DNA from: Salpingoeca rosetta
Taxonomy: Eukaryota > Protista > Choanoflagellata
Length of the DNA stretch: 64,000 bases
Assembly: GCA_033442325.1 (NCBI GenBank)
Contig: JAWQFM010000020.1
Span: 1,125,446 to 1,189,445, forward strand
Reading direction: 5' to 3'
The translations under genes and the position numbers were made by a program. This document shows, in pieces, positions 1 through 64,000 of the stretch. The notes under the pieces are model-generated. The model made no database searches. It worked only from the letters and a program-made list of their open reading frames with translations, and was not told where the DNA came from. The stretch's first letter is position 1. Every line of letters begins with the position of its first letter.

Positions 1-92
<92 letters not shown>

Positions 93-252
93 ACAAGGGG
101 AAGAGAGGTGCGAGTGAGAAGACGGAAACAAGTGCAAGTGAGAAGGGGGAACACATGTACCTCTCACGTCCACATGTGGCAGACACATGGAAGCGGGAAG
201 TGGTGGCATCACGCAGGCGCATGGAGATGTGCGTGCGTGTGTGCGTGTGTGC

Positions 253-283
<31 letters not shown>

Positions 284-901
284 CGTACGTTGGGGACGGC
301 GGCGAGCGTCTCCTTGAGGTATTGGCCTATCCGCGCATCGCCCTGCTTCGTGCCGTCGTTCACCTGAACCCGCAAACCCGGCGCAGTCGCACGCGTCAGA
401 CCAGTTCTCACACAGCACGCCTAGCTCGCACTTGCATACATGCAGCACAACCCCGTTCACTCCACTCGAAGGTCCTGCTTGGACACACACACGCACGCAC
501 ACACACGCACGCACGCACGCACACACATACACACAAACACCGTCGTGTGCACCTGTGTGACGTAGTTGAGGGCCTTGTCGACCATAGCAAGGAGCTTGTC
601 TGTCGACTGCATAACGCCCTCGAGCTTCGACTTGAGCGGCGTCACAGCAGAGGTCGCAGACAGGCTGCGGTTCAGCGCATTGACTGACGTTGGGGAACAT
701 GGTGCATGGAGATGATGATGGGTGGGGGGGCGTGTGAAGAAGGGTGGTGGTGGAAAGCGATCGAGCACGTGCACCGACAAGCACACAGACCACAGGCAAA
801 CATAGATGAACGCAGATACATGGACCCACGGACAAAGACCACAGGCAAACATAGATAAACACAGATACACAGACAGACACAGACACACAGACACAGACAC
901 A

Positions 902-955
<54 letters not shown>

Positions 956-1846
956 AACACAAACACAAGCACAAATAGATATGAGTGCCCTACGTGCAAC
1001 GCGGTCCGAGTCGTAGGCGAGCACCTCGCAGGGAACGGGAGTGAAGAGGAATGAGCGGGACGTGGGCTCAACCTCGGCCGCCGCTTCCTCCTCATCGCCT
1101 TCCTCGTCCATCTTCAGCGTGCACTCGATCCTGATCCATAGCACACCAGAAACCAAGTTGGAAGAAAGAAATGAGATGTTAGCACCAACAGGTGGAGGAG
1201 CGTACATGCACACACAGACACACGCACGCACACTCACACGCACACACACACAGACAGCGTGGCGAACGTACGGCTGGAATGCTTTGACGCTGAGCTTGTC
1301 GCCAGGGAAGGATGTGTCAAGGAACATGTACATGAGGTTTTCCATCTCGGTGGCAGACTCGAAGCTGGCGTGCAGCAGGCTCGTATCCGCACCAAGGTCC
1401 TCGGTGCCAGACGCATACCTGAAAGGTAACATGCACACACCAACCAAAATAGTGGGACATGGTGGCGGTTACAGACAAGTTGTATTGTGAATGTATATGT
1501 GTGTGTGTGCATGTGTGTGACGGGTGTATGACATACACATACATACACATACATACATGCATTCACACATACACGCACACGAAGAGACGACAGAAACCGC
1601 TTGAACGAGGTCATGTCATGGCGATAAGCAAACCACACAGCAAAAAGAGTGCGTTATTCCAACGCACCAGCCCACAATCATCTCCGATGGGTTGGCCTGC
1701 TCGTGGAGGGTCTTCATGACCTCAAGGTGGTGTGGGTCAATGGACAGCTATGGGTGTGTATTTGTGTGTGGAAAAAGAAGATTGTGAGTTTGGTTGAGTG
1801 AGTTCACAGGAGAACAAGAAGTGCGGTGCGTGCGTGTGTGTGTGTG

Positions 1847-1902
<56 letters not shown>

Positions 1903-2002
1903 NNNNNNNNNNNNNNNNNNNNNNNNNNNNNNNNNNNNNNNNNNNNNNNNNNNNNNNNNNNNNNNNNNNNNNNNNNNNNNNNNNNNNNNNNNNNNNNNNN
2001 NN

Positions 2003-2100
<98 letters not shown>

Positions 2101-2194
2101 TTGAAGCATGCACAGTTCACGTGAACGAATACTTGGTGAACGAGCGATCAAGGGCGTTGACAAAACAGTAGTAGTGGTAGTGGTTGTCGTTTGT

Positions 2195-2236
<42 letters not shown>

Positions 2237-2468
2237 GGTGTCTATGGGTCGGGTGCGGGGAGCTCACCTCCTCCTCTGTCTCCGTGACGGGAACCGCGAA
2301 GCAGGAGGTGATGTTGAGGGTGTTGACGACATATGTTCCCAACAGCACGCCGTACACGCGCTTGACGGCGGAGGCCTGGCGCAGGTACTGGTCCAGGACG
2401 GTCAGGTGCACAACAGGGTTCACGCGCACCCTGGTGATGGTGCCTGCACGAAGCAATTGCGAGCTCAT
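1..2468 (-). CDS. EIF3F: Eukaryotic translation initiation factor 3 subunit F (MPN domain), multi-exon, 3' end beyond window start
   Basis: Exons: MSSQLLRAGTITRVRVNPVVHLTVLDQYLRQ..RVYGVLLG..ITSCFAVPVTETEEE (2468-~2268), LSIDPHHLEVMKTLHEQANPSEMIVGW (~1747-1668), YASGTEDLGADTSLLH..KLSVKAFQP, FLFTPVPCEVLAYDSDRVA, ..LLAMVDKALNYVTQV, VNDGTKQGDARIGQYLKETLAAVPN. Matches the eIF3f MPN/JAB plus C-terminal helical pattern. GT-AG borders at the junctions checked. Confidence 0.9.
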
Positions 2469-2647
2469 CTTCGTCCTCTGTCTTGTGGCTGAATCTGCAG
2501 TCAGCAAGTCGTGCGCTTGTTCGCGATTTGGGTTGTGCTGCAGCAGGTCGTGGAAGGCGGCGATGAACACACACGTGAAAAAGGAAAGGCAGTGGCCGTG
2601 ATGTTGAAATTTATCCAATATCATTCATTGGAATTCTGCAGGCAAGA

Positions 2648-2883
2648 ATGGCAGAGCAGCAAGTCGTGCGCGGTGGCGCTGTTGGTGGAGAGGATGAGGA
2701 GAGGCGAGGACACACGGTGGCGAGCGTGAGGGAAGAGCAAGAGCAAGCAGAGCAGAGAGCACAAGATGGAGAACATGGGGAAGGTGGCCATGGAGAAGGT
2801 GGAGAAGGTGGAGAAGGTGGAGACACAGCAGACAACTTTGCGGCCAACTTCTGGAAGAAACAGCTTGCCACGTCAAAGAAGCC

Positions 2884-2916
<33 letters not shown>

Positions 2917-3765
2917 AAGGGTGCACTACTCTTCGTTGTTTATTCATGTGTGTGTGTGTGTATGTGTGTGTGTGTGTGCAAGAGAGTGCTGCTCTTCGTT
3001 GTTTGTTCATATGTGTGTGTGCGTGTGTAACAGCGTTTGTGCAAGAGAGTGCTGCTCTTCGTTGTTTGCTCATATGAAATCCTTCACCCATTGTATTCAC
3101 ACCCCAATCCCGGTCTTGCTCATTACCCCTCCCCTCCCCCTCTCTCTCTCCCGCTCACAGCAAGACTTTAGAGTTCAGCAAGTACCCGTGAATCGGGTCA
3201 AGAGGATTATGCGTCTCGACGAACAAGTCAAGGTACAGATGCAACACACACACACACACATACACACATTCACATACACACTCATACACACACACACACA
3301 CTGTCTTGCCCCTGTGCTCAAGCAGGTTGTTGTCAATTCGTCATCAGCCCCTGTGAACGATCTCTCGCATGTTCACAAGCCCTTGCCCTCATCCACAATT
3401 CCTCTCCGTTGATTATGTGCGCCTTGCAGCAACTGTCGCTTGATGCGCCCATCATCATGGCAAAAGCCGCCGAGTTCTTCATCGCCCAGCTCACGACCGC
3501 CGCATGGAAGGAGACAACACAAGAAAACAAGCGTGTCATACAGGTGTGTGTGTGTGTGGTGTTGTTTGTTGCTGGCGCCCGTTAAGCGACCTGCGCCGTG
3601 CCCTTGCTCGCTTGTGCCATTGCATCCCTCCACTATGCCCACAGCAACACCCGATTTCTCCCATCCCTCCCCCTCCTTCTGTAGCCCCGCCACATTCGAA
3701 ATGCGGCCAAGCAGGAAGAACAATACGACTTCTTGGTGGACATTCTCAATGAGCTCATACCATAA
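2648..3765 (+). CDS. NFYC: NF-YC / HAP5-like histone-fold CCAAT-binding factor subunit (4 exons)
   Basis: NFWKKQLATSKKP|QDFRVQQVPVNRVKRIMRLDEQVK|QLSLDAPIIMAKAAEFFIAQLTTAAWKETTQENKRVIQ|PRHIRNAAKQEEQYDFLVDILNELIP*. Parallels NF-YC [31 protein letters not shown]. Confidence 0.85.
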
Positions 3766-4160
3766 CGAGGATCGTGCATGTCAGGACATGCGCGCGCGAG
3801 GCAACGAAGTAACAGCAACACGGGCGCGTGCACACGACGCGGACGAAGGAACAGCGCTGCGACAAGTGCCATGAAGATATGCATCGACATGGCAGGACGA
3901 CGAGACGAATGGATACAGAAGGAAGGGATGAATCGACAAAGACACCTCGACATCTCAACATGACTCAGCACACGTGCACGAGATGTCAACGACAGGATGG
4001 ACCGAAGAACATAGACGAGGTGCAACCAAGACAAGCGACCACTGCCACACGTACGTGTGTGAGGGTGGGCGTGGTTATGTAACTGGGAATCGTCCCAACA
4101 AGCGCACAGGCCAATAACATGCCTGCTGCCGCTGCCGCCGCTGCTGCTGCCAGTGTATGG

Positions 4161-9729
<5,569 letters not shown>

Positions 9730-10780
9730 GGTGTTGGTGTTGGTGTGTCTGCTTTGTTTGTGGAAAATGCGATGTGTCCGCCGTGGCTGCTTTTTGATGA
9801 ATGATGGATGGATGAGTCACGATTGTTTGCTTGTTTGGATGTTTGTTGACTTGCGATGCATTGCAAGTCACAAGCCACAGAAGTACAGCTAGACTAGAGT
9901 GTCACAACAACATCACATCACTCGCAGAGGCATCAATCTAGCAGTCTCTCATGCCTTGCCTCGTGTCGACAGAGTCGACAAGAGACGTTTTCCAGTATTG
10001 TCTGCTGCTTAGTGCCATCTTGAGTGAGCCAGCTTGCTAGCTTGTTTTTCGTTTTGAGCCACGAGATTTGCTTCCTTGCTTCTTGTACTCTTGTCTTCTT
10101 GTATGACCCAGCCCAACGCCGGCACGCGTCTGCTGTCTTGTGCGTCTTGCAACAGGACCAGGTCGTCCACAAGATGGAAACACGCAGCAAGTGGTTGCAC
10201 GTATTCACTCTTAAGTCTTTCCGTGTCACATTCAAGCATTCTGTATTGTTGTATCGTCAAGTGGCCATGTACTTTTTTACATCCTGCTATATGCTATCTA
10301 TGTAACTATCTGGTTCGGGTTCTCATCACATGCATTCCCTCTTGTGCTTCTTCCAGTGCCACCACTGCTGCTTGATGTAGGACACTCGGATACTTTTATC
10401 ACACAAAGGCCACAAGCAAGCGAAGGGCAGAGCATCCCGGAGCAGCGTAGCGTAGCGGAGGGTCTGGGTATCCTATCGACAAGTCGATTTTTCAGCGTCT
10501 CGGCCCAAGCAAGCAGCTCAAGCAAGCTAAGGCTAGAAGGCTTCCACCAAGCTTGCAGCACGACCAAATAAAGGGGTGTGTGTGTGTGTGTGTGTTCGTG
10601 AGAGAGAGAGGCACAGGTGCAAGGGCGAAGCGTGGCTTGCTGACTGTTGCGTTGTGTGTGTTTGTGTGTCCATATCTGATTGCCGAATTTGAATTTGGCG
10701 GCAGAACATTGAAAACGAAAACACGCGCCAACCAAGCAAGCAACCAACCACCACCTCGCCTTTGCTGCACGCCACCACAT

Positions 10781-10866
<86 letters not shown>

Positions 10867-10936
10867 CGTTGTCTCCTCCAGCACAGCACGACGACACGCT
10901 CAGACACCAACATACACATATCGCATCACATGAGCC

Positions 10937-11107
10937 ATGCGGAACAAGGTCTTTGTGGCAGCCATCCCCATGCAAAGTGATCGCGCAGCCGTCGCGCGCA
11001 TCTTTGAGAAGTGAGTGCAACAGAAGGGGGGGGGGGCGTTGGAGAGCAGCGCAGGCGATAAGTGCAGCTGCTCAGACAGGCAGACCGATAGACGCACAGC
11101 TGCTCAG

Positions 11108-11169
<62 letters not shown>

Positions 11170-11688
11170 NNNNNNNNNNNNNNNNNNNNNNNNNNNNNNN
11201 NNNNNNNNNNNNNNNNNNNNNNNNNNNNNNNNNNNNNNNNNNNNNNNNNNNNNNNNNNNNNNNNNNNNNNNNNNNNNNNNNNNNNNNNNNNNNNNNNNNN
11301 NNNNNNNNNNNNNNNNNNNNNNNNNNNNNNNNNNNNNNNNNNNNNNNNNNNNNNNNNNNNNNNNNNNNNNNNNNNNNNNNNNNNNNNNNNNNNNNNNNNN
11401 NNNNNNNNNNNNNNNNNNNNNNNNNNNNNNNNNNNNNNNNNNNNNNNNNNNNNNNNNNNNNNNNNNNNNNNNNNNNNNNNNNNNNNNNNNNNNNNNNNNN
11501 NNNNNNNNNNNNNNNNNNNNNNNNNNNNNNNNNNNNNNNNNNNNNNNNNNNNNNNNNNNNNNNNNNNNNNNNNNNNNNNNNNNNNNNNNNNNNNNNNNNN
11601 NNNNNNNNNNNNNNNNNNNNNNNNNNNNNNNNNNNNNNNNNNNNNNNNNNNNNNNNNNNNNNNNNNNNNNNNNNNNNNNNNNNNNNNN

Positions 11689-11775
<87 letters not shown>

Positions 11776-13710
11776 CAATGCTCGTCACACCGGCTCCGCA
11801 TGTCCTTGTCATTCCTTCCCCCTCCTCCCTCCCCACTCTCTGTCTGCCTGTCTGCCTGTTTGCATCTCCCTTCCTCCATCCCCCTCCGCTCTTCTTCCCC
11901 GCCTCGTTTTGTCCTACCATCGTGCATGCATACTTGGAGCTGGAAAGCTCTGCTCCTGCTGCTGCTTGCGGGCGGCTTGCATTCGCGAAGCAAATCCCCC
12001 CCCCTTCCACGAACAAAGAAACCCCTCCTCTGTCTGCCTCGGGTTTGCCTTGCCATTGCGATTAGCTTGGTGACAACACGCTTACATGCCACTCTTGTGC
12101 ATGCCACCTGATCTCTGCATTCTGTCACCAATAGCCGGACACCAAAGCATCCCCCGATCGCTCTCGAACGGTAAGTTCAGCCACGCTGTGTCTTTTTCAC
12201 CCGCCTAGCTAGCGAGAGCAGTTCACCACGCTCCTTCGTCTTCCTTGCCACAAGCGTGGCTGCAGGACAAAGTCCGCTGCCGCCAGCGAAATCATTCCAG
12301 GCTTGTTCCCTGCACGACGATCACGCACTCTCACAAATGCACACACGCACACACACGCACATGACCACTTGCGTGCTCTCTCACGTGCACGCACTCGTTA
12401 CGCACTCTTCATCACCTCTCTTGGCCCTCTTCCACGACCACGATCACGACCACGACCACGACCACGACCACCACCACCTCGTCCTCATCGCCCTCCTTCC
12501 TCCGCCTTTGTCCTCCTCCAAATGGATGCCTGTGGAATCCAGCTACGACCCGTCCTGTGTTGTTGTGATTGAAGGCATGCGCCCAAACGTGCCTGAGCGG
12601 GAAATCCATGAACTTGTCGACAAGTACGACCCTGCAAGTCGGCCCACAATCGTCAAACTCGTGCGCACACGCTTCTTCGCCAACGCCCATGTCGTCTTCT
12701 CGAATGCACAGGGCGCAAAGGACTGTGTTTCCGGTCTGCAAAGAGTCTCGACCTCCAACCCACGCCACTCGTTGACTGTTCAACTCTTTTCGGAACGGCA
12801 GCGCCAAGCGCCTGCTCCCAACGGTCAAGCCAACGCGCCCACAACCGAGGAACACCCGCCGAAACGACACCGTGCAAACGGGTTTCAGGGAAGCAGCCGC
12901 CCTCATCAGGACCACAACGACCGTCATCATCACCACCACCAACAGCACCAACAGCACCAACAGCACCAACAGCACCAACAGCACCAACAGCACCAACAGC
13001 ACCAACAGCACAGGCCACACCACGATGGACCGCCCCAAAATCGCCGCCCTCCACCCATCCCTCCTTCCGATTCCAACAAGTGTCGCATTGTCATCATCCC
13101 CAAGCTTCCAAATGGGCTCACGGGTGTGTAACGCGTCACTAGTTCTGATCACGGCTTCTCTGCTCTTCCTGCTGACCATTGTACATAGTTATCACCTGCC
13201 ACACCGCATTGTATCCACTTCAACCACAACAATCACAGCAATCACAACAGTCACCACCACACGTGTTTTGCCATATGATTTCTTTGTGTGTTTGTTTCCG
13301 CCACGGCCGCCTTCCACCATTTCCCCGCCCCTTACCGCGCACGTGCCGTGCAGATGAGCAATTGGCTGTTGCGCTGGAGTCTCGCCTCCGTACACACGGG
13401 CCAGAGCTCGACCTGAAAGTGAGCCATGGCCCCCAATACCGCTACGCTCACGTCACCTACCCGGACCCGGCGCACGCTCGCAGCGTACGTGCACTTCATC
13501 TTGGTCGTGCTTCCATGAGAGCTGGCTGTGTTGTGCTACAGAAACCGGAGCCAAACGAACACCTAAATGCTTCTCTCAACGCTTCTCTTGTCCACTCGTT
13601 CTCACCCACTTGACCATTTCTCGTGGTGAACTTGCGCCCACTCGATGCATACACGAACGAACAAAACACGACAATACACAACACGCACACACATGCACCC
13701 ACCCACCCAC

Positions 13711-13794
<84 letters not shown>

Positions 13795-16336
13795 TGCAAC
13801 GCATACAACGCGAACACACCGTGGCACAACACTGTCTCGCGCTTGCCCTTGTGGTTATGTAGGCGGCACTGGATTTGCATCGCAGGCTGTTGTTCAAGTT
13901 TGAGATTGAAGCACACTTGGTGCCCACACTGAAATTTCCTGTAAGTGACGATTGACGATTGTGTGCCTGTCCCTGTACCGCCCGAAACGTGGCTGAGCCA
14001 CATGCACGACCACCACTCCTCCACCACACTGCTCATGCTCGCTGCACGCTGCCATCCACGAATGGAACGTGCATGTTACACCGCCGCTGCTGCTGTGAAC
14101 AGCGAGCTGCACTGCAGGTGTTTCGCAACCCGCGCGCGTGGCACCCGGACATGGCGCCCACCCTGGAGCTGCGCAACCTCAATGCCGCTGTCACGCTTGT
14201 GGCGCTCACCCAGCACCTGCAGGACATGGGTGTCAACGGCAGCGTGATACCCCACACCCACCTGGCAAGCGCCAGGATCATGTTTCAGTCGCTGTCAGAG
14301 GCGCTTGCGGCCCACGCCCTCATGCGCCGATTCCCACACATCATCTGGCCCCAGCAGGACTGCGACGTCACGTTTGGCCAGGTACGCGCGTGCTCGCCAT
14401 GACATGCCTCTGTTCAAGGCTGTAGCAACCCAACCGCAGCGCCGACCTGCATAGCATTTCGTCTCTGGTTTTGTTTGGAGCAACACAAAGGCAAGGGGGA
14501 AAATTACGCCATCCTTTTCTCGAAACAAGGCCTCGCATGCGTGCACGTTTCTCTCACACACTTCCTCATATATCGACACGATCACACTCTCCGCCACGTG
14601 CACACCCACCCACCCACAACTCCACCCATACACACACACACACACACACAATGACACACACACACAATGACACACCCACAACCCCCACCCATACACACCC
14701 ACAATGACATACACACACACACACACACACAATGACACACAATGACACACCCACAACCCCCACCCATACACACCCACAATGACATACACACACACACACA
14801 CAACCTGTGTTGTCTCGTGTTGTTGCATCAGCCCAAGGAGACGCAGTGGCTGTGGTTTCATGGTTGTGGGCGTGTGCGTGCATCATCGCAAGAGCTGCGC
14901 TCGTGGCTGTCGCAGTATGGCATGGTTACCCACCTTGGCACCTTGAAACATCAAGACGGCTTCTTTGCCGCATTTGGAACGGTGAAACAAGCCACAGTTG
15001 TGAAGGCACAGGTTCAGGGCATGTCGTGCTCGCACCCGGTGCAAAGCGATTCCTTGCAGGTGACGTACGTGCAGGACCACACCGTCTTTGACATGGCAGG
15101 CACCCAGTATCGTGACGCCGCGGACGTGAAAGGCGTGCCGTTTGGACCCTGGAATGAAATGGGCAACGAGCAGCGCAATGAGCACGGCCTGCGTGCACAC
15201 GGCGCTCACGCTCGCCGCCACTCGTCTTTGGAGCCGAGAGACGCGGCCGTATCTGCCCCCCATGTTCCACCACCAAGAGCAGCACGCCCCCGCCGCTCGT
15301 CGCCTGTATCCCGCTCATCGCTCGAGAGGGACACCATCAAACCCCGATTTCCTTCCCCGGCTGGGTCGTCGTCTTCATCGTCAGCAGCGGTAGCGCCGTA
15401 TACGCGTGGTGCATCGCTGCCTCCGTCCTCTCGGCGACACCCCACACCTCCCAGGCCGGGCACATGGGTTGACCGGCGTGGCGACAGGGGGTTTTCCCAC
15501 CGCAGGCGCGATTCAGACCGGGGCGATAGGCGGCCCCGCGACCGCGTGCATGATCGCCTCCGCTCGCCAGACAGCCGTGACGCCCCTCCCCCCCTTGGTC
15601 GGCCGCGGTCCCGCTCATCCCAGGACGCGAGTGCAGCGGCAGCGCAGCGAAGACACAGTCCAACGGCTCGGGATGACGGCCGACGCCACTCTACGCCTTC
15701 GTCATCGGCATCTGCAGATGCAGCAGTGGTGAAGCGGCGCTCTCCAACAGCGCAGCTTGCTGAGAAGGGCGGGGCACCTCAAAGCACCCGCCAGTCGCCC
15801 CCTGCCTGGAGGACAGCAACTGGTGGCCCCGGAAGCAGCAGCTTTGGGAATCGTACCGCTGCTGCTGCTGCTGCTGCGGCTGCTGTGGCACGCGCGTCCC
15901 GGTCCACTTCAGCGTCACCGAGGACCGTGGCGGGCAGCGACGCAGATGCCGCTTTCAAGAATGCTCTCAAGGACGTTCGAGGCCGTGTGGAGCAGCTGAA
16001 GCAGGGCAAGACACAGCAGACGCAGCAGCAACAACTTGCCCACACCGGGGAACAAGGCAAGTACTCGGCTGTGTTGCAGCGGTTGATAGAGTCGTCGAAG
16101 ATCACGTCACCACCTCCCTCGTCGCCATCGCCAGCCATAGGGAAGGAAGCAAGCACCTCACCTACCCCAGGTGGGAAGCCGTCAACAGCAGCATCGTCAT
16201 TTGCACCACCTGCACCTGCGCCCACAAGGGAAACAACAAGCAACGCAAAACGCCAACATGTGAAGGACGAGTTTCGAACAGAGATGGCAGAGCAAGGCCA
16301 GAATAAGGGCGGAAAGCGCCAGCCTGCGTCTGGCAA

Positions 16337-16399
<63 letters not shown>

Positions 16400-18146
16400 T
16401 AGGAAGGACAAGGACGCCGCTGGCGTGTATGTGACACGCAAGTGGACGCAACATCGATGGGAGGACTCAGGGGACGAACCCCAGAAGGGCGTGTCTGCTG
16501 CCCTTGCTGCTGGCGCTGATGCATCCTCAGCAACACGGGCAGAGATAGCTGACGCAAACCAACCGAGACCCACCACGACCACGATAACCGCGACTCCAAC
16601 TGTTACACCACCCACAACGGCAACGACAACAACGGCAACGACGACAACAGCTACCGCAACCGCTACACAAGGGGCGTCCACAACACCCGCAGCCATGACA
16701 GCCACCGCAGCCCCATCCACCCCGTCTCCTTCAACACCGTCAACTGCAGAAACGGATACAGCGACGCCCGGAGAGGCAGCACCGCAAGCTAGCAGCACGT
16801 CGATGTCGGCGTTCACGACAACCAACGGAAACGGAAGCGTCTCGACGACGTATGCCATGCCAGGACAGTCTGAGACCACAGAGTCGCCTGTGCTCATCTC
16901 AGCGTACGCAAACCTATACCCAACAGCGCCTGCTGTACCCTTGTCCAGTGTTACCAGCATGTGGGGACAGCAGCAACAGCAGCAGCAGCAGCAGCAGCAG
17001 TATGCTATGCAGGCGGAATATGATGCGTATTGGGGCCATTACTATTCACAGTCCGGGTATGGCGCTTACTACGATCCATCATCCTACGCCTATGGATGGT
17101 ACGGTCAACTACCTGGAACGGAGCAGCAAGAGCAGCAGCAGCCACAACAAGCACAACAAGCACAACAACAGCCACAACCGCAAGTGCCACAAGAACAGCA
17201 GCAGGCATCTCAACAGCAGCAACACGCACAACAGCAGCAGCCAGCAGTGAGTGCGTCCAGTGGGGCGAATCAAGGTGATACCGTGTCCGCATCGGATGCA
17301 CCTTCGCAATTAACAACGCTGGACAAGATTGTCGTCGCCGCAGCCATGGATCTTCACGGCTATTCGGAGAACAACCAGCCCGCTGCCAATGCATCGAAGG
17401 ACGAGCGCGCCACCGCAACGCCAACCTCCACGCCAGCAGGGTCTGGCACCGCTTCAGCAACACAAACAGCGGCAGCATCTGCACCAGGTGCCAAGGAAAG
17501 GGATGCAGCCGCAAGCATTTCGGCAGCGGCCACGACCGCGACGTCGTCTTCAAACCCCGAGAGCGCTGCGGTGTCCGTTGCCAACACGTTGCAGGGCGCA
17601 ACAAGCCATGTGTCGTTGGCTGTGGCATGGGCGGGCGCACTTCAGCTGAAGAAGTGGCACTTTGGGGTTGAGCTGCGGGCGGTATCTGGCGGGCGCGACG
17701 TGCTGTCGCGTTGCTTGCCGGAGGAGCACACGGTGCTGCGCGTGACCAAGCGAGCGGCGTTGACAGAGGCAACGCAGGCTGCATTGCTGGCGCTGGTGAG
17801 CAAGAGTCGTGCCGGTGGCGACAACAACAGCAGCGTCAGCAGCATCAGCGGTGAGGCTGGGCCTTCTGCACGCGCACGAGCTGATGCCGCCGGCATGACG
17901 TTGCATGCGGCGGCTGTGCTGACGTGCCGCGCCCGGGACCCGTTGCATCGCGCCGCGTTTGTGGCGTGTGTTGGCTTGTACCTGAGCAAGAAGAACGCTG
18001 TTGCATGCGTGACCACCCCTGCAAGCACCCTGTACATTCTGCCCCCGTGCTCGTTTGCGCAGCAATGCGTGGACAAAGCAGCGCCGTTGCTTGACAGTGC
18101 AGGAGTGCAGGACACAGACCTCGTCGTCATTGTGCAAGGGCAATGA
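10937..18146 (+). CDS. SPEN/RBM15-family protein: several N-terminal RRMs, long low-complexity middle, C-terminal SPOC domain. 5' part spans an N-gap; alternative start near 12526
   Basis: Putative first exon MRNKVFVAAIPMQSDRAAVARIFE then GTGAGT (RNP2-like). RRM-like segments at ~12540-12790, 13080-13940, 14118-14381 and 14832-15070 (DVTFGQ|PKETQWLWFHG resembles the SPEN RRM3-4 junction). SPOC: AWAGALQLKK..VSGGRDVLSRCLP..LRVTKR..YLSKKNAVACV..LYILPPCSFA..DLVVIVQGQ*. Confidence 0.8.
11170..11688. other. Assembly gap (others: 1903-2002, 19536-19657, 26734-26833, 28645-28743, 44670-44769, 58969-59068), all flanked by microsatellites
   Basis: Runs of N. Confidence 0.98.
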
Positions 18147-18906
18147 TTGATTGCCGACTGATGGCTGCTTGGTTGTTGTGTTGTGGTTGCTGTTGCTACT
18201 TGTATTGGTTGCGTGTTCTTTCCGTGTTTATTTGATGTTTGAACTGTACAAGCTGCTGTTCCTGGCCATTTTCGTGCTTGCGCGTTTCGTTGGCTGGTTA
18301 CTTTTGGCATTTCTTAGGTCGTAGGTATCGACATACGTGTCCGCGCCATCACCGCGTGCGGTGCATGCGTCGCTCATTGATTGAATGAGTGATGATGTTG
18401 TGACTCAGTGTGACTTGAGTGGCGGTGATCGTGTGCGGATGTGGCCTTGACGGGGTGGCAGACAATACGCGTTGACACCATCCATGCCTTGCCCAGCATG
18501 CTGGTGACACGCCTACTTGGTGACGACAGGAGCGAGCGAGTGGGGCGAGGAATAAAGCACAAGCTAGGGCTGCTGGCGTGCGTGTGGTTTGACCGTTTCA
18601 TCTTCCCAGAGGGCATGAGCTTCACAGTGCGTTTATGTACAGCCATTGCATTGGTGCGTGCTAGTGATAGGGCACGACAAGCTAGAGGAAAAGGCAGGAG
18701 GGGGGTTGGGGTGAGGCATGAAGGGCGGCGGCGTTAGGTTCGCAGTCAGTAGCACTGACAGCAGCGGAAGCACAGGCTCGTACACCTGTGTGTGTGTGTG
18801 TGTTTGTGTGTGTGTGCGTGCGTGCACATGCGTGCGTGTATGATACATATGCGATGCTGCTATGCGCTGGCCATCGACGCCTCTGCGTACAACTGTGATT
18901 GACGAA

Positions 18907-20514
<1,608 letters not shown>

Positions 20515-20545
20515 CGTCGTCGTGTCTCGTCTTGATCTTGGACAC

Positions 20546-20559
20546 GACTGAATTCAGTC
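20546..20559. promoter_or_regulatory. Perfect palindrome GACTGAATTCAGTC in the SFT2/FAM107-like divergent spacer
   Basis: 14-bp palindrome; the core ACTGAATTCAGT recurs at 36355-36366. Confidence 0.4.
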
Positions 20560-20744
20560 ACACTTGTATGACGAAATGCGAACCACGCAAACAACAACAA
20601 CAACGTTTTGCCACTCCTCCCGCAACAACCAACAAAGCAAGAAGCAAGACAGGTACTTGCGTCGCCCATCTCTTCATCACCCTCAACACCCCAATCCCCA
20701 ATCCCACGTACACCTACCCCCTCCCCCAGCGGACCCGGCTGAAG

Positions 20745-21449
20745 ATGAGCGAGAGCACCGAGGATCACAGCGTGCGAGGACTCGCGCGTGCGCTGGGTGG
20801 TTCCATTCGGTTTGGACCGCGGCCTGCACAGCATCAGCAGAAGAAGAAGACAGAAGAGCACTCTCCGTTAGAGGTTGATGATGATGATGATGATGCCACA
20901 CACTCGTCGTCAGATCAGGAACCACCGGCAGCAGCGGAGCACGATGAACAACAGCAGCACCCGCACCATCACGGCAGCACCGAGGAAACAAGCGAAACAC
21001 GCCGGGTGCTGGCAGCGGATAGCGTGGAGACACGCGCTGAGGAGGAAGCAGGTGGAGACGATGCAGACAGCGCTGTTGACAAGGAACTCGTGATTTCATC
21101 GGATACGCTTCCAGAACGGCACAGCATCAAGAAGCCAGCACAATCAAAGGGCTCCCTCGGAGGTACGTACCCTGTATTTGTGTGTGAGTGAGTGAGTGAG
21201 TGAGTGAGTGAGTGTGTGTGTGTGTGTGTGAGTGAGTGAGTGAGTGAGTGAGTGAGTGAGTGAGTGTGTGTGTGTGTGTGTGTGAGTGAGTGAGTGAGTG
21301 AGTGTGTGAGTGAGTGAGTGAGTGTGTGTGTGAGTGAGTGAGTGTGTGAGTGAGTGAGTGAGTGATTTGTGTGAGTGCATTTAGCTGCGTAGTAGGCTAC
21401 GCGTTCGGGTGCGCTTTCGGCTGCGCATATATGTACATCGAGACACACT

Positions 21450-21540
<91 letters not shown>

Positions 21541-21795
21541 AAACTGGGTTTGTTCATGGACACTCGCTCGCTTTTCTTGCTGCCTTGCTTTGCAGACATC
21601 AACATCGCCCGGGAGTTGAAGATCAACCAGCGCCTGGCGGAGAAGAACATGGGGCCGAAGAAGGCAACCACAGAGTTTCGGCTCAAGCACGACAAAGTCT
21701 GCCACTCTGTCAGGAGGAAGCCAGAGGTCAGTGCAGCCCACCAACATGCTCACCACGTCACACCCAGCAACGTTATACACACACACACACACACA

Positions 21796-21828
<33 letters not shown>

Positions 21829-21853
21829 CGCACACACACACACACACAAACAA

Positions 21854-21911
<58 letters not shown>

Positions 21912-22190
21912 CATGCCGTGCAGCAGATGGCTTCGTTGTCGTGGTTCGTTGGTGCACATGCCTCACACATCTCATTGTTGTTGTCGTCGTCGCTGTCCCT
22001 GACCCTGTGTCTGCACCCTGCATTGCTTGCCTCACAGAGTGAGCTGGATGCAAAGCTTTCCCAACGCGCCAAGCAGTACGACGAATCATCTCCATCATCA
22101 TCCTCGTCGTCTCCGTCATCGTCAGCGCAGCAGAACGAATCAGAGCTCTCGTCTGCGTTTCTCAAGTTCAAGCGAAACGTGCAAACATGA
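20745..22190 (+). CDS. Small acidic/coiled-coil protein, FAM107 (DUF1151)-like, 3 coding exons
   Basis: Exons 20745-~21162, ~21596-21727, ~22038-22190 give ..IKKPAQSKGSLG/DINIARELKINQR..RRKPE/SELDAKLSQRAKQ..SAFLKFKRNVQT*. Resembles FAM107 LHRELLMNQKRG..SDLEIELLKRQQKL..PEFVKVKGNLRRT. Confidence 0.6.
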
Positions 22191-23134
22191 CCTAGCAGCC
22201 CGTAGCGTCACGCGTGGTTGCGGGTGTGGTGTGGGGTGGTTGCTGTCTTGAGCGTGCTCTTGACTCACACCAGCGGTGCGGGTTGTGGGATATGTTTGTT
22301 TGCATACAAGCAAGTGAGTTGCGTGCGTGCATGTGTTCGATTGCTGGTTTGCACATGTGCGGGGAATTGTATTTCATATCTGTAAAAGAACGAACAGCGT
22401 CAAGAGGAACAACAACACCACCACACCACACAACAACAACGCCACACAACAACAACGCGCAGGAGTATCAACGAGCAATACAAACATGCGCACACATCAC
22501 AAACACAGGCTAGCAAGCAAAAGGGAGAGAAGGGAGGGAAAGGAGGACAGAAACGAGAAGCGGCAGCAGCCAACACTGACAGTGGCAACAGGAAGACAGA
22601 AAGAAGAAAAACGCCAGCGAGCAATATCCCGTTGCAAGCACCGCCCCCTTCCTCAACACGTTGCATGCGGTTTGAATAGGGACGAGGGAGAGCAGGTGCA
22701 AGCAGCAAGCAAGTGGCGCGTGGATTACAGCAGAGTACATTATGCACGGAAAAGAATTGAGATTGGGGGGGGGGAAGGGGCAGACGAAAGAAGAGAGTGG
22801 CAGTTGACATAAGAAGCGAGTGCACTTGATGCTTTGGACGAGCGGAAGAAGGAAAAAAGGAGGGCGGAGGTGGAAGGCGAGTAACATGGCACCACGCTGC
22901 AAAACATGTGGTAAACAGCAACAAGTGCAATCGTCACATGCATGTCATGCGCACGCACGCACGACAATAGCTGAGAGAAGGAGGTAGAGTAGTCAAAGGG
23001 ACAGAGAGAGAGAGCAAGGGGGGGGGGTGTTATGTGCGTGGTGGTGGTGGTGGTGGTGGTGGTGGTGGTAGTGAGCGGGAGAAATCACAGCCACCACCAC
23101 GATACGCACACGTGCAGGACTGGCGGTCAACAGA

Positions 23135-24175
23135 TTACATGACGGGCATGCTGCCAAGGCCAGCCTGGTTGAGGTTCCTCTCGATGATGATGTCGCTATC
23201 GTGGTGGTGGTGGTGGTGGTGGTGGTGGTGGTGGTGTTGGTGTTTGTGATGATGAGATGAGGTGGAACCATGTTGTGTGAGAAAATATGGGTGAGGCTTG
23301 AAGCAAGGACAAGTCCACAAGAAAGCAACAGTTGGTCGCAGTGACACGGAGAGATGAAGCAGAGCACTTGTCACGTGTGGAGGCGAGCGAGCAATCAACA
23401 GGTACACGGCGATTGGTACCACCACCAGTGCATGCACGCACGCATTACCTGACAGAGTCGAAGACGTGTCGGATGTTGCTTGTGTCTGTTGCGCAGGTGA
23501 AGTGCTCGTAGATGGTCTTCTTTGGGTTTCTGTTGAGGGCGAGGAACTTGGAGAGAATGAACTTGCGGGCGGCTGCTGCGTCGTTGGGCGGGCCGTCGTA
23601 CTCGGGGAAGTACTGCGACAGCGGCGTTCGCGCAATCTTTTGCGAAAACAGATCCTGTCAGCAGCGGTGGCGGTGGTGACGGTGGGGAGTGGAGTGAGAG
23701 TGGGGAAGTGAAGAGGGGATTGGCAGTGGACAAGAGTGAGAAGTCGTCACAGCGGCAGGAGCATGAACAGAGCACATGCGACATGGGAAACATGTCAAAC
23801 ACGAAGGCGCGCACATGCAGCATGAGGGCACCAGCACGTGCATGATGACGACGGTGCACGCGCGACCAACCGTTTTGTTCAGGAAAAGGATCATGGCTGT
23901 GTTGAGGAAGAACTTGTTGTTGCAGATGGCATCAAACAGCGTCAGGCTCTCGTGGATCCGGTTTGTCTCCTACACACACACATATACACACGTGTTGGGA
24001 TTGGGTGAGGCAAGAACAGGCAAGTTGCCACACGAAGAGCAATGTGTACTCGGTCACCGGCGCGGCACACTGATACACTGACACACCGGCACGGCCATGC
24101 ACACACACACTGATACACTGACACACCGGCACGGCCATGCACACACACACTGATACACTGACACACCGGCACGGC

Positions 24176-24212
<37 letters not shown>

Positions 24213-24897
24213 CGACACCACCAGTGCAGTGTGTGGCGCACCTGGTCCTCGTAGAGCTTCATGTCATAACCGCTGAGGGCGGCGACAAAGATGACGGCAG
24301 TGACATCGTCAAAGCACTGGATCCACTTGCGCCGCTCAGACCGCTGCCCGCCAACATCAAACATGCGGTACGTCAGGTCCCGGTGCGTAAACTTGGTCTC
24401 GATGATGCCCGTCGTTCGCACACGCGCACGCAGCACATCCTGGCAAGCAGAACAATACAAGATATTTTTGTTTTGGGGGGGGGGGAGAGGAGGAACAGGG
24501 GGCAGGCAGTTGAGACAAAGCAAAGCCATTGTGCACAGTGTATGACGAACGAACATGCCCATGAAACGAGTGCCTACCCCTTCCTAAGTTTCACACCTCA
24601 CAAGAAAGCAGCCGGCACTCGAACAATTCCCACCGCCACCACCATCCCCTCCTCTACTCTTCCGCCGCAACCATCGCCCCCAACACCATCCCACTCGTCC
24701 ACCACTGGCGAAACAAGCAGACGCGTGGCGGGCGGCACCTGCTCTGTGGGCATGTAGCTCGGAGAGGAGATGCGGTCGATGCTGTTGAAGAAGTATTCCG
24801 CAGAGTCGTTCAGCTGGTACTCGTTTGATCGCCGGAAGCACTCCTGAACGAAAGAGAGAAAGATAGAGAGAGAGAAAACGAGAGGAAGAGAAGGAAT

Positions 24898-24935
<38 letters not shown>

Positions 24936-25673
24936 AAGAGAGGAGAGAGAGTGTGTGTGCAGCAGCAGGGATGCCGTGGGTGTTGGTGGTGAGTAGGTAA
25001 GTAGGCGGGTGTGTGCATGCATATGTGATATGGGTGTGTGTGTGTGTGATGACGAAACAGGTGGCTGCACGCATCACAGTCGGTGAAAAGAACCCCAACG
25101 TTCCACACTAACTCGCCCACAATACTGTGTATGCAAACTGGTGGCGCAGTTCCAACCACGCCACTGAAACTGTTGTGCGAAACGACGTGCATATGCCAAT
25201 ATCCCTTTCCCCTCAGCTCTCCCCCTTCTTCCTCATAACCCCAAACGCGCAGATGAACTCACTTGGACACCGGAGTCGGCCCAGAGGCTCTTGAGCGCCG
25301 CTGTGAGTTCCGGGGTGAGCTGCCCTTGCGAGCCTGACTCGACATATGTGAGGACGGCCTTGGCGTGGACGCGGTTGGCCTGGTCGCCGAGGTCAATGAA
25401 CAGCGCACCCATGGCCTCCAGCACGGCGCGCATGGAGTGCACGAGGTTGTCTGCGATGGTTGGTCTGTAGCTGCGCAGCTCCTCCTGGGTGAAGCCGTCA
25501 CCATGAATGATCTTCATCTGCTTCACCAGCGTGCTCTTCCCAGATTCACCGGCACCAAGCAGCAACAACTTGATGGTTTTGCTGGCGGCGGCTCTGTCTT
25601 GGTCGAGCTGTCTGTCAAGCGCTGCGCTACGTGCCGCAGCAGCTTTCTGTTCCGCACTCATACAAATGCCCAT
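23135..25673 (-). CDS. Heterotrimeric G protein alpha subunit, Gv-like class, 6 exons
   Basis: MGICMS lipidation motif; G1 [22 protein letters not shown]; RVRTTGI; [12 protein letters not shown]; ILFLNKTD; HFTCATDT; ends [20 protein letters not shown]. Confidence 0.95.
24066..24180. repeat. ~42-bp tandem repeat (about 3 copies) in G-alpha intron
   Basis: Unit CACACTGATACACTGACACACCGGCACGGCCATGCACACACA. Confidence 0.8.
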
Positions 25674-26606
25674 CTGCAGTCAACCAGCAGCAGCAGCAAC
25701 AACAGCAGCAACGACAACAGCAACGACAGCAAATAGCAGCAGCAGACGGCAGCGGAGAAGGGTGTGGGTGAGGTTGAAATGAAGACGCCACACCCATTGC
25801 AGCAGCGCATGCAAGGCGGCAGTCGTACAGGACGCAGACTGTTGTTGGCATGTGTGCCCGTGCACAACATCACGCTGCTTCAACCATGTAAATCGCTTGC
25901 TTCGCCCTCCTCCTCTTCTTCATCGTCATGCTCCTCGTCCTCCTCGTCATCATTCGCAGCAGGCACCCCCCATACGACGAGCAGCTGCGGTTGCACCAGC
26001 CTCAACACACACACACACACACACGTACACACACACACGCACACTGGGTCTCTCTGTCTCTCGTATCCTCTTGGTCACGCTCTTGGACTGCAGTCAAAGG
26101 GACAGCTGCAGACGTACCTTTGTGGGTTGTGTTGAGTAGGGTGTATGCTGTGGTTGTGTATGTGATTGGAAGTCCTTGTTGTTGATGCAGAGGTGTGTCA
26201 GTCTGTGCGTATGTGCAGCTCTCGTGAGGAAGCGCACAGCCGGTGAGGACACGGCAGCGGCAGCAGCAGCAGTACTGGGTGACGCCGACGAAGGTCACAC
26301 GGCGAGGGAGGGATTGAGTGAGCAGCAGGTCAGCGACCAAGTCAAGCGACCAAGTCAAAGCGACGGCAGCGACGGCAGCAGCGACGGAGGCCACGAAGCA
26401 CAAGCAGCGTGGGCGGGTGGTGGTGGCGTGTGAGCGAGGTGAAGCAACCAGCACACAACGACGACGACGAACGACGAACGACGAACGACGGTGATAAGAA
26501 TTTGAATTTTTCATGCATTGGTGGAATCTCCACCTGAAATTAGGGACCATTGTACCTCATATACACTTTGTGTTGTCGGGACCGATAAGGACAGCGGACC
26601 TCCACG

Positions 26607-29890
<3,284 letters not shown>

Positions 29891-30272
29891 CGATGGTGCG
29901 GGAGTGGCGGCGGTGATAAATGTTGCTATTGTTGCTATTGTTGCTGCTGTTACTGCTGTTATTACTACTACTACTGCTGTTTTGTTGCAAGGGTGGCAGT
30001 GGTGATGCATTGTTGTGGTACGCAGCGTTGTGGCTGATGAGGACGGATCAGATGTTTAAGTTAGCAGTTGTCGTGTGTTTCCAAGCGTCGTCATCGTCAT
30101 CATGATGGTGTTGTTGGGAGGACTTGAAGTTGACGTGCTGGGCTGAGGCCGAAATAAACAAGCTTGCTGCACTTGTCCAACTCGTCCACACGATTACCAC
30201 CACAGCACATGAACCTCACCGTCACCACCATTCCACGTCACATGAACTTCACCGTCACCGCACCATTCCACG

Positions 30273-30767
30273 TCACTGTCTTCCGCCACCTCTTCCTCGC
30301 ATCCCGCTGCTCAGTCGTCCACCACCACGACCACCACGACCACCACGACCACCACGACCACGACTGCCTTTCCCTCTGCCCTTCATACCCCCACCTCTCC
30401 CCTTACCTCTCACCCCACCTCTCCCCCTCCCACCACCGCCACCACCGCCGTGTGCTTGCTGCTGCTCGTCCTCCACCTGCTGCTTCTCGTCGTGTCGGCG
30501 CTGCATCGCCCGCCGCTGCTTCGGCCGCTTCCGGTGCCGCGTCGCGTCGTGCGAATCCTTGAACCTGTCGGAGGGGGCGACGATGGTGGCGATGGTGACG
30601 ATGGTGGCGATGATGGTGTGAGGATGGATGTGCAGTGGTGGCGTGTAGGTGAGCGCATGCAGGATTAGCTCAAACAGTCGTCATTGGTGGGAGAACGACT
30701 GCAAGTACATCAGCAACGCAGAGATAGTTATAGAGAGACAGAGAGACAGAGAGACAGGCAGGCAGAC

Positions 30768-30840
<73 letters not shown>

Positions 30841-32121
30841 TACAGATACACACACACACACACCGATGCATTGTGCGTACTTTTGCGGGAGGTTGCGGGA
30901 CTGGGCGCGCATGACGCAGCCCTGGGACAGGCGGTGTCCCTCCGCGCACCACCAGCGGCGCAGCTTCGGGAACATATGCGCCGGCACGTAGCAGTACCAC
31001 AGCGACACAAATGGCGACGTGATTAGCTCCTGCTGCCGCACATTCCGCATCCCTTGCGGTGTCTCAAACCGATACCTTGTGGAGGGGACACAGCGTTTAC
31101 GTGTGTGCGTGCGTGCATGCGAATATTAAGGTGAGAGGCACCCGGGCAGTGATACCACGACCAGCCGCACAGCAGAGCACATCGCTGTGCACATCACATC
31201 ACCCACGTAACTTGCACGCATCACATCACATCATCACATCACCGCGACCGACCTGTGGGATGGCGTGATGAAGAAGCAGCCCTCGCCCAGCCGCTCACGT
31301 GCGGCTTGGTAGTACGGCTTGGTGTACACGTACACAGGCTGCAGGATGAAGAACGGCTTGCCCATGTCGGCGAGGAACTGCATCAGCCTCTTGATGTGGT
31401 TGTATGGCTCCGTCGAGTACGGCGGGTTTGTGATCAAGATGTCATACCTGAATGAGCAAGGAGGGGGGGGGGGGAAGGAGAAAGGGAACACAGCCAGAAC
31501 AGGTTGTGTTGGGGTGGTTGAGAGAGACTCAAAGTTGTGCGCTGTAGGTTTGGGCTATGTGCGATGGCTGCGTACACGAGCGCGCTTGCAAGAGGAGGTA
31601 CAAGCAGCGTTCAGGACGCAAGTGGTGAGAGAGTGTGTGCAGCAGATTGCGCCTTGCACGTACTCTGGGATATTGTTGGTGCGGATGTCTTCGTAGAAGT
31701 CGGAGTTGCGGTTGATGATGTTGGGGAAGCCGCAGCTGGCCAGCCTCTGCTTCATTGCGCCCGCACAAAAGTATGGGCTACCAACGAGGTGGTGCATTGT
31801 GTGTTGAGTGTGTGTGCGTTGAGTGTGTGTGTGTGTTGAGTGAAGCGGGGATGATGAACAGTGGCATTAGTTGAGCGCAACAAGGCACTAAGCACAATAA
31901 AGGCAAACACAGACACACACACAGACACACACACAGACAGACACACACAGACAGACACACACACAGACACACACACAGACACACGCACAGACACATGAGG
32001 CGTACTCGTAGATGGTGACGGAATCGTCAGTCTTGCCACACATCTCTGCAATCGCAGACACGACGGGAGCAATGTCTGCGTACGCCTCCCGTGGCGTCTC
32101 GCAGTGATCCGATGCTGGCAT
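30273..32121 (-). CDS. Putative SAM-dependent N6-adenine (amino) methyltransferase with NPPY motif and C-terminal RGG tail, 5 exons
   Basis: MPASDHCETPREAYADIAP..TIY/PYFCAG (motif I-like), NSDFY, YDILITNPPYS (NPPY at 31417-31428), GKPFFILQP, RYRFETP, TSPFVSLWY, then GGRGRGGVRGKGRGGG..RGGRGGRGG. Confidence 0.75.
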
Positions 32122-32529
32122 CGCCAAGGCTCTCACCAACAGCAAGCGCAACACCAACAGCACCAACACGTGCACACTGCTTGCTGCTTGTTTGCTGCTG
32201 TATTGTGTTGCCTTGTTGCTTGCTTCTTTCCAGCTTGGATTTATTTTTGGTGGATACAAGGGCGACTGACTGGTGGTGCTGTGGATGTGGTGCTGTTGGT
32301 GGTGCGAACACGAGAGAGACAGACGCAGGAAGGACAACAAGCAAAGGCGACACACGCACACACACGAGCAGAAGGAAGAAGCAGCAGCAGGCAACGCACA
32401 GCGCGTGTTGGAGGAGGAAGACAGGTTCACAGGGTCAACACAAGGAGAAAAGGCGCCAAGCCACACACCACGCTCATTAACCAACGTGCAGCACACTGAA
32501 ACACGCAACGACATCACCAACAAACGGTC

Positions 32530-32803
32530 ATGGATCGCCTTGCAGACCTGCGAGAGGTGCGTTGAATACGTGTCCACGTACATGGGTGTCGGCATCTTGA
32601 CGCATGCGTTCTGGCGCTTGTGGCGCACTGAGCCATACACTGCGCAGGCTGCAAGGTGAAGCCTTGGCTGCTTCGTGTGCTCATGCATATCTTCACGCCT
32701 CCCCGCTACAAATACAGTTGGCTGGAACAGTGGCAGACGACGAGGAGCCCGAAGAGCAGAACAAGGATGAGGTTGGTGCAGTGTGTTCGTGTGTTTGCAT
32801 GTA

Positions 32804-32852
<49 letters not shown>

Positions 32853-33110
32853 GTGTGTGTGTGTGTTGTCTCGATAATCATGCGTGCACGCGCATATGTG
32901 TTTGGAATGAGCACAGCACAACGTGGTCTGCCTGTTGCCGTTGCATGTGCACACACTGACGGCGGTGCTGCGCGCCATGTTGTGGTGGGGAGCAGGTGAC
33001 GGTGCAGGTGGACGGCGACAAGCAGGCTGATGAGGAGCCATCGCCCTTCATGTCAGACTTCTTCGATCTGGTGCGCGCATCAAGCATGCCCACTTGCTAA
33101 CATTGCCATG

Positions 33111-33209
<99 letters not shown>

Positions 33210-34349
33210 AGGCGCAATGACTTCTACCCTTGCCTTGGATCGATCGCGGTGGCAGTCTGTTTGAACGCTCACACCCTCGTCCGTGGTGGCGTCTGGCGGC
33301 GCTTTCGGTTGCCACAGGTCAAACGCATCATCGAGGACATCAGCACCATCAACCAGCAAATTGACATGTGCGTGCTGTGCTGCCTGTCAATGTTGTGGAT
33401 GACGCGCGTGTTGTTTGCGTGTGCATGATGCGAGGATTGTTTGTGGATGTGGATGTGTGTGCATGGTACACGTGTTGTGTGTACTTGTGTATGCGTGTCG
33501 TTTATGTGATTGTGTGCACTCGGTGCGCTTGTCTGGTTAGCATCACCTCACCTGCTCCTGTATCTGCACGTGGCCGGTGATGGCGCAGCCTGGCGGTCAA
33601 GCACGAGCAAGTCATCGCCGAGGCCAACTCAAACAAAGCAAACGGTAATCGTGGTGGGCCTGCTGTGCCCGCGTGCTGGCCGTGTGCTCATGTTGCGTGT
33701 GCGTGGTGATGTCAGTGCGGCGGTGTGTTGTAGCGCTTACGTTTGGTGTCGTCACGTCACAACCCCGATGCGTCACGTGGTGTGGGTTGACAGAGATCAA
33801 CAAACAACTACATGAGCACATGGACAACATCAGCGCCATCGCAAACAGAATACGCCGAGACCTCAAAGGTGTGTGTGTGTGCGTGCGTGCGTGTGAGCAT
33901 ATGCACTTGTGTGCGTGTGCGTGTGCGTGTGCGTGCGTGTGTGTGCGTGTGCGCGCGCGTGTGTGTGCGTGTGTACATGTGTGTGCGTGTGTGTGTCTTC
34001 GCGTTGATTGCCTCGTCTCACATCACCTCTGTGTCCACCACCACCACCACCACCACCACCACCATCAGCGATTGAGCAAGAGAACAAGCGTCTCGGGAAC
34101 CAGAAAACAAATGTGTTTGAAGACGGCACCGTCTCCACAGAGCTCCGTATCCGCCAGTCCCAGCACTCCACGCTCAGCCGCAAGTTTGTCGAGGTCAGCA
34201 CATGGTGTGATTGGTGTTGTTGGTGTTGATTGGTGCAATGGTGCGACTGTGCTGATTGGTGGGCCTTGCGATGTGATTGACGTGATTGCTGTGATCGCTG
34301 TGACTTTGAGAGGGGTGTCCTTACACCACGCTTTTCGTGTTTGTGTGTG

Positions 34350-34444
<95 letters not shown>

Positions 34445-34771
34445 GTTTGTGTGCGTGTGTTTGTGTGCGTGTGTTTGTGTGCGTGTGTACAGGTGATGAC
34501 GCGCTATAACGATGTGCAAGCGCAGAACAAGCAGAAGTACTCGGAGGCCGTTCGGCGCCTCTGCTACGTCTGTAAGTACACCATTCCATCGCCACACGTG
34601 GTGTTGGAACATGTTCCATGTACGTGTGCGTGCGTGTGTGTTTGTATGATTCAAACAGTCGCAGCCCCTCTCACATCACCACCATGACGGCCAGGCGATC
34701 CGACGATGAGCGAGGAGTCTGTTCAGGTCGTGCTGGAGCACGGCACCGCAGGCGTCTTCTCCGGCCTCAGG
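32530..34771 (+). CDS. Syntaxin-1-like Qa-SNARE, only N-peptide + Habc + linker present (SNARE helix and TM absent from this sequence)
   Basis: MDRLADLRE (N-peptide), FMSDFFDL|[32 protein letters not shown]|[24 protein letters not shown]|[35 protein letters not shown]; nothing syntaxin-like afterwards. Confidence 0.88.
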
Positions 34772-34978
34772 GTACGGCAAAAGGGGGCGAGGGGGGAGCG
34801 ATGATAGTGATGCCAATGATAGACGGATGGATGGATGGATGGATGGATTCCTGGAGAGGGCGCTCAACCTTTAAATCCGCACACAAACACATACACACAC
34901 GTGCAGTCACGTCAAATTCACCATCACAATCCCACGCGCGCTTGCGACATGGCCACATGCGTGTGTGTGTGTGTGTGC

Positions 34979-35057
<79 letters not shown>

Positions 35058-35076
35058 TGTGTGTGTGTGTGTGTGT

Positions 35077-35499
35077 TCCCTTTCTTCAACTGAGCCTCCT
35101 TCAGTTTCCTGTGGCACAATAACAGAGGCACAACCGCTAAAGTGAAAACCGCGCTGCACCAACGATGTGGGCACCAAAGTAGCACCACCATGACACGCAC
35201 GCACATACACACACACGCACACACACACGCACACACGCACATACACACACACGCACACACATACAAGTTCTAATGTCTTACTTGTTCTTGCCTGCTGCCC
35301 TTGCCTTCTTGTATGCCTCATTGCCGTGCGTCTTGTGATGGTCCGCACGCTCTGGTGGTGACGGGAGAAGACACGCGCGCACACATACACAGCGGTGGTG
35401 TTTTCATGTGAGGAACGCTGTCGATTTCACAATGACTCACATCAACACCAATGTGTGTGGTGGTGTTCAAGGAGATTCCGAGCACCCGATCCAATGTGC

Positions 35500-35570
<71 letters not shown>

Positions 35571-36311
35571 GCAACACACAAAACATCCCCACCAATGGGC
35601 GTCAGTTCTGCAAACATCTCTTGCAGGGCAGAGAGATGGGGGTTGTTCACATATTCTTCCTTGGTTGGCTCGTGCGTCATGAACAGCGGGTGCTTCTCCA
35701 TTTCCTGTTGTGATTGAGAGTGAGAATGCAGGGTCATTGGGAGAGGGGAAGAAAAGGTGGATGAGCAAGGTGGAGATCACAAATGGGGTTCGTTGTGTAC
35801 AACTCACGCACATGCTACGTGCACAACAACAACAACTTAAACAACAACGCATACAATGTGCGGACACACGTGGCACCTTGTTTTGGTAACAGCGAACCTT
35901 AGCATTTGGATCAGCCTTTACACACACACACACACATACACACACATATGAACACACATACACACACACGCATGCACACACACATGCACACACATGCACA
36001 CACGCATGCACACACATGCACATACACATGCACACACGCATGCACACACACACATGAGTACGTCGTACCTCCTCAAAGTTTTCCTCCGTCCAGTGGCCTG
36101 GCCGCCGTTGTATTCTGCCTTCCTTGTATGCCTTGAAGAACTCATCGTCGTCCAGCATGGCAGCCTCCTCCGTTGTCAGCACGCGCACCTGCTTCTTCTC
36201 CCCATCGCTGCCATCGCCGCCTTCCTTCCCCTGCGTCGCTGCCTGCGCAGCAACCACGTGCTGCTCCTTCCCTTCTTCGTCGCCTCGCGGCTGTTCTTTG
36301 GGCGCACTCAT
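35077..36311 (-). CDS. TTC4: TTC4/Cns1-like TPR co-chaperone, 5' exons only (rest absent)
   Basis: WTEENFEE|[23 protein letters not shown]|[16 protein letters not shown]..|KLKEAQLKK matches TTC4 EFEKVPLFM..NPDLACLQ..AKTYKDEGN (start of TPR1), then runs into (CA)n. Confidence 0.75.
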
Positions 36312-36354
36312 ATTCGCTATTCTTTGTACTGTCGTAAAGCGTAAATACATGCAT

Positions 36355-36366
36355 ACTGAATTCAGT
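36355..36366. promoter_or_regulatory. Perfect palindrome ACTGAATTCAGT in the TTC4/RAE1 divergent spacer
   Basis: 12-bp palindrome in a 130-bp head-to-head spacer. Confidence 0.4.
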
Positions 36367-36441
36367 TTTTCGCCAGTGCAAGCAAAGACAAGCAGAACGA
36401 GCGAGCTGAGCGAGAAGCACCGTCACCACCTCCAGCCAACC

Positions 36442-39326
<2,885 letters not shown>

Positions 39327-39820
39327 CACACACACACACACAGAGCGCGCATACGCAATTCCTCCACCGTCTTCTTCTTCCACGTGCGTTTGGCTCATCC
39401 CTACACTGCTTCTGCTTTGATGTTTTGTTTCTTTGCATCAGTAAACCATTACCCGTACAGACATGTGATGTGATTGCTCTTCATTTATTTGAAAGAAAAA
39501 CGCAGAACTCAATTGGGGGAACGATGTGCGTTGATGCCCAGCAACAACAGCATCATCAGCAAAGTCAAACACAAGTAGGCAGCTTGAACCAACAACAGGC
39601 CAAACCAAACAACACCCCTCACTCACGCTTCTGCAAAGCAGCCATTGTCTATCCCTCACTCAACACACCACCGGCACAGTGAAATAACACTGTCGCACGT
39701 CTGCAACAACCGAATCAGCGCCTTCCACACCTCAATCGAAACACACAACAGAACCAATCCATGTTGTGAGCCACCATTTGCACCACCACCACCACCACCA
39801 CCACCACCTCCGCACATCCT

Positions 39821-40912
39821 CTACACCTCGTGCTCCTCCTCCAGTGTGTATGCGGCAAACGCCGGATTTGTCGCCTGCATCTGCAGCTGTGCGCGCCGTC
39901 GCCTCCGCGCAACCGTCGTCGCAGCGGCAGCAGCGCCGGATACAGACATGTCCGTCTCCCGGCGGTCGCGCGCGTATGTGTGCAGCCGCGGCCGCAATCT
40001 CGCCGTCTCGGCCTCCAGCTGGCCACGTGCAGACTCGATTTTGTCCAGCAGTTCGCGTGTTGTTGTCTCCATGCGCATCATCTCTGGGGACCACTGCCGC
40101 CGCTCCACCTGCGACCGCTCCTCCGCTGCCCACATCAGATCTCCAATCCACTCACCGAGCACCCGCACCAGGTCCATGCGGCCCCGCGCGTGCCGTTTCC
40201 CGTCCTCCCCCGCGTCCTCAATCGTCCCGCCAGCAACAGACACCCACCCGTCGCGCGTTGTCGACAGCTTCCCCACTGCCGGCGCCACGGGGGTGTCCTG
40301 TCCAAACGCGTGCAGCAGCGCGCTTGCTCCGCGTTCGCTTGCGCGCCAGTACCGCTGCAGGTTGAGGCCTTCCTCTTCCTCGCCCTCGTCCTCCCTGCCC
40401 GCGCCCCACGCCCGCGTCTCAAGGAACTCCACGCAGCTGCGCATGTGCTCCTCCGTGATGCCGGCCGGGTCCGCCGGCAGAAACAGCCCGTGGAACTGGA
40501 AGATGCTCGCCAGGGTGTCGCGCGCGCGCACGCCGGACGCAATGTGATTGCCGTCAGGGTACAGCTCCAGGTTGAAGTCGCAGAACCGCTTGATCGCGCT
40601 GTCGCCCTCTGGCACGGCGGTGGTCGTGTTGTTTGCACTTACCGCACTCAACCCACCCTTCTTGGTGACACCGTTGCCAGTCTCCTTTCTGGAGGAGCCA
40701 TTCTTCGCTGTGCCTTGGCAGCTGCTGCCTCTGGCATCGCCGCCACTCGCGACCACGTCTTCAACAGCATTGGCGTCGTGTCGCTGTAGGCGTGCACGGC
40801 GGTGCTCGCAACCAGATGATGACACCGAGGAAGGCGCTTCCGATGATGGCGATGGTGACGATGATGTTGGTGATGGAGAGGCCGATGCCTTGGCTCCAGG
40901 GCCATCATGGCG

Positions 40913-40958
<46 letters not shown>

Positions 40959-41795
40959 GCATCGTCGGCGCTGTCGTCGCTGTCGTCACTGCTCTGACTG
41001 TTCTCATCCTCGCTGTCATCGCTGACGATGGTGGTCGTGGTGGCGGTAGTTGGTGTTCGCCCCAGCACTGGTTTGCCCAGCACCCTCACATCGCTCTCTC
41101 CACCCTCGAGTGTCTTCGTCTCCATGATGCCAGTGCCGGTGTCGTCACAGGGCACATCACCTCCCCCGCTGGAGACGAGCAGCGGCAGGACTGCAATGCG
41201 CCGCGACCGCTGCTGCTGCAGTGCCAGCTCCATCTCCGTCAGGAAGTTGTCGGGCGTGTGCTTGAATGTCCCCTCCCGCACCTCTGCCAGGGATTCGTGC
41301 GACAGCAGCGGGAGGTACGCGCAGGAGCGCATGAGCCCTTTCCTGAACCGCTGCCGCCAGTCGTCGCCCTCGCGAATGTCCTGTCGGTCCAGGAAGCACA
41401 CGACGCGGTGGCCCGTGGTGAGGAACAGCCGCTGCAGCCGCGAGCACAGCTCCTGCGCCAGCTCGTCGTGCACATCGCGCCGGTAGCTGATGAAGAAGTG
41501 GAACGTCTTTCGCTTTGCGTAGCGCTTGCGGTACACGTGGTACAGCCAGGCGAGGGCACCCACGAGCAGCAGCACGAGCAGCACCACCAGCACCGCCGCC
41601 GTCTGGCCGGGGGTGAGGGTCCTGCTTGCCGAGTCAGCGCTTGAGCGCGTGGTGCACGCCAGGCGGCCCGTGGAGAGGCGGTGCAACACAGGGTACGGGG
41701 AGACCGGGTCACACGACAGGCAGTCTGTGGCGTTGCACGTGAGGCAGTTGCTGCCAGCCGGGCACTGATCGCATCGCCCTCCAGTTGTCAGCACA

Positions 41796-41887
<92 letters not shown>

Positions 41888-44602
41888 CAAGGAGACGGCG
41901 CGGGATCCACGGGGACACACGCGCAGGCAGGAGGAGCGGTTGACAGAGACGAATAGACCAGCCTCACACCGCGAACACATGTCCGCACTCACATCGCACG
42001 AGATGCAGTGCTGCGCTGCGCAGCTGCGGCATACCCCGCCAATGCCAGACGGGCCGGCGGAGGCGTGGAAGCCGAGCGGGCACGCGGGCACGCAGCGGCC
42101 ATCGAGCAGAAGGAAGCCGTTCTGGCACACGCGGCACTCGTCGTCGACGCGGCACACGCGGCAGTTGGGCTCCAGACACGGCCGGCACACGCGCGAGATG
42201 GTGGCGTTGGTGCTGGCGATGGTGGCGGTCGTCGCGTTGGTGGCGGTGCTGGCAGGTGCAGATGTTGTCAGCAGTGCGGCCGCCGTTGCAGCTGTCGTTG
42301 TTGTTGTGGTGGTTGTGGTTGTTGTGGTGGTTGTTGTGGTGGTTGTGGTTGTCGTGCTTGCGATGGACATGGATACGTCAAGCACATCTGGGACGCGACC
42401 GTCGGTGGCGTCGCACACGGACCGGTCGACGCAGCGCCCGCTGAGCAGATATGCCGCTGCTGCATCCGGGGAGCAGCGCGTGCACACGTCGCTCTCGCAC
42501 TCGATACAGTTCACCTCCGTGCACGGGCGACACACTCCGCCACGAACGCCAATCGTGCGCGTCCCGAGCGCGTGTGTCCCTGGCGGGCATGTGTGTATGC
42601 ATGCGTCGTTGTGGAGGAAGAGGCCTGGTTCGCACGCCTCGCACGTGCTGGCACTGGTGCAGCTCTCGCAGCCGTCGCTGGCACACGGCGTGCACACGAG
42701 GCCGCCCGCAGCCGTTGCAGCGAACGTGCGGGCCGGGCAGCGGGCGACACACGCGCCATTGTGGAGGACAGACCCTGATGCACAGGCGGTGCAGATGCTG
42801 GCGGACACGGGGCAGGCGAGGCAGGCGGAGTCGATGCAGGGCTGGCAGGTGCCGTTGGTGGCAGAGTAGCCCGCAGGACACGCAGCGACACACGCGCCCT
42901 CATGGAGATAGAGGCCGGGGAAGCACTTGCGACAGTCCAAGCCGTCACTGGCAGCGTCGCACGCCTCGCATCCGGAGCTGGCACAACCTGCATCGACATG
43001 ACACGCACGAATGATAACATTGGTGTGCACACGTGAAAAGAGAGAGAGAGGGGGGGGGAGGAGTGTGATTGTGTGTGTTGGGGGGGGGAGGAGTTGTGAG
43101 GATTACAGAACGCCAATCAATGGAGGTGAAGGGGTGTCTTCTGGGAGGAGGGGGTGGGAATGGGAAGGGCACGCACGCACTTAAGCACACGCACACAATC
43201 ACACACGCACACAATTACACACGCATACACACGACACACACGCACACAATCACACACGCACACACGCGTACACACACACACACAACACACGCATACACGT
43301 AAACACACGTACACACGCATACACACACAACACACGCATACACACACAACACACGCATACACATACACACATACACACGTGAGCGAACCTCTGCAGAACG
43401 CCTGTCCGACGGTGATTGGAAACGGGGTGCTGGCCAGCTCAACGTCAACCCCGGCGAAGCGGCCGCGGAAGAGAACATTGCACGCCACGGCATCGCCCGT
43501 GTCCGCATATGTTCCTGGCGGGCAGTTGGGCAGCACAAAGTCCAGCAGCTGCGTCTGCAGGCCCTGCAAGCCGAGCTCTGCCTGGTCAAACACGTCCACG
43601 GTCTGTGCAAACTGCTGGATGAGCTGGGAGACGTTGAGACCAAGTTGGAGGCTGAGGCGCAGGATGGCCCCGCCCTCCAGCCGCTCCTGGGCCGGCGCCC
43701 ACCCGGTCAGGTCGTTGCACGACGGATAGCACGCGCGCGGTGACACACACGCGCGGTGCGAGGGGTCGTAGATGCTGGCGCCGAGGAGGGAGGTTGGGCA
43801 GGTGGGAAAGGCGGCAATGTTGTCGCGAAGTGCTGCCAGCGTCGCCTGCTGGTCCTGTGTCAAGCACGTGCAGTCGCCCACATCAACAGCAGCGAGCGGC
43901 AGCAGCACCGTCGTCCCTGTGCCCGTGGAGGCCGTCGTGGTGGCCGTCGTGGTGGCCGTCGTGGTGGCCGCGGTGGTTGGCTGCGCTGCCGTTGTGGAGG
44001 ACGTGGCATTACCAGCGCCGCCAGTGCCGGCGTGCCTGGCTGCAATGGTGGCCGTGAGCTCAGCTGTTGCGTTGCACATGATGGCGACATCCGATGCAAA
44101 CCGCGTGTCATGTGCCGCCCACGCGTGCGCGCAGCAGTCATCAACGGTGAACACGGGTCGCGCCTCGTAGGGGAGAGCAGACAGCAGCGGGGACGTGCAC
44201 GCGGTCGTGGCGTTGGCGGCAGCACTGGTGCAGTTGATGATGGTGTGCGGGAGGTGCACGATGTTGCGCCGCACAGGCAGGGCAGTGAAGGCCGTGTGGG
44301 GCAGGGAGGTGAGGGCGGTGTCCGTGAGGTTGATGGTGCGCAGCAGGCTGCTCTGCGCCAGCGCCGCAAACGGTGAGCCTGAACAGTAAACACAAACACG
44401 TGCACATGACAACGTGAACGCGTGCGTGTGTGCATGGCGTGTGGAGTGGTTGGTGAGAGGAGAGAGGACGGGAAAAAGGAGGACGGTTGAGGGGGGGGGG
44501 GAATGGAAGAAATGGGAGAAGAGGGAGGAGAGGGAGATGGGAAGAGCAAGAGGGGCAGAGGTTTACATCACACACACACACATGCCCACACACACACACA
44601 TG

Positions 44603-44669
<67 letters not shown>

Positions 44670-44769
44670 NNNNNNNNNNNNNNNNNNNNNNNNNNNNNNN
44701 NNNNNNNNNNNNNNNNNNNNNNNNNNNNNNNNNNNNNNNNNNNNNNNNNNNNNNNNNNNNNNNNNNNNN

Positions 44770-44854
<85 letters not shown>

Positions 44855-46185
44855 CGCACACACACACCGTCGAGCAAGGAGAGCGGGTTGCTGTTGAGCC
44901 TGAGGTCCTGCATGCGCGGTGCTGGGGTGATGGCGCCGCTGCGAAGAGCGGTGATGATGTTGTTCGACACATCCAGCATCTGCAGCTCCTGTACAAAGAC
45001 AAGCGCCTTGGCGGCGATGGCGGTGATGAGGTTGCGGCCCAGGTCGAGGGAGACCAGGTGCGGCAAGCGGCGCATCCATGATGCGCTCAGAACAGGCAAG
45101 CGGTTGCTGGCGAGGTTGAGCACGCGGAGGGAGGGCAGGTTGAGGGTGTCTGGCCGGATGTAGGCGATGAGGTTGAAGCTGAGGTCGAGCGTGTGCAGCT
45201 TCGGCAGGTAGAGCGGCAGGTCCTGGTTGAGGGCCGGGATGAGGTTGAAGCTGAGATCCAGCACCTCCAGCGACGTGAACCGAGCAAGGTGCTCTACGGG
45301 GATGAAGGACAGCCCCGTTCGCCACAGGTCGAGGTGGCGCGTGGTGACCGGCAGCACCTCCAGGTGCGCCAGCAGGACCTCGATGGATGGGATGTTTCTG
45401 CAGCTCACGTACCCGTTCTCCAGGCACGAGCACAGGCCGCAGTCGTCCATGAGCTCGGGAGCAAACGGCCTGCAGCGCTGTGGACACTCTGTCAACGCCG
45501 TCCGCGTTGTCAGCGGCGTCACGGTACTGCCGATGTTGCTGTCTGTGTTTGTGCTTGTGGATGTCGTGGCGGTGGTTGTCGTCGTTGTTGCTGTTGTTGT
45601 CGTGCTGGTGGTGGAGGTTGTGGCGTTCACGCTGCCATCGCCTGTGGTGGAGGTGGCGTTACCGCCGGCGCCGGCGAGCGTCTCGTAGCAGTGGGTGCAG
45701 TGCCTGCACCGCGCATCTTCGGCACAGTAGAGGTGGTCCGGGCAGTCCTGGTGGCCCGCGCACGGCAGGAGCGTGTAGCACGCCTCGCCGCACTGCAGGG
45801 CAAGGTCGAACGCCGCCACCTCTGGCAGGCTGGTGAGGTGCTCGTTGGCGCAGTCTGTGATGCACGGTTGGTGGCACACGACGCTCTCGTCGGCCTGGAG
45901 CGCCAGCACGCATTCCACAGCGCGCAGGCAGTCGCCGCCGCTCGAGCCTGTGGATGAGCAGATGCTGGTGAAGTTGCACTGGGCGCGGCACGGGTCGTCG
46001 GGGTCGCCCACACGCGCATGCACGCCACCGCCGCCGCCACTCAGCAGCAGCACCGCTACCATGGCCACTAAGGACAGGGACACGGCAACGAGTGGCGCGC
46101 GTCTGTGCACGGTGCTTCTCGACACGGCAGTGGCTGTCGCAGCAGCCACGCCATGCACACTCCACCTCCTCAGCATCTTCATCAT
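39821..46185 (-). CDS. Toll-like-architecture receptor: signal peptide, Cys-rich modules, ~8 LRRs, furin-like (CxxC) repeats, single TM, SARM1-like TIR, coiled coil. Exons 46185-44868, 44378-43389, 42987-39821 (1824 aa)
   Basis: Both introns are phase 1 with GT..AG ends (GACG|gt..cag|GCTCA and AGAG|gt..cag|GTTGT). Exon lengths 1318+990+3167=5475 nt, divisible by 3. LRRs such as SLEVLDLSFNLIPAL; TM AAVLVVLLVLLLVGALAWLY; TIR FFISYRR..FLDRQDIREGDDW..DNFLTEMELAL. Confidence 0.85.
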
Positions 46186-46399
46186 CGTGTGTTTGTGTTT
46201 CGTTTCGTGGAGAGAGTGCACACACAACAGAACAACCTGGACAGACAGGCCGAATAAGGAAGGAATTCTGCTCGTCCACTCTTCTTGTGGTGATGGGTGA
46301 TGTGACATGCCACGTGACGTGGTGCTTCTCTTCATCTCACGCTTTGTTCAGTGAGTGGTTGGTGACTTGCTGCTGCTGTGTGGGCAGTGAGTGAACGGT

Positions 46400-46526
46400 T
46401 TACTTGTTCCGCCTGAGTGCAGCCTCCACCTCTTGCAAGCGCCGGCTGCACAGCTCCTTGTTCGCGTCGTACCGCAGACACGCCCGCAGGTATCCCTTGG
46501 CCTCCTCGTACCGCCCTGCAAGTGGC

Positions 46527-46622
<96 letters not shown>

Positions 46623-47212
46623 CGTGTGTGAACGTGACGACGAACTACACGCCTGCGTGTGCGTGATAGAAAAAGTGGCTCCCTCCAATCCATCAATCTC
46701 CCTCGCCACCTCACCCAAAGCCCACCAACCGAGGTTCTTGAGTCCCGTGCCGATGTTGAGATTGAGCACGACGGGGTCGCTGCCAACAATCGGTCGCCTG
46801 CACCACCACCGTGAACGTGCACACAAGACATGGTGAAATGTGAGCATGCGAGTGTGAGCGTCGTTGACGCACAGAAGCTTAGCAGAAGCAGGAGGCTGCA
46901 GCAAGGAGAGTGGAAGACTTTCACCACACACATACTGTCACTGTGACGCTCACAAAGTGTCCGTGCCCACACTGCGATCATGCCCAACAAGCGCGCACAC
47001 ACGCACGCACACAAAGCCACACAGAAACCCTTTCTTCAAGCATTGTATGCATGAAAGCATGGAGCGCACTTGTTCCACTGCTGCAGGCCCTGCTTCCACA
47101 CGTCCACGGCCTCTGCCAGCCGGCTAGTCTGCGCAAGATGCACTCCGAGGTTGATGTACGCAGACGCTGCACAACAGCAGGTGGGGGGGGGGGGGACGGC
47201 GGAACAGGGATT

Positions 47213-47296
<84 letters not shown>

Positions 47297-47319
47297 CGGA
47301 CGGACAGACAGATAGACAG

Positions 47320-47353
<34 letters not shown>

Positions 47354-48963
47354 AGGGAGGCAGAACGATGCAGGGGACGTTGTGTTGGTCAAGTTTGGTG
47401 TGCATGCGAGCAAAGAGTCCTCCGAATCGAGCATACCATATGGCGGATAGATGTGGATTGCGGCGCGGTAGTGGTACTCTTTCTTGTCCGGATCTGGTGT
47501 CGAGTGCGCAAAGTTGTGGTTCAGCTTCGCGTTCATCGGCAACACCTGGAGTGGCGGAACGACGCGTAGGGTTGATGGTGAATGTCTTTGGGGGAGAGGT
47601 TCGTGGAGAGGGTTTCAAGGGTAGTACAAGGTGACACGTGTTCACACACAAACAAACAAACAAACAAACAAACAAACAAACAAACAAACAAACAAACAAA
47701 CAAACAAACAAACAAACAAACAAACAAACAAACAAACAAACAAACAAACAAACAAACAAACAAACAAACAAACAAACAAACAAACAAACAAACAAACAAA
47801 CAAACAAACAGACAAACACACCTACCTGCAGCCCTGTTTCGTAGAGGGTGAGGACATTCTGCCAGTCGTAATTGCGCAACCACGTGCGAGCACTCATCAG
47901 CAGCAGCACAGCAGCAACGCCAGCAAACACAGCCCTTGCCAGCGAACGCATGTGCGAGAATGTGAAATGTTAGCCATGTTGGTACATGTTCGAGGAGGGA
48001 AGAAAGACACGTTGGCTCGTTGTCACATCTTGTGAGCACTCCACAAGCATGTCCATTCCTTTCGTTGGTCACGCAGATCAACAAACAGACCGACAGCTAG
48101 GCAGACAGGCAGACAGGCAGACAGGCAGACAGACAATCAGACATACAATCAGACATACAATCAGACAGACAGTCAGACACACACACACAAACACACTCAC
48201 ACACACATTCACACACACATACACTCACACACTCACTCACTCACTCACACACACACTCTCTCTCACGCAGGAAAGTGCTGCACCTGCGGGTGAAGATGTC
48301 GTTGGTGGTTGAGGAAGCGGCGGTGGCGGTTGCGGTGCGATGGTCGTCGTCGTCATCATCATGACCGGTCGTGTAGGCGTTGAGTGCATGCGCAGTGACA
48401 GCGGCGAAGAGAAGACACGCGCCGAGACAGGGCGTGTACAGCACACGCTCGGCCACCACAAAGCCCACCTGGGGTGAGGACAACGTGTTCATGTATGCAT
48501 TGATGAGTGTACGTGATGGGTGTCATGCATTGCACATGAACATGTCACTGTCTTCCTGTAATTAAACACACAATCACAAACACTCACACACACACACACA
48601 CAAATAACATTCGCAAACAATCACACGTCCACACACACAAATAACATCCACAAACAATCACACACACACGCACACACACACACACACACGTGTCCACACC
48701 TCGAGGAGGAGGCCCGATGCCGGGATGAATGCGATGGCGGCGATGGCGACGGCCATGAGCACAACGCGGCGCAACCGGCGCGGCAGCCGCTCGTTGAACG
48801 CCGCATACACGACGCCAAGCACCTGTCCACGCAGCCAGCAAGGGGAGGGGAGGGTGGCAGGGTGGGTGAGGTTGGCGCTGGTGTTGGTGGCTGCCGTGCT
48901 GGCTTCACGCACATGATGAAACTCAAGGATCGGCACTTGTTGTGCACCACCACCACCACCACC

Positions 48964-48995
<32 letters not shown>

Positions 48996-49517
48996 CACCT
49001 TAAACAACAACAACAATAACAACTTAAACAACAACAACAACAACAACAACAACTTAAACAACAACAACAACAACAACTTAAACAACAACTTAAACAACAA
49101 CTTAAACAACAACTTAAACAACACCGTCATGCACTTCTCGCGCCTTGACCGCCAATATCACGAGCACCACTCAGCATGATGAGTAAAGGCTGACCAGAGT
49201 CGTATACATGGCTGCAGTCTGCACGTTGCGTGGGTCTGAGACGGCGGTGATGTTTGGGATACCGAAGGAGGACCAGTCGCAGCACAGCTCGGCAGGGAAC
49301 AGCAGCAGCCACGCGTGCAGGAACACATAGTAGTTCTTCGTCAGCGCTCGCAGCAGCCAGTCTGCACAGGAGAAGGGAGAGAGTGAGTTGGGGAGGAGGA
49401 TGAGCAATGCTGTGTGGGAAGGAAATCGCCAGATACTTGCAGGTGCACACACAGATGAAAGACATGCACGCACACACACACACACACACGCACACACACA
49501 CGCACGCACACACGCAC

Positions 49518-49573
<56 letters not shown>

Positions 49574-50963
49574 GCACACACACACACACACACGCACGCA
49601 CACACACACGCACGCACACACACACACGCACACACGCACACATGTCCACAGGTACAGACACTTGTGCATATGCACGCAGCGGACCGTCAATGTGGTTTGC
49701 GGGGTTTGTCTTCTCGTCCACTTTGACCTCATCACCGGAGTTGAGGCTGACGCGCCAGCCATACACGACGGCCATGGCGCCAGCAGCCACCGCCTGCAGC
49801 AGAGATGAGCAGCGGATGGCGCCAGGAAGGTGGGCATATCATGCGTGTGCGTATGCGTACGTGTGTGCTTGAACTCAGGTTCTGGCAGAGGGAGCAATGT
49901 ACGACGAAGAATCAGACAGCTCATGTTGATGCAATCACTCCCCCATTCATGCGCACAGATACACACACACAGCTGTTGTTGGACTGACCACGCGGAACAT
50001 GCTGGCCGAGAGGGACGACGAGCTGGTGGTGTTGGTCGACTTGTGCTTCTTCGCTTGCTGCTGCTGCTGCTGCTGGGGGCGGCGGAACCAGCGCAAGACG
50101 ACCAAATCGAGGTCCCCGTGATACAGCAGGTCATACACCATCACCACGGGCAGCACAGTAAAGCCTTGCTCCTTGCATAACACGGCAGTCACTGCACATG
50201 TGTGTGCATGTGTAAGTGTGTGTGTGCATGTGTGTGCATGTATGTGTGTGCATGTATGTGTGTGTGCGTGTGTGTGCATGTGTAAGTGTGTGTGTGTATG
50301 TGTGTATGTGTGTATGTGTGTATGTATGTGTGTGTGAGCACATGAAAGGATTTGTTGCACCAATAACTTGACATGCACATGAATACATGCATACATGCAC
50401 ACATGCACACATGCACACATGCACAGGCACGAAGACATGAACCGGACCTGTGAGGGCGGTGGTGGCGCCGAGTGCGAGAAAGAAGGTGAGCTGGCGCACA
50501 ACAGGTGCTGCTTGCGTCCTGGCAATGCTCATGCCTTTGGCGTACACGAGAAAGGCGAGGCACCAGAACACGCACGCCAGCAGCTCTGCCCGGCACACGA
50601 TGTTGGCGACGGCCTCCGTGTGCACGGGATGGACGGCGAACACGAGCCCGCACACGAGCGGAACCCACGATGCAAAGCCTTTGCACAGCTGGGCGGCGAC
50701 GCAGGTGACCAGCGCCGATGCCAGTGCGTGCAGCGCCGTGTTGACGACGTGGAACCAGAACGTGTCGAAGCCAAACACGGCCACGTTCCAGCGAAAGGTG
50801 ATGGTGGTCAGTGGGCGGTACGAGTAGTGCTGGGACCACGCCGCTCCCATCTCCTGGCCTGCACACGCCAGCATGAACAAGGTGCGCACACATGGCAGTT
50901 GTGACGAGAAAGAATGTTGTGTGAGAGTGCGTGTGTGTGTGTATGTGTGTGTGTGTTTATGTG

Positions 50964-50994
<31 letters not shown>

Positions 50995-51282
50995 TTGTCG
51001 CTGTACGCATGAAAAGGAGATACATGGTTGTGCACTTGTATATGGGTGTCAAATAGGACGCACCCCAGAAGTTGTTCTTGAAGAGCGACGACAGCGGTGT
51101 TTTGGAGGGGTCCACATCCGCGTTGTCAACAATGGCTGAGGCGAGCGAGCGGACGACAGAGGTTTAATTCAGTGAGCTGGCAAACAAGACAAAAAGTGCG
51201 CACGCAAAAGGCCAACACACACACACACGTACACGCACACGCACACACACACACACACTCACTTGCACACACGCACACGCAT

Positions 51283-51326
<44 letters not shown>

Positions 51327-51580
51327 CAGTCAGCACGCATTCCAGCCAGCGACAAACTGACTCACTCACCTGGCATGTCGTCAAACACAAATTCTCCGTG
51401 CAACGAGTTGAGATACACCAGAATCGCAGCCGCTGCCACCAGCGCCATGGCATGCCACAGCTTCAGCTGCGTTTGCTGGTGGTGCTTCCCATCGTGCGCC
51501 TTACCACGCGCATGCTTCTTCGCAGTGCTGCCGCCAGCATGCTTAGCACCAGCACCAGCACCACTGCCACTGCCACCCAT
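46400..51580 (-). CDS. TMTC-family protein O-mannosyltransferase (GT-C membrane domain, DUF1736, TPRs), multi-exon
   Basis: [118 protein letters not shown]. Confidence 0.93.
47648..47810. repeat. (AAAC)n microsatellite in TMTC intron (similar tracts at ~6158-6240 and ~54815-54940)
   Basis: Tetranucleotide run. Confidence 0.95.
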
Positions 51581-51615
51581 CTTTTTGTTGTCCTTCCAAA
51601 TGCTGAGCAGGGAAT

Positions 51616-51655
51616 GGCAAATTTGCCTTTGGGAAAAGGCAAATTTGCCTTTGGG
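51616..51655. repeat. Two direct copies of GGCAAATTTGCCTTTGGG, each containing the 12-bp palindrome GGCAAATTTGCC
   Basis: Copies start at 51616 and 51638 (22-bp period). Confidence 0.85.
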
Positions 51656-51698
51656 TATGTTTCGCACAGGCAGTGCTGCGGCGGTGGATAGCGGGCGG

Positions 51699-51711
51699 TT
51701 TTGGCGGGAAA
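51699..51711. promoter_or_regulatory. E2F-type site TTTTGGCGGGAAA in the TMTC/SMC1 divergent promoter
   Basis: Matches the E2F consensus (GGCGGGAAA), ~300 bp upstream of the SMC1 ATG. Confidence 0.5.
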
Positions 51712-52017
51712 TTGAACAAGCCGAAGCAGGACAAGAGAAGACGCGCCGTTTTTTTGTGTCTTGTGCTGTGGAAGGAAGGTGAGACACTGGCGGAGATGGT
51801 GGTCGTGGCGCGAAGGATATTGGTGGGGATGGGATGGGATGGGGTGGGATGGCATTGCTCTCGGTGGTGTGCCCAGCCACACGCAAACACAAGCAAACAC
51901 ATGCAAACATACGTTCACACACACACAAGCAAACCCGCGCAAGCAAACACGCGCAAGCATACGTTCATTCACACGCACACACACACACGCACACGCCAGC
52001 GCGAAACTCAGCCAGCC

Positions 52018-61027
<9,010 letters not shown>

Positions 61028-61457
61028 TGGCTGCTGACGAAGCACAGGCACACATGTGCACATACATCTGTGTGTTTGCGAGCGTGCGCGTGTTGTTTGT
61101 TGTTGTGGTTCATATTTGTTGGTGTCGCACTTTATTGTGCCGTGGGCTGATTTTATTCTTTCCGTGATGATGGTGTTGTTGCTGTTGCTTCCGTGTATCC
61201 TCTTGATTGTCGTTCACCCCCGAGCATAAAAGGCGTTGCTTTCCCTCGGCGACAGGACGAGTGGTGTGGACATCACAGACAGGCAATCGTGCAACACACT
61301 CGATACGCACATGAAACGAAACGCGCAGCAAACGCGCCTTGAATGCGTTTTTCCTTACAAGATATTCCGAATCTTCTACAATCGTCTCCTCGCTGTCATT
61401 TCCCATCCATGCAACGCAAACGCCTCCGACTGATACACACACACACACACACACACA

Positions 61458-61573
<116 letters not shown>

Positions 61574-61602
61574 AATACACACACAGCACAGCACCGCCAA
61601 CA

Positions 61603-64000
61603 ATGCGGGCGTCAAGTTGCATTGCGCCGCTCCTCGCCTTCGCCATCGCCGTGGCTGCAGCCTCTGCAGGAGGCATTACGCGACCTCCACCCACACCAAC
61701 AACCACACCAACAACCACACCAACAACCACACCAACAACCACACCAACAACCACACCAACAACCACACCAACAATGACAGCGTGGAAGGCTGGAACGACG
61801 CCCTATTTGGAGTTGAGCAACGACGGCGGCGGTACCCTGCTCGTGGCGAGCCTTGGTGGTACCCACATCTGGAGGCCGTGCGCTTCGGCCGCCTCAAGCG
61901 CAGACATGAATGGACCGCGCTTGCTCGTTGGCGATGATGGCTTTGACATTCTTGATGCGCTTCACAACATCTCTGCGGTCGCCGAAGGCTTCCGCAAGTG
62001 GACCCTGTCACACGCGCACATGCTGTGGCAACACTCCGTTGAAGGCGGCCAAGCCAGAACCATCATCGATGGCCTGATGCACGCAGCCTCCTTGGCCATC
62101 CACCCTGGCGATAACAACAGCGTGAGCAATGGCAACAACACCAGCACCTGGAGATCGCGCTGCACGCCAATCGCTGACCAGCCCTTGGTGAACGAGGGCT
62201 GGATTGAAGCCGATGCGGAGGGCAGCCTGCTCATCGGCACACAAGGCGACGTTTACCTGCATCTCCCTGCCTCGGGTGCACTTACCGTTGGAGATGTGGA
62301 TTTCTTGAACGCCTTGCGTACCATCACACGCACCCTTAACAACCTCCTTAAAGCCGTTCAAGACACCCTGCCGTCTTATCTCACGGAGACACTGCCAGCC
62401 TCTGTGGCGGCTACTGCGCTCCCCACACTCCCTACACCACGCCGCAACCTCGACAACCGCACTCCTGCACCTGCTGGAGTCTCCGTGGATGCTGATGGCC
62501 ACGTGCATATTTCCAGCAACACAGCTGCTGGCGCAGGAGCCGGTGGCATTTCCTTTCAGCACCTGTCCGAGGATGACGGCTCCGCATCATCATCACCAGC
62601 CGCGCTCCACTTGCTGGTTGGCGGCGTGGATGTCGGCGGCTTGTTGGCCAACACGTCCGAGCTCGTGGCATCCTTCGCACCACACCTCCTGTCCATCACG
62701 TCAACCGCCAATCGCACGTTGGACTGCGAATCCCCGGCGTCAAAGGACCAAGCCATGGCAGAGGAGTGGACGGAGGCTGGAAGTGTCGTCCACTGCTGCT
62801 GCGAGCAGTTTCGCCACCTGCGCCGTGTGCTTGGCAGCGTTGCCCTCGCCGAAACCACGGTGGACCTGGCGTTTGGCGACGTGACCGCCGTGTGGGGGCA
62901 CGTGCAAGGAAATGGAAGGGCGCTGAGCAGCGTGGACTTCGGCAGCCTGCGAGCGGTGTACGGAGACATCCGCTTGTCCGGCACCAGTGTTGCCAATCTT
63001 GACCTCGGCGGGCTCGTGTTTGTCGGTGGCGAGTTGCAGCTCGGGTACAACTACTACCTCACCTCCGTTTCCCTCGGGTCCCTGGCACACGTTGGCGGTC
63101 GCGTGTACATCAGCGCTGGCACCCCTTCCCTATCTGCGTTTGACCTTGGCAACCTCACGCGCGTGGACGGCAGCTTCTACATCGGCTTGCACACCCCACT
63201 CCCAACGCACACTCTCACATATGTCGGTGGCACACTCAGCATATTCCAGAATAGAGACCTCACACAGCTCAGCCTGAGTTCCTTGGAGTACATTGGAGGT
63301 GATCTCGACCTGGAAAGCCTGGAGGAACTATCGCAGGTGGACCTGGGCGCACAGCTTACCGCCATCAATGGCCGCCTTCGCGTACAGTACTGCGACAGCT
63401 TGCTGAGTCTGAACCTGGGCGCCCTCGCCACGATCGGTGGTAGCTTGTCCCTCACAGACAATGGCTTGCTGTCGTCTGTTGATCTCGGTGTGCTCACAAG
63501 CGTTGGTGGCGACATTGACCTGCGCAGATCCGCCGTCAACGGCATCTCCCTCGCACCCCTCCACAGCCTTGGCGGGCTCCTCTGGATTGAGTACAGCCTC
63601 TTCTCCAAGGTCGACCTGGACAAGCTGGAGGCAACCGGTGGTGGGATCGGGTTGTGCTGCGATGCCACGCTGCAGTCTTTCGACATTGCATCGCAGGCCT
63701 CCCGCCTCCGCCATGGTCTGGGCCTCAGCAGGTTTCCTCAGCTCACATCATTGGACTTTGGCTCTTTGACCACAGTGCTGGGGCCCGTTGCTGTCACGTT
63801 CAACGAACGCCTGACAGCTGTTGACATGTCCGGCGTCCAGTCCATCGGGGGCACTCTCGAGATTCACAACAACGAAGCACTCACCAACATCTCCGTCCAA
63901 GGCCTGCAAACCGTGGCTGGCGACATAACAATCGGCAGAAACGGCCAGGGCCAGCTCACTTCCCTCTCCTTCCCCAACTTGCAGCGACACAACTACAGCC
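61603..64000 (+). CDS. Secreted/surface protein with signal peptide, PTTT mucin repeat, three repeated N-terminal modules and many receptor L-domain/Ecm33-like repeats. Intronless so far, runs off window end (absent from ORF track)
   Basis: Open frame from ATG 61603: MRASSCIAPLLAFAIAVAAASA, (PTTT)n, then repeats like LSSVDFGSLRAVYGDIRL, LTSVSLGSLAHVGGRVYI, LLSLNLGALATIGGSLSLTDN, LTNISVQGLQTVAGDITI. Confidence 0.85.
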   Translation, partial: MRASSCIAPLLAFAIAVAAASAGGITRPPPTPTTTPTTTPTTTPTTTPTTTPTTTPTMTAWKAGTTPYLELSNDGGGTLLVASLGGTHIWRPCASAASSADMNGPRLLVGDDGFDILDALHNISAVAEGFRKWTLSHAHMLWQHSVEGGQARTIIDGLMHAASLAIHPGDNNSVSNGNNTSTWRSRCTPIADQPLVNEGWIEADAEGSLLIGTQGDVYLHLPASGALTVGDVDFLNALRTITRTLNNLLKAVQDTLPSYLTETLPASVAATALPTLPTPRRNLDNRTPAPAGVSVDADGHVHISSNTAAGAGAGGISFQHLSEDDGSASSSPAALHLLVGGVDVGGLLANTSELVASFAPHLLSITSTANRTLDCESPASKDQAMAEEWTEAGSVVHCCCEQFRHLRRVLGSVALAETTVDLAFGDVTAVWGHVQGNGRALSSVDFGSLRAVYGDIRLSGTSVANLDLGGLVFVGGELQLGYNYYLTSVSLGSLAHVGGRVYISAGTPSLSAFDLGNLTRVDGSFYIGLHTPLPTHTLTYVGGTLSIFQNRDLTQLSLSSLEYIGGDLDLESLEELSQVDLGAQLTAINGRLRVQYCDSLLSLNLGALATIGGSLSLTDNGLLSSVDLGVLTSVGGDIDLRRSAVNGISLAPLHSLGGLLWIEYSLFSKVDLDKLEATGGGIGLCCDATLQSFDIASQASRLRHGLGLSRFPQLTSLDFGSLTTVLGPVAVTFNERLTAVDMSGVQSIGGTLEIHNNEALTNISVQGLQTVAGDITIGRNGQGQLTSLSFPNLQRHNYS

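What the first reader, a model, noticed from the sequence alone, without database searches (positions are those of the whole stretch)
40420..41510. The receptor's TIR looks like an enzymatic SARM1-type NADase with the catalytic Glu intact
Seen: TFHFFISYRR..LAQELCSRLQ..CFLDRQDIREGDDW..YLPLLSHESL..DNFLTEMELAL..AVLPLL, and later TLASIFQFHGLFLP..MRSCVEFLE. Established: human SARM1 TIR reads DVFISYRR..VFIDVEKLEAG..LVLSPGAL..DWVHKEIVTAL..IVPII..QAVLTFNGIKW..IIRFLQ, with E642 catalytic for NAD+ cleavage, whereas animal TLR TIRs act as non-enzymatic scaffolds. The equivalent Glu codon here is 41234-41236. Inference: ligand-induced clustering of this surface receptor may directly switch on NAD+ hydrolysis or cyclic ADPR-type signal production, i.e. 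a receptor-NADase that needs no MyD88.
Basis: partly seen in the sequence, partly recalled or inferred. Interest (0 to 1): 0.85.

Follow-up and report, generated by a model that had tools for sequence, protein, structure and literature searches.

The report
SARM1-like TIR in choanoflagellate receptor
The cytoplasmic tail of this protist surface receptor carries a genuine TIR domain that most resembles the NAD-cleaving TIR of SARM1 and keeps the catalytic glutamate, so it is probably an enzyme-type signalling module; a 2026 preprint has already shown such activity for a related TIR, so this is a new member of a known kind.

Summary
On the minus strand, ORF 43030..39821 encodes furin-like repeats, one TM helix and a TIR_2 domain (E 2e-11). 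Codon 41234-41236 is GAG, which is Glu599.

A profile of 79 homologous TIRs hits human SARM1 TIR best among all solved structures (E 3e-11). It aligns Glu599 with SARM1 E642. No TLR, IL-1R or MyD88 chain matches at E≤1. The AlphaFold model superposes on the whole SARM1 TIR (Z 16.4, 2.0 Å, 137/137 residues). The Glu is kept in 78/79 family members.

The family is the juxtamembrane module of many choanoflagellate receptors with LRR, kelch/ephrin-like or TNFR-like ectodomains.

The TIR is split by a roughly 160-190-residue low-complexity stretch. This is either a coding insert or an in-frame 483-nt intron (41089..40607). No read evidence was obtained. The TIR stays intact either way.

Enzymatic activity is inferred, not shown. 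A 2026 preprint reports Glu-dependent cADPR synthesis by a related S. rosetta TIR (F2UB80) and by human TLR4.

It is not a SARM1 orthologue. Verdict: new member of a known kind, of moderate interest.

The same window was also noted by the scan for the receptor architecture (s1-431376).

The parts
39821..43030 (-). Last, large exon/ORF (1069 codons plus stop). It encodes furin-like Cys-rich repeats with poly-Thr and poly-Ser runs, a TM helix, the split TIR and a C-terminal tail. The true acceptor probably lies a few codons inside the ORF, because it has no ATG start.
41540..41599 (-). Transmembrane helix (aa 478-497). It is followed by a basic stretch HVYRKRYAKRK, which puts the TIR in the cytoplasm, about 12 residues from the membrane.
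   Evidence: sequence; 42 of the 79 homologues with more than 70 aa upstream of the TIR have a TM-like segment directly before it
41171..41506 (-). TIR N-half (aa 509-620): betaA FFISYRR, BB-loop LDRQDIREG, the SxxxL loop, alphaC DNFLTEMELAL, and betaD AVLPLLV.
   Evidence: Pfam TIR_2 E 2.1e-11; pLDDT about 97; aligned to SARM1 563-651
41234..41236 (-). GAG codon for Glu599, the putative catalytic glutamate on helix alphaC.
   Evidence: conserved in 78/79; in the column aligned to SARM1 E642; same DNxLxE position as E1118 of F2UB80 and E231 of A0A418B8H0, as designated in the preprint
40595..41158 (-). Low-complexity stretch between betaD and the C-half (aa 625-812). It contains a Thr run, an acidic Ser/Asp run, Q14 and a Ser/Pro run. 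It is predicted disordered except for one helix.
40607..41089 (-). Candidate in-frame intron or exitron of 483 nt (codons 648-808; GTGAGG...CCAGAG). Unresolved.
   Evidence: For: the splice-like ends, a drop in GC3, and a spliced product that is collinear with the S. infusionum orthologue P0002. Against: it is open in frame, which happens in only 3.5% of shuffles, and its base composition is exon-like (T 12%, versus 32-39% in the gene's two real introns).
40337..40594 (-). TIR C-half (aa 813-898): FCDFNLELYP, betaE/alphaE TLASIFQFHGLFLP...MRSCVEFLETRAW.
   Evidence: phmmer hits to 18 homologues; pLDDT 83-98; the VIA alignment runs to model residue 372, matching SARM1 residue 700
39824..40336 (-). 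C-terminal tail (aa 899-1068). It has no Pfam family and is weakly conserved with the tail of P0002 (26% identity).
44866..46185 (-). Presumed exon 1: start Met, signal/anchor-like hydrophobic stretch, a Thr-rich run and LRRs.
   Evidence: LRR_8 E 5e-27; collinear with P0002 residues 110-424
43378..44376 (-). Presumed exon 2: last LRRs plus a Cys-containing ectodomain segment.
   Evidence: collinear with P0002 residues 575-754; no Pfam hit

Best explanation
The gene encodes a type I surface receptor: signal peptide, LRRs, furin-like Cys-rich repeats, one TM helix and a cytoplasmic TIR. It belongs to a choanoflagellate, probably Salpingoeca rosetta or a close relative. Its TIR belongs to a protist family that is the juxtamembrane module of many choanoflagellate receptors. 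Among characterised TIRs, this family is nearest to the NAD+-cleaving SARM1 TIR. Shown here: the fold, the SARM1-like sequence signature (FISYRR, the BB-loop Asp and Gly, the SxxxL loop, and D-x-x-x-x-E on alphaC), and near-invariance of Glu599. Inferred: ligand-driven clustering of the ectodomains brings the TIRs together, so that the BB-loop of one completes the active site of the next, as in SARM1, AbTir and plant TIRs. NAD+ is then cleaved at Glu599 to cADPR and/or ADPR. These products act as second messengers, for example on the ADPR-gated TRPM2 channel that S. rosetta is known to possess. No MyD88 or IRAK is needed. The low-complexity stretch sits in the loop after betaD. If translated, it may be a phospho-regulated spacer that modulates TIR-TIR packing.
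For: TIR_2 E 2.1e-11. The family profile hits SARM1 TIR at E 2.6e-11 and pairs DnvLlE with DWVHKE(642). C. elegans TIR-1 scores 4e-9 and plant TIRs 3e-7 or weaker. No TLR, IL-1R or MyD88 chain matches at E<=1. In the AF2 model both TIR halves have pLDDT above 90. VIA-align gives SARM1 TIR Z 16.4, rmsd 2.0 Å and 137/137 residues aligned, above plant TIRs (about 15), SPARTA (14.7), IL-18Rbeta (14.2), MAL (13.5) and AbTir (13.3). The top Foldseek hits are all enzymatic TIRs. Conservation in the 79-sequence alignment: E599 78/79, D594 79/79, Y516 and R517 79/79, D548 77/79, G555 75/79. Homologues are receptor-like: LRR/furin, kelch+ephrin-like or TNFR ectodomains, then a TM helix, then TIR_2. The S. 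infusionum protein P0002 is collinear with all three exons. Literature: the S. rosetta TIR F2UB80 (motif HTDTCDNVLLEW, E1118) and G. theta L1IYH1 make cADPR in E. coli, and the preprint states that in all cases of its Fig. 3B a point mutation of the catalytic glutamate abolished cADPR production (10.64898/2026.04.20.719644). Choanoflagellates lack MyD88 and IRAK (PMC6040629). S. rosetta TRPM2 is ADPR-gated (PMC6461439).
Against: No enzymatic data exist for this protein or its close orthologues. The Trp preceding the Glu in SARM1 (W638), and as I recall in many bacterial and plant TIRs, is Asn here. However, the active F2UB80 also has Asn. The position of SARM1 H685 is Ala here and Pro in the family. 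In the preprint's screen only 4 of 29 protist TIRs carrying the Glu were active. A member of this very family, A. invadans A0A418B8H0 (P0097), scored inactive. That construct ended just after betaD, and P0097 aligns poorly in the C-half. F2UB80 is only about 30% identical to this TIR by my by-eye alignment, which was not computed. A 160-190-residue insert next to the surface used for TIR-TIR assembly could hinder oligomerisation. Residue-level superposition of Glu599 on E642 rests on the HMM alignment plus matching ranges, not on coordinates.
Confidence: 0.55

Rival explanations
1. Scaffold-type signalling. The receptor TIR does not cleave NAD+ physiologically. On clustering it recruits other TIR proteins of the same organism through TIR-TIR contacts, for example the Ras-PH-kinase-TIR protein or SARM1.
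For: The S. rosetta TKL kinase P0151 carries a TIR_2 of this same broad family: 32% identity to the P0002 TIR at E 1e-5, with a Ras+PH+kinase+TIR_2 architecture. Richter et al. proposed Kinase-TIRs as choanoflagellate adaptors. Many Glu-bearing TIRs were inactive in the preprint's screen. The genome holds many other TIR proteins.
Against: The near-invariance of the Glu and of the preceding Asp across 79 divergent family members is more than a pure scaffold would be expected to need. The closest characterised relatives are enzymes. The two modes are not exclusive, as TLR4 may show.
Confidence: 0.28
2. NAD+-depleting suicide effector. Clustering triggers massive NAD+ loss and cell death, as with SARM1 or abortive infection, rather than production of a messenger.
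For: SARM1 is the best structural and sequence match. Some protist TIRs, such as that of G. theta, depleted NAD+ in E. coli.
Against: Most cADPR-producing eukaryotic TIRs in the preprint did not deplete NAD+. The row for the related S. rosetta TIR F2UB80 records Active and cADPR only, with nothing entered under NAD+ depletion. A surface receptor family with dozens of ectodomain types fits signalling better than suicide.
Confidence: 0.1
3. Degenerate or inactive TIR. The low-complexity insertion has disrupted the domain, and the gene is drifting.
For: No homologue has the insert. GC3 drops to 0.66 within it.
Against: The 1069-codon ORF is intact. Both TIR halves keep all family-invariant residues and GC3 of about 0.9. 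The model folds both halves into one confident TIR. The intronless S. rosetta paralogue PTSG_06613 also carries a low-complexity (poly-Gly) spacer of about 47 residues at the same loop. The stretch may simply be spliced out.
Confidence: 0.05

Closest known systems
Human SARM1 TIR domain (NAD+ hydrolase; e.g. PDB 6O0Q, 9MW2) and C. elegans TIR-1
   Same: Best match among solved structures by profile (E 2.6e-11) and by fold (Z 16.4, 2.0 Å over the whole 137-residue domain). Shared features are FISYRR on betaA, the BB-loop Asp and Gly, the S-x-x-a-L loop after betaC, D-x-x-x-x-E on alphaC with the Glu aligned to E642, and a similar betaE/alphaE.
   Different: Only 22% identity. There are no ARM or SAM domains and no octamer scaffold; instead the protein has an LRR/furin-like ectodomain and a TM helix. 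Asn replaces W638 and Ala replaces H685. The betaD-betaE loop is about 15 residues longer in the family, and this protein adds a further 160-190 residue stretch.
S. rosetta F2UB80 and G. theta L1IYH1 TIRs, shown to make cADPR in E. coli (preprint 10.64898/2026.04.20.719644)
   Same: Same extended TIR of about 220 residues. Same motif logic: FISYR, F.D...L..G, PxxS..a(i/l), HT..(C)DNxLxE(W/M/Y), R(R)IxPLxxG. The Glu designated catalytic is at the same DNxLxE position. F2UB80 comes from a choanoflagellate.
   Different: Only a distant paralogue, with roughly 30% identity by eye (not computed). It falls in a different 40%-identity cluster from the hits found here. The architecture of F2UB80 is not known to me. 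This protein itself has not been tested.
Choanoflagellate 'TLRs' (signal peptide-LRR-TM-TIR) of Richter et al. 2018 (PMC6040629)
   Same: Same architecture. The nearest relatives are such proteins from H. balthica, S. infusionum and S. urceolata, and S. rosetta PTSG_06613.
   Different: That paper classified them by domain order only and did not discuss the catalytic Glu in the receptor TIRs. It noted the Glu only for SARM1 homologues.
Animal Toll-like receptors (TIR Pfam PF01582, clade 1 of the TIR atlas in PMC13142454)
   Same: An LRR ectodomain, a single TM helix and a cytoplasmic TIR. The human TLR4 TIR is also reported to make cADPR through an alphaC Glu.
   Different: The TIR here matches TIR_2 only. 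No TLR, IL-1R or MyD88 chain reaches E<=1 with the family profile. The BB-loop reads REG, not the RDxxPG box 2. There is no MyD88 partner in the lineage.

Membership tests
TIR domain superfamily (Pfam clan STIR; TIR_2 PF13676) | Significant match to a TIR profile above the curated threshold | tested here: met
   TIR_2 E 2.1e-11, 44.8 bits against a cut-off of 28; all 79 aligned homologues hit TIR_2
TIR domain superfamily (Pfam clan STIR; TIR_2 PF13676) | Flavodoxin-like alpha/beta fold with betaA-betaE and alphaA-alphaE | tested here: met
   The AF2 model has pLDDT above 90 in both halves. It superposes on complete TIR domains, for example SARM1 at Z 16.4 with 137/137 residues aligned.
Catalytic (NAD+-cleaving) TIRs | Glutamate on helix alphaC at the position of SARM1 E642 | tested here: met
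   The column holding Glu599 is aligned by HMMER to E642 with high posterior probability. It lies in model helix 96-109. Side-chain orientation was not checked because no coordinates were available.
Catalytic (NAD+-cleaving) TIRs | BB-loop with the conserved Asp and Gly needed for the composite active site (SARM1 D594, G601; residue roles are from my own knowledge of the SARM1 literature) | tested here: met
   D548 (77/79) and G555 (75/79) align to D594 and G601
Catalytic (NAD+-cleaving) TIRs | Aromatic residue four positions before the Glu (SARM1 W638; also, as I recall, AbTir W204 and the plant WxxxE motif) | tested here: not met
   Asn595 occupies this position, and Asn is found there in 70/79 family members. 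The feature is not universal: the active F2UB80 has Asn and L1IYH1 has His.
Catalytic (NAD+-cleaving) TIRs | Measured NAD+ cleavage or cADPR-isomer production that depends on the Glu | not testable with these tools
   Available only for distant relatives, in a preprint
SARM1 orthologues | ARM - SAM - SAM - TIR architecture | tested here: not met
   Pfam finds Furin-like_2, TIR_2 and upstream LRR_8 only, with a TM helix before the TIR
Animal-type TLR (clade 1 TIR, PF01582) | TIR of the TLR/IL-1R/MyD88 type with box 2 RDxxPG | tested here: not met
   No PF01582 hit at E<=1. No TLR, IL-1R or MyD88 chain at E<=1 with the profile. The BB-loop reads LDRQDIREG.
Choanoflagellate TLR-like receptors (Richter 2018 definition) | Signal peptide, LRRs, TM helix and intracellular TIR, in that order, in one protein | tested here: inconclusive
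   All elements lie on one strand in the right order and are collinear with the transcript-derived P0002.

The most novel reading that the evidence does not exclude
This TIR family is the common enzymatic output module of a whole superfamily of choanoflagellate surface receptors with LRR, kelch/ephrin-like or TNFR-like ectodomains. It would be a 'receptor NADase' system analogous to receptor kinases, converting ligand-induced clustering directly into ADPR/cADPR and then Ca2+ entry through ADPR-gated TRPM2. That would imply that the LRR-TM-TIR receptors of the animal/choanoflagellate ancestor signalled enzymatically, and that scaffold signalling through MyD88 is a later animal invention. It would also mean that choanoflagellate 'TLRs' carry a SARM1-like rather than a TLR-like TIR, so the shared architecture may be convergent.
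Probability: 0.3. Interest if true: 0.7.

Novelty: new member of a known kind. Interest (0 to 1): 0.42.

Why it matters
[quoted passage not shown] That bears on how Toll-like signalling began, and on whether choanoflagellate 'TLRs' are true homologues of animal TLRs. The idea is testable, because S. rosetta can be genome-edited and has an ADPR-gated TRPM2. The general point is already in a 2026 preprint: catalytic TIRs are widespread in eukaryotes, including a choanoflagellate TIR and human TLR4. This locus therefore adds an example and an architectural context rather than a new principle.

Tried and rejected
- A single-sequence phmmer search of the TIR N-half against PDB found no TIR at all. 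Only the family profile did.
- The search for homologous proteins was used three times and gave almost nothing. The cytoplasmic region was swamped by low-complexity words. The TIR-only region gave 0 hits. The P0002 TIR gave only itself and the S. rosetta kinase-TIR P0151. So I could not recover an annotated protein for this gene or fetch F2UB80.
There is therefore no read evidence for expression or splicing.
- The two sequencing-run searches show the insert present in many runs of 'organism A'. None of these is on record as RNA, so they do not settle the intron question.
- The look-up of encoding contigs found nothing for P0002 or for the window ORF 14742-18143.
- The search of earlier findings by sequence was blank.
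- The organism was not verified. It is consistent with the choanoflagellate top hits and with 100-N scaffold gaps.
- SARM1 orthology was considered and rejected on architecture.
- An animal TLR-type TIR was considered and rejected on profile evidence.
- I did not compute the alignment with F2UB80, because that would have required typing a long sequence. The comparison is by eye.
- No phylogeny against reference TIR clades was built, because reference sequences could not be fetched.

Full report
**1. What is there**

The window is eukaryotic. It has TG/CA-microsatellite introns and 100-N scaffold gaps.

On the minus strand, ORF 43030..39821 (1069 codons) encodes the following, in order:
- several furin-like Cys-rich repeats (Pfam Furin-like_2, E 4.6e-17), with poly-Thr and poly-Ser runs;
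- a hydrophobic helix (aa 478-497), followed by a basic stretch;
- a TIR_2 domain (aa 512-620, E 2.1e-11, 44.8 bits against a cut-off of 28).

Codon 41234-41236 is GAG, which is Glu599 in DNFLTEMELAL.

Two ORF pieces upstream on the same strand look like earlier exons. Piece 46185..44866 starts with Met, has a hydrophobic leader and has LRRs (LRR_8, E 5e-27). Piece 44376..43378 is the other.

The S. infusionum protein P0002 is a complete ORF predicted from a transcriptome assembly. It has LRR, furin-like, TM and TIR_2 domains. It aligns collinearly with exon 1, exon 2 and exon 3. So this is very probably one gene for an LRR / Cys-rich / TM / TIR receptor. Splicing itself was not verified.

**2. 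The TIR is split**

An exhaustive HMMER search with the N-half found 449 relatives at E<=1e-3. The best are 49-51% identical.

In 18 of the returned homologues, aa ~808-898 of this protein match a segment that follows the N-half within about 5-50 residues. In the 79-sequence alignment A1, residues 625-812 have essentially no counterpart.

AlphaFold2 with A1 folds both halves with high confidence into one domain (pLDDT about 97 for the N-half and 83-98 for the C-half). It leaves the middle disordered.

Is the middle coding sequence or an intron?

For an intron:
- codons 648-808 (41089..40607, 483 nt) begin GTGAGG and end CCAGAG;
- removal keeps the frame;
- the joined product (…LEGGESD|GDSAIKRF…) is collinear without a gap with P0002 (…IEGEADGHPTLKKF…);
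- GC3 falls from about 0.9 to 0.66.

For a coding insert:
- the stretch has no in-frame stop, while the other two forward frames have 3 and 5 stops;
- only 3.5% of dinucleotide shuffles are open in frame;
- its base composition is exon-like, with T at 12%, against 32-39% in the gene's two real introns;
- the intronless S. rosetta paralogue PTSG_06613 has a low-complexity poly-Gly spacer of about 47 residues at the same loop.

I rate a coding insert at about 65% and an intron at about 35%. In either case the TIR is intact.

Read evidence could not be obtained. 

**3. What kind of TIR**

A single-sequence search against PDB sequences found no TIR. The profile of A1 gave these results:

| Match | E-value |
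|---|---|
| Human SARM1 TIR (all top 14 rows) | 2.6e-11 |
| C. elegans TIR-1 | 4e-9 |
| Plant AT1G72930 | 3e-7 |
| Cat1, L6, Roq1, TIR-STING, bacterial TIRs | weaker |
| MAL/TIRAP | 0.8 |
| Any TLR, IL-1R or MyD88 chain | none at E<=1 |

The printed alignment pairs the family's eDnvLlEyelAl with SARM1 KDWVHKEIVTAL, so Glu599 pairs with E642. Other pairs are:
- FISYR(R) with F565-R570;
- D548 with D594;
- G555 with G601;
- S577 with S622.

Foldseek's best hits are AbTir with 3AD bound, TIR-1, RPP1 and SARM1.

VIA-align, with the disordered stretch trimmed, puts SARM1 TIR first: Z 16.4, rmsd 2.0 Å, 137 of 137 residues, model 10-372 matched to SARM1 561-700. It is followed by TIR-1 (15.5), plant TIRs (about 15), SPARTA (14.7), IL-18Rbeta (14.2), MAL (13.5), Hydra TRR-2 (13.4) and AbTir (13.3). 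The margin over other TIRs is modest, because all share the fold. Sequence and structure nevertheless agree on SARM1 as the nearest.

Conservation in A1:

| Residue | Conserved in |
|---|---|
| Glu599 | 78/79 |
| Asp594 | 79/79 |
| Tyr516 and Arg517 | 79/79 |
| Asp548 | 77/79 |
| Gly555 | 75/79 |

Differences from SARM1: Asn replaces W638, and Asn is the family consensus there. Ala (Pro in the family) sits at the H685 position. The betaD-betaE loop is longer.

**4. Who has this family**

Named top hits come from choanoflagellates: Hartaetosiga balthica, Salpingoeca infusionum, S. urceolata, Stephanoeca diplocostata, Diaphanoeca grandis and S. rosetta PTSG_06613. Further out are Rhodelphis, the oomycete Aphanomyces and a chytrid.

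Their architectures all end in a TM helix followed by TIR_2. The ectodomains are LRR(+furin-like), kelch propeller + ephrin-receptor-like, or TNFR-Cys.

Of the 79 hits with more than 70 residues upstream of the TIR, 42 have a TM-like segment directly before the TIR. So this is a juxtamembrane receptor module.

A cytosolic Ras-PH-kinase-TIR protein of S. rosetta (P0151) carries a related TIR.

**5. Literature**

Richter et al. 2018 (PMC6040629) described choanoflagellate LRR-TM-TIR 'TLRs', found no MyD88 or IRAK, and noted the catalytic Glu only for SARM1 homologues.

The preprint 10.64898/2026.04.20.719644 (Hurieva et al., April 2026) reports several relevant points:
- most non-TLR eukaryotic TIRs keep the Glu;
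- human TLR4 TIR makes cADPR in E. coli in an E750-dependent way;
- the S. rosetta TIR F2UB80 (residues 1034-1255, E1118, motif HTDTCDNVLLEW) and the G. theta TIR L1IYH1 make cADPR, and the paper says that in all cases of its Fig. 3B a point mutation of the catalytic glutamate abolished production.

Counting in the ordered construct places E1118 on the Glu of DNVLLE, the same position as Glu599. The preprint's residue 231 of A. invadans A0A418B8H0 is identical to my hit P0097, and it is likewise the Glu of DNLLLE.

That Aphanomyces TIR belongs to the present family and scored inactive. However, the construct stopped right after betaD, and P0097 aligns poorly in the C-half.

Only 4 of 29 protist TIRs with the Glu were active in that assay. 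The Glu alone is therefore a weak predictor.

A second preprint (PMC13142454) places SARM1 in a bacterial-derived clade 8 together with a few choanoflagellate sequences. It also stresses several uncharacterised eukaryote-only clades. I could not determine which clade this family belongs to.

S. rosetta TRPM2 is an ADPR-gated channel (PMC6461439). It is a plausible downstream sensor, but this link is my inference only.

**6. Mechanism and odds**

Most likely (about 0.55): clustering of receptor ectodomains assembles the TIRs, Glu599 cleaves NAD+, and cADPR/ADPR act as messengers.

Rivals:
- pure scaffold recruiting Kinase-TIR or SARM1 (about 0.28; not mutually exclusive with the main model);
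- an NAD+-depleting death switch (about 0.10);
- a degenerate domain (about 0.05).

**7. Verdict**

Given the 2026 preprint, this is a new member of a known kind.

The residual novelty is twofold. First, choanoflagellate TLR-like and other surface receptors share this SARM1-like, Glu-bearing TIR. Second, there is an unusual low-complexity interruption in this copy.

Noticed in passing
window 40607-41089 (minus strand): A 483-nt stretch inside the TIR. It is both an open in-frame low-complexity coding run (Thr run, acidic Ser/Asp run, Q14, Ser/Pro run) and bounded by GTGAGG...CCAGAG. It is a possible exitron or retained intron. Removing it gives a product collinear with the S. infusionum orthologue.
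   Followed up: partly
window 44670-44769 and 43310-43365: A 100-N assembly gap lies inside intron 1 of this gene, flanked by TG repeats. It may be why no protein containing this TIR turned up in the protein collections.
   Followed up: no
window 37776-39100 (plus strand): Pieces of a WD40 protein resembling Rae1/Bub3 (…[12 protein letters not shown]…, …[11 protein letters not shown]…). They are split by introns made largely of TG/CA microsatellites.
   Followed up: no
window 39824-40336 (minus strand): The C-terminal tail after the TIR (aa 899-1068) has no Pfam family. It shares scattered conserved positions with the tail of the S. infusionum orthologue (W-I-x-D, RRQ-S, IE-ARG, RL-PRL-T; 26% identity), which suggests a conserved but undescribed cytoplasmic element.
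   Followed up: partly
L001 1001-4600 (S. rosetta GL832972.1, PTSG_06613): An intronless S. rosetta paralogue with nine LRR_8 units, a TM helix and the same TIR family. It has a poly-Gly spacer at the loop where the window's gene has its long insert. So S. rosetta already has an annotated LRR-TM-TIR protein.
   Followed up: partly
window 14742-18146 (plus strand): A 1134-codon ATG-started ORF. It is not found by exact look-up in the gene collection and was not examined further.
   Followed up: no
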